DNA of 64,000 nt from an uncultured Thermoplasmata archaeon (GTDB taxonomy: Archaea; Thermoplasmatota; Thermoplasmata; UBA10834), in the NCBI GenBank assembly GCA_963719945.1, contig CAVRDX010000001.1, positions 192,001 through 256,000 on the forward strand, read 5' to 3'. The notes beneath the pieces were generated by a model that worked only from the letters and a program-made list of their open reading frames with translations, was not told the origin of the DNA and made no database searches. The position numbers and the translations under genes are program-made. Below are positions 1 to 64,000 of this stretch, piece by piece (the first letter of the stretch is position 1; every line of letters begins with the position of its first letter).

Positions 1-215
1 CCCTTGACCTCCCATGCCACGCTCTTCTTGTCGAGCTTGAGTCCGACGGAGTCGTGCCATGCCCTGGAGATCCCTTCGCCGCATCTGACGGGAGAACCGA
101 TCTCCTGGCGCTTCTCTACCATAAGGACTCGAGCTCCATTCTTGGCTGCCCATTTCGCAGTCATGGAACCGGCCGGTCCAGCACCCACGATCACAATATC
201 ATAGTCCCGCTTCAT
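1..215 (-). CDS. Geranylgeranyl reductase (DGGGPL reductase family), 5' part only; runs off the window edge
   Basis: Not in ORF track. Manual translation from ATG at 215: [48 protein letters not shown] (GxGxxG FAD motif plus RCGEG typical of archaeal GGR). Confidence 0.9.
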
Positions 216-216
216 A

Positions 217-414
217 TCAGGCACTCTCCACGAGCTTGATCGCGCCTACTGGGCACGCCTTTATGCACCTCTTGCACAAAGTACAGCTGTCGTTGAATTC
301 AAGGACTACCTCTCTCAGGTAGATGGCGTTCTGGGGGCACGATCCCACGCAGGCACCGCAGTGCATGCACTTGTCTATGTTGACTTCGAATTCATCGAGT
401 TGGTCCTTCTTCAA
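217..414 (-). CDS. 2x[4Fe-4S] ferredoxin
   Basis: Two CxxCxxCxxxCP motifs in 65 aa. Confidence 0.93.
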
Positions 415-425
415 AGATAATCACC

Positions 426-1979
426 TCACGTGTACTGATCACCGTGTCTCTTCCTCCACTCGTCCAATGGGATGGAGAAGCGCTTCTCCACATCGGTCCT
501 GTACACTGGACCAGAGTTGTAGGCGCAGAAAGGAATCAGCTTCATGTCTGGAGTGGTGTAATGAATGCTGCATCTCTTCACCCTCTCGACATCGTAGTTA
601 TACGAGTCCATGAAGTGCATCGCGCCGACATACATCATGTTCCAGCTGAACTTGGACAATCCCTTTTTCGTATCCTCTGAGAAGACCCGCTTGAGCACGT
701 TCAGGAACTCCATTACGTTCATGCCTTCGGGCAGCTGGTCCTTCTTGATATGTTCCTTGATCAGGTTGTATGCCTTGACTTTCGTGAACAGCTGGACCTT
801 CTTACCGCTCGCCTTCTTCGCCAGCTCGTATAGTTCCGCGAACAGCGAATCGACATCTATGAATTTCGTGAGCGGGACCACATGTTCGTTGTCCTTCACG
901 AAGAGGTAAGTCGCGAGCCCACAGTGCGTGTGGTTCGTGAAGGTGACCATGTTCCTACCGGCGATGGCACCGACGAGTTCGGATACTGCCACGACTGTTG
1001 GTACGGGGTACCAGTCGGATGCCTTGATCTTGCCACCCGATTGTCTCTCCACATCGTGAATGAGGTCCGTGAGCGTGTATCTCCCCTTCACCAGCTCCTC
1101 ACGTGTCATCCTCCCGGTGAACGCGACGGGCTGGAAATTGACCCCTCTGATGACATCCATATTCTTCAGGGCATAATCGAGTATGGGCCATACCTGGTCA
1201 TCGTTGACCTCTTTGACTATCGTGGGGACCAGGACGATCGATGGGTGCGTCGACAGCTGTCTGAAGTTCTCAACTACCTTCTGTTTCGTCGCGAGGAGGT
1301 CCTTCCCTCTCGCCCTCTCGTAGATCTCGGACTTCATGCCATCGAACTGCAGGTACAATGTGTTGAGACCTGCCTCGCTGGCCTTCTTGCAGAACTCAAG
1401 GCTCTTTGCGAATTCTATGCCGTTCGTCGCTGCTTGGACCTGTGCGAACCCCATCTCTCTGGCAGCCTTTATGACATCGAAGAACCGTGGGTAGATCGTC
1501 GGTTCCCCGCCGGAGAACTGGACCGCTGGGCATGGCACTGGCCTCTGCGATCGCAGGAGCTTGAGCATTTTAATGACGGTGTCATAATCTGGTTCGTATA
1601 CGTAACCTGCAGAATTGGCGTTGGCGAAGCAGATCGGACACTTCAGGTTGCATCTGTTGGTAAGGTCGAGGTTGGCAAGCGCCGTGTGGCTAAGGTGAAG
1701 GTCGCAGAGGCCGCAGTCGAACGGGCACTGCTTCGCCTTCGGTATTGCGGGGTCAATGACTCCCACTCCATCCTTTGCCCACTTCTCGACCCTCAGGTAT
1801 GTCTTAACATCGGACCAGACGACATCCTTGAAACTGCCGTGCTGCGGGCAAGTCTTCTCCATAACGACCTTTCCGCCATCTTCGCGGATGGTCGCTTGAA
1901 TGATAGACAGACATTCTGGACACAGGCTCTCCGTGGTCTTTGGCAAGCCTTTTGCTAACGTTGAGTCTTTTGTCAGCAT
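426..1979 (-). CDS. tes: Tetraether lipid synthase (Tes / GDGT-MAS, MJ0619 family radical SAM)
   Basis: N-terminal CPEC..CPQH, CPFDCGLCxxH, radical SAM CNLKCPIC, FSGGEPT, C-terminal HCG/RCSIH/PFCAYN; start moved to ATG 1979 (MLTKDS) to avoid overlap with the divergent gene. Confidence 0.9.
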   Translation of the reverse strand: MLTKDSTLAKGLPKTTESLCPECLSIIQATIREDGGKVVMEKTCPQHGSFKDVVWSDVKTYLRVEKWAKDGVGVIDPAIPKAKQCPFDCGLCDLHLSHTALANLDLTNRCNLKCPICFANANSAGYVYEPDYDTVIKMLKLLRSQRPVPCPAVQFSGGEPTIYPRFFDVIKAAREMGFAQVQAATNGIEFAKSLEFCKKASEAGLNTLYLQFDGMKSEIYERARGKDLLATKQKVVENFRQLSTHPSIVLVPTIVKEVNDDQVWPILDYALKNMDVIRGVNFQPVAFTGRMTREELVKGRYTLTDLIHDVERQSGGKIKASDWYPVPTVVAVSELVGAIAGRNMVTFTNHTHCGLATYLFVKDNEHVVPLTKFIDVDSLFAELYELAKKASGKKVQLFTKVKAYNLIKEHIKKDQLPEGMNVMEFLNVLKRVFSEDTKKGLSKFSWNMMYVGAMHFMDSYNYDVERVKRCSIHYTTPDMKLIPFCAYNSGPVYRTDVEKRFSIPLDEWRKRHGDQYT

Positions 1980-2016
1980 GATATCCCTATCCCGGAGATA
2001 GATTTTCAGGCGATGA

Positions 2017-2046
2017 TTTATACCTTGTGTAGCTATTACGGCTACA
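2017..2046. promoter_or_regulatory. Shared bidirectional TATA (TTTATA 2017-2022) and inverted repeat TGTAGC-N7-GCTACA (2028-2046)
   Basis: Seen in the 68-bp tes/trmB intergenic region; the repeat ends 1 nt before the trmB ATG. Confidence 0.55.
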
Positions 2047-2047
2047 A

Positions 2048-2794
2048 ATGGACCTAAAAGCGACCATTGCACGGCTTGGAGGCAATGCTGACGAGCTCAT
2101 GGCCGAGTACACTAGGATATCTGGAGCACTCTCCAAATTCGGTTTATCGGATTACGAATCGAGGGCTTACATCGCTCTCGTGGCGCTCGGCCCTTCTTCT
2201 GCCAATTTTGTAGCGGACGTTGCGCAGATTCCGAGGACATCTTCGTACAAAGTCATGATATCCCTCATGGAGAAGGGTTTTGTTCAAACGAAACAGGGCA
2301 GGCCTCGAATATTCTCTCCAATTCCTCCGTCGGATCTCTCAGAACGATTCATCGCGGAGATCAAGGAGTCATTCTCAAAGATCAACTCTGTTCGTAACAT
2401 ACTCTCCGACAAAGGCATCCCCCAGCTGGTCTACACCATATTGGGAAAGGATCGAGTGCTCGACAAGATCGGTGAGATGATAGACAAGGCGGAGCACACC
2501 TTCGTAATATCCTCCCCATCGTTTCCCGCAATCAGAAGACGTCTGGGCAAGAGGTTCGGGAGCGCCGTTAGCAGAGGGGTCCATGTGAAGGTCATAACAA
2601 CACCTTTCGTCAAAGCTCCAAAGGATATCGAGGTCGTCCGCAGGGAGGGTCTGATCGCCACGGATGTGATCAGTGATGGCAAGGCCGCCCTCCTGGCAGC
2701 TGCCGATCTCTCGGCTTGTGGGTATACGGATAACGAGTCGCTCGCCGCGCACCTCGAGGAATTTCTGAGGATTATGTCCGACCGTCAATCCTAA
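2048..2794 (+). CDS. TrmB-family transcriptional regulator
   Basis: FGLSDYESRAYIAL...IPRTSSYKVM.SL.EKGFV...GRPRIF wHTH plus PLD-like effector domain. Confidence 0.9.
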   Translation: MDLKATIARLGGNADELMAEYTRISGALSKFGLSDYESRAYIALVALGPSSANFVADVAQIPRTSSYKVMISLMEKGFVQTKQGRPRIFSPIPPSDLSERFIAEIKESFSKINSVRNILSDKGIPQLVYTILGKDRVLDKIGEMIDKAEHTFVISSPSFPAIRRRLGKRFGSAVSRGVHVKVITTPFVKAPKDIEVVRREGLIATDVISDGKAALLAAADLSACGYTDNESLAAHLEEFLRIMSDRQS

Positions 2795-2929
2795 CCTCTC
2801 ATGGTTCATGTTTGTCCTATGCCGGCGCCTTGAACAAGCAAAATTATTATAGCTATATGTCGGATTGCAGTCAGTACTCCTGAAATGGACATAAATGTCC
2901 ATCGAATGGATACTAACGGGGGAAGAGAA

Positions 2930-4327
2930 ATGAGAAGAGCACCAACTTGCGTTTTGATTATGGGTTTGTTGCTGTCCGCTTCGATGGCGATGACTGGCAT
3001 AATTGCGAATGCTGGCACCGCCCCGAAAGCTGTAGAAGAAGGACCTGGTTCATGGACCGTCTTCGTCTACTTGGACGGGGATAACAACCTTGAGAGCTAT
3101 GCGATTGACGATCTGCTCGAGATGGAATCCGTAGGATCCACGGATGATGTGACCATAATCGTGCTTCTGGATACTTTGACATATGTGGAAGGCACCCACT
3201 GGCTTTTGATCGAGAAAGGCGTATCGCACTACGATGCCGAGAGCCAGGAGCTGGACTGCGATTGCGATTTGTTCCCTGAAGTAGACTGCCCAGACGAGGT
3301 TGACATGGGCGATGGCACAAAGTTGACTTGGGCCGTCGTGACTGCGTTCACATTCGCTCCAGCTGATTACTACATGCTCGTGCTCTGGGACCACGGCGGT
3401 GGATGGAGAGGCGTCTGCTACGATGACAGCTCCCCTGCAATCGGCACGGATGGCTGGGTATCAAGGCTGACGACTCCTGAGACTGCTGCCTCATTGGCGG
3501 CTGCTCAAACCGAGCTTAGGAAGGGTGTGGACAAGGATTACAAGCTGACAATCCTCGGCTACGATGCCTGTCTGAACGCAATGATCGAGGTCATCTACGA
3601 AAACCGGTATATCGCGGACTACATGTTCGCATCGATCAACCTCGTGCCTGGTCCGGGAATGGGTTATGCTGGGTTCCTGGAAGTGATGACTGAGGATTCG
3701 CCAACGGTTCAGGAAGTAGGGATTGCCGTCGTTGATTCATATGTCGACTTCTACGAGAACCTGGTCTCTGAGTCGGGACAGGGCACTGAGTATTGTGCCG
3801 ATGTGACGCTTTCATTCGTGCGTCTCGGAGAGCCCGTGACGAACCTGGTCAAGGGCATCAACGCGCTGGCGAAGGAGATGTTCGTGGGCAGCTATCTGAA
3901 CGACAGCCGCTACAGAGGTGCGATCGAATCCGCTGAATCGCAGACTCCGAGGATACCCACATATGAGGGTGAGCAGCTGCCGTTCATAGACCTCGGTTTG
4001 TACGCTGAACTCCTGGGGCAGAAGATACCAGAGCTTCTCCCGCTGACCACCACGATTGTGAATGGTGTGGATGACGTCGTCGTGTATGAGAACCATGTGA
4101 CCGCTGCTGGCGGAGGCATACTCAGAACCTCGGGTATATCGATATACTTCACATGCTGCAGCCACTGGATCAACCCTGCATATTGGTTCGAGGACATCGA
4201 GGACGCCGAACTCTACGGCCTGAACACGCTCTATTACGGCATGGCCTTCACCGTAGATACCTGGTGGGACGAGATGGTATTCACGTTCACACAGGCCTAT
4301 GACGAGAGCGTGCTAGACTTCGACTAA
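2930..4327 (+). CDS. Secreted clostripain-family (C11) cysteine peptidase
   Basis: Signal peptide; WTVFVYLDGDNNLE, WDHGGGW (catalytic His), YDACL (catalytic Cys); start placed at ATG 2930 after a G-rich RBS. Confidence 0.88.
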   Translation: MRRAPTCVLIMGLLLSASMAMTGIIANAGTAPKAVEEGPGSWTVFVYLDGDNNLESYAIDDLLEMESVGSTDDVTIIVLLDTLTYVEGTHWLLIEKGVSHYDAESQELDCDCDLFPEVDCPDEVDMGDGTKLTWAVVTAFTFAPADYYMLVLWDHGGGWRGVCYDDSSPAIGTDGWVSRLTTPETAASLAAAQTELRKGVDKDYKLTILGYDACLNAMIEVIYENRYIADYMFASINLVPGPGMGYAGFLEVMTEDSPTVQEVGIAVVDSYVDFYENLVSESGQGTEYCADVTLSFVRLGEPVTNLVKGINALAKEMFVGSYLNDSRYRGAIESAESQTPRIPTYEGEQLPFIDLGLYAELLGQKIPELLPLTTTIVNGVDDVVVYENHVTAAGGGILRTSGISIYFTCCSHWINPAYWFEDIEDAELYGLNTLYYGMAFTVDTWWDEMVFTFTQAYDESVLDFD

Positions 4328-4340
4328 ACGATCAAAAACC

Positions 4341-4372
4341 GTGCGGCTGTGAGGCCGCACATCTTATTTTCC
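4341..4372 (+). terminator. Hairpin GTGCGGC-N6-GCCGCAC followed by a T-rich tract
   Basis: Perfect 7-bp stem 14 nt after the clostripain stop, between convergent genes. Confidence 0.6.
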
Positions 4373-4394
4373 TTATCCTTCTAACACCGAAAGG

Positions 4395-5660
4395 TCACTT
4401 GCTCGAGAGAGGCCAACCTCGTTTGCCCCCCTTCTTGTTCTCCGCCTTGATTATGGTCTTGATGAGGAAGGGGGCGTATATTGTCGTGGCTATCGATACG
4501 AGGACTATGATGGAGTAGATGTCGTTGCCAATAGTCCCCATGTTCAGGCCGATCATGGCCACTACGATACCCACTTCTCCTCTGGGTACCATGCCCGCTC
4601 CGACTATGAGCGCAGTCTTCTCGCCCCTTTTCGCAGCGCCGAGGCCGCAGCCGATTAGCTTGCTCAGGATGGCGACCACCGTCAGGATGATCGCGTACGG
4701 TGCTATGGCAGAGAAATTGCCGAAATCGACTCTCGCACCCATGACCACGAAGAAGAACGGGATCAGGAGCACGTTCAGCGGCTCGAACTTGCGTTCCAAT
4801 TCGTAAGTGTCTTTAGTGTCTGAGAATATGAGTCCAGCGAAGAACGCGCCGATTATGGCTGCCAGACCGACGAACGATGCCGCTGCTGAGAGGAAGAAGA
4901 TGACTATCAGGATGATTACGAAGGGCGCCTCCTTCTGAACGAGTTTGTCGAACCAGCTGTCCCTCTTGAATGCCCTTGTCGAGTAGTGGATGGCCCATGT
5001 GCCGTTGACATTCTTGTCATGCCTTATCTCTCTCTTGCCCGAAGCGTACTTCACTATTCTCGTTCCCAGAATGGTCACGATGGCGACGAAGCACACTGCT
5101 TCTGCGATGACGATGACGACATTAAGTGTGGTCAGGCTTCCAGCTGCGGTTCCAGATACGAGCGTGAGGACGATCATCGCGAGTATGTCGTCTATGACTG
5201 CGGCACCAAGGATGATCTTCGCCTCCTGCGAATTGATCATCTTGAGGTCCTGCAACACCCTTGCAGTGATTCCTACGCTCGTTGCGACCAGCGCGGCGCC
5301 GATGAACATCGCCTCAATCGATGAGGCAAACAATAGCAGCGAAACGTAATAACCCATGATGAACGGGACGATGACACCGAGCACTGCGACTGATGCTGCG
5401 ATCATCCCGACCTTCCTAAGATCTGAGAGCTTGGTCTCCATACCTACTGAGAACAGGAGGAATGTCGCGCCAAGCTGGGCAAGCACATCGAAGAAAGCGT
5501 CCTCCTCAGTGATGAGACACAATATCGACGGGCCCAGTATCACCCCTGCCATCAGCTCGCCCGTCACGGCTGGCATTCTCATTCGTTCCATGATCTCGCC
5601 GCCGACCTTCGCAGCAAGAAACGCTACGAAGATCAGAAGGAGAGTCTGTTCAGTCTCCAC
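4395..5660 (-). CDS. Cation:proton antiporter, CPA2 (NapA/KefB-like)
   Basis: ~12 TM helices, ATSVGIT, AAVIDD, PRGEV motifs. Confidence 0.92.
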   Translation of the reverse strand: METEQTLLLIFVAFLAAKVGGEIMERMRMPAVTGELMAGVILGPSILCLITEEDAFFDVLAQLGATFLLFSVGMETKLSDLRKVGMIAASVAVLGVIVPFIMGYYVSLLLFASSIEAMFIGAALVATSVGITARVLQDLKMINSQEAKIILGAAVIDDILAMIVLTLVSGTAAGSLTTLNVVIVIAEAVCFVAIVTILGTRIVKYASGKREIRHDKNVNGTWAIHYSTRAFKRDSWFDKLVQKEAPFVIILIVIFFLSAAASFVGLAAIIGAFFAGLIFSDTKDTYELERKFEPLNVLLIPFFFVVMGARVDFGNFSAIAPYAIILTVVAILSKLIGCGLGAAKRGEKTALIVGAGMVPRGEVGIVVAMIGLNMGTIGNDIYSIIVLVSIATTIYAPFLIKTIIKAENKKGGKRGWPLSSK

Positions 5661-5796
5661 TGCATCCCATCCGAGGATTGAATATCATAATCCGTATTTA
5701 ATTGTGAGCCAGTGGTTCGCGACTACGCCTTACACTCCTGGTATGCTGCATGTAGTTGGAGGGGTTTACACTCGACCGATATCTCAGCTTCATGGG

Positions 5797-8700
5797 ATGA
5801 CTATGAGATATCTGATCTCCAATTCGGGTGCGCGCAGCAAAGAGCGCCATCGACTAACGAGCGATAGATCCGCTCAAATCTCGTTCTCAGTAATCGCTGT
5901 CGTGATCCTTCTTGCATCTACGGCGTCTGGTCTCTATATCGCGAAGAGGGAGATTGATCGCCTATCCGACGAGCGAAGGGTCGAGATGATTCGGTCAATG
6001 GATGCAGCCATATCCGAGGTAAACACCGAATTGGGGCTATTCGCTTCCACAAAGGCCAATGAACTACTCTCGAGTTGGGACGAATATCCGGTGAACGAGT
6101 CTCTGATATCCGAAGAATATTCTCGCATGGTCGAGGCATACATCCTCGATTCGTTCCCTCGAGATCGAAGCGCATTCAGAATCGATGTCCATAACTGGTC
6201 CGGATCCCTATTCTTTGCCGAAAAGAGGACCTTAGATCTCTTGTCTGCAGACGATGGCAAGTCGGCCGAAGTAACGATTGATGGCCAATCGATGGAGTAC
6301 GAAGCCCTTCCAGCTCCATCGGACGACTCCATTGGAGAACAGACGGTGAATCCTTACTACATCGTCATAGGCAACTTCTCGGTCTCTGTCCAGGCTGACG
6401 ATTGTGTCCTCGCCCGGGACGAGTGCTTCGAGAAGCCTTTGCTGTCCGCACTGCCGTTCCTCGAATCCAAGTTGCGTGCATTCGAGATGGCGTCCTCCGG
6501 AGAGTACTCGGACATCGGGAAGATGGTGATGTACATGTTGACGACGCTGTCTCAGTATAGAGTCCTTGACGGTTTCGGCGTGCCCCTGTACTCCAACGGT
6601 TCCACATCAGACATGATCCTCACGGAAGAGGATGTGTACCGTGCGGTGACCGTCGCGTTGCTTCTGGAGCAGGCAAGACTGTTTCGGTCGATCGATGGTT
6701 CCTTTGCTGCAGAGGTGGTCGATGCCTGCGGAGGTAGCATGCTGGGCCTGCTTGCCTTGATGTCGTGCTCGGGCTGCTCGCTCGATCCTGCAGAGCTATT
6801 CCTTTGGTTCCTCGGCTTGAGAGAGCTCCAGCTGGATCCGACAATCGTGATGGCACAGGCCATTGCTGGTATTGCGGACATGCTGGTGGTCAAATACATG
6901 GATTATCTAGGATTCCTGGGATTGTTCGAGGTGGCGGACGAGGTGTTGGAATCGATATCCGATTCCGTCGACAGCGTGATGGAGTTCTTGACTGGGGAGG
7001 ATGATTCCGCTGATGCCGTTTGTTCGTGGATGGAGCGGAGTCTTGAGATCATCGGCTACTCCCCACGGCTCTACACTGAGACATTCTCAAGCGACTGTGA
7101 TTTCTTCGTTCCAGTTCCAGAGAGAGTATACTATGTCGAAGATGTCTCTGGCAATCTCTATCCCGTCTGGGTGGGAGGTATTCTAGCCGACGCGGACGTC
7201 CCCGAATACAACCTTCTGGAATCGGATATGTGGAGAGAATTCTATCCCGTCTTCAAGGAGTGCCAAGGGGAGGTCAAGGATATTCTGTATGATTGCGTCC
7301 AGAGGCTAGCTTTCGACCTCGCCTCCGCATCGTCCATGGACCTTAGCAGCTGTTCGGTCGATCCAAAGGACGGGATGGACGTGTTCTCATTGATGGCTGC
7401 TCATGCCGGCGATGTCACCGTATGTACCGACCCTGAAGCAGTCATGATTGCTGCCAGCACGTTGCCGTTGTATAGCACACAGTTCAAGATAGTTGATCGA
7501 TTCATCGATTTCATCGGCGATCATGAGTCGAGCATATTCCCTGAGGATCTTAGGACTGAGATGTATTCGAATATCGCATCTGTGGTCCTCGACAGCGCCC
7601 GATATGCGTACATACCTGATCTGGGTGTGTCCGTTCGTCAACAACTTGAGGAGATAGTCGAACACGATGTGATGTATGATGATGAATGGGGGGTGTCCGC
7701 ATCCGCCTCGTGGGATTACGACTCCATATGTTCCCTTTACATCGAATGTTTCGAGTCTGCGTTCAATCGGTCCATCGAGCAGGCGGACGATGAGTTCGTC
7801 GGTCCCCTGGTAGATTCATTCGCATCTATGCTCGCATACGGTGCCGGGGGCTTCCCCGGAATCGCGGATCTCCTGGAGATGCAGATCGAGTGCATGGCGA
7901 ATGCCACTTTGGCTCAGAGCCGCATCTCCTCGTACAAACGATCGGTCTATGTGGATATGGCCACTCCATTCGAGTTCTGGGATGGCGAGCGAGAGGCTGC
8001 TGATGAGATATCGTCCATCCTGAACGAGAGCCTCTCTCTCGTGGTCCAAGGAGGTCTCCCACCGCTCACCCAGGTGCCATACGATCCATCGATCGGATAC
8101 TCCTCGATCGAGCAGTTGTTCCCCACGGATGACATCTTGGTCCAGGTGAAGCGACCATGGGATTATGATCGCACCGAACAGGACTATCCGAACACTCACA
8201 TGACTTCGCTGTCTAATGCGTCCGCCACTCCATACTCCACGCAATGGCTGGTCTCAGCAAAGGGTCTCGTGGAGGTCGAGCTCTCGTCCGAGAGCTGCTC
8301 TCTTCTCTCATTGATCTGCGGTGAGGAGAGTTCTCGAGTGCAGATACTGGTGGACATATGCGTCCCGGTCGTGGTCCAATCATCATGGCCTTTGGACGGC
8401 GTAGACTACAATCCCACGAACACCGCGTTGACGGATGCCATCAATGCGGCGAGGAAGTTCTATGAGATACTATGGTCCAAGGTCGAACCACTTGTAGGGT
8501 GGATCAAGGATGGTATGGAGCGGCTATTCACATTCTTCCAGGATGCCTTCGAGACGCTCGCGGGATATGCAACACGTGTCCTCGCATTGGTGGCAAAAGC
8601 TGCTCAATCCATGGTCGAGCTACTTCAGGAATACATCCAGAAGTTCGCTGATTCTGCTTTGGCGAAAGCCGTCAAGCTGTTCATCGACCTTGTGGGGACC

Positions 8701-10233
8701 GTGGAGCTGCGGATCACAATGTATGGCTTCACGATAATCGTGCGCACCAATCTCCCTGACCTCCTCTACAAGAAGTCCCAGGATCTGGTCCGGATCATCG
8801 TATGCACGGACAGGTTCGGTCCTGGCATATCGTTCGGATTCAGGATTGCCAGACTATCCGACGGCAGGTTCGATGTGGTCGTCAACGGGACGCTGTCCCT
8901 GAAGCATGCCACGGTCGAGGTCGTCATCGATCCCCTCATGATCATCCTGAGGAGGTTCGTGGAGGTCCATTGCAAGGCTGAGACATGGGCTCTGGACCTC
9001 GTGATCCCCGAAGCGGAGCCATATGAGATCGCCGAGGTATCGACTTCGAGTCTTCCGGGTGTAGGGCTCCTTCTGTCCAATATACCCATACCTGTCCTGG
9101 GTATGTCCGCCTCGATCGAGGCTGGTTTACGGTTGAAGTACTCGCCGCCTTTCCCTACGGATGTCGTGGTCAACGAGTTCGAGGCGAACCCTCAGGGCGA
9201 TGATTCCGGACGCGAATGGGTGGAGCTGTACAACCCGTTGGCGGAGCCGAGATGCGTGGATGGTTGGGCGATCGAGACATCCCATGGCATGAGCACGGAG
9301 CTGTCGATATCTGGTACTATCCCGGCGAACGGCCTCACGGTCTACACATTCCCAGCGACCTCCATAGACAACGGCTACTCCGGGGACCCGTTCAATGATG
9401 GTGACTCTATCATCCTCAGGGATTCTGCGGGAAAGATCGTCGACGTGACACCCACGCTGAGTGACAGTGCGAATGATGCACGGACACATCAGCGCACTTG
9501 GGACGGTGGCCCCAGATGGCAGCTTCGTGATGGGACCAAGGGTGATTCGAACGGCGCGTCCGTGCTGCTCTCCACATCGGATTTCATAGCGAAGGCTCTC
9601 TTCAAAGCGTTCAAGGATGCGTTCGACGAGACGAAGCTGTCCGAGGTATCAGCATCTCTGGATTTCATCACGCTCCTGGGCAAGCGCATCCTGAACCACT
9701 TCATCGAGAACCTGCTATCCATCGTGAAAGAGGTGATCCATGAGGTCATCATCTACATCGAGGTTACCCTGAACGATGCCAGCGGTTCCGCTGGATTCGG
9801 GTTCAGGACCTCTTTCGTGGTGACGGGAGACGCGATTGTCGACGTGCTTCGCTGGCTCATCCATACGTTCGCGACATTCGTTGTGAACCTTGGACGGGCG
9901 AGCAATCCCATCGCATATCCTCAATTCCCCTCGAGCTTCTTCTCCGGTCTATATATCCGGTTCGAGATGCTGTTCGAAATAGGTACTCCCAAGATGCTGA
10001 ATGTATTGGGGGTTGCGAGCGCCCTGGAGAACAAACTCACCATGGTCGTATCGATCGCTCCCAACATTCCCGCTCTGGGTAAGCTGGTAGGCAAATCATG
10101 GGGTAATTGGGCCGTTGAATTCGGGGTCTATTTGGAGGGGGTGCCAAGGGAGTATGTCTCAGGATTCCTCGTCAAGGACACTGGCAACCTCGTGGACCTA
10201 TGGCTGGTGAAAGGGCGCGCCTACGGCGTGTAG
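5797..10233 (+). CDS. Large membrane-anchored protein with lamin-tail domain (LTD)
   Basis: Start moved to ATG 5797 (upstream part of the ORF overlaps the antiporter); N-terminal hydrophobic helix RSAQISFSVIAVVILL; LTD motif VVVNEFEANPQGDDSGREWVELYNP near 9160-9240. Confidence 0.75.
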   Translation: MTMRYLISNSGARSKERHRLTSDRSAQISFSVIAVVILLASTASGLYIAKREIDRLSDERRVEMIRSMDAAISEVNTELGLFASTKANELLSSWDEYPVNESLISEEYSRMVEAYILDSFPRDRSAFRIDVHNWSGSLFFAEKRTLDLLSADDGKSAEVTIDGQSMEYEALPAPSDDSIGEQTVNPYYIVIGNFSVSVQADDCVLARDECFEKPLLSALPFLESKLRAFEMASSGEYSDIGKMVMYMLTTLSQYRVLDGFGVPLYSNGSTSDMILTEEDVYRAVTVALLLEQARLFRSIDGSFAAEVVDACGGSMLGLLALMSCSGCSLDPAELFLWFLGLRELQLDPTIVMAQAIAGIADMLVVKYMDYLGFLGLFEVADEVLESISDSVDSVMEFLTGEDDSADAVCSWMERSLEIIGYSPRLYTETFSSDCDFFVPVPERVYYVEDVSGNLYPVWVGGILADADVPEYNLLESDMWREFYPVFKECQGEVKDILYDCVQRLAFDLASASSMDLSSCSVDPKDGMDVFSLMAAHAGDVTVCTDPEAVMIAASTLPLYSTQFKIVDRFIDFIGDHESSIFPEDLRTEMYSNIASVVLDSARYAYIPDLGVSVRQQLEEIVEHDVMYDDEWGVSASASWDYDSICSLYIECFESAFNRSIEQADDEFVGPLVDSFASMLAYGAGGFPGIADLLEMQIECMANATLAQSRISSYKRSVYVDMATPFEFWDGEREAADEISSILNESLSLVVQGGLPPLTQVPYDPSIGYSSIEQLFPTDDILVQVKRPWDYDRTEQDYPNTHMTSLSNASATPYSTQWLVSAKGLVEVELSSESCSLLSLICGEESSRVQILVDICVPVVVQSSWPLDGVDYNPTNTALTDAINAARKFYEILWSKVEPLVGWIKDGMERLFTFFQDAFETLAGYATRVLALVAKAAQSMVELLQEYIQKFADSALAKAVKLFIDLVGTVELRITMYGFTIIVRTNLPDLLYKKSQDLVRIIVCTDRFGPGISFGFRIARLSDGRFDVVVNGTLSLKHATVEVVIDPLMIILRRFVEVHCKAETWALDLVIPEAEPYEIAEVSTSSLPGVGLLLSNIPIPVLGMSASIEAGLRLKYSPPFPTDVVVNEFEANPQGDDSGREWVELYNPLAEPRCVDGWAIETSHGMSTELSISGTIPANGLTVYTFPATSIDNGYSGDPFNDGDSIILRDSAGKIVDVTPTLSDSANDARTHQRTWDGGPRWQLRDGTKGDSNGASVLLSTSDFIAKALFKAFKDAFDETKLSEVSASLDFITLLGKRILNHFIENLLSIVKEVIHEVIIYIEVTLNDASGSAGFGFRTSFVVTGDAIVDVLRWLIHTFATFVVNLGRASNPIAYPQFPSSFFSGLYIRFEMLFEIGTPKMLNVLGVASALENKLTMVVSIAPNIPALGKLVGKSWGNWAVEFGVYLEGVPREYVSGFLVKDTGNLVDLWLVKGRAYGV

Positions 10234-10286
10234 GGCCTCCCGCATAAGACTTAAATGCCACCGGGTAATGTGAGACGCGGTCGCAG

Positions 10287-11510
10287 ATGGACGCGTTCAT
10301 AAACTCTCTGCTTGACAGACTCCTAGAAGATGTCTGGTTCGAGCTCACGTTCCTTCTAGCAGTGGCCTTGGTCGCAGCGTTCCTTTTCACCAGGTTCGGC
10401 CAGCCAAAGGTGATCGGTTACATAGTAATCGGAGTCGTCATTGGCCCGAGCGTGCTCAGCATCATCCAGGGTGGCGCGGACGGCGAATCAGGACTCCCCG
10501 AATCGATCATGATGCTAGCCGAGATGGGCGCCATAATCCTATTGTTCATGATCGGGCTCGAATGCGACCTCAAGGAGATATACACGAGGAAATCCATAAT
10601 GATCGCATTGGGCGGAGTGATCGTCCCTTGGGTTGCTGGTTTCGGCACCGCCTATCTTTTCGGGTATGAGCTTGAGGCGGTGTTCATCGGAGCCACGCTC
10701 GTGGCGACCAGCGTCGCGGTCACGGCTAGCGTGATCGCGGAGCTCGGTCTGATAGGCACTCCAGTGGCTTATGCCATAGTTGGCGCGGCGGTCGTGGACG
10801 ACATACTCGGCATGGTCGTGCTGGGCATTTCCAAAAGCCTTGGCTCTGGTGAGTTCGATATGATCGGAATCGGCATCCTGGTCGTCGCAGCCGTTCTGTT
10901 CGTAGTACTTGGCGCGTGGATCGGGTCGAAGTTCCTTGCAAAATTGGTGTTCAATGTACAGATATCTGGTTATCGAAGGAAGATGCCCATGAGCGGGTTC
11001 ATACTCGCACTCGCGATCGCATTCTTGTATGCGTTCGTGGCAGAGGCCATTCAGATATCTGCGATCGTCGGTGCCTTCGTTGCTGGCACGGCCTTCTCGG
11101 GATCAGCTCTCAGGGACGGGTTCAGGAAGGGGACGCAGTATCTCGAAGCACTATTCGTCCCACTGTTCTTCGTATCATTGGGCACGGCCGTGAACCTCGG
11201 CTCGATGTGGGACATGATCCTTTTCGGTGTCGTCCTCACAGCGGTAGCGTTCGCGTCCAAGATAGTCGGATGTGCAATCCCCGCATATTATACTGGAATG
11301 AAGAAATGGGATGCCATATCTGTCGGTGTAGGGATGACACCAAGGCTCGAGATTGCGTTCATCATTGCATATTACGGACTCACGAAGAATCTGATTGGGG
11401 TGGATGTCTATTCAGTCATCGTGTTCATGGGGCTGGTAACTGCGCTGTTGGCTCCACCTATCCTCAAGCGTACACTAAAACGAGGGGGCCACAAGCCTAC
11501 AGGCATCTGA
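10287..11510 (+). CDS. Cation:proton antiporter, CPA2
   Basis: ~12 TM, ATSVAVT, AAVVDD, PRLEI motifs. Confidence 0.92.
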   Translation: MDAFINSLLDRLLEDVWFELTFLLAVALVAAFLFTRFGQPKVIGYIVIGVVIGPSVLSIIQGGADGESGLPESIMMLAEMGAIILLFMIGLECDLKEIYTRKSIMIALGGVIVPWVAGFGTAYLFGYELEAVFIGATLVATSVAVTASVIAELGLIGTPVAYAIVGAAVVDDILGMVVLGISKSLGSGEFDMIGIGILVVAAVLFVVLGAWIGSKFLAKLVFNVQISGYRRKMPMSGFILALAIAFLYAFVAEAIQISAIVGAFVAGTAFSGSALRDGFRKGTQYLEALFVPLFFVSLGTAVNLGSMWDMILFGVVLTAVAFASKIVGCAIPAYYTGMKKWDAISVGVGMTPRLEIAFIIAYYGLTKNLIGVDVYSVIVFMGLVTALLAPPILKRTLKRGGHKPTGI

Positions 11511-11518
11511 TCCATGCT

Positions 11519-11731
11519 TCAGTGCGATGCTGCTGCCATGGAGTCGCTGCTTGATCGATTCGCGAAGGCCCCGTTGTCTTCGCTGGATTCTGGGTCCGCA
11601 TGTCCCAGCGCCAGGAGAAACGCCCTTCCGAAGGCGATGGCGTTATCTCTGTGCCCTGCTTGAATCTCTTGCAGGAACGCCTTGCCGACCAAGAGCGCGA
11701 AACGCTCATCTTTTCTCATCATCTGACTCAT
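11519..11731 (-). CDS. Small hypothetical protein (70 aa)
   Basis: Fills the intergenic gap; AGGAG RBS and TTTTATA box ~40 nt upstream. Confidence 0.5.
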   Translation of the reverse strand: MSQMMRKDERFALLVGKAFLQEIQAGHRDNAIAFGRAFLLALGHADPESSEDNGAFANRSSSDSMAAASH

Positions 11732-11856
11732 CTGCTCCTTCTATGTTACAATATGTCTCCGCGAGCAGTATAAAAGGGGTGGGTGTGACAATCATGGTTG
11801 ATTCTCAGGCATGAGAAATGATGGTGGTTTCGTTCGAGGTTCCGCAGTCCGTCCAG

Positions 11857-13128
11857 TCATCCGATGACTTCGGTTCCCTTCATATATGGCCTCAAGACCT
11901 CGGGGACGGTGACCGTGCCGTCCTTGTTCTGGTAGTTCTCGAGTATGGATGTCATAGTCCTTGGAAGGGCTATCCCGGAACCATTCAGTGTATGGATGAA
12001 TTCGCTCTTGAGGTGTGGCTCCCGCCTGAATTTTATCATTGCTCTCCGCGCCTGGAAATCCTTGAAGTCACTACACGACGAGACCTCGAGCCACTGGTCC
12101 ATTCCTGAAGCGTATGTCTCGATATCGTAGGTCTTCGATGAATGGAATCCGGTATCACCTGTGCAGAGCAACTTGACCCTATAGGGGAGTTTCAGTCCCT
12201 GAACGACCGCTTCGGCGTCCGAAAGCAGTTTCTCAAGCTCCTGCGGAGATGTCTCAGGGACAACGAACTTCACCATCTCAACCTTGTTGAACTGGTGGAC
12301 CCTCGCTATCCCCTTCGTTTCAATGTGCTTCCCAGCTTCTCTCCTGAACGACGGAAGATATGCAGTATGATAGATTGGCAGATCCTTGCCTTCGAGTATC
12401 TCATCGCTGTACAGATTCGTGACGGGCACCTCTGCGGTCGGGTTGAGCCAGAGGTCGTCCCTCTCTATCCAGTACATATCGTCTTCCATCTTCGGAAGCT
12501 GACCCGTGCCTATGCAACTCTTCCTGTTGATTACGACTGGTGGGAAGATCTCGATATATCCCTGATCTCGGTGCAGATCCAGCATGTAGTTGATGAGGGC
12601 GCGCTCAAGTCGAGCTCCATCTCCCTTCAGCACATAGAATCCAGTGCCGGTTATCTTGACCCCACGGTCGAAATCTATGATCCCCAGCTTCTCGCCGATC
12701 TCCCAATGGGGTAGTGGCTTGAAATCGAACTTGCGTATGGTCCCCCACTCCTTCACGGTGGGGTTGTCGTCCGCGCTCTTGCCGACTGGTACACTAGGGT
12801 CCGGCATGTTAGGCATGTTGAGCAAGAGTTCGTCTCGTTCCGACTCTATCTTGCGCACTCCATCCTCGATCTCCTTGATGCGCTGGGCTATGGCCTTCAT
12901 CTCGGCTATCTTGGCCGCCTTTTCTTCTTTGTCGAGTTTCGGTATCTGCTCGGACACTTCATTCCTTGTGCGTCTGAGGCCATTGCCCTCTTCGATGAGT
13001 TCTCGCCACTTCGCATCAAGGCTGAGGAACTGCTCCAGTATGGACTCGTCGAAGTTCCTGTTCTTCAACGATTGTCTGACTGCAGCCTCGTTCTCCCGTA
13101 TGAATCTGGCATCGAGCATCCGTATCAC
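11857..13128 (-). CDS. serS: Seryl-tRNA synthetase (standard type)
   Basis: N-terminal coiled coil, PTAEVP, FRREAG, RVHQFNKVE, HTLNGSG. Confidence 0.97.
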   Translation of the reverse strand: MIRMLDARFIRENEAAVRQSLKNRNFDESILEQFLSLDAKWRELIEEGNGLRRTRNEVSEQIPKLDKEEKAAKIAEMKAIAQRIKEIEDGVRKIESERDELLLNMPNMPDPSVPVGKSADDNPTVKEWGTIRKFDFKPLPHWEIGEKLGIIDFDRGVKITGTGFYVLKGDGARLERALINYMLDLHRDQGYIEIFPPVVINRKSCIGTGQLPKMEDDMYWIERDDLWLNPTAEVPVTNLYSDEILEGKDLPIYHTAYLPSFRREAGKHIETKGIARVHQFNKVEMVKFVVPETSPQELEKLLSDAEAVVQGLKLPYRVKLLCTGDTGFHSSKTYDIETYASGMDQWLEVSSCSDFKDFQARRAMIKFRREPHLKSEFIHTLNGSGIALPRTMTSILENYQNKDGTVTVPEVLRPYMKGTEVIG

Positions 13129-13200
13129 CCATGTTCAGGTTATTTGTCAATGACCTAGTTCGTATATAAAGTGTGAGCAGCGCAGAATATCTGGCATGTC

Positions 13201-13479
13201 TCATTCCTTGGCGAGGACCACGGTCCTTCCTCTCACTTCGATCATGACAGCGTCCGCAGCCTCTGCCAAGCGAGTGCCGGCCTCACGGCGGTCCATCTCC
13301 ATGTTCTGCAATAATCGGACCTTCACGATCTTATGCTTCTTGAGCTGTTTGGATACCTCGGCCACGATGCTCTCCGTTATCCCTTCCTTGCCGATGTGGA
13401 TCGACGGCTCCAGCTTCTGGGCCCTTCCTTTGATTCTCTTTACCATCTTCTTATCCATCGTATCATGCTCCCTCGACAT
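13201..13479 (-). CDS. YhbY/CRM-domain RNA-binding protein
   Basis: AQKLEPSIHIGKEGIT...KIVKVRLL...RGRTVVL. Confidence 0.9.
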   Translation of the reverse strand: MSREHDTMDKKMVKRIKGRAQKLEPSIHIGKEGITESIVAEVSKQLKKHKIVKVRLLQNMEMDRREAGTRLAEAADAVMIEVRGRTVVLAKE

Positions 13480-13789
13480 TCTTGGGCTTCAGCGGATATC
13501 TGAGGACATTGCCGCAGGATAGACAGGTCATTGCAACATTGCCAGACCTCGTCCTCACCCTCACATTCCTTGGAGGTGTGAAGAACACATGGCACTCTGG
13601 GCAGTATTTCCTCTTGTGCCTTGCCCTGACCTTGTGTCTCTCATTCATCTTCAGAGCCAGGCCCACGTACCTTCGGGCTCTCTCGTCATTTCCGACGAGC
13701 GCCTCCTTTTCTGCGAGTTCGAAGAGTCTATCTACTCTCTCTTCGGCTATGCTTCTCGCATCACTCTTGCTAAGGTGCCTTCGGGCCAT
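13463..13789 (-). CDS. rnp4: Ribonuclease P protein component 4 (Rpp21)
   Basis: IAEERVDRLF, ARRYV, two CxxC zinc motifs. Confidence 0.93.
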   Translation of the reverse strand: MARRHLSKSDARSIAEERVDRLFELAEKEALVGNDERARRYVGLALKMNERHKVRARHKRKYCPECHVFFTPPRNVRVRTRSGNVAMTCLSCGNVLRYPLKPKNVEGA

Positions 13790-13952
13790 ATCATACGTGG
13801 GAATGTGGTAGTCTTAGATAATCATATCCGGACAATTCACGCATGCCAGAACCCTTGGACAGCATCTAAATCAAAAGGCCGCTGTCAGTGAGGTTTAAAT
13901 ATGACTACCATTATCCCGCAAACCTGATAGAACAATCGAACCAGGTGTTATA

Positions 13953-14468
13953 ATGTCACGCAAGCCAGGAAGCATGTACAGGGAAATAAAAGGGCAGGCC
14001 TACTGCCGCAGAGAGTACATGGGCGGCGTTCCAGCATCGAGGATCACCCAGTTCGAACACGGCGTGAAGGCGGACTATCCCGTAAGGATAACGCTCAGGG
14101 CCGTGGAACAGTGCCAGATCAGACACATAGCTCTCGAGGCTGCGCGTATATCTGCCAACAGATTGCTCTCGAAGAAGATTGGCACGACTGGCTATCACCT
14201 CAAGATCAGGGTCTACCCTCACCAGGTGCTGAGAGAGAACAAGATTGCGACCGGTGCGGGAGCAGACCGTATATCCGAAGGGATGAGAGCGGCTTTCGGG
14301 AAGCCCATAGGGACTGCGGCAAGGATTCAGCCCGACCAGCAGATCATCACGCTCGAGACGACCGCGAATCACTTCGTCACCGCGAAGCTCGCGCTGAAGA
14401 GGGCAGCCATCAAATTGCCTACGCCCTGCTATATCGAAGTGGAGAAGGGTCCCGGAGCGGCCAAGTGA
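13953..14468 (+). CDS. rpl10e: 50S ribosomal protein L10e (uL16)
   Basis: RKPGSMYR, QIRHIALEAARI, AGADRISEGMRAAFGKP. Confidence 0.97.
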   Translation: MSRKPGSMYREIKGQAYCRREYMGGVPASRITQFEHGVKADYPVRITLRAVEQCQIRHIALEAARISANRLLSKKIGTTGYHLKIRVYPHQVLRENKIATGAGADRISEGMRAAFGKPIGTAARIQPDQQIITLETTANHFVTAKLALKRAAIKLPTPCYIEVEKGPGAAK

Positions 14469-14593
14469 TTTCATCTGAGCCGGGGCGATTCCGCACAATG
14501 TTTTTTACCATTGGTCTCTGTATCCCCAAATGTGCATCGGTGCGAGTGATTTGATTTATGCACAGACGTGAGTTGAGAATGGGGTGAGGATGT

Positions 14594-15589
14594 TTGTACG
14601 ATGTTGACCTCGCCAGCGCGATATCCGAGATAAAACGACTGAAGGTCAGAGTCGTCGCTCTGCAGGTCCCTGAAGGGCTGAAGCGGAGGGCGTATCAATA
14701 TGCCGAGGACATAGAGAACAAATCGGGCGCAGAGGTCGTGGTAGTGGCTGAGCCTTGTTTCGGGGCCTGCGACGTGCCCAGCTCACTTTTCGACCTGGTC
14801 GATGCCGTAATCAATGTGGGGCATTCCTCTATCCCCTCCATCAAATTCGTGAAGCCCGTCATATTCGTCCCCGCAAGGTCCAATGTTCCGTTGATAGACC
14901 AGCTCAAGAAATCCGTTGACATGCTCACCGAACCGGTCGGTGTCCTGGCGACGACCCCTCATCTGACGGACCTAGAGCCAGTGATCGAAGGTTTGGAGAG
15001 TCTGGGCCTGAAGGTCAAACTGGGTGAAGGCGATACCAGGATATCACATGCGGGAGAAGTGCTGGGGTGCAATTACACGTCGGCGTTGTCCATCGGGAAG
15101 GATGTAAACAGCTATCTCCTGATCGGATCGGGGACATTCCACGCGCTTGGCGTACATCTCGCCACGGGCAAGAAAGTGGTTGTCTTGGACCCCAACCTCG
15201 ACGCGCCTCAAGAGATTGACCAGATAAAGGACAGGATGCTGAGGCAGAGACACGCAGTGATTGAGAAGGCTCAGCGAGCACGCACATTCGGGATAATCAT
15301 CGGAGAGAAGATCGGACAGCGTCGGCTCAGACGCGCACGCGAGCTGCGCAAACTCCTGCGGTGGAAGAAGAGGGATGCTGTTCTGATCATGATGGACAAG
15401 TTCGATCCGGATAAGTTGAAATCGCTGGGCTTCGATGCATATGTGTCAACTGCCTGTCCGAGGATTGCAGTCGATGATGTCGCCATGTACGACAAGCCGC
15501 TTCTTACCCCTCAGGAACTCGAGATAGTCCTTGGGGTGCGGGAGTGGGAGAACTACGTCTTCGACCAGATGACCGACGACGAATTCTGA
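14594..15589 (+). CDS. dph2: Diphthamide biosynthesis enzyme Dph2
   Basis: LQVPEGLK, CFGACD, VLGCN, TACPRI. Confidence 0.95.
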   Translation: MYDVDLASAISEIKRLKVRVVALQVPEGLKRRAYQYAEDIENKSGAEVVVVAEPCFGACDVPSSLFDLVDAVINVGHSSIPSIKFVKPVIFVPARSNVPLIDQLKKSVDMLTEPVGVLATTPHLTDLEPVIEGLESLGLKVKLGEGDTRISHAGEVLGCNYTSALSIGKDVNSYLLIGSGTFHALGVHLATGKKVVVLDPNLDAPQEIDQIKDRMLRQRHAVIEKAQRARTFGIIIGEKIGQRRLRRARELRKLLRWKKRDAVLIMMDKFDPDKLKSLGFDAYVSTACPRIAVDDVAMYDKPLLTPQELEIVLGVREWENYVFDQMTDDEF

Positions 15590-15593
15590 ATGG

Positions 15594-16358
15594 TTGGTGC
15601 TGGACCTGATCGATATCGACGCCCTTCTCAGGCGGGGATGTGAATCCCATGCTCGGATAGGGATAGGTGCCTCCAAGGAGCTATTTGAATCCACAAGATC
15701 GCGTCTCGCATCGAAGGCATGCACTATCGAACTAGTTCGATTCGACTCACCTGAGGAGCTCGTCCGCGCACTATCGTCTGAAGACGTCGATGCTGCAGTC
15801 CGTGGCACTCTTCCTTCGTCCTCTCTGCTATCCGAGCTGAAGTCCTCGTTCGACCTGTCTGAGATCATGCGAACTGCGATAATGCGTACTTTGGACGACC
15901 GCACTTTTATGCTCACACCTGTCGGAATAGACGAAGGAAAGAATGCTTTTTTGAAAATGTCACTGATTCGAACCACCATTGACTATTTCTCTCGCGCCGG
16001 CTGGTCTCTTTCGGTCGGTGTTCTGTCCAAGGGCCGCATGGATGACGTGCACAGGGGAGAGGAGATCGAGCGCAGCATCACGGAAGGCGTGGAGATGGTC
16101 AAGGCCCTTCGGTCGGAAGGGGTCGACGCCGAGCATTATGCGATACTGTTGGAGAAGGCTCTAGGTGAGAGGGATATCATAGTTGCCCCCGATGGAATCT
16201 CGGGCAATCTCATATTCCGCGCCCTGCACCTCATTGGAGGCTGCGAGGCTTTCGGCGCACCCGTCGTCAATATGGACGCGATTTTTGTCGACACTTCCAG
16301 GGCGAAATCCGACTTCTCGGACGCGGTGATGCTGGCTGCCGGCCTGAAACTTTTATAA
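15594..16358 (+). CDS. MtxX / methanogenesis marker protein 4 family (phosphotransacetylase-like fold)
   Basis: DAAVRGTL, PVGIDEG, SKGR.DD, APDGISGNLIFRAL, GAPV, FVDTSRA. Confidence 0.8.
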   Translation: MVLDLIDIDALLRRGCESHARIGIGASKELFESTRSRLASKACTIELVRFDSPEELVRALSSEDVDAAVRGTLPSSSLLSELKSSFDLSEIMRTAIMRTLDDRTFMLTPVGIDEGKNAFLKMSLIRTTIDYFSRAGWSLSVGVLSKGRMDDVHRGEEIERSITEGVEMVKALRSEGVDAEHYAILLEKALGERDIIVAPDGISGNLIFRALHLIGGCEAFGAPVVNMDAIFVDTSRAKSDFSDAVMLAAGLKLL

Positions 16359-16382
16359 TGCCCCCTGAGCTATCCCATCACG

Positions 16383-16850
16383 ATGAGGCTTGAGATTAAC
16401 GGCTGGAGTTCGAAGATAACATTCTCCGCGACTCATATCATTCCCGGACATCAGAAGTGCGGTCGCCTGCACGGACACGATTATGCCATAAACGCAGCAG
16501 TCTTCGGCGTGGTAGGGGTCGGAGGCGTCATTGTGGATTTCATCAGCCTTAAGGAGTTCTTGAGGGGCGTGGCCAATGAACTCGACCACAAGATCCTGAT
16601 CCCGATGAAGGACACTTCGGTCGAGATATCAGGCGATACTGTGAGATACACTGCTTGTGGGAAGCACTACAGCTTCCCGAAGGTCGACTGCGCTCTCCTG
16701 GACCTGGAGGTTGCCTCCGCAGAAGGGTTGGCTGAATACGTCCTCAGGACCTTGTTGAGCAAGATGAAGTTCCCAGCTAATGTCAAACGTGTGGAACTCG
16801 GAGTGGATGAGGGTAGGGGTCAAGGTGTCTGGACCGGCCTTGATTTGTGA
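16383..16850 (+). CDS. queD: 6-carboxy-5,6,7,8-tetrahydropterin synthase
   Basis: FSATH, CGRLHGH, LDHK. Confidence 0.92.
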   Translation: MRLEINGWSSKITFSATHIIPGHQKCGRLHGHDYAINAAVFGVVGVGGVIVDFISLKEFLRGVANELDHKILIPMKDTSVEISGDTVRYTACGKHYSFPKVDCALLDLEVASAEGLAEYVLRTLLSKMKFPANVKRVELGVDEGRGQGVWTGLDL

Positions 16851-16868
16851 ACCTGGCGGTGATGAAAG

Positions 16869-17555
16869 ATGACGAAATCGGTCGTCTTGCTTTCTGGAGG
16901 GCTCGACTCTTCCACGGTCCTCGCTATCGCCAGAAGCAGAGGTCTCGATGTGATTGCCTTGACATTTGATTATGGTCAGAGGCACGTTCGAGAGATAGAG
17001 AGTGCTCGAAAGGTCGCGTCCTATCTTGGTTGTTCTGATCATCTGATCATTCATCTCCCTATCGGGGAGTTGCTATCTGGCTCCCTCACAGATCCTGGTG
17101 AGAAGGTGCCGGAAGGCAGAACTCCGAGCGAGATGACGAACGGCATCCCAAACACCTACGTCCCAGCCAGGAACATCATATTCCTCAGCATAGGTGCATC
17201 CATAGCTGAGAGCATGGGCGCGGAATCCATATTCATCGCGGCAAACGCGGTGGACTACAGCGGGTATCCTGATTGTACCCCCGAGTTCATAGAATCGTTC
17301 CAGAGGATGCTCGATGTTGGCACCAAGGTCGGAAGGGCGGGTCGTGGAACAAGGGTCGAAGCTCCGATAATCAAGATGTCGAAGGGTGATATCGTGCGGA
17401 CCGCATCGCAGCTCGGCGTACCGTTGGAACTGACTTGGAGCTGCTACAATGGGAACGAGAAGGCATGCGGTAGGTGCGATTCCTGCACTCTCAGGCTCCA
17501 GGGATTCTCGGAAGCTGGCTTAAATGACCCATTAGAGTACGAGGTGATTGAATGA
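16869..17555 (+). CDS. queC: 7-cyano-7-deazaguanine synthase
   Basis: SGGLDS, YGQRH, TYVPARN, YPDC, SCY..CGRCDSC. Confidence 0.96.
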   Translation: MTKSVVLLSGGLDSSTVLAIARSRGLDVIALTFDYGQRHVREIESARKVASYLGCSDHLIIHLPIGELLSGSLTDPGEKVPEGRTPSEMTNGIPNTYVPARNIIFLSIGASIAESMGAESIFIAANAVDYSGYPDCTPEFIESFQRMLDVGTKVGRAGRGTRVEAPIIKMSKGDIVRTASQLGVPLELTWSCYNGNEKACGRCDSCTLRLQGFSEAGLNDPLEYEVIE

Positions 17556-18181
17556 AGGTTTACTCGATATTCAGATCGATACAAGGTGAGGGAATTACGA
17601 TGGGCGCACCGACGACTTTCATAAGGACATCAGGCTGCCCCCTTAGATGCACCTACTGCGATACGCCGCAGGCTTTCGACAAAGGCAAAGAGATGACCAT
17701 TGAATCTATACTAGCCGATGTGGAGGAAAACAGAACCTCGCACGTCTGCCTTACAGGCGGTGAGCCATTGGCTCAGAAGGAATCTATCCAGCTCGTGGAG
17801 GCGATCCTGAACCAGGGCTATCACCTGGTGCTCGAGACAAACGGTGCTATGCCATTGGATGACCTCCCCTGTGTCGAGAATCTCACCATCAGCATGGATA
17901 TCAAGGGCCCTTCCTCCGGTGAATCGGATAAGATGTTGTTCTCGAATATCGAAATGCTCGGTCCTTCTGATCAGCTGAAGTTCATCATCTCTGACGAGGC
18001 CGATTACGCGTATGCCAAGGACGTCATCCGGAAGTACTCCCCGAAGTGCGAGATCATAATCACACCGGTCGGAGGGACCGACCTCAAATGGTTGGCGGAG
18101 ATCGTGCTCGAGGACCGTCTTGACGCGCGCGTCATGCCTCAATTGCACAAGATCATCTGGGGCGATGAGGACAACAAGTGA
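17552..18181 (+). CDS. queE: 7-carboxy-7-deazaguanine synthase (radical SAM)
   Basis: SIQGEG, CPLRCTYCDT, TGGEP, PQLHK. Confidence 0.95.
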   Translation: MKVYSIFRSIQGEGITMGAPTTFIRTSGCPLRCTYCDTPQAFDKGKEMTIESILADVEENRTSHVCLTGGEPLAQKESIQLVEAILNQGYHLVLETNGAMPLDDLPCVENLTISMDIKGPSSGESDKMLFSNIEMLGPSDQLKFIISDEADYAYAKDVIRKYSPKCEIIITPVGGTDLKWLAEIVLEDRLDARVMPQLHKIIWGDEDNK

Positions 18182-18187
18182 TGCCGG

Positions 18188-20026
18188 TCAGCCTCGGAAC
18201 ACCGGCCTTTTGGACAGCATCCTGGGAAGAGGCAGTCTGGCCTTCGGGTAGCTGCCGGACAATCTCTCGATCTCTTTCGCGAGTTCCTCTTTAGTCATCT
18301 CCTTCATCTCGCCGGATCTGAATCTGATTGGTATCTTCTCTGATGCGCGTTCCTTTTCTCCGAGCACGATTATGATCGGGATCCATTCCCTTTCGGCGTT
18401 CCTGATCTTCTTGCCGACCTTATCGTCCGTGTCGTCGATATCCACTCTTCCGGGAATGGATTCAGCCAACTTCTCGCAGTCCTCGATGAATTCCTGGCCC
18501 ACAGGCAGAATCCTCACCTGGGTTGGAGAGAGCCAGAATGGCAGGCTCGGCTTCTCGTGCTTGAGTGCCTCCTCGAGGAGCACGTAGATCCACCTCTCTA
18601 TTGAGCCGATGGACGAATGGCATATGATGCACCCTTTCTTCTTGCCCTCGTCATCCGTGTACACGATTCCGTATCTCTCCGCATCTGCGACATCCAATTG
18701 GACCGTGCTTAGCTGGACGGCACCTCCGACAGAATCGATCCCCTGGAATTCATGCTTGACCGCCCAGTAGTGCTTCATCTCCGAGAGCACTTCGATCAGA
18801 GCGGGTTTATTTGAATACTTCAGCAGTTCGATTATGTGTTCCTTGTACTTGTCGTAGAACTCCTTGACCACTCGGAACGCCACTGCGTATTCGACACCTG
18901 TTCCGTCCGCTAGGTCCGCGTAGTTCCTGTACAGGAGCATGTACTCCTTCCAACCCTCGTCGATGTCCTTTACGAAGCAATGAATATCCGGCATGTGGAA
19001 CGCTCTCAGGCGCTTGAGGCCTGTGAGCTCGCCCCTCTGCTCCAGCCGGAAACTCTTCGAGAACTCGTATATCCTCAGTGGGAGGTTCTTGTAGCTGACA
19101 GTCGCCCCCTTCATCATCCTGAACAATCCGAAATCGCCAGCGAATCTGAGCACGAACTCTCTCTTCTCATCAGTCTTCAGCGTGTAATGCCGCTCATGGA
19201 ACGACATCCCCTGGCTCCGAATGTCTGGCATAGACCAATCGTATAGGATGGGCGTGTCGATCTGCATGGCGCCTACTTTATCGAGGGCGATCTGCTCCGC
19301 CCAACTCTCAAGCAGGCTGAATATGAGGTGCCCTTTCGGGAACATCCTGAAATGCCCTCGATCGCTCGCTTCCTCATAGTCAACGAGCTCCAATCTCTGC
19401 ATCGCTTTGATTGATGGGGGCTCGACACCCTTTGTCCGGCCGACCTCCTCTGATATTACAAAAGTCTTCAGAGAAGGGTATTTGTCGAGTATATGGGCGG
19501 ATTCGATATTCTCAAAATCGATCCGATGCTCCTCTCCTTCGGGCGTGAGGATGAGGAACTCGCTCCTGATCTTCTCCACGATCTCTTCTCGTGTGACCTT
19601 CTCATCGACCGAGAACTCTCTCGAAAGCTCAGATAGTGGGTGTCCCTTGCAGCTGATCTTGAACGCTTTATACCATCCGAAAGGCGATCTGTGGATATCG
19701 ATCCCTTTAGTGGCTACGGCTGCCTCGGTGGCTTTCAGCACTTCGATCGCTTTGTCCGGGGTCGCTAGGTCTGAGCTCAGATGTGCGTATGGGTAGAGCA
19801 CAACGCTCCTGGCCTCGACTTTTCCGAACACTTCGGCAATATCGTCAGCGGCTACCGATGCTATCGCTTCTGCATTATCATCTGAGGATTCGACCGTGGC
19901 GAAGACCACCAATGGCTCATCGAAGGAATGCCTTTTGGGCTGACCTTCGGCCAATTTCTCGGCCATCTTCGTCGGGTCCTTGACTTCGTATTGGAAGCTG
20001 TCTGCATGAATGAGGAGTACCCTCAT
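18188..20026 (-). CDS. thrS: Threonyl-tRNA synthetase (archaeal type with N-terminal editing domain)
   Basis: YPYAHLS, PFGWYKAF.ISCKGHPLSELSR, RAFHMPDIH, HSSIGSIER. Confidence 0.97.
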   Translation of the reverse strand: MRVLLIHADSFQYEVKDPTKMAEKLAEGQPKRHSFDEPLVVFATVESSDDNAEAIASVAADDIAEVFGKVEARSVVLYPYAHLSSDLATPDKAIEVLKATEAAVATKGIDIHRSPFGWYKAFKISCKGHPLSELSREFSVDEKVTREEIVEKIRSEFLILTPEGEEHRIDFENIESAHILDKYPSLKTFVISEEVGRTKGVEPPSIKAMQRLELVDYEEASDRGHFRMFPKGHLIFSLLESWAEQIALDKVGAMQIDTPILYDWSMPDIRSQGMSFHERHYTLKTDEKREFVLRFAGDFGLFRMMKGATVSYKNLPLRIYEFSKSFRLEQRGELTGLKRLRAFHMPDIHCFVKDIDEGWKEYMLLYRNYADLADGTGVEYAVAFRVVKEFYDKYKEHIIELLKYSNKPALIEVLSEMKHYWAVKHEFQGIDSVGGAVQLSTVQLDVADAERYGIVYTDDEGKKKGCIICHSSIGSIERWIYVLLEEALKHEKPSLPFWLSPTQVRILPVGQEFIEDCEKLAESIPGRVDIDDTDDKVGKKIRNAEREWIPIIIVLGEKERASEKIPIRFRSGEMKEMTKEELAKEIERLSGSYPKARLPLPRMLSKRPVFRG

Positions 20027-20115
20027 GGTAACCGGCGTGAAATGACTAGCTGGGTATTAAAATGATTCATTTGCCTGTGGCGACTCGCTAATCCCTAGAG
20101 AAATATTCATGCTCC

Positions 20116-21288
20116 TTGGCCCATACGGTATTCGTGGCGCCTTCCCCAATCAGGAGAGTAGTTCGTGTGGATTCGAGTGGTGATTCAGGTGCAGTGTCCC
20201 CTGTCGTGGGACCATCCAGGCAGGATGCAAGTTCCATTAATGGGTCAAATATCCGAACTCACAGAGCCGTCTGTGTCGCGCTTCCCCACGAAGGGAAACC
20301 AACGAAGATATTCGGCGATAACCCTTCCGAATTCATATCATCCCTGAAGACCGCCAGTTTGGGTTGGGTCAATTTCATGGTGGACGACCTTGGGAGGGAT
20401 GCCGCCGAGATAGCGGTGAAGTTCGGGTTCAGCGATTCGATGGTCCCCACATTGCTAAAAGGGTATCACTCTGCGTTCGAAGACAGGGATACCGAGATGG
20501 GGATCATGGTCCCCGCTGTCAAGGTGTCCAAGCTGGATGTCAGTATATTCCCTCTGCTCATACTCGTCAGGAAAGATCTTATCGTCACCATCCACAGCCG
20601 AGACATAGAGCGACTGATATTGTTCTCCCGCTATGCCGATGTATTCCTGCGGAAGCTGCCTGAGCGCATGGGCCAGCAGGATCGATTGACCATGATGCTC
20701 GTAAGGATACTCGACGAGAATAACTCTCACAATTTCGAACATCTGCGCGAGATTGAGGAGCAGGCGGATGATATGAGTGAGCTGCTCCTCGACCCGGAGT
20801 CACCCAGAATGGAGATAGGGCGCAAGATATACGAGCTCAAGCACGCCCTGATAACCTACCTGAACAGCCTGTGGCGGACGATGGATGTGCTGCATTCGCT
20901 CAGATATGGCGATGCGGAACTCATAACAGACAATCCTAAGGTTCTAGCGAAGGTCGGCCTTCTCGTTGAGGATGTCAATCGACAGATATCCCTCAGTGAG
21001 CACATGTCCGAGGTGCTCGCGTCGGGGCTGGAGGTTCTGCAGGCGCTCTACAACAACCAACTTCAGACCCTGAACAATCGCATGGCATTGACGATGACTT
21101 GGTTGACGATCCTGGGCACGGCCGTTCTGGTCCCCAATACTATTGCCACCGTGGTGGGTTCGATAGCTGGAATGGATTCCAATACTCTCATATGGTATAT
21201 CACGGTCCTATCTCTGTGCACCCTCAACGCAACCTATCTTGCATACTGGTGGGTAAAGCGGTGGGTCCACTTGCCCAAAGGTGCGTAA
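20116..21288 (+). CDS. CorA-family divalent cation transporter
   Basis: Long cytoplasmic helical domain plus two C-terminal TMs; true start possibly GTG 20167. Confidence 0.8.
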   Translation: MAHTVFVAPSPIRRVVRVDSSGDSGAVSPVVGPSRQDASSINGSNIRTHRAVCVALPHEGKPTKIFGDNPSEFISSLKTASLGWVNFMVDDLGRDAAEIAVKFGFSDSMVPTLLKGYHSAFEDRDTEMGIMVPAVKVSKLDVSIFPLLILVRKDLIVTIHSRDIERLILFSRYADVFLRKLPERMGQQDRLTMMLVRILDENNSHNFEHLREIEEQADDMSELLLDPESPRMEIGRKIYELKHALITYLNSLWRTMDVLHSLRYGDAELITDNPKVLAKVGLLVEDVNRQISLSEHMSEVLASGLEVLQALYNNQLQTLNNRMALTMTWLTILGTAVLVPNTIATVVGSIAGMDSNTLIWYITVLSLCTLNATYLAYWWVKRWVHLPKGA

Positions 21289-21324
21289 TTCCTGCCTAAC
21301 CCGTTCGCCGATACACATTTTACC

Positions 21325-21735
21325 ATGGCGAATCATAAGGTGCTGAGGATTGGAACTTTGAAGGAATTCGATGTCTACGTCCAGGATAAGCCTGGTGAGC
21401 TGGCTAAGGTCTGTGAGATCTTCGGCAACAACGGCGTCAACATCAAGGCGATATCCAGCGAACGCAGTGGTCTCAAACCGATCATACGGGTCGTGACCGA
21501 CGATGAGACCACCGCAAGTTCTGCGCTGGAAAGATCTGGCATAAGTTACGACCTCAGGGAGGTCCTATCCCTGAGGATATCCGATCGCCCTGGCGAGCTC
21601 GGAAAGATTGCCAGAAAGCTCGCAAGAGCTATGGTCAACGTAGATTCCATCTACATTCTAGGAAAGGACGACGGCATCACGGAGATGGCGTTCACCGTCG
21701 ACAACCTGCGGAAGGCTGAGCAAGCACTCCGATGA
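21325..21735 (+). CDS. Tandem ACT-domain protein
   Basis: DKPGELAKV...GVNI and DRPGELGKI...VNVDSIY. Confidence 0.88.
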   Translation: MANHKVLRIGTLKEFDVYVQDKPGELAKVCEIFGNNGVNIKAISSERSGLKPIIRVVTDDETTASSALERSGISYDLREVLSLRISDRPGELGKIARKLARAMVNVDSIYILGKDDGITEMAFTVDNLRKAEQALR

Positions 21736-21776
21736 ACCATCTAGTATCTAGATGGGGCGTCTTTCTTCAATGGTTC

Positions 21777-22160
21777 CTAGTCCAGGCTCTTTCCCCTTTT
21801 GACAAGGATCTCTTCTAGGTGGTTCCTCGCATCTCTGACTTTAGCCAACTCATCATGGGTCAGATCGAGTCTCAGAACGTGTGACCATACCTTCGACAAC
21901 GCATGATATGACTCTCTGATCAATTCCAAGTCTTCATCGAAATTCTTTACTGGCTCTACCTTCTCCTCTATGATAAGGCGGTACATGGCATTCCTGCCAA
22001 TCTTATTCCTCTCTACGACATTCTTCTTCTCCAACTTCTGGAGTGCCTGGGTAGCTCCTGATTGAGTGATCCCGAGTTCTCTGGCAAGGAGGGTCGGAGA
22101 ATTGGTGCCTTTTCTGAGGATTTCTACAATGTGTCTCTCTCTATCGGTCAAATCCATCAT
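21777..22160 (-). CDS. Winged-helix transcriptional regulator
   Basis: LTDRERHIVEIL...LARELGITQSGATQALQKLEKKNVVER. Confidence 0.85.
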   Translation of the reverse strand: MMDLTDRERHIVEILRKGTNSPTLLARELGITQSGATQALQKLEKKNVVERNKIGRNAMYRLIIEEKVEPVKNFDEDLELIRESYHALSKVWSHVLRLDLTHDELAKVRDARNHLEEILVKRGKSLD

Positions 22161-22168
22161 TTCACACC

Positions 22169-22320
22169 CATAAGTGATGTATTAGCGGGTACTTATGCGA
22201 ACTTATACATGCTTATGTGTACGTCTGTGGCGAGGTAATGTATCTCCCCCAGAAATATCCTTCGCGAACGTTGCCAGGTTTTGCAACAATTTCGCTTAAA
22301 GGTTGATGCAATGCATAAGT
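22169..22320. promoter_or_regulatory. Repeated CATAAGT/ACTTATG motif upstream of the wHTH gene
   Basis: CATAAGT 22169-22175, ACTTATG 22191-22197, ACTTATA 22201-22207, GCTTATG 22211-22217, CATAAGT 22314-22320. Confidence 0.45.
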
Positions 22321-22460
22321 AATGTCCGCAACACCTTCGCATGATTCGACAAGGTGGATTCGGCCGACTGTTGAAGCTATGATTCTCTATGAAATCGACC
22401 GAAACATCTCTAAGAAACTGTGAAAATGGTTTGTTTCTAGCCTTTGCGAGTGGTATTCGA

Positions 22461-23927
22461 TTAAGATCTCTCTTCGGGGAGCGTTTCCTCCGTCTTTTCG
22501 ACGCTCGCTGATTCTGGATTCTTCGCCTTCTTTATCGAACCCGGGATCAAAATGTTCATGAACTTCTCGAAGTACATCTTCTCACTGGCTACTCCCTCTC
22601 GTTCCGTCTCAAGATTGGCCATAGCACTTATCGATTCCGAACCAAGGCCAAACGACTCCATCCTGAGCTTATCCAGGTCATTTGAAAGCACTCTCTCATG
22701 TTCCTCTAATTTGACCCCTATTCGCTCCATCGCTATGCTCCTGAGCATATTCTCGAGGAAGTTGATCTGCTCCTCCTTGGTCCTCATGGATTGGAGCATC
22801 TTTGCTGCCTCCTCCCTGAAGTCGAGCCTCGCGCTTGCGTGCTCTTCGTCCGTCTTGGACGCCCATAGCAGCGGGTGTTCCGGGGAGTTGAAAGTCACCT
22901 TCTCAGGCATTAGCGAATCGACCGATATCTTCGTCGCAGCATCTCCTGATGAGTGATAGATAGCGTAGAAGCTCATCCTTTCCAGGAAGTTGACCTCAAG
23001 GAACTCCTTCCTGTTCTTCTCGACAATCGTGGGGTTCTGCTTCTGTAGCTCCTCCAGAACCATAACTGGCGTCGCATTCGGCTTAACGGTGTCGGTGAAG
23101 TATCTTGACGCACCCATTATGCACTTGAGTGGTTCATAGGATCGTGTCATCCAGAATGACGGCGGAAAGTTTGTCCATGATTTCCTCTTGCTAGGCTCGT
23201 CCTCCTTCTTTACCTTCAACTTAGAGAACGAGAATGTCGAGAATTGGTACCTTATCTTGCCATCTATGGTCTCTAGCACCCCTGATGGAATACCCTCCTT
23301 CGCGACAATCCTATCTGCCCAGAACCCCAGGTCAGTTCGAAGCTTCGGACGAGTCACTGCCCCCTGCTGGTTGATGTAGTTGAGTATTTTCCTCCTCGTA
23401 GGGGTTATCAACCAACTCATCCAAAGTGTGAATGATTTGGGCGAGTCGATGTAAGGGACAGGCAGGATCGTATGGTCGGCAGCCGTGCCCCATGCTGGCA
23501 ACACCGCATGGCCTGGAGTATGGGTCACTGTCCGATCCAGGTGTGCTGTGAGCGCGACGCTTTCTTCGTCATCTACATTCTCCCTTATCGGGGCAGGGTC
23601 TATCTTGAGATCCGAGTTGAGGAAGTAGTAATTCTGGCGCTTCGAAGTGATTGGTATCAATACTCCGCAGTTCACGCCTTTGGCGAGCAGAGTCCTCATC
23701 TGCACATTGGATTTGTCCTTCAGCGACCGGGTCTGAGCGCTGAGCGATATCCTCCTCATAGAATCGGTGAGCGGACTCCTCTCGATCTCTCTGCGCGTGA
23801 GCGGCTGCTTGTGCAGCAGAGTGTAAACTACCGCTCTCGATACATTGTTCGTGAGGAACTCCCCGATTTCTTCCGTCTTGTCTTTAGAAATTGGCGTTAT
23901 TTGCGGTGGCATCCCATCCTCCCTCAT
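22461..23927 (-). CDS. Hypothetical protein with two putative winged-helix segments and a helical C-terminus
   Basis: 488-aa ORF with TATA-like upstream element; no family recognised. Confidence 0.7.
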   Translation of the reverse strand: MREDGMPPQITPISKDKTEEIGEFLTNNVSRAVVYTLLHKQPLTRREIERSPLTDSMRRISLSAQTRSLKDKSNVQMRTLLAKGVNCGVLIPITSKRQNYYFLNSDLKIDPAPIRENVDDEESVALTAHLDRTVTHTPGHAVLPAWGTAADHTILPVPYIDSPKSFTLWMSWLITPTRRKILNYINQQGAVTRPKLRTDLGFWADRIVAKEGIPSGVLETIDGKIRYQFSTFSFSKLKVKKEDEPSKRKSWTNFPPSFWMTRSYEPLKCIMGASRYFTDTVKPNATPVMVLEELQKQNPTIVEKNRKEFLEVNFLERMSFYAIYHSSGDAATKISVDSLMPEKVTFNSPEHPLLWASKTDEEHASARLDFREEAAKMLQSMRTKEEQINFLENMLRSIAMERIGVKLEEHERVLSNDLDKLRMESFGLGSESISAMANLETEREGVASEKMYFEKFMNILIPGSIKKAKNPESASVEKTEETLPEERS

Positions 23928-24064
23928 CTGCCCTTTTTACTTCAAATCTGTTTATAATTACTTATAACTATGCTCAGAAAAGCTCCGAGACATAGGTGCT
24001 GATGCATGATTGGTGTGCGAATGGCTGTCCGTGGAAGAGTATTTTACGGATTCTCACCTTCTAG

Positions 24065-24544
24065 ATGTGTGAGGGGATATGTTTGGTGGGCATGGCGGAA
24101 GTAGAGAGCGCAGTCGCTCGAGCTAAAGAGTTGATGTCTGCAAACGGACAGGAATGCAGCGCGACCGCGAGTGATGTTGCACGATACTTCGAAGTCTACC
24201 CTTATGAAGCTGACATGACCCTGGACATGATTATCAAGTTCCCACTCCTTGTGGTACATGAACTGGCCGAGATCGAAGAGCTTAAGAAATCCGGCATCAG
24301 ACTCGACAGAGATTCCATTCTCAATAATCCTATCAAGGTTGAGGAAGCTCATTACAAGGCAGCGACCCTGGAGCTGAATATGGCCTATTCTCTGAGGGAC
24401 TGCAATCACGTCAAGATGAGGCTTGGGGTCATTCGCTCATGGCTTCTCGACGATCGGATCGATAATGGTTACAAAGCGCTCTATGCTGAGCTATATGCCC
24501 GAGTGATATCGATATTGGATGAGCTGACAGGTCCGAATCTATGA
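24065..24544 (+). CDS. Hypothetical protein with HExxE...EAH motif
   Basis: VVHELAEIEELKK...EEAHYKA; fills the gap; start may be ATG 24092. Confidence 0.65.
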   Translation: MCEGICLVGMAEVESAVARAKELMSANGQECSATASDVARYFEVYPYEADMTLDMIIKFPLLVVHELAEIEELKKSGIRLDRDSILNNPIKVEEAHYKAATLELNMAYSLRDCNHVKMRLGVIRSWLLDDRIDNGYKALYAELYARVISILDELTGPNL

Positions 24545-24585
24545 TTGGGAATCAGAGTCTCCTGTTCATTGTTCGGGGATATCGG

Positions 24586-25704
24586 CTACTGGTTCTTCAG
24601 CCTGCTAATGATGGCCTCTCCCATGGCAGTGGTCGACATCTTGCCACCCACATCCGCGGTCCTGTGTTTTCCATCGCCCAAGACACTCATGACAGCTGAT
24701 TCCGTCTCATGAGCAGCATCCTTGTACCCCAGAGTATCCAACATCAGGGCCGATGAGAGGATTGCTCCGACTGGGTTGGCGAGGCCTTTTCCCGCGATAT
24801 CTGGAGCTGAACCGTGGACAGGCTCGAACATGCTCACACCGCTCGGGTTGATGTTCCCCGATGGCGCAAACCCTAGTCCTCCCTGCAGAGCTGCTCCCAG
24901 ATCCGTGAGGATGTCTCCGAACAGGTTGGGTGTGACAAGGACCTTGAATCTCTCAGGGTTCCTCACCATGTGAAGTGCAACCGCATCGACATACTGGAAC
25001 TCCTTCTCAATCCCGTAGATGTTCGATGCTTTCTCCACCTCTTCTCTCCAGAGCCCGTAGACCTCTGTGAGGACATTCGCCTTGTCGACGGAGGTCACGA
25101 GGTCGAGACCTTTCTTCTTCGCGAAATCGAACGCGTAGTCGATCACGCGCCTCGCACCTTGCCTGGTGATGATCCCTATCTGATATGCCATCTCGTCTGC
25201 ATCCTTGAGGTCGATTCCTATGTCGAACTTGACCTCATAGGCCTTTCTGATGAGATTGAGCTGCTCTCTCGAAGATCCCGTCTTGACCCGGCTGCCCAGA
25301 CCGACATAGAAATCCTCGGTGTTCTCCCGGATGAAGTACATGTCTATCCTCTTATCTCCAGCCAATGCGGTAGGCACTCCCTGGAACAGCTTCACCGGTC
25401 TGAGGTTGACATACTGGTCGAAATGGAATCTGAGTCTGAGCAGAATGCCTTTCTCAAGCACACCTGGTTTTACTCGAGGGTCACCCATCGCGCCAAGCAG
25501 GATGGACTCCTTCTCCTCCAATCTGGATATGGTTTCGTCTGAGAGCACCTCTCCAGTCTTCAGGTAGTGCGCCGCCCCCAAAGGGAACTCTTCGAAATCG
25601 AGCTGGATGCCATTTCTTTCGCAGACGACATCCAAGACCTTGCGCGCTTCCCTGACTACCTCTGGTCCTATCCCATCTCCTGGAATCACTCCGATCTTGT
25701 GCAA
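24586..25704 (-). CDS. leuB: 3-isopropylmalate dehydrogenase family
   Basis: IPGDGIGPEV, RENTE, DKANV, NLFGDILTD, FEPVHGSAPDIAG. Confidence 0.9.
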   Translation of the reverse strand: MHKIGVIPGDGIGPEVVREARKVLDVVCERNGIQLDFEEFPLGAAHYLKTGEVLSDETISRLEEKESILLGAMGDPRVKPGVLEKGILLRLRFHFDQYVNLRPVKLFQGVPTALAGDKRIDMYFIRENTEDFYVGLGSRVKTGSSREQLNLIRKAYEVKFDIGIDLKDADEMAYQIGIITRQGARRVIDYAFDFAKKKGLDLVTSVDKANVLTEVYGLWREEVEKASNIYGIEKEFQYVDAVALHMVRNPERFKVLVTPNLFGDILTDLGAALQGGLGFAPSGNINPSGVSMFEPVHGSAPDIAGKGLANPVGAILSSALMLDTLGYKDAAHETESAVMSVLGDGKHRTADVGGKMSTTAMGEAIISRLKNQ

Positions 25705-26189
25705 CCCAATCTCTCCTTGGTGTAGGGTACTAGACCCCCTTTCTCCATAAGCATCATCACGAAAGGCGGATAGCTGGCGAATGTGGTCTCCTTTCCGGAG
25801 CTGTGGTTCCTGGCGACACCCTTTGATAAATCCACCTCGACGTCATCTCCCTGGTCGACCTCCAGCTTCGCCTCGATGACTGGTAACCCTATGTTGATCG
25901 CGTTTCTGAAGAATATCCTGGCAAATGATTCTGCGACGACGCAGGACACCCCTGCCCCTATCAATGCTCTGGGGGCATGCTCTCGACTCGAACCGCACCC
26001 GAAGTTCCTTCCGGCCACTATCACATCGCCTTCCTTCACGTTGGCGGAGAATTCCGGCATGACCTTCACGAATGCGTACTTGGCAAGCTCAGCGCTGTTC
26101 ATCGTGACGAGATACTCGGCGGGTATGATCTGATCAGTATCTACATTGTCCCCGAACACCCATGCCTTCCCGGCGAAATGCGATTTCAT
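25686..26189 (-). CDS. leuD: 3-isopropylmalate dehydratase small subunit
   Basis: DNVDTDQIIP, NFGCGSSREHA, SFARIFFRN. Confidence 0.93.
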   Translation of the reverse strand: MKSHFAGKAWVFGDNVDTDQIIPAEYLVTMNSAELAKYAFVKVMPEFSANVKEGDVIVAGRNFGCGSSREHAPRALIGAGVSCVVAESFARIFFRNAINIGLPVIEAKLEVDQGDDVEVDLSKGVARNHSSGKETTFASYPPFVMMLMEKGGLVPYTKERLGCTRSE

Positions 26190-27445
26190 CCAGTCACCTC
26201 AGATGGGTCGACTATTCTCCCAGCAACTGCGCTCGCCGCGACGACTGCGGGACCCGCAAGGTAGACCTCAGATTCTTTGTGCCCCATTCTGCCAACGAAG
26301 TTCCTGTTCGTCGTGCTGACGCATCTTTCCCCTGGAGCGAGCACACCCATGTAGCCTCCGAGACATGCACCGCATGTCGGGCCGGATATGAACGCACCCG
26401 CATCGGAGAATATCTTGAACAGCCCTTCTTCCATCGCCTTGTCGAAGACTTCCTTGCTCGCAGGCACTACGATCATCCTGACTCCTTCGTGTACCTTCTT
26501 CCCTTTCAGTATCGCGGCCGCGACTCTGAGATCCTCTATCCTTCCGTTCGTACATGATCCCAGATACGCCTGGTCAATGGCAACTCCGACCTCGCTCGCA
26601 GGTGCCACATTGCTGGGCAGGAACGGTTTCGCGACCACTGGGACGATGTCTTTCGCATCGTACTTCCTGATATCCGAATACTCGGCATCCTTGTCCGCGA
26701 AGACCTTTTCATAACTGCCTCTGACACGGCCCTTCAGATAGTCATCCACCTTCGCGTCAGGTGGTATCATGCATGCCTTTGCTCCCGCTTCTATGCCCAT
26801 GTTGGATATCGTGACCCTTTCAGAGACGGGCAATGCGAAGATAGTGTCACCGACGACTTCCATCGATTGATAGAGTGCGCCTTCGACCCCGATGTCTCCT
26901 ATGATTGTGAGTATTATGTCCTTTCCAGACACATGCTTTCCAAGCTGTCCGTCTACTTCGAACTTCATCGATTCTGGCACTTTGAACCATAGGGCGCCTC
27001 TCGCGAACACCGTTGCGGCCTCAGTGCTTCCGATCCCTGTGGCGAATGCGCCCATCGCTCCGTATGAGCACGTATGCGAATCGGCTCCGACTATCAGCCT
27101 TCCAGGTGCAACGAACCCCTTCTCGATCATCAGTTGGTGGCAGACGCCGCTGGACCCTATTTCGAAGTAGTTGCGTATCTTGTACTTGGATGCGAAATCC
27201 CTCATCTTCTTCGCCTGGATCGCAGATGCCACGTCCTTGTTCGGAACGTAGTGGTCCGGGATCAGAACCATCTTCTTCTCCAGCGGGGGTGTGCAGAACC
27301 CCTCGAACTCATCGAACGCAGCTGGAGCCGTGATGTCATTCACCATCACATAGTCGACCTCTGCTTCGATGATCTCTCCTGCGCGGACGTCCTTTTGAGC
27401 CTTCGTTGACAATATCTTCTCAGCTATGGTCTTTCCCAATGCCAC
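26186..27445 (-). CDS. leuC: 3-isopropylmalate dehydratase large subunit
   Basis: GVCHQ, GADSHTC, GSCTNGR, CGACLG, TNRNF; start GTG 27445. Confidence 0.93.
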   Translation of the reverse strand: MALGKTIAEKILSTKAQKDVRAGEIIEAEVDYVMVNDITAPAAFDEFEGFCTPPLEKKMVLIPDHYVPNKDVASAIQAKKMRDFASKYKIRNYFEIGSSGVCHQLMIEKGFVAPGRLIVGADSHTCSYGAMGAFATGIGSTEAATVFARGALWFKVPESMKFEVDGQLGKHVSGKDIILTIIGDIGVEGALYQSMEVVGDTIFALPVSERVTISNMGIEAGAKACMIPPDAKVDDYLKGRVRGSYEKVFADKDAEYSDIRKYDAKDIVPVVAKPFLPSNVAPASEVGVAIDQAYLGSCTNGRIEDLRVAAAILKGKKVHEGVRMIVVPASKEVFDKAMEEGLFKIFSDAGAFISGPTCGACLGGYMGVLAPGERCVSTTNRNFVGRMGHKESEVYLAGPAVVAASAVAGRIVDPSEVTG

Positions 27446-27455
27446 GCACCCCTCT

Positions 27456-29096
27456 TCAGTATGCCTTCCTCTTGACTTTTCCGCCGTTTGCGCCAAGCTT
27501 GTGCATCCAGAGCCTGTTCAATGCTTCCACGGTGGCGTCAACGCTCGTCGTCACTATGTCCGAACCGACGCTCTTTCCGAGTGCGAGGAGTTGAGAATCC
27601 TCACAGTCTCCGAGCTTCACAGTGACCTCACAGAGTGCGTTAGACCCGCCAGTTATCGCTTCGAGCCTATATTGCTTCAGCACGATGTTCTTCGATACAG
27701 CTGTCCTTATCGCGCTCAGGCTCGCATCTATCGGGCCAACGCCGGTCTCCGAAGCCCGCCTGACCTCTCCATCTATGTTGAGGACGACCGTGGCCGTGGG
27801 TGTGAAGTTCAGTCCCGTGAAGACTGTGAATTCCTCGAGCCTTATCACAGGCTCCTTCTCCTCACTTATCTCGTCATAGGCGACTGCGAGCAATTCCGCA
27901 TCATCCAGCTTCTTCCCGGACTCTGCGTACTTCTTTATCCTCGCGACCACTTCTTTGAGCTGGTCTCCGGTGAGGTCGAGTCCATATTCCTTCAGTTTGT
28001 TCTGGACCGCGTGGACTCCGGAGTGCTTGCCGACTACGAACACCCTCTCCTTGCCGACGATCTCAGGTCTCATTGGCTCGTATGTTGAGCACTCGCTAAG
28101 CACCCCGTGAACATGTATTCCCGCTTCGTGTGAGAATGCGTTCTCGCCGACGATGGCCTTGTTCGGTTGGACAGGTATCGCAGTGAGCTGTGACACCAGT
28201 CTCGACACGAAAGCCATCTTCCTGGTGTTGATCCGGGTCTTTATCCCGTAGAACGCCTGAAGTCCCATCACGACCTCCTCGAGGGCTGCGTTTCCAGCAC
28301 GCTCTCCAAGGCCGTTTATCGTACAGTGGACCTCCTCCGCACCCCCGAGTATGCCCGCCAGGGAGTTGGCGACTGAGAGTCCGAAATCATCATGGCAGTG
28401 CACTGCGAGAGGTACCTTAGTCGTCTTCTTGATCTCAGCGACGAACTGCATCATCGCTTGCGGAGTCATGACTCCGACGGTATCTGGGATGTCGATCCTG
28501 TCGACGCCTACCGCCTCGATCGCTTTGTGTACGGTGTTGAGGAATTCGAGGTCTGTCCGCGTGCCATCCTCGCAGCTGAATTCGACTATGAACCCGTGGT
28601 CTTTTCCATATTGGACTGCGGTCACAGCCTTTTCAACGGCCTCCTCCCTGGATATCTTGAGCTTCTTCTCCAGGTGCACCTTGGAGGTCGCAAGGAAAAT
28701 ATGGATAGAATCGACATCACACGCCAATGCGGCATCTATGTCCGGCTTGCCCGCGCGACAGAGTCCGCAGATCTCGCTCTTGAGTCCCGCCGCTGCGATC
28801 TTCTTCACAGCCTCGGCTTCGCCCTCTGAGTTGACTGGGAAGCCGGCTTCGATTATGTCCACTCCCAGTTCATCCAAGGCCTGTGCGATCTTGAGCTTGT
28901 CGTCGATTGATAGCGCCACATTGGGCGTCTGCTCGCCATCTCTCAGGGTAGTGTCCAGAATCTTCACAGTCTCGGGCATCCTGGTTGCCTGAAAGATCTG
29001 CTTATTGTATTCACTGACGAAGACCCCTTTGTCTGGGACCTTGAACACGCCGACTTCTTCTTGTTTAGCACTCTCACTCGGAGCTTGTGTGGGCAT
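27456..29096 (-). CDS. leuA: 2-isopropylmalate synthase / citramalate synthase family with C-terminal regulatory domain
   Basis: DTTLRDGEQ, HCHDDFG, GLGERAGNA, HEAGIH, GVGPIDA; start ATG 29096 after GGAGAG. Confidence 0.88.
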   Translation of the reverse strand: MPTQAPSESAKQEEVGVFKVPDKGVFVSEYNKQIFQATRMPETVKILDTTLRDGEQTPNVALSIDDKLKIAQALDELGVDIIEAGFPVNSEGEAEAVKKIAAAGLKSEICGLCRAGKPDIDAALACDVDSIHIFLATSKVHLEKKLKISREEAVEKAVTAVQYGKDHGFIVEFSCEDGTRTDLEFLNTVHKAIEAVGVDRIDIPDTVGVMTPQAMMQFVAEIKKTTKVPLAVHCHDDFGLSVANSLAGILGGAEEVHCTINGLGERAGNAALEEVVMGLQAFYGIKTRINTRKMAFVSRLVSQLTAIPVQPNKAIVGENAFSHEAGIHVHGVLSECSTYEPMRPEIVGKERVFVVGKHSGVHAVQNKLKEYGLDLTGDQLKEVVARIKKYAESGKKLDDAELLAVAYDEISEEKEPVIRLEEFTVFTGLNFTPTATVVLNIDGEVRRASETGVGPIDASLSAIRTAVSKNIVLKQYRLEAITGGSNALCEVTVKLGDCEDSQLLALGKSVGSDIVTTSVDATVEALNRLWMHKLGANGGKVKRKAY

Positions 29097-29109
29097 CAAA
29101 ACACTCTCC

Positions 29110-29143
29110 AAAAAATCCTACACTGCAGCATCTAGGCTAGGAT
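29110..29143 (-). terminator. Hairpin ATCCTA...TAGGAT plus U6 tract in the leu leader (putative attenuator)
   Basis: Minus strand reads ATCCTAgcctagatgctgcagtgTAGGATTTTTT immediately before the leuA RBS. Confidence 0.55.
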
Positions 29144-29191
29144 AAGCAGCCCCAAGGGCAGAATAAGCTGAATCTTATTCTCTTGTGCCAT
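29132..29191 (-). CDS. Putative leu-operon leader peptide MAQENKIQLILPLGLLILA
   Basis: GGAGG RBS 6 nt upstream of ATG; 6 Leu + 3 Ile codons among codons 7-18; stop 36 nt before the leuA ATG. Confidence 0.7.
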   Translation of the reverse strand: MAQENKIQLILPLGLLILA

Positions 29192-29262
29192 TCCTTGCCT
29201 CCATGTCATAGTGGGGTCACACCCTTCTTGGGCATGACAATCATCTGCATGGTCTCGATTGA

Positions 29263-29275
29263 TATAAACTTTTGC
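29263..29275 (-). promoter_or_regulatory. BRE/TATA promoter of the leu operon
   Basis: Minus strand GCAAAAG-TTTATA, ~170 nt upstream of leuA, implying a long leader. Confidence 0.6.
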
Positions 29276-29399
29276 TGGCTCAATGCTGGCCAATCATGTT
29301 CGGTTGCTGGACACATCTGTACAATGCATGGCTGGCCATACGCATCCTACTTTGGAAGGATAGAAATATGATGTGATTTGTACGAGGCTGGTGGTATTC

Positions 29400-30221
29400 G
29401 TGAAGGATAAGGTCGTCGCATTCCAGGGTGAACAGGGAGCCTATTCCGAAGACGCCTGTGTCAAGTACTTCGGAGCCGATGTCACCGCTAGACCCTATCC
29501 AGATTTTCAATCCGTCTTCGAGGCGGTCGAACGGGATGAGGTCACACATGCGGTCGTTCCTGTCGAGAACTCGATAGAAGGGAGCGTCACGCAGGTCAAC
29601 GACCTCCTGCTGGACCACGACTTGGGGATATCCGGTGAGGTGATAGTCCCTGTCAAGCATTGCCTCATGGTTGCCAAGGGAGCTTCTGAGGAAACAATCC
29701 GAGAAGTACTCAGTCATCCACAGGCTCTGGGACAATGCAGAAAATTCCTTCAAAGGCATAATGCTTGGCGGACGATAGCATCCTACGATACCGCCGGCAG
29801 CGCGAAGATCGTTGCCGAATCAAAGCGTCTGGACCTTGCAGCGATCGCCAGCAAGAGGGCCGCGTCGCTATACGGTCTGGAGATCCTCAGGGAGGACATC
29901 CAGAACGAGGATACCAATGTCACGAGGTTCTTTGTGATGGAGAAGAACCCAGGTACGGTCGAGAGCGCCGACAAGACTTCGATAGTCTTCGCCACGAAGA
30001 ACGCTCCAGGCGCGTTGTACAAATGCCTCGGAGAGTTCGCTTCCAGAGGGGTCAATCTATCCAAGTTGGAGTCCAGACCGAGGAGGAACAAGCCTTGGGT
30101 GTACGTTTTCTTCGCAGACATCGAGGGCGGAGTGGAGGATCCAGACTGCCACGCTGCCATAGGTGGGCTGCTCAAGACCGGTGCATTTGTTAAAGTCCTC
30201 GGCTCGTACAAGAAAGCCTGA
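29400..30221 (+). CDS. pheA: Prephenate dehydratase
   Basis: AFQGEQGAYS, PVENSIEGSV, SHPQALGQC, TRF, ACT domain ESRP; start GTG 29400. Confidence 0.95.
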   Translation: MKDKVVAFQGEQGAYSEDACVKYFGADVTARPYPDFQSVFEAVERDEVTHAVVPVENSIEGSVTQVNDLLLDHDLGISGEVIVPVKHCLMVAKGASEETIREVLSHPQALGQCRKFLQRHNAWRTIASYDTAGSAKIVAESKRLDLAAIASKRAASLYGLEILREDIQNEDTNVTRFFVMEKNPGTVESADKTSIVFATKNAPGALYKCLGEFASRGVNLSKLESRPRRNKPWVYVFFADIEGGVEDPDCHAAIGGLLKTGAFVKVLGSYKKA

Positions 30222-30302
30222 CATCTGCTTTCGAATGTGATAAAACAAGAAAATGGGTTTTTCAAAGGGTTTCTCGAAGACAGCCTATTTCACGTGAGTC
30301 AC

Positions 30303-31523
30303 TCACTTATCTAGGCCCCATGTCCGCCCTTCCCAGCTGGAGAATGACAGGACGAATTCGTACCAGCCCGAGTCCTGTGCGAATGGTACGTCCACATAGT
30401 CGTCTTTGATGCTGTGCATACCGTCGTTCGTGGACGGGGCATAGATGGCAATGCCATAGGACTTGTAGTTATGGATGCTGTTGTAGATTGCGAACACACC
30501 GCCTTCAACGGCATCTATGACTCTCTCAGCTGCATCCTTCAACTCATCGTTGTCGATGTAGTCATCCGCGAGCAAGTTCTTGGCGAACCCCTTAAGATCG
30601 ACGTTGTATGGGTAATAGTACTCCTGTGCACAGATCAAGTCCTGCTGGATATTGTTCATGTATGCTCTGAGAGACTCAAGCAATTCTGCTCCCAGGTCTT
30701 CTACTGCATCGAAGAGGTCGTCCATGTACTCCATGTCCCAGGCACTCATCGTCCAGTCGACATATCCTGACGTGGATGAGTAGTATTCTCCATAGTCTTT
30801 GACGATGACTTTTGATAGTTCTTTCCCGTCCATATCGGCATCTGCAACAAGGTCCCTGGCGATGGCGTCATATGGGAAGCCAGCTCCGGGCACTGTCTCC
30901 TCGCTGAAGACCACGTAATCTGCGCAGTCCATGACCTGATATGCGACTTCGGGCATGGCCATCAGGCACAGGTCGAAGCCAACCACATCGAGCACGATGC
31001 CAGTTTCTTCCTTGGCGCCCATGAGGGCGTCTCTCAACTCGACCATCGTGATGCATTCATCATTTCCAGTCAATGCTTCAGTGGTATCGTCCCAGCACAA
31101 TCCGCGCCATCCGCCACCGTGATCCCAGAGTATGAGTGCGTACCTGTCAGCTGGGTAGTCTGTGCAGGTGTTCACGATGAACTCCTCGAGGACCGCCGGG
31201 TCTGACATGTCGACTTCCTTCGGGTATCCGTATTCATCGCCGATTGAATAATCAGAATCTCCCTCATTCACATACAGAAGGTTCGCATCTCCGCTTAGTG
31301 GGTCCATGAGAACCACAAAGTTGACATTCTCATCGGAACCAACGGTCTCTAGCCATTCAATGTTCAAATCGCCGAATGTCTCCAGGCTGTTGTCGGCGTC
31401 AAGATAGACCATGAAGGTCCATTCTGCGCCTTCATCTCCGGCCGACATCGTGGCTGGGACAACCATCACCGCTAGCATAGCGACTGCCGCTAGCGCGACA
31501 AGTCTTCTACTCAATTCCCTCAC
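30303..31523 (-). CDS. Secreted clostripain-family (C11) cysteine peptidase
   Basis: Signal peptide; WTFMVYLDADN, WDHGGGW, GFDLCLM, SEETVPG. Confidence 0.9.
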   Translation of the reverse strand: MRELSRRLVALAAVAMLAVMVVPATMSAGDEGAEWTFMVYLDADNSLETFGDLNIEWLETVGSDENVNFVVLMDPLSGDANLLYVNEGDSDYSIGDEYGYPKEVDMSDPAVLEEFIVNTCTDYPADRYALILWDHGGGWRGLCWDDTTEALTGNDECITMVELRDALMGAKEETGIVLDVVGFDLCLMAMPEVAYQVMDCADYVVFSEETVPGAGFPYDAIARDLVADADMDGKELSKVIVKDYGEYYSSTSGYVDWTMSAWDMEYMDDLFDAVEDLGAELLESLRAYMNNIQQDLICAQEYYYPYNVDLKGFAKNLLADDYIDNDELKDAAERVIDAVEGGVFAIYNSIHNYKSYGIAIYAPSTNDGMHSIKDDYVDVPFAQDSGWYEFVLSFSSWEGRTWGLDK

Positions 31524-31685
31524 TGTTCTCTTCCCCCGTAGTATATTTAAAGAGGCTTATTTATCGACGGAACCTCAAGAGGTCCGAAGAGTCGTACTGA
31601 CTATGCCCGATAAAATCGTCGAGCTATAAATCTCTTCTCAGCGTCCGATTCTTTAAAAATGTATTGTTTTGTACGCGCAGGACCT

Positions 31686-33032
31686 TCACGATGAAGTTAC
31701 CTTGGACTGCTTCTTGAGCTCCTCGACGCCATCTTCTCCCTTGACTACCCTTCGATCCCTCTCGATCATGGCTAGCTCCTTATCATCGAATGCCCTGGGG
31801 TTCAATGCAATCATCATCCTGGCTTTGGATATCCAAGTCGTCTCGTTGAGGGAGTCCAGGTACTTGAGCACCTTCTTGAACTCGTTGAATGTCATCAGAT
31901 ACTCAATCCCTTCGAGGAGTATGATGCTGTTCGGATTGCTCTCCATGAACCTGATAAGTGTATCCGTGAGCACCGCCAGGCTCGTGGGGGCAATCCTCCG
32001 CTCTCCAGCCGTCTCAGTCAGCCAGATTATCGGGGTCACCTGGATGTTGAACCTCTCCCTGATGTTCTCTGGAAATTCCCTCGTCACTATGATCCCTCTG
32101 GGAATCAGGTATTCAAGCGTCGCTGATGCGGAATCTTCCTTTCCAGGGATATGGGCGTCAGGTCTGAGAGGCAGGGATATCAGTTCTGAGAACAGTCGCA
32201 TGGCCGAACCAGACTCCTCGTCCTCGATGATGTATGGCCCTCGCGGAATGTCGTAAGCTCTGAACCCTGACTTCTTGGCGTTCTCCACCTCTGGATCGAC
32301 AATCAGAGCAGTGAACCGTGTCTGCGTTATGGATCCCAGTATGCCTGCGAAGAGCGCAACCATTACCCAGGAATACGGGTTCGGGCCATCGTATTCGATG
32401 AAATTGCCCAGAACGATGAACAGGGCGAACTGGGACGCTGGTATGGCTATCCACGCGAGTCCTATGCCCTTCATCACCCCTGCGAATACCCTCGCGCCTT
32501 TGCCCTCGTCGAACGCCTCATCCTTTCGCGTCAAGGGAAGGAGGAAATCTATCACTATCGATGCGATGAGGTATGCGAACAATGCGGTGAGGAGGCCCAC
32601 CTCGTCCTTTATCTGGGACCCGATCGGATCGATGACCCACGAGTAGACTATCACGACCAGGCCGATGAATCCCCAGGCAGTTATCATGTTCACGGGGTGC
32701 TTCTTCATCATATCAGAGAACTGATCGATGCTGCTGAATGTCCTGTATCTCGAGTTCAACGCGACCAGGCAGACGGACAACCATATCATGACCACCATGA
32801 AAGTCGCATATATCGCGATGTGCGACTGTTCGCCCCAGGTGCCCAACAGCTCCCTCAAGACCTCGAAGGTCCACAGCAGTGCGATGGATGCGATGAACAG
32901 TGTGAATATCCATCCGCGTATCACGGTGAAGAAATCTGAACCCAGCTTCCTGATGTGCACTGCTGAATACATCACAAGGAGAAGCCCCAGTACACTCGGT
33001 GCGATCTCGAAAGCAATCCTCTCCGCGTCCAT
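31686..33032 (-). CDS. Multi-TM sensor-like protein with C-terminal DUF835 domain
   Basis: ~7 TM N-terminus; GIIVTREFP, IIWLT, IILLEGIEYLMTFNEF DUF835 signature. Confidence 0.82.
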   Translation of the reverse strand: MDAERIAFEIAPSVLGLLLVMYSAVHIRKLGSDFFTVIRGWIFTLFIASIALLWTFEVLRELLGTWGEQSHIAIYATFMVVMIWLSVCLVALNSRYRTFSSIDQFSDMMKKHPVNMITAWGFIGLVVIVYSWVIDPIGSQIKDEVGLLTALFAYLIASIVIDFLLPLTRKDEAFDEGKGARVFAGVMKGIGLAWIAIPASQFALFIVLGNFIEYDGPNPYSWVMVALFAGILGSITQTRFTALIVDPEVENAKKSGFRAYDIPRGPYIIEDEESGSAMRLFSELISLPLRPDAHIPGKEDSASATLEYLIPRGIIVTREFPENIRERFNIQVTPIIWLTETAGERRIAPTSLAVLTDTLIRFMESNPNSIILLEGIEYLMTFNEFKKVLKYLDSLNETTWISKARMMIALNPRAFDDKELAMIERDRRVVKGEDGVEELKKQSKVTSS

Positions 33033-33160
33033 CGACGAATCCTCCTGTTCCCGATCCTGGCTCGTTCAGGCCGACCGTCTGTGACCTAGACTGGTTTCGG
33101 CCGTCCCACCCAATGAGGTATCTATGGTATTATGATTATTGGCTCGTTGGACCGATGCCA

Positions 33161-34852
33161 TCAATTCTTCTGGATGGTCATGACGGCTCCATTGCTTGCG
33201 GAGCTCACACCCTCTCTATATCTCGCGAGGTATCCGGACACCGCCACTTTTGGAGCCTTCCGCTCCTTCAGCCTTGATTTGACCTCCCTCTGGGAGATCA
33301 GCACCTCGATCTCTCTCTCGTCCAGATCGACCCGGATTATGTCTCCGTTCCTGACTGCGGCGATTGCTCCGCCGGAATAAGCCTCGGGCGATATATGGCC
33401 TATCGACAGTCCCTTCGTGCCTCCGGAGAATCGTCCATCCGTGATGAGCGCGACCGATTCCCCGAGACCAAGGCCAGCTATCATTGATGTGGGGCCGAGC
33501 ATCTCAGGCATGCCTGGAGCGCCCTGCGGTCCCTGGTATCGGATTATCACGGCGTCTCCAGCCTTTATCGCGCCCTTCATCATCGCATTCGTCGCAGCCT
33601 TCTCGGTGTCGAAGACCTTCGCTGGGCCCTCGAAGCGCCTCATGGAATCAACGACCGCCGCCTGCTTGATCACGCATCCTTCCTCAGCAAGGTTGCCGTA
33701 CAATATGGCTATGCCTCCTTCTTCGTGATACGCCTTATCGAGCGGTCTGATGACATCAGCATCAATTACGGAGGATGCCTTCGCGATCTCGAGAGTCTTC
33801 CTCCCCGAGACCGTGTCTGTATTCTTCAGGGAGCCTGAAAGCCTGTTTAACACCGCGGGTATCCCGCCAGCTCTCTCGAAATCGTCCATGAAATGATGGC
33901 CTCCGGGTTTCAAGGCCACTATGTGTTTGGTCTCGCGGGAGAGCCTATCGAACACGGACAGTTCAAGATCCAGACCGAACTCTTTTGCTATCGCGACCAA
34001 GTGAAGACAAGTGTTCGTCGAACCGCCGATGGCGTTGTCGACCCTGATGGCGTTCTCGAGGCCATCCTTGGTGACTATGTCTCTTGGCCGGATGTCCTTC
34101 CTGACCAGCTCGACAGCGACTATTCCAGTTCTCCTGGCAGTGACCAGTTTCTCCTTTGAGATCGCATGCTCTGTAGCGGATCCCGTCAGGCTCATCCCCA
34201 TCGCTTCGGTCAAACAGGCCATGGTGTTGGCCGTGAATAGTCCAGAGCACGATCCTGGTCCTGGACATGCGCGTCTCTCGATCTCGTCAAGGTCCTCCTG
34301 CGTGATCCTGCCTGCAGCGAGCTCACCGACCGCTTCGAATATGGATATCACATCGAGCTTGCGGTCCTTGTACTTCCCAGGCATCATAGGTCCGCCTGTC
34401 AGCATGATTGCAGGTATGTTCAGTCTCCCTGCCGCCATGAGCATGCCAGGCGTTATCTTGTCGCAGTTGGTGACCCCTACCCATCCGTCCGCGACATGCG
34501 CTTCGACCATGGCCTCCACCGTGTCTGCGATTATCTCCCTAGATGGAAGCGAGTATCTCATGCCCTCCAATCCCATCGCTATTCCATCACAGATGCCTGG
34601 TACCCCGAACTCGAAGGCGACTCCACCGGCCTCCTCGATGCCTTTCTTGACCTCGGCAACCAGCAGGTTCATGTGTATATGGCCAGGGACGATCGTGTTG
34701 TACGAGTTGGCGATTGCAATGATCGGTTTATCGAAATCCTCATCCTTCATACCGACCGCTCTGAACAATCCTCTCGCGGAAGCCCGCGAATTCCCTTTCT
34801 TCACCGCATCGCTCCTGAGCGTGGTGCCCTTGATATTCTGGACCAACCTCAT
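33161..34852 (-). CDS. ilvD: Dihydroxy-acid dehydratase
   Basis: PGHIH, CDGI, NCDKITPG, CSGLFTANTM, GGSTN, TDGRFSG. Confidence 0.96.
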   Translation of the reverse strand: MRLVQNIKGTTLRSDAVKKGNSRASARGLFRAVGMKDEDFDKPIIAIANSYNTIVPGHIHMNLLVAEVKKGIEEAGGVAFEFGVPGICDGIAMGLEGMRYSLPSREIIADTVEAMVEAHVADGWVGVTNCDKITPGMLMAAGRLNIPAIMLTGGPMMPGKYKDRKLDVISIFEAVGELAAGRITQEDLDEIERRACPGPGSCSGLFTANTMACLTEAMGMSLTGSATEHAISKEKLVTARRTGIVAVELVRKDIRPRDIVTKDGLENAIRVDNAIGGSTNTCLHLVAIAKEFGLDLELSVFDRLSRETKHIVALKPGGHHFMDDFERAGGIPAVLNRLSGSLKNTDTVSGRKTLEIAKASSVIDADVIRPLDKAYHEEGGIAILYGNLAEEGCVIKQAAVVDSMRRFEGPAKVFDTEKAATNAMMKGAIKAGDAVIIRYQGPQGAPGMPEMLGPTSMIAGLGLGESVALITDGRFSGGTKGLSIGHISPEAYSGGAIAAVRNGDIIRVDLDEREIEVLISQREVKSRLKERKAPKVAVSGYLARYREGVSSASNGAVMTIQKN

Positions 34853-36252
34853 ACCCCCAGTTTGAAATCTTCATGAAGTGCATTAACTGCTTTGACCGCG
34901 TCCTTGCTCTTTATTATGCATGATATGTTGAGTTCGGATGAGCCTTGAGCGATGGCTCGGATGTTGATGTTCTCCTTTGCCATGGTGGAGAACACCCTGG
35001 CGGCGACTCCTGGAGTTCCTTTCATGCCCGCTCCGACCACTGCAATTATGCTCAACCCCGTCTCGATATTGACTTCTCTGACCTGCTTGGAACCCAGCAG
35101 GGAAAGCTCAAGCGCGTTCTGCGCCCCTGAGCCGCTCTCCTTCGGTATGGCGAGCGTGATACTCTCCTCTGAGGAACTCTGCGATATCATCAGGACATCG
35201 ATGTCCTCATCCGTTAGGATCTGCAGGACCTTGGCCGGAAGTCTTGGGGTGCCAACCATGCTCGCACCGCAGACTGTGATCAGGTCGACATCGTCTATGT
35301 TGGTGATCGCCTTCACTACATCGCCATCTTTGACCTTGACCTCGCTGACGATGGTGGATCCTGGTCTATCAGGGTCCGTCAGGCTCTTGACTCTGAACGG
35401 CAATTGATACTTGGCCGCGCATTCGAGCGCCTTCGGATGGATGATCTCAGCGCCGAAGTGTGCCAGTTCCATGGCTTCCGGGAATGAGATGCTGTCGATC
35501 ATCCTGGCGTTCTTCACGATCTTCGGGTTCGCAGTCATGAGTCCGTCGACGTCCTTCCATACCCACACCTCGTCGGACCTTATCGAAGCGCCGATTATGG
35601 ATGCGGTATAATCCGAACCTCCTCGACCGATTGTCGTCTGGATGCCCTCCTGGGTCTGGGCTATGAAACCGCTGACGATGGGTATGGTTCCCTCCTCCAT
35701 GACCGGGCCGAGATTCTGTCTCACCTGGAGTATCGTCATGTTCATGAGCGGTTGGGCAGCGCCGAAATTGTCATCCGTCACTATTCCTGCCTCTCCACCA
35801 GAGATCGCCTTCGCCTTCATGTCCAGGTCTTCGAAAACACCTTGAAGCACGGGCGCTGCGAGTCTCTCACCGAAACCTATGACATAATCCCGCGATCTCG
35901 GAGTGAGCTCACCTATGTGTGCGATGCCGAGCAGGATGTTCCGGAGGTCATCGCAAGTTGATGTTACGACGTGCAGGGTCTTGTCCAATATCTCACGGTT
36001 CTTGATTGCGCCTTCACAGGCCTTCCTGTGCCTGTCGGTGAGATCATCCACGTATTTCCGGACCTGCTCCTTGCGCCCTCGACCCGCTTGTGAAGCGGCA
36101 TCTATCAGCGAGTTGGTCACGGAGTGCATGGCGGATGTGACGACTGCGATCTGGTCACCTCGCTCATGGAACTTGTGGACGATCGTGCCGACCTTCCTGA
36201 ATCCCTCTCCGTCCGCAACGCTGACTCCTCCGAACTTCATCACCAATCTCAT
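34849..36252 (-). CDS. lysC: Aspartate kinase
   Basis: KFGG.SV, GRGGSDYTA, DVDG.MTANP, two ACT domains. Confidence 0.95.
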   Translation of the reverse strand: MRLVMKFGGVSVADGEGFRKVGTIVHKFHERGDQIAVVTSAMHSVTNSLIDAASQAGRGRKEQVRKYVDDLTDRHRKACEGAIKNREILDKTLHVVTSTCDDLRNILLGIAHIGELTPRSRDYVIGFGERLAAPVLQGVFEDLDMKAKAISGGEAGIVTDDNFGAAQPLMNMTILQVRQNLGPVMEEGTIPIVSGFIAQTQEGIQTTIGRGGSDYTASIIGASIRSDEVWVWKDVDGLMTANPKIVKNARMIDSISFPEAMELAHFGAEIIHPKALECAAKYQLPFRVKSLTDPDRPGSTIVSEVKVKDGDVVKAITNIDDVDLITVCGASMVGTPRLPAKVLQILTDEDIDVLMISQSSSEESITLAIPKESGSGAQNALELSLLGSKQVREVNIETGLSIIAVVGAGMKGTPGVAARVFSTMAKENINIRAIAQGSSELNISCIIKSKDAVKAVNALHEDFKLGV

Positions 36253-36279
36253 TGCTTACCAACTCTCGATGTGAATGTG

Positions 36280-37305
36280 CTACCTAGCGTATGCTCTGCG
36301 TATCTCTAGCAGGTCCCTGATCACAGAGGTCGCTGTCTCAGGACCTCCTGCGCCTTTGCCCACGAGTGTGACCTCACCTGAAGGGTATGTGTCGAAGCAG
36401 ATCGCGTTGAACGTGCCCGATACATTGAGCGGGTGTGTGAGTTTCACTCTCTGAGGAGAGACCGTTGCCTTGCCGTCAGTAACGCTGCCTATGAGCTTCA
36501 TCGTCTCTCCTTCCGAAAGCGCTCTCTTGATGTCTTCGACGGAGAGGTCGGTGATCCCTCGTATATCGATTTCCTTGATGGAAAGACCTGTGCCAAGCAC
36601 ATGGTTTGATGTTATCACGAGTTTACATGCGGTATCGAGTCCTTCTACGTCGTATGTGGGGTCGGCCTCAGCGTACCCCAACCGCTGAGCATCTGCGAGT
36701 GCATCCTTCATGGTGGCGGACTCGTTCGCCATCCTTGTGAGAATGTAATTGCAGGTACCATTCAGTATGCCCTTTATCGACCGGACTTCGCTGCCCTCCA
36801 GACATTTCTTCGCGAAATCTAGGACAGGGGTCCCGCCTCCGACTGTGCCACTGAACTTGAGGATGATCTCGTTGTGATGGGCCAACTCAATCAGGGCTGG
36901 CATCGCAAGGGCCAATGGGCCCTTGTTTGTGCATACGACATGACGCCCTTTCATCATAGCTGTCTTGAGGTGTGTCAGTCCTGGCTCGGCCGTCGTGATC
37001 TCCGTAGGGGTGGATTCGACTACGACATCGCAGTCCACTTCCTTGATGACTTGGGTACCGGTCATGCCTTCATGATATATGCCCCCGAATCCGCTCAGGT
37101 TTCCCTTGTCCTTCTTGGACTCGAGCGCCCTTCTGAGATCTATACCTGTCTGGGATATCGCAGCTCCTCTGCTGTCAACTATGCCAACGATCTTCGGCTT
37201 CAATCCGTATCTTCTTGCAAGAGATTCTCCATCCGATTCGACTATCTCCGCGAAGCTCCTAGCGACGACTCCGAAACCGACGAGGATTACTCTCAAATCA
37301 AGCAT
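36280..37305 (-). CDS. hom: Homoserine dehydrogenase
   Basis: GFGVV, NKGP, GILNGTCNYIL, GYAEADP..DVEG.D, GAGG.ETA. Confidence 0.95.
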   Translation of the reverse strand: MLDLRVILVGFGVVARSFAEIVESDGESLARRYGLKPKIVGIVDSRGAAISQTGIDLRRALESKKDKGNLSGFGGIYHEGMTGTQVIKEVDCDVVVESTPTEITTAEPGLTHLKTAMMKGRHVVCTNKGPLALAMPALIELAHHNEIILKFSGTVGGGTPVLDFAKKCLEGSEVRSIKGILNGTCNYILTRMANESATMKDALADAQRLGYAEADPTYDVEGLDTACKLVITSNHVLGTGLSIKEIDIRGITDLSVEDIKRALSEGETMKLIGSVTDGKATVSPQRVKLTHPLNVSGTFNAICFDTYPSGEVTLVGKGAGGPETATSVIRDLLEIRRAYAR

Positions 37306-38533
37306 CCTCCAGGAGTTTCTCGAGTGCCTTCATGTCCGCATCTATCACATGAGGTTTCGAGCATTGTTTGATCGCAGTGTCCGGGTCCTTCAGTCCGTGC
37401 CCCGTCGATATGCAGACTATCTTCGCTGATCTATCGATGAGCCCGCTCGCGACATCCTTCGCAAGGCCTGCGACAGCCGCTGCGCCCGCTGGCTCGGGGA
37501 ATACCCCTTCCAGGGTCGCCATCAATCTCTGAGCGTCGAGTATCTCATCATCCGTGACGGTGAAAGCTGTTCCCTTTGATTCCTTGATTGCCCTGACGGT
37601 CTTCTTCCAGTTAGCAGGGTTGCCTATCCTTATCGCAGTGGCAATCGTTTCAGGCTTCTGGACAGGGACCATCGTATCCACACCTTTCGCGAACATCTCG
37701 GCGATGGGGGCGGACCCGACCGCCTGGACTCCCCTGATCTCTGGACGGCCTGCGACGAGGTCTAGCGCCTCGTATTCTTTGAACCCTTTCCAGTAGGCGG
37801 ACGAATTGCCTCCGTTCCCGACGGGCACATAGAGCGCATCCGGGCATGTACCTTCGAGTTGGTCGCACACCTCAAATGCGGCCGTCTTCTGTCCCTCGAT
37901 CCTGAACGGGTTGACCGAGTTAAGGACATACATGCCGAGGGAATCCGATGATCTCATGACCATGTCAAGAGCCTGGTCGAAATTTCCCCGAACAGAGACG
38001 ACAGTCGCTCCGTGCATCATCGCCTGTGCGAGCTTTCCCAGTGCCACCTTCCCTTCCGGTATCAGGACGACACATCTCACACCCGCGTGTCCTGCGTAGG
38101 CCGCGAGTGACGCAGAAGTGTTGCCGGTCGAAGCGCAGGTGACCACTTTCATCCCAAGCTCCATCGCCTTCGTGATTCCCATGGTCATGCCGCGGTCTTT
38201 GAATGACCCCGTGGGATTTGTACCATCGAATTTGAGCCATAGATGGCTGAGGCCTAGATGTTCCGCAAGTCTGTCGCATCTGACTAGCGGCGTCCCTCCC
38301 TCTCCTCTCGTGTATATCCTGGTGTTCTCGGTTACCGGTAACAGTTCTCTGTACTTCCAGACCGATAGCCGCCTGGATGAGAAATCGGTCTTCGACAGCC
38401 TCTCCCTTGCGGAATCGATGTCGACGCTGATCTCCAGAAGATTGCCGCACGAGCTGCATGCATAGGCAGGCCTGGACATATCGTGGACTCTTCCGCATTC
38501 CATGCACTTCATTTCAAAGAACGGCAAACGCAT
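37298..38533 (-). CDS. thrC: Threonine synthase
   Basis: NPTGSFKDRG (PLP Lys), ASTGNTSAS, PVGNGGN, TGHGLKD. Confidence 0.95.
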   Translation of the reverse strand: MRLPFFEMKCMECGRVHDMSRPAYACSSCGNLLEISVDIDSARERLSKTDFSSRRLSVWKYRELLPVTENTRIYTRGEGGTPLVRCDRLAEHLGLSHLWLKFDGTNPTGSFKDRGMTMGITKAMELGMKVVTCASTGNTSASLAAYAGHAGVRCVVLIPEGKVALGKLAQAMMHGATVVSVRGNFDQALDMVMRSSDSLGMYVLNSVNPFRIEGQKTAAFEVCDQLEGTCPDALYVPVGNGGNSSAYWKGFKEYEALDLVAGRPEIRGVQAVGSAPIAEMFAKGVDTMVPVQKPETIATAIRIGNPANWKKTVRAIKESKGTAFTVTDDEILDAQRLMATLEGVFPEPAGAAAVAGLAKDVASGLIDRSAKIVCISTGHGLKDPDTAIKQCSKPHVIDADMKALEKLLEDA

Positions 38534-38719
38534 TCCTCATGGGGCGCGCATGCTATGTTTAGAGTGAATATAAGCCCTTCGCACATCTGGTCATCATCTT
38601 ATTGGTGGTGCGAGCCATCTGGCAACGGCATTTTGCACAAATATGTCCATGGCGAGAATGTTCGATCACAGAGCTTCTTTAATATGCCTTTGTCTCATCC
38701 CCTCCGGTGGGGACAGATC

Positions 38720-39646
38720 ATGAGGTACAGCAAGGTGGTCATATCTTCGCCCGCGACTTTGGCGAATTTCGGTCCGGGATTCGATTCATTCGGATTGTGC
38801 TTGGGCTCTCCAAGGGACACAGTCACTATCCAATTGAAACAACCTGGCATACGCGAGGTCAAGGTATCTGGACGGAGCGGCATACCGACAGATCCTGAGA
38901 AGAACACCGCATCCTATGCTGCCATGCGTCTCGCCGATATGTGTGGATGCGAAGAATACGGTTTCTCGATGACCATCAAGAAAGGCATGAAACCTGGCAG
39001 TGGTATTGGCAGCAGTGCTGCCTCGTCCGTCGGCGGAGCGCTCGCAATGGCTACGCTGATGGGCATGCGCGACGAATCGCTCATTCTCGAAGCGGCGGCC
39101 ATGGGTGAGGAACTGATCGCAGGTGCTAGGCATTTCGATAATGTCGCTGCGGCGCTGCACGGAGGATTCACTGTGGTATCCGATGCTCGCAAGCGAACGA
39201 TATTGAGGATCAAACCTCCGAACTTCCAGATCGTCGTCGTGCTTCCTGAGGTCTCCGTGGAGACACGCGAGGCGCGTGCGGTCCTTCCAAAATCAGTGCC
39301 GATGTCGGATGCCGTGAGCAATCTCTCCATGGCCTCTGGCATGGTATATGCGATGATAAAGCGCGATGTCCGCGCAGTTGGTGCATATCTCGAGGACACA
39401 CTCTCTGTCCCATATAGGAAGAAGCTGGTGCCTGGGTTCGACGAAGTGCGAAAGAGCGCACTCGATTCCGGAGCGCTGGGTGTTTCCCTGGGAGGGTCCG
39501 GACCAGCGGTCTTCGCGATAGCTCTGGAAGACGCGTCGAAGATCAAGCGGGCAATGGTGCGCACGTTCCGGGAATCTTCCGGCCTTGAATCAGAGTCCTT
39601 CATAACGGTTCCTGGCGAAGGCGCCAGAGTTGTGAAGGTCTATTGA
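38720..39646 (+). CDS. thrB: Homoserine kinase
   Basis: PATLANFGPGFD, GIGSSAAS, HFDNV, GSGP; start ATG 38720. Confidence 0.94.
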   Translation: MRYSKVVISSPATLANFGPGFDSFGLCLGSPRDTVTIQLKQPGIREVKVSGRSGIPTDPEKNTASYAAMRLADMCGCEEYGFSMTIKKGMKPGSGIGSSAASSVGGALAMATLMGMRDESLILEAAAMGEELIAGARHFDNVAAALHGGFTVVSDARKRTILRIKPPNFQIVVVLPEVSVETREARAVLPKSVPMSDAVSNLSMASGMVYAMIKRDVRAVGAYLEDTLSVPYRKKLVPGFDEVRKSALDSGALGVSLGGSGPAVFAIALEDASKIKRAMVRTFRESSGLESESFITVPGEGARVVKVY

Positions 39647-39689
39647 CATGGCATGCCCGCCGCGCTGGAAACCGTTGGGCAATGTGACA

Positions 39690-40655
39690 CTAGAATGCTA
39701 TCTTCTCGCCGGGCACCCTCGGGAAGAGTGAGATGTCCCTCACGTGGCTCTGCCCTGTCAAGAATCTGATCATTCTCTCGATTCCAAGGCCGCCTCCGAC
39801 GGTACGAGGTATCAATCCTTGCGTAGCCGCCTCGAGGTATCTCTTGTAGGCGTCCATGTTGGTCCTGCGTTCCATCATCTTGCGGATGATCTCCTGGTAC
39901 TCCCACTCCCTCTCGCCTCCGGAAAGGGCTTCGCCATATCCTTCTGGCCAGAAAACATCGTAGTTGTGGTAGTATCCCTTCCGCTCCTTGTCTTCCCTGT
40001 CGTAGAACTCGCGGCGGAAGTTCAGGACCCAGAACGGGTCCTTCTCCGTCTCGGATGCGACCTTCTCGAAATCATCGCCGTATTTCGCCTTCAATTCCTC
40101 GGATTCGAAGATCTTCAGAGGGAGCTTCGGAGTTTCCAGCTTCCTGTCGAGCGCTCTCAAATCATCCGAGCACTCCTTCTTGACGAACTCGAAGACCTTC
40201 AAGATCATTCCATCGACGAGTTCCTTGAATTCCTTCTTGGTCTTGTCCTTCATCTCGATGTCTACCTGGGTGAACTCGAAAAGGTGCCTTCCCGTGGATC
40301 CCAGGTCGCCCTGCTCGAGCCTCACGTTCGGGGACATTATGTAGATCTTGTCGAAACCATCGTTCAGAAGAGCGAGCTGCTTGTGCATTATCATGCTCTT
40401 TGTGAGATGCAGTCTCTGCCCGTAGTATTCCACCGATGCGTCGAAATGGGGATGGTTGAGGGGGTCGGTCTCAGGGGACAATATGACTGGCATCGCTTGG
40501 ACCACACGGTTCTCGTACATGTAATCGTGAATCGCTTTCAGAGCGGCACTCTGGATCCTGAGTATATGTCCCATCTTGCTCTCTTTCAGGTGCAATACGG
40601 TTTCCTGCATGCTTATCATCGACGAAAGACGACAAGTCGGGATAGTATTTGACAT
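39690..40655 (-). CDS. asnA: Archaeal asparagine synthetase A (AsnRS-like catalytic domain without anticodon-binding domain)
   Basis: TDPL, LTKSMIMHKQL, SPNVRLE, RHLFEFTQVDIE, REFYDRED, SGGERE, GGLGIER. Confidence 0.88.
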   Translation of the reverse strand: MSNTIPTCRLSSMISMQETVLHLKESKMGHILRIQSAALKAIHDYMYENRVVQAMPVILSPETDPLNHPHFDASVEYYGQRLHLTKSMIMHKQLALLNDGFDKIYIMSPNVRLEQGDLGSTGRHLFEFTQVDIEMKDKTKKEFKELVDGMILKVFEFVKKECSDDLRALDRKLETPKLPLKIFESEELKAKYGDDFEKVASETEKDPFWVLNFRREFYDREDKERKGYYHNYDVFWPEGYGEALSGGEREWEYQEIIRKMMERRTNMDAYKRYLEAATQGLIPRTVGGGLGIERMIRFLTGQSHVRDISLFPRVPGEKIAF

Positions 40656-40710
40656 TTACTTCTATTTTAACGGAAACAATCCGAATAAGGGCAATATTCA
40701 TATAAGAAAG

Positions 40711-40725
40711 CCGTCATATTGACGG
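40711..40725. promoter_or_regulatory. 15-bp palindrome CCGTCA-TAT-TGACGG, putative Lrp/AsnC operator
   Basis: Perfect arms with an AT-rich centre, between the TATA (40699-40706) and the Lrp ATG. Confidence 0.65.
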
Positions 40726-40728
40726 TTT

Positions 40729-41166
40729 ATGCTTGATGAGAAGGACTCGACCATACTCGAGGAGTTGATGAAAGACGCGAGGAAGACCACCAAGGCGATA
40801 GCTCGCGAATTGGAGATCCCGAGGGCGACAGTCCATGACAGGATCGTCAAGATGGAGCAGAAGGGGATCATTCGCAAATACACGGCGCTCCCGGACTATT
40901 CCGCGCTGAGCCTGGGTGTCTCTGCTTTCATCCTCGTTCAGTTCGAGGCAGAGAAAGGGCTCTCTCAGAGGGACACGGCCGAAGAGATCGCCACCATCCG
41001 TGGGATATTCGAAGTCCACATGATATCCGGAGAGTATGACATGCTCCTGAAAGTGCGCGGTTCAAGCATGGAAGAGATCGGCCAGCTGGTCATTGATAGA
41101 TTGAGAGAAGTGAGAGGCGTGGCGCGCACGCTTACCTGCGCGTGCTTCACCACGGTAAAGGAATAA
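40729..41166 (+). CDS. Lrp/AsnC-family regulator
   Basis: LDEKDSTILEEL.KDAR...TVHDRI.KME.KGII; C-terminal RAM domain GEYDMLLKV. Confidence 0.95.
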   Translation: MLDEKDSTILEELMKDARKTTKAIARELEIPRATVHDRIVKMEQKGIIRKYTALPDYSALSLGVSAFILVQFEAEKGLSQRDTAEEIATIRGIFEVHMISGEYDMLLKVRGSSMEEIGQLVIDRLREVRGVARTLTCACFTTVKE

Positions 41167-41177
41167 TGAGTTTGCGG

Positions 41178-42620
41178 CTACCTGCTTCTCTTCTTGAGGA
41201 GCCTATCCACGGTCTCACCGAGTTCTTTTGGAACGGGTTCAACACGGTGCTCCTTGAATATGCGCCTGACTTCTTGTGCGGCGCGGTCGAGCAGTGTCTT
41301 CGAACCCTTCTGCGTCCACGAATCCCAGGATGTCCTGTCTGCCAGGGTCGGCATGAAATGCTCTGTCCTGAATTTCTCCACAGTGTGCCTCTGTCCTAGG
41401 TAATCCTTGCCGACGCCCACTTTATGGACGACATCCAGAGCTAGAGAATCCTCGTTTACTTCCATTCCTCTGGCCATCCGGCCAATCATACGAGACATTT
41501 CCGAATCGATGACCAACTGCTCCAGCCAGACTGTCCTACAGTCCTCGAGCAATCCTATACCGGCAATCATGTCCGCTCCTGCAAGTATTGGTGGTATAGC
41601 GCTTGCGAGTTTCTCTGCGGATGCCTGCTGGTCGGGTTCTTTGGATGTGGTGACAAAACCGCCCACGAGTGCAGGGAATCCGAAGTAATGCGCCATCTGC
41701 GCGTATGCAGCGGAAGTCAGACCGTGCTCAGGGCTTCCTCCCGCTCTCGTCGACGCTCTCATGTCCAAGTTGGCCATCCCGGCAGCGAAAACGAAAGATG
41801 TGCCAATCTGGTTCAACTGGAAGATCGTGTTGCCTGCCAGTGCCTCAGCAACCCCGACGGCCACCGATCCTGCGAGCGTCGCCGGACCTGTCGCACCTGG
41901 TCCGGGCATCACATAGAAGCAGATCGGTATGCCTGCGTCTGCCGCCACGAACCCTGCTTCCAGTCCCTCACCCTCGATCTGAAGTGGCGATGAGCTGGTA
42001 TGAATCGAAGATATGATCGGTCTCTTCCTCAGCTCGTCCCGTCCTCCGACTGCTGCGGAGGCGAGTTCGATGACATCTTCGACCTCCCATGAGGTAGTAT
42101 CCGTTGCGATCGTGATGTGCTTCTCCGTATTCTCGAGTGATGCCTGAAGGTCGTGAATGTGCCTCGTCCCTTGAGGGACGTCCTGGGATGTGACGTTTGG
42201 CCAGTTGACGCCATGCCCTGATAGGGCATCGGAGATGAAAGCACTCTTTGCAACATCCGATTTCCGGGACTCCCTCCTCTGTCTGGTCTCGAAATCCATC
42301 GCCATGGTGCCGTTGCCGTCGCTGGCGACATATGTATGCTCACCGTCGAGCCGCGCATCGTGTTTCCTTGTCCTTCCATAGAACGTGACTGCTCTGTTGT
42401 TCTTCCTGGAGAGCTCCTCAACGAGCCCCTGAGGGAATTTTACGACTGCACTTTTCTTGTCAACATCGCAACCGGCATCTTGAAGCATCTTCTGCGCTTT
42501 TTCGCTTCTGACAGCCACACCGGTCACTTCGAGGATCTCCAAGGCCGCGTAGTGGATCATCCGCATGTCGTCTTCGTTCAGGACATTCCTCTTGTGCGAT
42601 ACGGTTATGCAATTCGCCAT
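41178..42620 (-). CDS. MttB-superfamily methyltransferase, no pyrrolysine
   Basis: IHYAALEILE.TGV, GATGPATLAG, LDMR..GSPE, SKEPDQQ, EQLVID; no internal TAG. Confidence 0.9.
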   Translation of the reverse strand: MANCITVSHKRNVLNEDDMRMIHYAALEILEVTGVAVRSEKAQKMLQDAGCDVDKKSAVVKFPQGLVEELSRKNNRAVTFYGRTRKHDARLDGEHTYVASDGNGTMAMDFETRQRRESRKSDVAKSAFISDALSGHGVNWPNVTSQDVPQGTRHIHDLQASLENTEKHITIATDTTSWEVEDVIELASAAVGGRDELRKRPIISSIHTSSSPLQIEGEGLEAGFVAADAGIPICFYVMPGPGATGPATLAGSVAVGVAEALAGNTIFQLNQIGTSFVFAAGMANLDMRASTRAGGSPEHGLTSAAYAQMAHYFGFPALVGGFVTTSKEPDQQASAEKLASAIPPILAGADMIAGIGLLEDCRTVWLEQLVIDSEMSRMIGRMARGMEVNEDSLALDVVHKVGVGKDYLGQRHTVEKFRTEHFMPTLADRTSWDSWTQKGSKTLLDRAAQEVRRIFKEHRVEPVPKELGETVDRLLKKRSR

Positions 42621-42673
42621 TCGTCATCCCCCAAGATTGAATCTATCTCATTATGTGCTATTTATTGGAAACG

Positions 42674-42723
42674 CGATAATCTGAAAAGTGATTATCGAGG
42701 CCGGGCGGAAGACCGCACCGGCC
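42674..42723 (-). terminator. Two adjacent inverted repeats between the mttB genes
   Basis: GGCCGG-GCGG-aaga-CCGC-A-CCGGCC (42699-42723) and CGATAATC-N8-GATTATCG (42674-42697). Confidence 0.5.
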
Positions 42724-42733
42724 TTGAATAGGT

Positions 42734-44212
42734 TTAGTATGTCTTGGACTCGCCGCCCCACATGCCCTTCTTGGTGCTCTCGATGATGGCATCGATCTTC
42801 TTCTGCTTGTCCGCATCGAGTGCCGGGACCTTGTGGTCCTTGAGGATCGCTTTGACCCTGTCCCTGGCGGAGTCTCTGAGAGACTTCGATCCAGAGGTGG
42901 ACCATGCATCGTACGAGCGCCTGTCTATGAGCGTCGGTCTGAAGTGCTCCGACTTGAGATGGTCGACAGTGTGTCTTTGGGCAAGGTAGTTCTTACCCAC
43001 TCCGACCTTCTCGATCACATCGAGCGGTACTGTGTCGTCATCTGCCCACTCGCCTCGTATGAGCCTCTTTATCGAGCCAACGACCTCGTTGTCCATGACA
43101 ATCTGTTCATAGTGCAGGCAGCTGGAATCCTCCAACAGTCCGACACCACACATCAGGTCTGCACCCGCGAGCAGCGGACCGACGCAACCAGTGTAGTACT
43201 CCAGGACCGACTGGTCACCGGGCACCTTCGCGGTTGCCGATACACCGACGCAGGAGGGCATTCCATAGTAGTGCGCTAGCTCAGTCGCCATCGCGGATGA
43301 GATCGAGTGCTCAGGGCTTCCGCCAGCTCTGATCGTCGTCCTCATGTCTAGCGGTGCGTTACCCATACCGTATATCACGGCTGCTCCGGGTGTCGCCAGC
43401 TGGATCATGGTCAGAGCGCTGAGAACCTCAGCGTTGCCCACTGCGAGTGAACCGACGAGCGTCGCCGGGCCTGTCGCACCTGGCTGTGGCATTCCGAAGA
43501 AGACGAGCGGAACTCCCGCTTCGGCAAAGTGCAGGCTCGCGTCCATGACTCCTGCATCGTGCTGGAGCGGAGCGTATGTGCACTGCAGGCACGATGTGAT
43601 CGGCCTGTTCCTGTACTCCTTCTCGCCGCCAGCTGCTGCGTAGCCCATCTCGGTCAGGTGCTTCGCATCTGACAGTGTCACACCAGTCTCGTACATGACG
43701 TGCTTCTCTGTGTTGTTGAGAGACGCGTCAAGGTCGTGAAGGTGGACGGAAGCCGGGTCCTGATCCGTCGAACTGACCATTGGCCAGTGGATATGGACGT
43801 TCTCCAGAGCGTCGATGATCCTCGACGAGTTCACGACATCCTGCTTTGTCGAGCCCCTTCTCTCTCCGGTCTCGAAGTCGACTGTAACTGCACCGTTGCC
43901 ATTCGCCGTTATGTGGCTGTGGTTCATGTCCAGTTTCGCATCGTACTTCGGGTTCCTTCCTGCGAGAGTGATGGAAGTCTTCTTCTTCACCAGTGCTTCC
44001 TCGATCAGATGAGACGGTATCTTTGCGATACGGGTACTCTCATCGACCACGCAGCCGTTGTCCTTCAACAGCTTCCTGCACGTTGGACTGTCGACCTGCA
44101 CACCTATCTTCTCGAGTATGTGTAGTGTGCTCCAATGAATCCTATCCAAATCCTCATCGCTGAGGATCTGGAATTGGATGCCCCTCTTGATTCCGTAGGC
44201 CATGGACTTCAC
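42734..44212 (-). CDS. MttB-superfamily methyltransferase, no pyrrolysine
   Basis: IHWSTLHILEKIGV, GATGPATLVG, LDMR..GSPE, AKVPGDQ; paralog of 41178-42620; no internal TAG. Confidence 0.9.
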   Translation of the reverse strand: MKSMAYGIKRGIQFQILSDEDLDRIHWSTLHILEKIGVQVDSPTCRKLLKDNGCVVDESTRIAKIPSHLIEEALVKKKTSITLAGRNPKYDAKLDMNHSHITANGNGAVTVDFETGERRGSTKQDVVNSSRIIDALENVHIHWPMVSSTDQDPASVHLHDLDASLNNTEKHVMYETGVTLSDAKHLTEMGYAAAGGEKEYRNRPITSCLQCTYAPLQHDAGVMDASLHFAEAGVPLVFFGMPQPGATGPATLVGSLAVGNAEVLSALTMIQLATPGAAVIYGMGNAPLDMRTTIRAGGSPEHSISSAMATELAHYYGMPSCVGVSATAKVPGDQSVLEYYTGCVGPLLAGADLMCGVGLLEDSSCLHYEQIVMDNEVVGSIKRLIRGEWADDDTVPLDVIEKVGVGKNYLAQRHTVDHLKSEHFRPTLIDRRSYDAWSTSGSKSLRDSARDRVKAILKDHKVPALDADKQKKIDAIIESTKKGMWGGESKTY

Positions 44213-44856
44213 CCGACAAGCTTCCTGGCGACATCGACCGCGCTGGAAGCGTCACCGCTGTATCCCTCGGCTCCGATCTCCTTCGCGTAGACGTCGGTGA
44301 CAGGTGCACCGCCAATCAATGCCTTGATTGGAAGGTTCTTCTGCTTGATTGGTCCTATGACTTCGGCCATTCTGGGCATTGTCGTGGTCATCAGGGCAGA
44401 CATCGCAACCATCTTTGGCTTCAGTTCCTCCGCCTTCTTGACGAATTCTGCTGATGCAACGTTCACTCCAAGGTCAACGACCTCGAATCCGTTCGCGGAC
44501 AGCATCGTTGCCACGAGGTTCTTGCCGATTTCGTGAATATCGTCCTGGACTGTGCCGATGACAACCAAGCCCGCACTGGCCCTGTGCTTCCCCGACGGAA
44601 CTGCGGGTTCAAGCACGGCCAACGCAGCCTTCATGGCCTCTGCGCCCATGACGAGTTCTGGTAGGAATATTTCTCCCTTGCCGAATCTCTCGCCAACGAC
44701 TTTTATTCCTTCCGCCAAGCCCTTCTCAATGGCGACGAGCGGGTCGACGCCTTCCGCGAGCGACTTCTTCGCCAGATCAGCAATCGTCTCCATCTCGTAG
44801 TTTATCACTGCGTTCTTAAGCCGTGTTACTGCATCTTCCATTGGTTTTACCCCCAA
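44209..44856 (-). CDS. Methyltransferase cognate corrinoid protein (MttC/MtbC-like)
   Basis: Cap domain IFLPELV plus B12 motif DIHEIGKNLV...SALMTTT...IGGAP. Confidence 0.93.
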   Translation of the reverse strand: MGVKPMEDAVTRLKNAVINYEMETIADLAKKSLAEGVDPLVAIEKGLAEGIKVVGERFGKGEIFLPELVMGAEAMKAALAVLEPAVPSGKHRASAGLVVIGTVQDDIHEIGKNLVATMLSANGFEVVDLGVNVASAEFVKKAEELKPKMVAMSALMTTTMPRMAEVIGPIKQKNLPIKALIGGAPVTDVYAKEIGAEGYSGDASSAVDVARKLVG

Positions 44857-45225
44857 TTGGTTTCCTTCCAGGACTTTTGTTCCGGTCGGATTTTCCAGCT
44901 CGGTTTTAAGAGCGATTCATCTCCAAGACAAATCCCCTTCTCCGATTGAACCGGCATACTCGATACCCTAATTAAGTTTTCTGCTATTTCGAGGCATTTC
45001 TCTACCAAACACTATACAAATGTCAATATTATGCTCTTATGGCCCGATAGCAACCCGTTCATCCGTACATGAGCGTCAAGGGAGATCGTCACGCGAAAGG
45101 CATGATTCGCGAATGATGGCACAACTATCGAAAAGTCATCCAGATGTTTCTGGCCTAGTGCTCATGAATTACCCAAAACTATTTCTCGGAAAAGGCGTTC
45201 ACCCCTTTCATAGGAGGCGAAAAAT

Positions 45226-46119
45226 TTGCCTTGTGCAGTTGTGCCAGTTATTGAGCTGAAGGGTACGGCAAAGACAGTGAAGATTGGAGCCACGAAGACC
45301 CCGGTTCTGGTGGGCGAGAGAATAAACCCTACCAACCGTAAGGACTTGATCGCCAAGCTGAAAGCCGGCGAGTTTGGAGTTCTTGAGATGGAGGCCAAGA
45401 GGCAAATTGAGGCGGGTGCGGATATCCTGGATATCAACGTGGGTGTCCCTGGAATAGATGAGAAGCACGCCATGCTCGAAGCCATCAGGATCGTCCAGGA
45501 ATCAGTTGATGTTCCTCTTTGGATAGACACATCCGATCCAGCGGTCCTCGAAGTCGCTCTCAAAACGGTAAAGGGTCGCGTTGGGATCAACTCCACCACT
45601 GGGGAAGAGAAGAGGATGGACGCAGTCATACCTCTCGCAGCTCAGTACGATGCTGCATTGGTCGGACTCTGCATCGACGATTCTGGGATCCCTCAGACCT
45701 CTGAGAAGAGGGTGGCGATCGCCAGGAAGATCATCGACCGTGCTGAGCGTGCCGGTCTCGACAGGAAGAACCTTATGATCGATTGCGTCGCCCTTGCGTG
45801 CGGAACCAACGACCAGGGTGCCAAGGCTACACTCGACACCATACGCATCGTGACCGAGGAACTAGGCGTGAACACTACGCTCGGACTCAGCAATGTATCG
45901 TTCGGATTGCCAGACAGGCCCAAGCTCAACGCAGCTTTCATGCTCATGTGCGCGGGACAGGGCATGACCAGCTTCATCGGCAACCCTCTGGATCCCAACA
46001 TGCAGCTTGCAACCAAATCGTCCAAGCTGTTCTGGGGCGAGGACAAGTTCGCGATGGGCTACCTTACATTCTACAGGAAGATGCAGCAGGCCCAGGCCGC
46101 TGCAGCTGAGAAGAAGTGA
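45226..46119 (+). CDS. Pterin-binding methyltransferase (MetH/AcsE-like methyl-corrinoid:tetrahydropterin methyltransferase)
   Basis: VGERINPT, GADILDINVG, IDT, INS, GLSNVSFGLP.R..LN..F; TTG start after AGGAGG. Confidence 0.87.
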   Translation: MPCAVVPVIELKGTAKTVKIGATKTPVLVGERINPTNRKDLIAKLKAGEFGVLEMEAKRQIEAGADILDINVGVPGIDEKHAMLEAIRIVQESVDVPLWIDTSDPAVLEVALKTVKGRVGINSTTGEEKRMDAVIPLAAQYDAALVGLCIDDSGIPQTSEKRVAIARKIIDRAERAGLDRKNLMIDCVALACGTNDQGAKATLDTIRIVTEELGVNTTLGLSNVSFGLPDRPKLNAAFMLMCAGQGMTSFIGNPLDPNMQLATKSSKLFWGEDKFAMGYLTFYRKMQQAQAAAAEKK

Positions 46120-46236
46120 GAGATGCGCGAGATGAAAACCCCTTACAGAAACTCATTCCATACCATTATTCTCGATAGCATCCGACATCTGCTAACCCAT
46201 GGTCGGTTGACCATCGTCAAAATGCGAGGATGTTGT

Positions 46237-47991
46237 CTATCTCCTTCTCATCTTCGGATTCAGCACATCATCAAGGGCGTATCCGACCAGTGAGAACGAC
46301 AGCACCATTATCACGATGGCTCCTCCAGGCGGCAGTATCCACCACCACGCCCGTGAGCTGAACGCACTGAAATTGTACGCGCCCTCGAGCATGGCTCCCC
46401 AGCTGATCACATCCGGATCACCCAGGCCAAAGAAGTCCAGGAACGCTTCGGAGAATATTGCAAGCGATATCAAGAGGACCGTGTTCGCGAAGATCAGCGG
46501 AAGCACGTTTGGCAGAATATGTTTGCCAATTATGTGCGCATCCCCGGCGCCGATCGCTCTTGCCCTCTCGATGAACTGACGCTCCTTGATCGTCAGGACC
46601 TGCGACCTGACTATTCTTGCCGTCGACGGCCAGCTCGTGATGCCGATGACCAATATGACCCAAATGAACTTGGAGCCAAGGATGGCCATCATGACGATCA
46701 TGAGAGGGAACCACGGGAGAACCAGGAAGAAGTCCGTGATCCTCATCAAGAGTTCCTGCACCGCTCGGCCGAAGTACCCAGCGGCGAGCCCGATCCCCGC
46801 ACCGAGCGCGACCGAGATGAGTGTGGCGACGATCCCGACGATAAGCGATGCTCTCGTGCCGTACAAGGTCATGCTGTATATGTCTCGGCCGACGTTATCT
46901 GTACCTAATGGGTGCAGCTGGCCTGTATATGGCGAAGGATCAAGGATGGATGGCGGCAGTGGGTTGTACCAGCCATCATCTATCACGTTCATTTCGTAAT
47001 TGTTCGTGTTGTTCGGATCAGGAACTGTCGATATGTATGGTGCTAGGATTGCCAGTACGACGAAACCTATCAGAACCAGGAACCCACTGAAACCGATGCT
47101 ATTGGATCTGAATATCTTCCAAGTCTTCCTAAAATCCGCCAGCCTGAGTCTGAGTTTCTCCTTGTCTGTGCTGGTCATCAGAGTATGGTCCTTGCGCCAC
47201 TTCTTGATTATCAAGAATGCAGCAACCGCGATGATCGTGGCGCTGATCGCGATCTTGAGCCAGTTCTCTTCCAGCCATGTAGGCGGTGACTTCACTGCGA
47301 TGGTTATTGCCGTTTCGTTCGAATTGCCACCGAGGTCTGTCACACGCAACCTGATCTCGTAGATGCCCGTTTGATTGAACCAATACTTCCAGGATGGGAC
47401 ATCGTAGGTGTCTATGACCTCGCCATTCCGTGAGACTGTCCACTCGTATTCCACAATCATGCTGTTGTCACTGGACGATCTGCTCGCATTGAATGTTACG
47501 TTCGAATACACTTGGACCGTCATGTTGACGTGACCGATGTTCACAACTGGCGGCTCAGTATCCAGTGCAACGGTCACGGAGACAGTGTCAATGTCCCAGT
47601 TCCCTTCTGCATCGGTGACATTGAGCGTCACCACATAGGTCCCGATATACAGGAATGTGTAACTCACGACCTCCCCGTATAGGACCCGTTCCACTCCATC
47701 GAAGAACGACCATGTGAAGTTGACTATATCCACATCATCGGATGATCGCGCAGCCGACAGGGTGACTTTCATCTCGACATAAGTCGATACATCGGCGCCA
47801 GCATTCGCGATCGGCGGAGTCACATCCTGCAGATATGAGGTGCTTACGCACTCCTGGTCATTCCTGTCGGTGACGCTGCAACTGAGGATGGTGATTGTGA
47901 TGACTGAAAGCAGCAGCATCATCGATAATGTCGCTGCGAATCTGCTGGGACTTTTGCCCTTCATCCCATGATTTCGATTTTCATGAACCAT
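46237..47991 (-). CDS. Dpp/OppC-type ABC permease with two N-terminal PKD-like domains
   Basis: PIANAGAD..SSDDVDIVNFTWSF..GTYVVTLNVTD.GN repeats, then HPLGTD..GRDI, ERARAIGA, HILPN; start ATG 47991. Confidence 0.85.
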   Translation of the reverse strand: MVHENRNHGMKGKSPSRFAATLSMMLLLSVITITILSCSVTDRNDQECVSTSYLQDVTPPIANAGADVSTYVEMKVTLSAARSSDDVDIVNFTWSFFDGVERVLYGEVVSYTFLYIGTYVVTLNVTDAEGNWDIDTVSVTVALDTEPPVVNIGHVNMTVQVYSNVTFNASRSSSDNSMIVEYEWTVSRNGEVIDTYDVPSWKYWFNQTGIYEIRLRVTDLGGNSNETAITIAVKSPPTWLEENWLKIAISATIIAVAAFLIIKKWRKDHTLMTSTDKEKLRLRLADFRKTWKIFRSNSIGFSGFLVLIGFVVLAILAPYISTVPDPNNTNNYEMNVIDDGWYNPLPPSILDPSPYTGQLHPLGTDNVGRDIYSMTLYGTRASLIVGIVATLISVALGAGIGLAAGYFGRAVQELLMRITDFFLVLPWFPLMIVMMAILGSKFIWVILVIGITSWPSTARIVRSQVLTIKERQFIERARAIGAGDAHIIGKHILPNVLPLIFANTVLLISLAIFSEAFLDFFGLGDPDVISWGAMLEGAYNFSAFSSRAWWWILPPGGAIVIMVLSFSLVGYALDDVLNPKMRRR

Positions 47992-48001
47992 TCCATCACC
48001 C

Positions 48002-48985
48002 TCAGATCTTGACCCTCGGGTCAAGGTAGAAATATACAATGTCCGCGATCAGATTTGCCACCAATACTGCAACTGCCATCAGAAGGAAGAGTGCCTGTAG
48101 CAACGGGTAGTCGAGGCTCACAACAGCGTCCCATGTGAGCTTTCCCAGCCCGTCGTACGAGAACACCATCTCGACCATTATCGTTCCTCCGAGTACCCAT
48201 CCCACGCTTATGGCCATGACAGTTACGACGGGCAGCAGTGCATTCTTCATCGCGTGCTCATTCAATATGTTCTTGTTGCTCACTCCTTTTGCTCTTGCAG
48301 TTATTATGTAATCTTCAGTAAGGACATCCGTCAGCGAGTTCCTCATTATGAGGGCGAATTCCGCCATTATCTCTAGAGTGAATGCGATGACTGGCAGAAT
48401 AAGGTGGTAACCTCGATCGAGTATTTTCTCCCATAAGTTCATGTCTGTATAGCCTGGGCCATATGCCCCACGTAACGGGAACCATCCCAGGTATCCAGAG
48501 AAGATCATCAGGAGAATCAGTGCGAACAGGAAGGTGGGCATCGAATAGAATATGAGCGCGAATCCCATGCTCGCCGCATCAGCTGCTTTTCCTCTCCTCC
48601 AGGCAGCGAACTTACCAATCATCACTCCCAGATATATCGCGAGTCCAGTTCCTATGCCTACCAACAGGACTGTGTTGAATATCTTCGGTCCCAGACCATC
48701 AGATATCTCGCTGTTCTTCCAGACTCCGGTGCTGACTCCGAAATCGCCAGAGAATATCTGGATGATGTAGTAGTATAATTGGTCCAGCAGCGGATCGTTG
48801 AGGTGAAACCTTTCTCTAATGATATTCTTCAACACCTCGTCCCCGCTCTTGGGGACAAGTACCGCAGCCGGATCTCCAGGCATTATCCTGAACAGGAAGA
48901 AGTTGAAGGCTATGATGGCGAACAGCGTGATTATGAGATAAATGACCTTTCTGATGACATACGATCGCATATCCACTGGAATCAT
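48002..48985 (-). CDS. Dpp/OppB-type ABC permease
   Basis: MPGDP, GDFGVS, DYIITARAKG, HAMKNA, DYPLLQ, LDPRV. Confidence 0.93.
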   Translation of the reverse strand: MIPVDMRSYVIRKVIYLIITLFAIIAFNFFLFRIMPGDPAAVLVPKSGDEVLKNIIRERFHLNDPLLDQLYYYIIQIFSGDFGVSTGVWKNSEISDGLGPKIFNTVLLVGIGTGLAIYLGVMIGKFAAWRRGKAADAASMGFALIFYSMPTFLFALILLMIFSGYLGWFPLRGAYGPGYTDMNLWEKILDRGYHLILPVIAFTLEIMAEFALIMRNSLTDVLTEDYIITARAKGVSNKNILNEHAMKNALLPVVTVMAISVGWVLGGTIMVEMVFSYDGLGKLTWDAVVSLDYPLLQALFLLMAVAVLVANLIADIVYFYLDPRVKI

Positions 48986-49138
48986 CTCCCCCTGCGGATC
49001 GATTCTCTGGACATCGATGGCTCCCTTCCCACGCCATCTACATCTCGGCTACGAACAGTTACCAGTTTGTCACGCGTGCTTATCGCATCCCTTGCATGAT
49101 TGAAAGCGGAAAGGGGGTATGTACCCCCGAATTCGTTT

Positions 49139-51103
49139 TCATTCTCCCAGCGGGCTGTCGTCTTTCTTCTTACCACCTTTATTTTTCTTCATCATAGTCA
49201 TGGCCACTATCACAGCCACTACCGCGACAACTGCTCCTATTCCTATCGCGACATACATGATGTCGATTGGTTTCTTTTCCACAGGCTCGAGTGCCTCCAG
49301 ATCGAAGAAGAGCGGGTTTCCTGTCCAGAAGGCATCCATGCTTCTTCCTGGGTTAGCTTCCCAGTCTCCCCAGCCCTCGAAAGTATCCGTCCTCCATGCG
49401 TATGTCTGATACGGATAGGCCAATAGGATGTAGCCTGCATCCTCATAGTTGATCCTCTGGCAGTTATCGACGTAGATCTTCCTCTGGGCTGGATCGAGTT
49501 CGGAGATCGACAGCGTGTAATTCTCCTCATACCCTGGAGTCGAGTACAGGTTGTCATTCCAGCCGTTCCATGCGCGATATGATTGGCAGAACAGCATGAA
49601 GTTCGGGTCCGGATCCGCGCTCCAGTACCAGATCATGGTGTCATATGCATATGCATAGACTTGTGTGCCTAGTTGTGCCTCGGTCATGTAATCTGGCACC
49701 AGTTCGATTCCTATCTGCTTCCATTGATCCACCAGGTACTTCGCAATCAGTGTCTCCTCTGGGAACTCTATCCGAATCAACATCTCGAACGAGAGCTGTC
49801 TATCCGGCGTGACCCATCCTTCCTGTACTGCTAGGCTGTCCGCCGTAGCGACCCTGTAAGTGGCACTCGCACTTGGATATCTATAACCTGCATCCTCAAG
49901 CATCTGTGCCGCTGCGTCCATATCGAAATCGTATAGTTCATCCGCAGTCGGCTCATAGTGCCACTCCTCGTTCACAGGTGATATCAGAGTAGTGCCCACA
50001 TCTGCATAGCCGAGATAGTACTGGTCCACAATGGTTTCCTTATCAGTGGCCATTGCAAGAGCCTGCCTAACTGCAGGATCGAGTCTTGCCTGGTTCGGAC
50101 CCGCAGTGTTCATGTTGAACCCTATCTCGGTCCAGTACTGTGTGCACTTCAGACCGTCGTAAGTCTCTATGTTCTTCAGGGTTCCAGCATCCACGCTCTG
50201 CTTGATGGTGTGATATTCTGATGGCGGGAATTGCGCGATGTCCAGCTCACCGTTCTTCAAGGCGAGACTCATCGCAGTCGCATCATCATAGAAGTACATG
50301 ACAATCTTATCGAAGCTGACATTCAGTCCCTTGTCATCCTGCCAGTGGTAGTTCGGATTCCTGAAAAGCGTTATGTGATCTCCCTCGAAGTACTCGGCTG
50401 CGATGTCAGGACCTGCCATGAACGGTCCCGTTCCGACAATCGGTATACCTCCGTCCTCGAAGTACCCTGTCCATGTGAATGCGATATCTGCCGAAGACAT
50501 CGACTGGAGCTTGTGACGCGGAAGCATCGGGACGCAGATCAGCTCAGCATATGCGGCGACCATCGGCTCATCGGTGTCTCTGTCGAAGAAGTGGATTCTG
50601 ATGGTGTCGTCATCGACAGCTTCTGCATATTGCATGAAGTATGCATATGGTTGGTATGCCCACCACAGATCGTACTGCTGACCGTTCTGGTCGATCGTCC
50701 AAACCGCGTCTTCTGCAGTGAATGGTTCTCCATCATGCCACATCGCGTTCTGGGTCAAATCGAATTCCCAGACTGACCCATATGGTTCACCACTAGCAAT
50801 CATATCGGGATCGCTGAGCGGAACAATCCTCCAATCGGTTGCAAGATTCCCCACAGTCTCGTAGTCATCCCCGACCGAGTGAAGTGCGTCATAGACCAAT
50901 CCATAGAACACGTAGGCTGCATCTGTCAGCCCCATCAATGGATTCAAGCTGTCGATACGCTGCATGAATCCGATCCTAAGTTCGGTTTCGACCACTTCGG
51001 TATCTTCCGAATTCGCAGCACCCATAACACTGGTAACCGGAAGCGCCAATATGGTCGCCAAAAGCAAGACTGCACACAAAGATGGAACTCTAGTTCTCTT
51101 CAT
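49139..51103 (-). CDS. ABC transporter substrate-binding protein, family 5 (peptide/nickel), C-terminal TM anchor
   Basis: Signal peptide, SLNP, NLATDW, WHDGEPFTAED, GTGPF, VRQALAMA.DK. Confidence 0.92.
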   Translation of the reverse strand: MKRTRVPSLCAVLLLATILALPVTSVMGAANSEDTEVVETELRIGFMQRIDSLNPLMGLTDAAYVFYGLVYDALHSVGDDYETVGNLATDWRIVPLSDPDMIASGEPYGSVWEFDLTQNAMWHDGEPFTAEDAVWTIDQNGQQYDLWWAYQPYAYFMQYAEAVDDDTIRIHFFDRDTDEPMVAAYAELICVPMLPRHKLQSMSSADIAFTWTGYFEDGGIPIVGTGPFMAGPDIAAEYFEGDHITLFRNPNYHWQDDKGLNVSFDKIVMYFYDDATAMSLALKNGELDIAQFPPSEYHTIKQSVDAGTLKNIETYDGLKCTQYWTEIGFNMNTAGPNQARLDPAVRQALAMATDKETIVDQYYLGYADVGTTLISPVNEEWHYEPTADELYDFDMDAAAQMLEDAGYRYPSASATYRVATADSLAVQEGWVTPDRQLSFEMLIRIEFPEETLIAKYLVDQWKQIGIELVPDYMTEAQLGTQVYAYAYDTMIWYWSADPDPNFMLFCQSYRAWNGWNDNLYSTPGYEENYTLSISELDPAQRKIYVDNCQRINYEDAGYILLAYPYQTYAWRTDTFEGWGDWEANPGRSMDAFWTGNPLFFDLEALEPVEKKPIDIMYVAIGIGAVVAVVAVIVAMTMMKKNKGGKKKDDSPLGE

Positions 51104-51247
51104 CCCCACGTTATTTCCCCCACACTTGAGCATGTCCAGACCGCTCCCACATGGGTCTGGTTCGACATCTCGGATATGTTACCTTATCCAAAGCCGTGGT
51201 GTTTCAAAGTCCCCACTTCTTACACCTAACGACTATGGCTGGTTTGA

Positions 51248-51294
51248 TTGACATTGAATGTCAAGCGTGGTATAAGAATATTGTGACATTGAAT
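51248..51294. promoter_or_regulatory. 17-bp palindrome TTGACATTGAATGTCAA plus a second TGACATTGAAT copy flanking a TATA box
   Basis: Palindrome 51248-51264, TATA-like 51269-51276, repeat 51284-51294; upstream of the ABC operon. Confidence 0.6.
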
Positions 51295-51851
51295 CGACAT
51301 CTTCTCATATCATTCAAGTCTGGTGCAGAATTCCGAAACGATATTTCAAAACATGCAATTAGTTTCACGTATCAATGAATATTGGTGAGTCAAACGTCAG
51401 GCTCGTTTCGATGGCCGAAACGATTTTGTGAATCGAGTCCTCGATATTGGACATCTATTCCATCCGCTCAGAATGATCCTCAACTCATTTTCTCTGCTTC
51501 CGTTAATGACCCGCGATGGATTCTCATTCGTTCGAATCTCGTTCGTCATTTTAGATCATTACTGTGGCTCTCCATTCGATTCCCGATGCACTGTCGACAT
51601 GGTCGAGGCGATGCGAAAATCCGTTCAGATGCGCTCCGTAATCTACTTTGCAGGGGAAGTCATAATTCGACAAGCGATGCTTCATTCGACGGATTTCTCG
51701 AAATTTTGACAACTAGTATTAAACTGATTCAGGAAGAATAACGTCCAGATGTATCTGGCTGTGTGACAAGAAATGACAGGATATAAATAGTGTAGAAACA
51801 ATTATCGCGATCGGTTGGAGTTGAGCCCAACCATAGGGGGATTAAGTCAAA

Positions 51852-54800
51852 ATGTCTGGGGATATGAGTGATAGTGCACCTGCTGTTCAGCCACCATCAG
51901 AAAAGCCGATTTCTCCACCTGTGAAGAAAGGTGACAAGAAATTCTGGCTGATGATTGTTGCTATCATTGTCGCTATCGCGTTGATATCGACAACTGCGTA
52001 CGTTCTGCTTCTGCCCAAAGATGAGAAATTGATCGAACTCACTCTTGCATCTGAAATGGATCCTTCGGGAACCATCACGATAGATGCGGGTCGACCGGTA
52101 GACCTGTCCGTTACTAGTGTCTTGGCAAACGAAGACGAAGATATCTCTTTCGATGCTGACACCTGGACGAATGTCACCTATCGATGGTCCCGTTCTCCGA
52201 TAACTCTTGGGTCGTTCGACCTCCTTGCGAAGAGGACAGTCACATTCACAGCTGGAGATGCTGCCAATTCTGGAACGATCACATGCAACATCACCTTCGA
52301 TGATTCTGTTCGCGAAAGCCAGATGGTAACGCTTACTGCATCGATCGTCGTCAGTCCGCCATATCTCGATTCCATTGCTGTCACGCCTTCCGTGAAGACT
52401 CTATCATCTGATGAGCCATGGCCCTTCACGGCCACTGCGATGGATTCAGTGGGCGGCACAATGACTGGCGTGACTTTCGCATGGTCTGTCACGAATTTCT
52501 CCGATGAGGAGCACGATCTCAGTGCAATGACGGGATCGACCGTGACTTTCACGGGATTCGTTGAAGGCAATGCATCTCTGAATGCTACTGCCACTGTCGG
52601 CGGAATCTCGAAGACCGGTTCTGCACTCATTCAGATCGGTGGACCGGCTGAGAGATCTGTCGATTACTATTGGTACGACATGTTCGATGTGCCCCTTGGC
52701 GAGTGGTGGGACTTCCGTTGGGAGGTCTACGGCACTGAGGAGCCTTTGACCGACGAGTACCCCTACCTGTTCAAGTGGTATGGGAAAGAGGATGGCAACT
52801 TCTGGACCTATACCAACATGAGGCTGGACATAACGGGTCGCAACATGCCCGAGCTCAACATGAACGAGAACCCAGAGTTCCTGCCATACCTTGGCTCCAG
52901 CCGCGGCGGCACCGCAATCATAGACTGGTACATGCAGTATCTTACCGCTGACGAGATGAGCGCGTTCCCGGATGCCACGAGCGCATGGCTCGACGGTTGG
53001 GTCATAGCACTCAACGGAACCACTACTCTGGACCAACAGGCCGCAATGTCTGTGCTTGGAATCACATCCGAAGAACTCGGGAATTTCGCATCCTGGTGGA
53101 CGGCGAACAACGCGAGCGTCAACGCAGATTATTCGGACTGGATGAAATACGAAGCTGGAAGATACCGTCTTGACATCTACCCGATGTACGAGTATCCGTT
53201 CACACCTCTGACATTCAAGATATGGGCAGAGGAGGTCGGCAATTCGATCGTTCTGAATTACAACCTCGTCACATGGGGCATGGAAGCCCTGATGACCAGA
53301 TGGATGCACGAGGCCTTCATGGAGACGGAGTGGTACTTCGAGGACATGGATTTCCATGCGGTGATCGGACCTGAGGACGCCGACCTTGATGTCAGCACTG
53401 CTGTCGAGTATGCGATGTATGCGTACGAGACAACGCTTGAAAGTGAGCCATGCTGGATGTGGGAGGCGCTTGTACAGGATTATGTGGAGTCATCGCTCGC
53501 CCATCCGGTCTCTGATTATGATCTCTACGCCGATAAGGAATATCTGATGCTCTCTCCAGGGAGCCCGTTGTACGGGGACATGATGACGTATGACTACGCA
53601 CCAGGCGCATGGAACCTCACCGAGGGCGAGACGATATCCATCGAATGGCCATCGGACGATCAGCTCTTCCTGAGGCACGGGGGAGACTACATCGTGTACG
53701 AGGAATACGGATCCATGAGATGTGACTACTCTGAACCGATGTGGACGGACTTCTCTGATCTAATATCTGTAGATACTGCCGAGAGGGTGTTGACTTTCGA
53801 AGGCCCATTGGACGTCTGGACCTGGTCAAAGGACCAGACCGTTGACGAGAACCTCGCATCCGAATGGGATCGTCTTGGTATCCTTCCCTATGGTATGCCG
53901 ACGATCGAGTTCAGAATGGCCGGACCGCCTATGGCGTCATCATTCGATGTTGAACCATCGACTCTGGATGTCGAAGGCGGAACTCCTTTGAGCGTTACGG
54001 TAACGGTGAAGGACCAGTATGGTGAGGTGTATCCAGGATACGCCGGAACGATCGGATTCGAGAGCACGGATGAGCTCGCGACTCTTCCCTCAGATTATGA
54101 GTTCGTCGTAGGTGATGCTGGAGTCCGCTTGTTCACCGATGCGGTCGTGTTCAACACCGAGGGTGTCCAGACGATAACCGCGAGGGATTCGGTAGATTCC
54201 AGCCTATTTGGCGTCAGCGACGATATATCCGTCGCCGAGCCTCCGATGCCGACCTCCTTGCTGATAGAAGGCGTGACGAATCCGATATTGAAAGGTAATT
54301 CGTCGAACTTCACGGTGACAGTGCTTGACCAGTTCGGTGATCTGTATCCGGGTTATACGGGCGAGATAGAGTTCTCATCCAACGACTCATCAGCAGTGTT
54401 CACTCCAGCGACATATACGTTCGTGCCTGGGGACAGCGGCGTCGCGCCATTCACTTACGGTGTCGTGTTCAACACAGGTGGCGTGCACGATCTGACGGCT
54501 GTGGATACTTCTGATCCGAGCATTTCGGACTCTCTACTGGGCATAGTCGTCCTACAGCTGAAGCTGGTCGTATCATACGATCCTGTGGATGTGATCGCCA
54601 ACGAGACTGCGGTTGATGTCACGGTCGAGGTATTCGATCAGTATGATGACCCATTCATCGAATACATCGGGACGGTGGAGCTTACGAGCACCGATGGTCT
54701 GATATATATGCCCGAGTTGTCGCACGAGTTTGACCTGGCTGATGAGGGTGTTTACACATTCTCTGATATAGTCATGGGAATGCCGGGTACTCAGACGATT

Positions 54801-57392
54801 ACGGCTACGGATGCTAATGACGCCACTATCACAGGCTCGGTCGATGTGGATGTATCAGAAGAGGCTGTGGCATCGTCGTTCCGACTGACCGATCTGCCGC
54901 CGACCTGCAGGGTAGGCACCCCATACGACCTGACAGTGACCGTGCTGGATCAATATGACCGCGTTTATCCGGACTATCTCGGCACCGTGGATTTCGATAC
55001 CAACAGGTCTGGCGAAGTGACTCTTCCGTCTAGCTACGAGTTCCTTGTCGCAGATGCGGGAGTGCACCAGTTCGTGGACGGGGTCACCTTCACGGCCGTG
55101 AATACGTTCTCGATATACTGTACGGATTCGATTGACTCATCAATCACCGGCAGTGTCGATGACATATACGCCACGGATGTCGATATCGTGATATCGAAAT
55201 TCACGGTCGAAGGGATAACGGACATGTGGAACGGTAACACCTCCGATGTGACGGTGACTGCATACGATCAGTTCGATAATGTGTTCACGATCTATGAAGG
55301 GACGATCCATTTCATGGTCGACCCTGATGTGGGCACCATCTCGTTGCCTGCGGACTACAAGTTCCTGCTGGCCGATGAAGGCATACATACCTTCCCGGCT
55401 GCAGTGTCGTTCTCAGACCCGGATACGTACAATGTAAGCGTGCAGGATACCGTAGTCACGAGTGCGAATGGTTGGCAGGACGATATCGTCATATCGCAAG
55501 GTCCTTATGCTGCGAGGTTGGAGATATCAGGCGCTCCGTCCTCGGTTCCATCGGGCACATCGTTCACCGTGACGGTCACGGTCTATGATCAATGGGACAA
55601 TGTGTTCGAGGATTATGACGGAACGGTCGTGTTCTCGAGCGATGATACCGCAGCGACTCTACCTGATCCGTACCCATTCGAGCTGGTGGATGCTGGAGAA
55701 CACGAGTTCACAGACGAACTCATCCTCGTCACCGAGGGCGATCAGACAATCACGGTTGAGGACTCGGTGGATGCGGCATTGACTGATACCGTCGCCGTGA
55801 CTGTCACAGAAGCCGTCGTGAGATCGATGGCGTTCACGGTGTACGACATGCTCGCCGAGCCTTGGGGCGAATGGTGGGACGCACCCACCTGGGGTAGAGA
55901 GACCATGTATCAGGACAGCTTCGTCATAAACAGAGGCGAATACAACACGATGCTGTACCTACCTGGCTACGATGCCAAGATAGACAAGGTCGTTCGCACG
56001 CAGGGGATCATAATGGCTCCATATAGGATGTCGATGGAAGGACAGAACCTGCCAGAACTCGATGCCTCGAACCCGGTATTCATGCCGACCCTGGGATCAG
56101 GATCCAGCACGGGAGCTGCCGTTCAGCTCGATCTGTACTTCCAGTATCTGAGCACTGATTGGTGGGCGGATTACTGGGTCACCGAATGGGGCGACAACGC
56201 TAATTGGCCTGGAGACAGCGCTTTCCCAATGACATCCAGCGATGGATACGATGTGGGCACGAACATGACAGTGACGATGAACAGGGAGGCTGCTCTGCTT
56301 TGGATGGGCATCCCGAACGATTCGACCAACCCGCTGACCTGGTGGACTGCAAACAAGGCGACATACAAGACTGCATGGGAGACCTGGCTGAGCAATCAGG
56401 GCAACGTTGTATACGACATATACTGCGGATTCGAATGGACTATGGATTTCCGATTCGCTCCCTCGAATCCGTCGATGATGGATCTCTCCGTAGATGGTGA
56501 CGGCAACGTCGTCCTCAAGATCGGGGTTATCACATGGGGGTATGAAGTCCTGATGTGCAGGTGGCTCGATGCAGCTGGTCTGATGACTCACCAACCATGG
56601 TATGAGGACTTCTCGATGAGCGTGACGTATGGCGAGACCATGTCGAACCTGGTTTCGGATGCTGTCTGTCAATATAGCATGCATGCCGTGAAGGCAAACG
56701 GGACGACGGAGGATCCCGCCTGGGTATGGGAATCGGTCAGGATCGATTATATTGGGAGCTTCGGGGCTCATTTGATTTCTGACTATGACGACTACGTTGC
56801 GCTTTATTACCAGACCTGGAATGCTGGAGACAGCCGGTTCGGATACGACGCGATGTACGACACCGCCCCTGGCATATTCGACCTGAACGATGGCGAGCAG
56901 CTGATATTCCAGCTGTCCACAGAGTCGGATGTGATAGGCTATCTCGGGAAACATACGCCCAACTACGACGATGACTACCTTGACGTGATGTATTCCGATG
57001 ACCCGAGCGGCTTCGAGGCCATACAGCAGGACGGCTCCATGGAACTCGGCTACTACATCACGAACCCTGCCGATCCGCTGGACTTGATGTCCATGTACAA
57101 CCCGACGACGAAGACGTTGACCATCGATGGTGACAGCAGCTACGACTTCGACAATGTGCACTGGGGAACTGGTGCGCTGTACCACGGAGCACCGTGGATC
57201 GAGTTCAACATCGTGACTCCCAAGGCCGCGGTCGCCTCTGTGCCCATGACCGAGGTAGTCGAGTCAGAACCTGTCGCCGTCAGCGGGTCTTCGGGAGCCG
57301 CCGAGCTGTTGAGCCTTTGTGCCGTCGTCTCAGCTTCGATGATCGCGATTGCTGCGCTGGGATGCAACGTACGCAGGATCGAGAATGCCTGA
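51852..57392 (+). CDS. Very large acidic cell-surface protein: duplicated novel domain flanking six Ig-like repeats; N- and C-terminal TM helices
   Basis: 1846 aa; internal repeats visible in the translation; TATA at ~51781 and G-rich RBS. Confidence 0.85.
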   Translation: MSGDMSDSAPAVQPPSEKPISPPVKKGDKKFWLMIVAIIVAIALISTTAYVLLLPKDEKLIELTLASEMDPSGTITIDAGRPVDLSVTSVLANEDEDISFDADTWTNVTYRWSRSPITLGSFDLLAKRTVTFTAGDAANSGTITCNITFDDSVRESQMVTLTASIVVSPPYLDSIAVTPSVKTLSSDEPWPFTATAMDSVGGTMTGVTFAWSVTNFSDEEHDLSAMTGSTVTFTGFVEGNASLNATATVGGISKTGSALIQIGGPAERSVDYYWYDMFDVPLGEWWDFRWEVYGTEEPLTDEYPYLFKWYGKEDGNFWTYTNMRLDITGRNMPELNMNENPEFLPYLGSSRGGTAIIDWYMQYLTADEMSAFPDATSAWLDGWVIALNGTTTLDQQAAMSVLGITSEELGNFASWWTANNASVNADYSDWMKYEAGRYRLDIYPMYEYPFTPLTFKIWAEEVGNSIVLNYNLVTWGMEALMTRWMHEAFMETEWYFEDMDFHAVIGPEDADLDVSTAVEYAMYAYETTLESEPCWMWEALVQDYVESSLAHPVSDYDLYADKEYLMLSPGSPLYGDMMTYDYAPGAWNLTEGETISIEWPSDDQLFLRHGGDYIVYEEYGSMRCDYSEPMWTDFSDLISVDTAERVLTFEGPLDVWTWSKDQTVDENLASEWDRLGILPYGMPTIEFRMAGPPMASSFDVEPSTLDVEGGTPLSVTVTVKDQYGEVYPGYAGTIGFESTDELATLPSDYEFVVGDAGVRLFTDAVVFNTEGVQTITARDSVDSSLFGVSDDISVAEPPMPTSLLIEGVTNPILKGNSSNFTVTVLDQFGDLYPGYTGEIEFSSNDSSAVFTPATYTFVPGDSGVAPFTYGVVFNTGGVHDLTAVDTSDPSISDSLLGIVVLQLKLVVSYDPVDVIANETAVDVTVEVFDQYDDPFIEYIGTVELTSTDGLIYMPELSHEFDLADEGVYTFSDIVMGMPGTQTITATDANDATITGSVDVDVSEEAVASSFRLTDLPPTCRVGTPYDLTVTVLDQYDRVYPDYLGTVDFDTNRSGEVTLPSSYEFLVADAGVHQFVDGVTFTAVNTFSIYCTDSIDSSITGSVDDIYATDVDIVISKFTVEGITDMWNGNTSDVTVTAYDQFDNVFTIYEGTIHFMVDPDVGTISLPADYKFLLADEGIHTFPAAVSFSDPDTYNVSVQDTVVTSANGWQDDIVISQGPYAARLEISGAPSSVPSGTSFTVTVTVYDQWDNVFEDYDGTVVFSSDDTAATLPDPYPFELVDAGEHEFTDELILVTEGDQTITVEDSVDAALTDTVAVTVTEAVVRSMAFTVYDMLAEPWGEWWDAPTWGRETMYQDSFVINRGEYNTMLYLPGYDAKIDKVVRTQGIIMAPYRMSMEGQNLPELDASNPVFMPTLGSGSSTGAAVQLDLYFQYLSTDWWADYWVTEWGDNANWPGDSAFPMTSSDGYDVGTNMTVTMNREAALLWMGIPNDSTNPLTWWTANKATYKTAWETWLSNQGNVVYDIYCGFEWTMDFRFAPSNPSMMDLSVDGDGNVVLKIGVITWGYEVLMCRWLDAAGLMTHQPWYEDFSMSVTYGETMSNLVSDAVCQYSMHAVKANGTTEDPAWVWESVRIDYIGSFGAHLISDYDDYVALYYQTWNAGDSRFGYDAMYDTAPGIFDLNDGEQLIFQLSTESDVIGYLGKHTPNYDDDYLDVMYSDDPSGFEAIQQDGSMELGYYITNPADPLDLMSMYNPTTKTLTIDGDSSYDFDNVHWGTGALYHGAPWIEFNIVTPKAAVASVPMTEVVESEPVAVSGSSGAAELLSLCAVVSASMIAIAALGCNVRRIENA
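53930..55810 (+). repeat. Six tandem ~104-aa Ig-like repeats (VTVxDQY/F...YxGTxxFxSxD...LPxxYxF...DxGxxxF)
   Basis: Six copies counted in the translation; boundaries approximate. Confidence 0.8.
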
Positions 57393-57454
57393 TGGAAATC
57401 GGCGTCTGTAAACCCCAGAAACCTCTTTCATTTCTCATTATTTCGTTTGATCTA

Positions 57455-59563
57455 TCACGATGAGGGCTGGTGCCTCTCGACAGGGAACAAGATGCAGAAT
57501 TTCGCTCCCAGTTCCGGCTTCCCTGGGACCCTGTCCTCCACCCAGATCCTACCCATGAATTTGTCAGTGAGTGCCCTGCAGATGGATAATCCCAATCCAG
57601 TGCCAGCCACCTTGGATTCGGTCTTCAAACGGACATACCTCTGGAATAGCAGATGTTTCTTGTCATCAGGCACCCCATATCCGTTGTCGATTATGCTGAT
57701 CCTCCAGCAGGGGGTATCATCTTCCAGGATCCTGGTCATATCCACGTCTATTTCGACATCTTCGTGCGGATCGTATTTGGCCGCGTTGTTGAGGAGGTTG
57801 ACGAACAGTTCCTCAATCAACAGATTTGCCCTCACATATCCGTGGTCGGGGATGTTCAACCGCACGCTGACAGTCTTGTCCGGCGAGGAACTTGAGATGC
57901 TTGATGCAACCTTCCTAAGGATGTCCGTTATATCGATAGGAGCGAAATCGTTTGGATCCATTATCCCGATCTTGGTGAGCTTCTTGACGTTGTCGATGAG
58001 CTTGGCGTTCTTCCTTATCAACTGAAGGGACTTGTCGAGGTATATGTGCAGCTCCTTCGGTAGGTTCTGGCTCTTGGCTGCTGTCTCGATGTAGTTCATG
58101 GTCGCGAAATTGTAGTTGTTGATGTCATGGAACATCAGGTCGTTGAGCAATTCGATCTCCTTATTCGCCTCTTGGAGCTTGGCTACCAGTTGGGCATTGG
58201 ACAGTGCCACGGAAGCCTGCTGAGCGAATAAGAGACCCGCCTCGAGGTCGCTCTGTGTGAATAATTCATCTCTATTGCGGTACAGTTCAAGAACCCCGAT
58301 CACACCGCTGGATCCAACCAGTGGGATAGCCATCATCGCGTCGTGTTCGAGTGGCATCCCGGGTATGGCTGCGGTCCTTGGGTCGGAATCGACATCATCC
58401 ACGAACTCCGCCCTCCCGGATTTCGCTACATGTCCTACCATACCTTCATCGAGTCCGCCAGGTGATGCCAGTATCTCTTCCTCATATCCGCCGACTGCAT
58501 AGACGGGGAGGACTAGTCTCCTCTGCCAATCGATTATGTAGAATGAGAGATCCTTGTATGGCACGATTTCCTTGATGAATGACGCGATCGCCGCATAGAT
58601 CTGCTCAGTTCCGATCGCCTTCTGCAATTCCACGCCCGATCTGATGAGGGTTTCCTGGAGTCGCATCTGCTTCTCTATCGAGTTGAACAGGATCGTGCTA
58701 TCGATCATGCCACCCAGAAGGTCTGCGACCATCTGCAGCGCCTCGGCTCTCTCCCAATCGTACTCCCCTTGCCTTGCATGCATCATGCACAAGGTGCCCA
58801 ATATCTTGCCTCGTGAGGTCAAGGGCACCGCCATCATCGAACTGACTTTGTTGGTCTCCATTATGCTGAACTCTGAGAACAGCTTTCTCCCGACGTCCTT
58901 CTCGACTATGATCGCATTGCCGCCGAACTTGAGCTTCTCAACCAGACTGCCTTCATATGGGACCTTGCCGAGAGACTTCGCCTTCTTTGGATTGTCGGGA
59001 TCCGGCACTATGACCTCCACATGCCTGTCCTTGTCCTCCATGACTCCAAGGGCGACCCTGTCGAAATCTACGAGCTTCCTGAATTCATCTGCGATGCTGC
59101 CCAGGACCGCTTTCACGTCGTTGTTGGTCCCTGCCAGCTTTGCGATCCTGTTGAGTATGTCTGATCTGAACGCCTTGTCTCGAAGGTCGCGTTCGACTCC
59201 CTTTCGTGTGTTTATGTCCCTCGCTACCCCTGCGATTCCTATTTGGACACCTTTATCATCATGGATCATCGAGGCGGTGAGGGAGATTATCATTACCATT
59301 CCGTCCGCTCTACGGAATTTGATCTCATAATCCTGTATGGGGCTTCCCTGTTCTAGCAATGATACTAGAGCCTTCCATTCGAGCTCTCTGTCTATGATCT
59401 CTCTGCCGAGGTTGAGAGACTTTATCTTACTCTTCGGGAAACCTGTAAGAGTCGCGAATGCGGGGTTGGAGTAGAGAATCTCCCCAGACTTGCTACTGAC
59501 GAAAATACCGTCAAGAACACTCTCAGTGAGGATATTCTTATCAACCTCTTGGCCGGTCTGCAT
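57455..59563 (-). CDS. Cytoplasmic sensor histidine kinase PAS-GAF-GAF-HisKA-HATPase
   Basis: PAS (YSNPAF..LTGF, RDINTRK), two GAFs, H-box FHDINN, N-box NLLNNAAKY, DNGYG, GTGLGL; start ATG 59563. Confidence 0.93.
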   Translation of the reverse strand: MQTGQEVDKNILTESVLDGIFVSSKSGEILYSNPAFATLTGFPKSKIKSLNLGREIIDRELEWKALVSLLEQGSPIQDYEIKFRRADGMVMIISLTASMIHDDKGVQIGIAGVARDINTRKGVERDLRDKAFRSDILNRIAKLAGTNNDVKAVLGSIADEFRKLVDFDRVALGVMEDKDRHVEVIVPDPDNPKKAKSLGKVPYEGSLVEKLKFGGNAIIVEKDVGRKLFSEFSIMETNKVSSMMAVPLTSRGKILGTLCMMHARQGEYDWERAEALQMVADLLGGMIDSTILFNSIEKQMRLQETLIRSGVELQKAIGTEQIYAAIASFIKEIVPYKDLSFYIIDWQRRLVLPVYAVGGYEEEILASPGGLDEGMVGHVAKSGRAEFVDDVDSDPRTAAIPGMPLEHDAMMAIPLVGSSGVIGVLELYRNRDELFTQSDLEAGLLFAQQASVALSNAQLVAKLQEANKEIELLNDLMFHDINNYNFATMNYIETAAKSQNLPKELHIYLDKSLQLIRKNAKLIDNVKKLTKIGIMDPNDFAPIDITDILRKVASSISSSSPDKTVSVRLNIPDHGYVRANLLIEELFVNLLNNAAKYDPHEDVEIDVDMTRILEDDTPCWRISIIDNGYGVPDDKKHLLFQRYVRLKTESKVAGTGLGLSICRALTDKFMGRIWVEDRVPGKPELGAKFCILFPVERHQPSS

Positions 59564-60145
59564 CTGCGCCCCCGAAGGAAGCCTCCACTCTTGGTTGGAG
59601 TGCATCCTTGCTAACCTACAGGAGTTCAGCCTCATAAAAAAGTTGTGCGCTGATTAACGGCCATGATATTGACTTAGAGTTTCTGAATCGTTTCATGAAA
59701 ATGGCTGGGTCTGCGATACTGACGTCACCAATGCCAAATGATATCTGGCCAATAGCCTATTCCCCTACGGTATTCATTATGAGCGCGAAGATGCACAAGA
59801 TCTTCATGACTCGGTGCGATCTGAGGGAATCACGCATGGTCAGTGCGCCTGACTGCAACAGATGTTCTCGCGGTAGCGTCGTCGATAATGGGTCTAGGGT
59901 GCTTTGCGCAGGAATAACGAAATTCTTCACGGTCCCTTGCTACTTCGAAATGAAGTCGTCCTCTTCGGTCATCGAATGTCTGCGTTGTCCGCATGGCGAG
60001 GTATCTCAGGACCGTCTGCGAGTGTTCTGCGACAGCGTTTGAATTCTATGGGCTCGGACACCCTCATCTTTTACTCACTGGCGAAACCGAATCAACAGTA
60101 TTATATAAGCTGTCAAGGCATACTTACGATGGATGGGATGCTCGT

Positions 60146-60721
60146 ATGGTGTCCATACTTAGCTCAGGCACCAGTTTATCGAACGATATACGAACCGGCA
60201 ACGTCTACCTCGTGGAGGAGCGCCGGCCGAAGCTGAGCTATGAGCTTTTCGAGCATGCCCTGTCGTCGGGCTGCAACGGTATGATAATGACCCGCGAATT
60301 CCCCAAGAAGCTGCTAACTGAGAAGGAATTGGATAGCTGCAAACTCATCTGGCTCACCAACCTTGTCGGGGATGGACGAGTGAACCCGACCGCGATAGGC
60401 ATCCTGATGAGTCAGGTTCGATCTTTTATCGAAGGTCAGCCGAAATCCGTGGTAATGATCGATGGTCTGGAGTACATGATCTCACTCAACACCTATGACC
60501 GCATGCTCCAGTTCATGCATCAGCTCAGAGATCTTGTCGTCACGAACGAGAGCATCCTAGTCGTACCTATGGATCCAAGGACGGTGACGGAGAGGGAACT
60601 CGCACTGCTTGAACGGAATCTAGAGGTGCTCGTGCCCAGGGTCGATGCAGAGCTCACGGAGGAGCCTATGATCAACGCAAGTACGGGCGAGATCAGGCTC
60701 CTCGATGTCGGTAACAGATAG
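60146..60721 (+). CDS. Stand-alone DUF835 protein
   Basis: VYLVEE, GMIMTREFP, IWLTN, VMIDGLEYMISLN; start ATG 60146 downstream of TTATATA at ~60101. Confidence 0.85.
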   Translation: MVSILSSGTSLSNDIRTGNVYLVEERRPKLSYELFEHALSSGCNGMIMTREFPKKLLTEKELDSCKLIWLTNLVGDGRVNPTAIGILMSQVRSFIEGQPKSVVMIDGLEYMISLNTYDRMLQFMHQLRDLVVTNESILVVPMDPRTVTERELALLERNLEVLVPRVDAELTEEPMINASTGEIRLLDVGNR

Positions 60722-60760
60722 GCGACTTTTTAATTACAAATCCTTTCGAGGAATGATTTA

Positions 60761-61498
60761 TCAGCCTTTTTTTGGTTGAATTATGAAAAATCCTTCGAAC
60801 CAATGGATCAGGTGTCCGACATCCTGGAAGACTGCTATGCTTCCGGCCTCCCTTAATATGTCCTCCGGCACATCGCCGGTCATAACAGAGATGAATGGAA
60901 CGCCCGCGTTCTTGGCACATTGGGCATCTATGACATGATCTCCGACGAATACAGTCTCGTCCTTCTCGATGCCAAGGGCATGAACCAGTCTTAGGTATGC
61001 ATCTGGGCTCGGCTTCGGCCTCGTGTCAGAGTTTCTGCATTCCAATCCATCGACCATTTCGATGAGACCAGTTCTCTCAAGGACATGTTCTGCATATTGT
61101 CTGCATCCTCTCGTCAGGATGCCTATCCTGACACCATTCGTTTTGAGCATCTTGAGCAGTTCGACCGCTCCTTTGATGGCAATCGTCTGATCCGCCCTCT
61201 CCATCTCCACCTGGTCCATTATGGCATCCAGTTCCGCAAGTCTGCTCCTGATTGCATTTTCGGGGACACTCGATGCTCTTTGATTCTCTTCGAACTGGCC
61301 CAGGATTGTTACGATGAGGTCGGAGGGGTCGTAATTGTCTCGATCCTCCCCGTATTCCGTTATCCTATCTATCACTAGTTTTCTGAACTTGCCGAAATCG
61401 ACTTCTGACTGCACGAGAGTATCGTCGAGGTCGAATATCACCGCTCTCAACGGTCTGGTGTCCTTCATGATGGGTTGACGGAATTCTCCTTGATTCAT
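60761..61498 (-). CDS. HAD-family hydrolase (phosphoglycolate phosphatase-like)
   Basis: FDLDDTL, ILTRG, KPSP, FVGDH..D..CA..AG. Confidence 0.92.
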   Translation of the reverse strand: MNQGEFRQPIMKDTRPLRAVIFDLDDTLVQSEVDFGKFRKLVIDRITEYGEDRDNYDPSDLIVTILGQFEENQRASSVPENAIRSRLAELDAIMDQVEMERADQTIAIKGAVELLKMLKTNGVRIGILTRGCRQYAEHVLERTGLIEMVDGLECRNSDTRPKPSPDAYLRLVHALGIEKDETVFVGDHVIDAQCAKNAGVPFISVMTGDVPEDILREAGSIAVFQDVGHLIHWFEGFFIIQPKKG

Positions 61499-61619
61499 GG
61501 GGGTCCCCCAATCGGTCGTCGGAGATAAAACTCTATGGCCAGATGCTTCCAACCGATGTTATCACACATGATTCCTGGGGGAAAGGGTATATGAAAGGAC
61601 ATAGCCGATAAGGATTCAA

Positions 61620-61742
61620 GAGATTGGAAGCGGATTGAATCACGGTTTTCATATCGACCCGGATTCTGCCACTCTCCTCCCCCCACCATTCCCCCCAAGA
61701 AACGGGTCCCGGTCCGCTTTCAATCTCCGTTCCCCCCCTTTC
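61620..61742 (+). ncRNA. Candidate structured small RNA with C-rich loop
   Basis: 15-bp stem 61620-61634/61713-61727 (one G-U on the plus strand), inner stem GACCCG/CGGGTC, C-rich loop, TATA-like element ~30 nt upstream. Confidence 0.4.
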
Positions 61743-61933
61743 TGTAATGATGACTGGCATGTTCCTCAATATGCGAATTCCATGTATGGTGGCCAGCTCG
61801 ATACATTGATTGAGGGGTCCCAGCGAAGTCCTAAAATAGGTTCACCTTGATTTTCCACAAGCATGGGATATTGGAAAATAGGCCATTAGAAGCCTACCCA
61901 ATAGTCCTTAAACTGCTGTTGACGGTGTTGGAT

Positions 61934-62992
61934 TTGACTGCGAAGAAGAGGAAGGCCGCAAAGACCAAGGCTAAGTCGGAGAGTCTAGATCTCGTTCAGT
62001 TCAAGTCCGAGCTGCTCAAGATGGCAAAGGAAGTCAAGGGTCAGCTTGGACTGTACATCAAGCACGTCGAATCTGGCCAGGAACTAGCCGTTGAAGCGGA
62101 CAAGACCTATCCTCTCTCCAGCGTTTTCAAGTTAGGTGTGATGGTTGAGACATTCAGGCAGATTGAGGAAGGATCGATATCTCTTGAAGAACGGATCGAG
62201 CTGGAGCCGAGGCATTATTGCATCGGCGAAGGTGTCCTACAATACTTGTCCCCTGGCCTCAAACCGACGGTCGGAGACCTTCTTTCGCTGATGATCATAT
62301 CTACGGATAATACAGCTTCCGAGATGCTGTGGAAGAGGATTGGCATCCAGAGGGTCAACATGCTTATGCGAGAACTCGGCCTCGCCAAGACTTCCATCTA
62401 CATCCCCTACAGGGAGAGTTTCCTCATGTCCATGGGCTATGGCCCGCTAAAGGACCGAACCATACCAGAGGCTGCGAGGGCATGGGCTGGCATGTCCGAT
62501 GTCGAAAGGATGAAGACTCTGAATGAGACCGAGCGCGAGTCCGCCGGCCTCTCCATAGAAGAATTCAGGACCCGATATGCGAGCATATATGGGGTCAGGG
62601 CTGAGAAGAAGTTCAAGACACAGAGGGTGTACGACGAGGTCTTTGACAATTTGAGCACACCCAGGGAGATCGGCATAATACTCGAGAAGATCCTGAAGAA
62701 TGAGATAGTCTCACCGCAGGCCTGTCAGGCAATGCTCAAGCTCCTGATGCGTCAGAAGGACTCGACTTCGATGTCCTACCTGCTGTCCCCGGATACTCCC
62801 GTCGCACTGAAATCCGGATGGGCTGCAGCTTCACTTACAAACGCAGGCATCATATTCATATCTGCGAAATCGCACGTGATCCTCTGCACATTCTTCAAGA
62901 AGATTGAGGAAGGTCATCTTGAGAAGACTCTGGACGTAGAGGCTCGGATTGCCAGAGCGGTGTACGACTACTTCTCCCGTGTCCGCCCATGA
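61934..62992 (+). CDS. Class A beta-lactamase-like serine hydrolase
   Basis: SVFK (SxxK), STDNTA (SDN-like), KSG (KTG-like); no signal peptide; start uncertain (TTG 61934). Confidence 0.85.
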   Translation: MTAKKRKAAKTKAKSESLDLVQFKSELLKMAKEVKGQLGLYIKHVESGQELAVEADKTYPLSSVFKLGVMVETFRQIEEGSISLEERIELEPRHYCIGEGVLQYLSPGLKPTVGDLLSLMIISTDNTASEMLWKRIGIQRVNMLMRELGLAKTSIYIPYRESFLMSMGYGPLKDRTIPEAARAWAGMSDVERMKTLNETERESAGLSIEEFRTRYASIYGVRAEKKFKTQRVYDEVFDNLSTPREIGIILEKILKNEIVSPQACQAMLKLLMRQKDSTSMSYLLSPDTPVALKSGWAAASLTNAGIIFISAKSHVILCTFFKKIEEGHLEKTLDVEARIARAVYDYFSRVRP

Positions 62993-62998
62993 TCCTCG

Positions 62999-64000
62999 TC
63001 ATGAGAGCACGATGGCCCCCTTCTCGATCAGGGCAGCCTCCTTATCCGTGAGAGTTATCCTGTCTATCACGAGTATGAGTCTCGATTTTCTGTATGCGAT
63101 GACATCTTTCAGGTGATCAATCACCAATAGCGCCTTGCGAAAATCATTATATGTCACGATACTCTCGAAACCATCCAAGAGCACGATGGTGTTAGAACCG
63201 CGCTCGATGAACCTGATGATGGTATCAGTCAATATCCCGATGTTTGCAGGATTGATGACGTCCTGGCTCGCGGTGGTCGAGAGCCACAGTATAGCCGTCT
63301 TCTTTAGTCCATATTGCTCACGAATCGCGTTGGGATGCTTCCTGGCTATGATCAGTCCTTCGAGCCCACTGTTCAGCCCCTCCATCATCATCTCATATGC
63401 TCTCTTCCCGTCGCCACCCCAGACAATGTATGATTTCTTTGCTTCGAGAGTTATTGGTCTCGCATCATCCAACATTCTCTCTGGCTCGGGCGTGATAGAC
63501 GAAAACCGCTGTCTCGATCGAATGATCATGCCGAATCCGATGGCCAGAGTCGTGTATGAGCAGAAGAAGAGTATGTCTGGCAAAGACCCGATCGAGTACT
63601 CGCCAGATGCGCTCGTGAATGCATACAGGAGATCTCCAACCGTCCAGAACAGCATCGATACCGATATTGTCAGCCAATAGTCCTCGAGCCGCCCTCGCTT
63701 GTAGAACCATATCAGGATAATGAGCAGCGTCAGCATGATCGAATCGAATATGGGGTACATGCTGTACACCACTTTCTCTAGGGCAGAGATATCCGTTGAT
63801 TTCGTTGTGGTGTATACGGTAAACTCGAGCATTACACTCATCGGGACCCAGAAAGCCAGTTCTGCCGCCAGGACTGAATTAGGGATTCTTGTCCAGGTCT
63901 TTATGACTGTGGTTGCGAGGACTGCCGTTAGAATCGCATAACCGGCCAACCAGAATGCGTCCGCGAGAGTCACCGGTGGCACATCATCCATCAGATGGTG
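62999..64000 (-). CDS. Multi-TM protein with C-terminal DUF835 domain (5' end outside the window)
   Basis: ADAFWLAGY/YPIFD/GDLLY TM module, then GLIIARKHP, ILWLST, VLLDGFESIVTYNDF. Confidence 0.85.
   Translation of the reverse strand, partial: HHLMDDVPPVTLADAFWLAGYAILTAVLATTVIKTWTRIPNSVLAAELAFWVPMSVMLEFTVYTTTKSTDISALEKVVYSMYPIFDSIMLTLLIILIWFYKRGRLEDYWLTISVSMLFWTVGDLLYAFTSASGEYSIGSLPDILFFCSYTTLAIGFGMIIRSRQRFSSITPEPERMLDDARPITLEAKKSYIVWGGDGKRAYEMMMEGLNSGLEGLIIARKHPNAIREQYGLKKTAILWLSTTASQDVINPANIGILTDTIIRFIERGSNTIVLLDGFESIVTYNDFRKALLVIDHLKDVIAYRKSRLILVIDRITLTDKEAALIEKGAIVLS

What the first reader, a model, noticed from the sequence alone, without database searches (positions are those of the whole stretch)
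29096..29275. Leu/Ile-rich leader peptide with competing hairpins upstream of an archaeal leuA-C-D-B operon: candidate ribosome-mediated attenuator
Seen: between the TATA box (29263-29268) and leuA (ATG 29096) there is an unannotated 19-codon ORF (29191-29132, minus strand) with a perfect GGAGG RBS, encoding MAQENKIQLILPLGLLILA. Codons 7-18 hold 6 Leu (CTT, CTG, TTG, CTG, CTT, CTA) and 3 Ile. The same RNA has hairpin AGAATAAG/CTTATTCT (29160-29181) and a near-duplicate arm CTTATCCT that can pair either with AGAATAAG or, via ATCCTA, with TAGGAT in front of a U6 tract (29110-29143) abutting the leuA RBS. GGGCTG/TAGCCT is a further competing stem. Established: this is the architecture of bacterial leuL/ilvL attenuators, and archaea couple transcription and translation. 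Inference: Leu/Ile-tRNA sensing by ribosome stalling controls termination or leuA RBS access; to my knowledge this is barely described in archaea. The leader stop lies inside the last hairpin, unlike the E. coli layout, so a ribosome finishing the leader would unmask the U-tract. That would suit archaeal U-tract/aCPSF1 termination.
Basis: partly seen in the sequence, partly recalled or inferred. Interest (0 to 1): 0.9.

Follow-up and report, generated by a model that had tools for sequence, protein, structure and literature searches.

The report
Leucine-sensing leader peptide before archaeal leuA
A tiny gene rich in leucine codons is conserved in front of the leucine-synthesis operon of this uncultured Thermoplasmata archaeon and in three related families, methanogens included; it looks like the ribosome-read amino-acid gauges of bacteria, for which I found no published archaeal case.

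Summary
Downstream of a TATA box lie a GGAGG Shine-Dalgarno (SD, ribosome-binding) motif, a 19-codon ORF (MAQENKIQLILPLGLLILA, 6 Leu and 3 Ile), a T6 tract and leuA-C-D-B.

A Leu-rich short ORF sits at this position in every leuA locus examined with enough upstream sequence: about 29 species of the family, 3 of a sister family, and 12 of an mcrA-carrying family of the class. The SD and start are kept. All indels inside the ORF are multiples of three. The stop keeps its place but varies (TAG, TAA, TGA). The gap from stop to leuA is 31-42 nt.

The same genome has an L/V/I-rich ORF before ilvB and an Ile4 ORF before a second ileS.

The proposed terminator hairpin is weak and never forms in constrained folding. 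Instead the leader tends to fold into one long stem. This stem encloses the leader's ribosome site and ORF end and stops just before the U tract, but its core pairing is not beyond what base composition gives. The leuA ribosome site lies in a conserved hairpin.

A Leu-sensing leader is likely (about 0.75). Whether it acts on termination or on translation is unresolved, and no expression data could be obtained. This scan has noted similar leaders in Asgard, DPANN and another Thermoplasmata lineage.

The parts
29262..29268 (-). TATA box TTTATAT, with an A-rich BRE-like flank
   Evidence: Read. TTTATA is invariant in 23 relatives. The predicted transcription start is about 29241-29237; this is inferred from the usual archaeal spacing and was not mapped.
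29216..29238 (-). P1, a 5'-terminal hairpin: GUCAUGCCC / AAGAA / GGGUGUGAC
   Evidence: RNAalifold predicts it. In 5 of 6 pairs both sides have changed; 89-92% of cells are paired; 0 of 500 shuffles reach this.
29192..29215 (-). 5' strand of the leader stem: outer CCCACU (29215-29210), middle CAU (29205-29203), SD GGAGG (29202-29198), R1 AGGCAAGGA (29200-29192)
   Evidence: Minimum-free-energy folds of 27 homologues and pair counts.
29132..29191 (-). Leader ORF, 19 codons plus TAG: MAQENKIQLILPLGLLILA
   Evidence: The frame is kept by 3n indels, the stop varies TAG/TAA/TGA, and the SD and start are kept.
29160..29181 (-). Apical hairpin AGAAUAAG/CUUAUUCU. Its 3' arm is the first Leu and Ile codons.
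   Evidence: Relatives have a hairpin here in another register, (G/A)AGCA/UGCUU.
29149..29159 (-). Hairpin H, GCCC-UUG-GGGC (Pro-Leu-Gly codons)
   Evidence: The stem is kept in 27 of 28, while the loop codon varies between L, I, D and S.
29134..29142 (-). R2, UCCUAGCCU: the last codons plus the first stop base. It is pyrimidine-rich and can pair with R1 (P2), with GGGCUG (B), with UAGGAU (T) or with the leuA SD.
29117..29131 (-). 3' strand of the leader stem after the stop: AUG (29131-29129) and CAGUGUAGG (29125-29117)
   Evidence: The distance from the stop to the U tract is 15-18 nt in all but one of 28 species.
29110..29115 (-). T6 tract directly before the leuA SD
   Evidence: It is T4-T6 in 25 of 28 relatives and UUCU or UUUCU in 3. 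It is rare in this genome.
29080..29109 (-). P4, a hairpin over the leuA start. SD GGAG (29109-29106) pairs with CUCC (29083-29080) and GUGU (29104-29101) with ACAC (29090-29087); the AUG at 29096 sits in the loop.
   Evidence: 95-98% paired and nearly invariant. CUCC is kept although leuA codon 5 encodes A, S, P or T. The methanogen family has a matching hairpin made of other bases.
24586..29096 (-). leuA (29096-27456), leuC (about 27496-26186), leuD (26189-25686), leuB (25704-24586)
   Evidence: NCBIfam: IPMS 654 bits, LeuC family 586 bits, LeuD-arch 198 bits, IPMDH 403 bits.

Best explanation
The 19-codon ORF is a translated leader peptide that gauges charged tRNA-Leu.

After a 5' hairpin (P1), the free leader RNA tends to fold into one long, interrupted stem. 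Its 5' strand holds the leader's own ribosome-binding site. Its 3' strand holds the last Leu/Ile/Ala codons, the stop codon and the next 15 nt or so. Its base ends 2-4 nt before a U tract that abuts the leuA ribosome site.

When Leu is scarce, a ribosome stalled on the Leu codons sits on the top and the 3' strand of this stem and keeps it open. When Leu is plentiful, the ribosome finishes and leaves, and the stem closes. Closure also shuts off further leader translation.

I favour stem closure next to the U tract causing premature 3'-end formation or termination before leuA. That would make it a ribosome-occluded terminator, closer in logic to E. coli pyrBI than to the three-hairpin trp/leu design.

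Shown by comparative analysis: the ORF and its coding signature, the Leu bias, P1, the recurrence of the long stem in predicted folds, the P4 hairpin, and the rarity of the U tract. Inferred: translation itself, stalling, the transcription start, and every step that links stem folding to leuA output.

My odds: a Leu-sensing leader of some kind, about 0.75. Output by termination at the U tract, about 0.4; that second figure is the confidence given for this statement as a whole.
For: ORF conservation. The ORF is present in 23 of 23 family loci that have upstream sequence, in 6 further species, in 3 of 3 loci of the sister family and in 12 of 12 loci of an mcrA-bearing family. The N-terminal halves have diverged, but a Leu run always ends 0-2 codons before the stop.

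Coding signature. Gaps inside the ORF are all 3 nt, whereas gaps outside it are 1, 2 or 4 nt. The stop is TAG, TAA or TGA at a fixed place. Where it mutated to AAA, the ORF ends 4 codons later. GGAGG lies 5-7 nt before the start.

Regulon. ilvB (727 bits) is preceded by MSAGQVNLTLLLRTLEVIVDLRIVGL, and a second ileS by MNSAANSLIIIIG.

Stem. The minimum-free-energy fold is the same long stem in nearly all 27 homologues. In constrained folding, P2 forms with about 9 pairs whenever the leader ribosome site is free. P2 is 90% paired with 2 compensated pairs. The outer and middle helices are 73.5% paired, and 0 of 500 shuffles reach their covariation. A closing helix around the leader ORF also occurs in the sister family. 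In the methanogen family it is 98.8% paired with 2 covarying pairs.

U tract. T6 or longer occurs in 0.3% of upstream regions. A run of T4 or more directly before an SD is found at only 9 genes, among them leuA and ileS2. Hairpin-plus-U6/U7 motifs do occur at gene ends in this genome.
Against: There are no expression data.

The core P2 pairing is not beyond composition. 28% of Leu-rich coding windows from this genome pair with this ribosome site as well as the real partner does (median 18% across the homologues). The fold z-scores are modest: -1.08 here and a median of -1.55.

The U tract is UUCU or UUUCU in 3 of 28 species, and in 3 species the stem base lies 10 nt from it. T tracts are not enriched downstream of genes in this genome: 4.0% against 4.5% upstream.

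From my own knowledge, archaeal intrinsic termination is not known to need a hairpin.

There is a timing problem. A ribosome sitting on the stop codon still covers the 3' strand while the polymerase is at the U tract. Closure therefore needs ribosome release during a polymerase pause.
Confidence: 0.4

Rival explanations
1. The Leu-sensing leader is the same, but its output is translational. The leuA ribosome site is held in hairpin P4, between the closed leader stem and its own anti-SD inside leuA. A ribosome stalled in the leader keeps the stem open and so gives a single-stranded standby platform. Alternatively, it stops the pyrimidine-rich ORF end from pairing with the SD. Either way leuA initiation rises. 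Untranslated leuA mRNA might then also be lost through polarity.
For: P4 is 95-98% paired. Its anti-SD CUCC is kept even though the amino acid of that codon varies. The methanogen family has the equivalent hairpin made of other bases: GGUUUG/CAAACC, 72 of 72 cells paired, with one compensated pair. That hairpin shares GGU with the closing helix, which makes a ready two-state switch. Species with a degenerate U tract show the strongest complementarity between the ORF end and the ribosome site, -11 to -18 kcal/mol. This mechanism has no timing problem. The actinobacterial LEU element pairs Leu codons with the leuA SD (PMC1262725).
Against: Constrained folding shows no consistent gain in SD or AUG accessibility when a ribosome is placed on the Leu codons or on the stop. 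The Leu-codon:SD pairing is 83% paired with no covariation. In the methanogen family the exclusivity gives the opposite logic (closed stem means open ribosome site) unless the other register is the one used.
Confidence: 0.3
2. GCCC/GGGC acts as 1:2, GGGCUG/UAGCCU as the 2:3 antiterminator, and AUCCUA/UAGGAU plus U6 as the 3:4 terminator.
For: All three stems exist and are conserved. When the leader ribosome site is blocked, the 2:3 stem forms with about 5.5 pairs. By eye on the alignment, the 4-bp core UCCU/AGGA keeps a fixed register to both the stop and the U tract, and changes C-G to U.G to U-A in one genus.
Against: The terminator stem has a median of 0 predicted pairs in every state in 27 homologues. 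It is 77% paired, and 109-214 of 500 shuffles do as well. It is only 4-6 bp. The first two stems are invariant and lie in a conserved peptide, so they say nothing either way. The stop codon lies inside the terminator stem, so a ribosome that finishes the ORF blocks it.
Confidence: 0.1
3. It is not a Leu sensor. The ORF encodes a small hydrophobic peptide with a function of its own, or it is a generic upstream ORF, or the conservation belongs to an RNA bound by a protein or a tRNA and the reading frame is incidental.
For: The C-terminal LPLGLL(I/L)LA is conserved as a peptide and at synonymous sites within the family, which is more than a plain codon counter needs. A conserved TGGACA-N4-TGTACA motif and a GACCATG box near the promoter point to regulation by a protein as well. 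In S. coelicolor, mutating leader Leu codons before leuA did not behave as classical attenuation (cited in PMC1262725).
Against: Across families only the Leu run near the stop is shared, not the peptide. The hydrophobic stretch is 11 residues, too short for a membrane helix. Leaders before ilvB and ileS2 in the same genome match their products. The 3n indels and changing stop codons argue for translation. There was no Rfam match, T-box and riboswitch families included.
Confidence: 0.15

Closest known systems
Enterobacterial leu operon leader (leuL; Rfam RF00512 Leu_leader) and its sisters trpL, hisL, pheL and ilvL
   Same: A short, SD-preceded ORF enriched in codons for the pathway's end product lies directly upstream of leuA, and a U tract follows before the structural gene. 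Pairing that sequesters the leader ribosome site after the first round has been described for trpL (from my memory, not checked here).
   Different: This one is archaeal: TATA promoter, archaeal polymerase and ribosome. It has no Rfam match. Its Leu codons are dispersed and mixed (CUU, CUG, UUG, CUA) rather than a run of one rare codon. The stop codon lies inside the stem's 3' strand. There is no GC-rich local terminator hairpin. The recurring fold is one long stem that encloses the ORF.
Actinobacterial LEU element upstream of leuA (Seliverstov et al. 2005, PMC1262725)
   Same: [quoted passage not shown] The mechanism is unresolved.
   Different: The LEU element is a compact pseudoknot with a base stem made of the Leu run and the SD. 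Here the SD is held by an anti-SD inside leuA (P4), and the Leu-codon:SD pairing shows no covariation.
E. coli pyrBI attenuator (from my own knowledge)
   Same: A leader ORF runs into a terminator stem, and a ribosome on the stem's strand physically prevents folding and termination.
   Different: pyrBI senses UTP through polymerase pausing, not an amino acid through codon stalling. Its hairpin is short and GC-rich.
Corynebacterium glutamicum ilvBNC attenuator (PMC11857589)
   Same: A branched-chain amino-acid leader peptide, in part leaderless, like the ilvB leader of this genome.
   Different: It is bacterial, with a three-hairpin model supported by mutations.
ermC-type translational attenuation (from my own knowledge)
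   Same: A ribosome stalled in a leader ORF remodels pairing that hides the downstream ribosome site.
   Different: Stalling there is caused by a drug, not by tRNA supply. The four-segment layout was not found here.

Membership tests
Leader-peptide (ribosome-mediated) attenuator, classical definition | A short ORF upstream of a biosynthetic operon, enriched in codons of the end-product amino acid | tested here: met
   6 of 19 codons are Leu here. Relatives have 4-7 Leu, always clustered near the stop, in three families.
Leader-peptide (ribosome-mediated) attenuator, classical definition | The ORF is translated | tested here: inconclusive
   The comparative signature is strong: SD, start, 3n indels, stop identity varying at a fixed place.
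Leader-peptide (ribosome-mediated) attenuator, classical definition | Mutually exclusive terminator and antiterminator hairpins chosen by ribosome position | tested here: inconclusive
   The proposed terminator stem never forms in models. Alternative partners for the ORF end do exist. The long stem recurs, but its core pairing is not beyond composition.
Leader-peptide (ribosome-mediated) attenuator, classical definition | An intrinsic terminator (stem plus U tract) between the leader and the first structural gene | tested here: inconclusive
   T6 lies 2-4 nt after the base of the long stem. It is T4-T6 in 25 of 28 species and degenerate in 3. No 3'-end mapping was possible.
Leader-peptide (ribosome-mediated) attenuator, classical definition | Expression responds to charged tRNA-Leu | not testable with these tools
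   This needs culture or reporter experiments.
Rfam RF00512 Leu_leader | A match to the covariance model | tested here: not met
   cmscan of 28000-30500 at E up to 10 gave only two chance lncRNA matches.
Actinobacterial LEU element | A base stem between the Leu-codon run and the leuA SD, with a pseudoknot | tested here: inconclusive
   UUCUCC:GGAGAG is 83% paired with no covariation. The pseudoknot was not examined.
T-box or amino-acid riboswitch | A match to known RNA families | tested here: not met
   No Rfam match.

The most novel reading that the evidence does not exclude
Thermoplasmata archaea, including mcrA-bearing methanogens, run a small regulon of product-matched leader peptides (Leu before leuA, Leu/Val/Ile before ilvB, Ile before a second ileS). 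These work by a design unlike the bacterial three-hairpin attenuator. The leader ORF and its own ribosome site are enclosed in one long stem whose base abuts a U tract and the main gene's ribosome site, and a stalled ribosome acts simply as a wedge that keeps the stem open. This would be ribosome-mediated attenuation in the archaeal domain, arisen or kept independently of bacteria.
Probability: 0.45. Interest if true: 0.85.

Novelty: new variant of a known kind. Interest (0 to 1): 0.8.

Why it matters
Leader-peptide attenuation is a textbook bacterial mechanism that depends on coupled transcription and translation. Archaea couple the two as well, yet six full-text searches found no paper describing such a device in archaea.

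A conserved Leu leader before leuA would show that archaea read amino-acid supply through the ribosome. So would its sister leaders before ilvB and ileS2 in the same genome, and the counterpart in an mcrA-bearing family. That family may include cultured Methanomassiliicoccales, which I infer rather than know.

The question then becomes directly testable. It also offers a natural case for asking how an archaeal polymerase, whose termination relies on U tracts and a cleavage factor, responds to RNA structure and to a trailing ribosome.

Tried and rejected
- The Rfam scan gave nothing relevant.

- Fetching genome regions as loci failed once.

- A genome-wide scan for short ORFs enriched in one amino acid was too noisy to find further leaders beyond Leu. 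Runs of IIII, WW or HHHH gave mostly intragenic hits. Three Ile-run candidates were not upstream of ileS. The true one was found through the ileS family search.

- The two leuA paralogues (C3:202170 and C4:72616) showed no L/I/V-rich short ORF upstream.

- The sigma-70 and terminator pattern scan was uninformative, with 15 terminator-like sites against 13.5 expected.

- The other seven genes with a T tract next to their SD show no leader ORF.

- An aromatic-rich 26-codon ORF on the + strand before pheA (29296-29376) is not conserved in relatives and was dropped.

- BLAST of the leader core found no second copy in the genome.

- Equilibrium modelling of leuA SD accessibility with ribosomes placed on the leader gave no consistent switch.

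Full report
**1. What is there**

On the minus strand the order is as follows.
- TATA box TTTATAT, 29268-29262.
- A hairpin at the predicted RNA 5' end, 29238-29216.
- GGAGG, 29202-29198.
- A 19-codon ORF, 29191-29132, reading MAQENKIQLILPLGLLILA*.
- 16 nt of spacer.
- T6, 29115-29110.
- GGAGAG, 29109-29104.
- The leuA ATG at 29096.

NCBIfam identifies leuA, leuC, leuD and leuB in a row.

One correction to the surroundings. The 159-aa minus-strand ORF at 29280-29759 has no family match. It lies antisense to a prephenate dehydratase gene (PF00800, 223 bits) on the plus strand, whose likely start is GTG 29400. The region is therefore a divergent leuA/pheA intergenic region.

**2. Lineage**

Close relatives are uncultured Thermoplasmata MAGs, for example RBG_19FT_COMBO_56_21, RBG_13_57_23 and UBA9653. 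This genome and its family lack mcrA.

**3.

I fetched leuA loci from 41 relatives and 151 genomes of the class and read their upstream regions.

- *Own family.* In all 23 loci with upstream sequence, and in 6 further species, an SD-preceded ORF of 19-23 codons ends 33-35 nt before leuA (about 23 nt in the one species with the shifted stop). Examples are MAPQSNKLLILPLGLLLLA, MKHDTSTGPLLLLPLGLLILA and (V)KLSTIGLLVLPIGLLLHLV.
- *Sister family.* The peptides are different but again Leu-rich near the stop: MDAKRSSASILPLQLLLLLC, ..LDLLLLLLG and ..AILSLLLLLLG.
- *mcrA-bearing family of the same class.* All 12 loci read carry a 12-14-codon ORF, such as MIFAQHIGLLLIE, MIFTDSADLLLLE and MICYASLGLILL, ending 31-33 nt before leuA (about 39 nt in one locus).
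- *Two further families.* They show weaker candidates ending in ..VLLRA and ..MLLLA.

The alignments carry a coding signature. Every gap inside the ORF is 3 nt, while gaps outside it are 1, 2 or 4 nt. The stop is TAG, TAA or TGA at one position. In one species it became AAA, and the frame then closes 4 codons later. The N-terminal half varies freely.

Background is low. Only 8 comparable Leu-rich short ORFs exist in the whole genome.

The Leu codons are mixed, not rare. The leader uses CUU twice, CUG twice, UUG once and CUA once. Genome usage is CTC .33, CTG .29, TTG .15, CTT .14, CTA .07.

**4. Sister leaders in the same genome**

Earlier notes of this scan pointed to them, and I checked them myself.
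- ilvB (TIGR00118, 727 bits, C1:553951) is preceded by MSAGQVNLTLLLRTLEVIVDLRIVGL at C1:553807-553887.
- A second ileS (748 bits, start C4:209437) is preceded by MNSAANSLIIIIG at C4:209340-209381. It is followed by a helix that encloses the Ile codons, then U4 and GGAGGG.

Leaders matched to their products are hard to explain except as amino-acid sensors.

**5. RNA structure**

*P1.* The 5' hairpin P1 covaries well. In 5 of 6 pairs both sides have changed.

I folded the nascent RNA of 27 homologues with a ribosome placed at initiation, at the first Leu, at the last Leu, at the stop, or absent. The stem never formed.

*The long stem.* The same interrupted stem appears in nearly every homologue. 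It has four layers.
- An outer helix, CCCACUG with CAGUG-GG.
- A middle helix, CAY with RUG.
- P2, in which AGGCUAGGA (between the leader SD and its AUG) pairs with UCCUAGCCU (the last codons plus the first stop base).
- Apical hairpins over the first Leu codons and over Pro-Leu-Gly.

The base of the stem lies 2-4 nt from the U tract in most species. P2 is 90% paired with two compensated pairs. The outer and middle helices are 73.5% paired, and 0 of 500 shuffles reach their covariation. A helix closing around the leader ORF recurs in the sister family. In the methanogen family it is ACCGUCA/UGACGGU, 98.8% paired.

*A caution.* The P2 duplex is not beyond composition. Leu-rich coding windows from this genome pair with the purine-rich ribosome site as well as the real partner in 28% of cases here, with a median of 18% across homologues. 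Fold z-scores are modest.

*P4.* The leuA SD and AUG lie in a hairpin in which GGAG pairs with CUCC and GUGU with ACAC. It is 95-98% paired. CUCC is kept although the codon it lies in encodes A, S, P or T, which points to an RNA-level constraint. The methanogen family has the equivalent hairpin made of other bases: GGUUUG/CAAACC, 72 of 72 cells paired, with one compensated pair. It overlaps the closing helix by three bases.

**6. The U tract**

T6 or longer occurs in 0.3% of 60-nt upstream regions. A run of T4 or more next to an SD occurs at just 9 genes, including leuA and ileS2. A few gene ends carry a hairpin plus U6 or U7.

Against this, T tracts are not enriched after genes, and 3 of 28 relatives have UUCU or UUUCU.

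**7. Mechanism**

I commit to a Leu-tRNA-sensing leader peptide at about 0.75. A ribosome stalled on the Leu codons keeps the long stem open. Once the ribosome is released the stem closes, which also silences the leader's own ribosome site.

The output is unresolved.
- *Termination or 3'-end formation at the U tract, about 0.4.* This gives the right logic and is off by default. It needs ribosome release during a polymerase pause, and it rests on a hairpin dependence that archaeal termination is not known to have.
- *Control of leuA initiation through P4 or a standby site, about 0.3.* This fits the conserved P4 and the species without a U tract. Equilibrium models, however, show no consistent opening of the SD.

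**8. Known relatives and novelty**

There is no Rfam match. Six literature searches found no archaeal leader-peptide attenuator. The nearest described cases are bacterial: leuL, the actinobacterial LEU element (PMC1262725) and the C. glutamicum ilvBNC attenuator.

This scan has already noted similar leaders on other DNA: in Asgard, in DPANN and in another Thermoplasmata lineage, and on ilvB and ileS in this genome. I treated those notes as leads only.

Noticed in passing
window 29400-30221 (+) and 29280-29759 (-): The gene divergent from leuA is a prephenate dehydratase (PF00800 plus an ACT domain). Its likely start is GTG 29400, after GGTGG. The 159-aa minus-strand ORF lies antisense to it, matches no family, and is probably not a gene. 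A second TATA-like box (TAGAAATA, about 29361-29368) sits about 30 nt before the pheA start and is conserved in relatives.
   Followed up: partly
window 29308-29323 (+): A TGGACA-N4-TGTACA motif lies between the leuA and pheA promoters. It is conserved, with small variations, in all family members read. It may be a transcription-factor site, which would give a second layer of control.
   Followed up: no
window 29248-29254 (-): GACCATG (GRCCATG in relatives) is conserved between the leuA TATA box and the predicted transcription start, where an archaeal repressor or an initiator element would sit.
   Followed up: no
own genome C1:553807-553887 (+), outside the window: A 26-codon L/V/I-rich ORF (MSAGQVNLTLLLRTLEVIVDLRIVGL) starts about 27 nt after a TATA-like box, so it looks leaderless. 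It ends 63 nt before ilvB.
   Followed up: partly
own genome C4:209340-209381 (+), outside the window: A 13-codon ORF, MNSAANSLIIIIG, precedes the second of two ileS genes. The helix CUCGGCA/UGCCGAG encloses the Ile codons, and U4-GGAGGG follows.
   Followed up: partly
L052-L062 (leuA loci of the mcrA-bearing family), about 20 nt before to 25 nt after the leuA start: Two fully conserved helices share the bases GGU and so cannot coexist. One is the helix closing the leader (ACCGUCA/UGACGGU). The other is a hairpin enclosing the leuA SD and AUG (GGUUUG/CAAACC, with a U-A to C-G compensation in L057). This is a candidate two-state switch.
   Followed up: partly
window 29067-29096 (-): The first 10 codons of leuA are nearly invariant at the nucleotide level across the family, including synonymous sites, although they lie in an N-terminal extension outside the catalytic domain. 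GAGUG occurs three times around the start.
   Followed up: partly
own genome C4:39973 (+) and C1:484085 (-), outside the window: There are bacterial-looking terminators at gene ends: GUUUGG-AGC-CCAAAC followed by U6, and GGGCUAG...CUAGCCC followed by a U7-containing tail.
   Followed up: no
L041/L048 (relative), leader stop: In one species the leader stop is mutated (TAA to AAA). The ORF runs 4 codons further, to a TGA inside the segment that pairs with the 5' strand. This is a natural variant of stop position.
   Followed up: no
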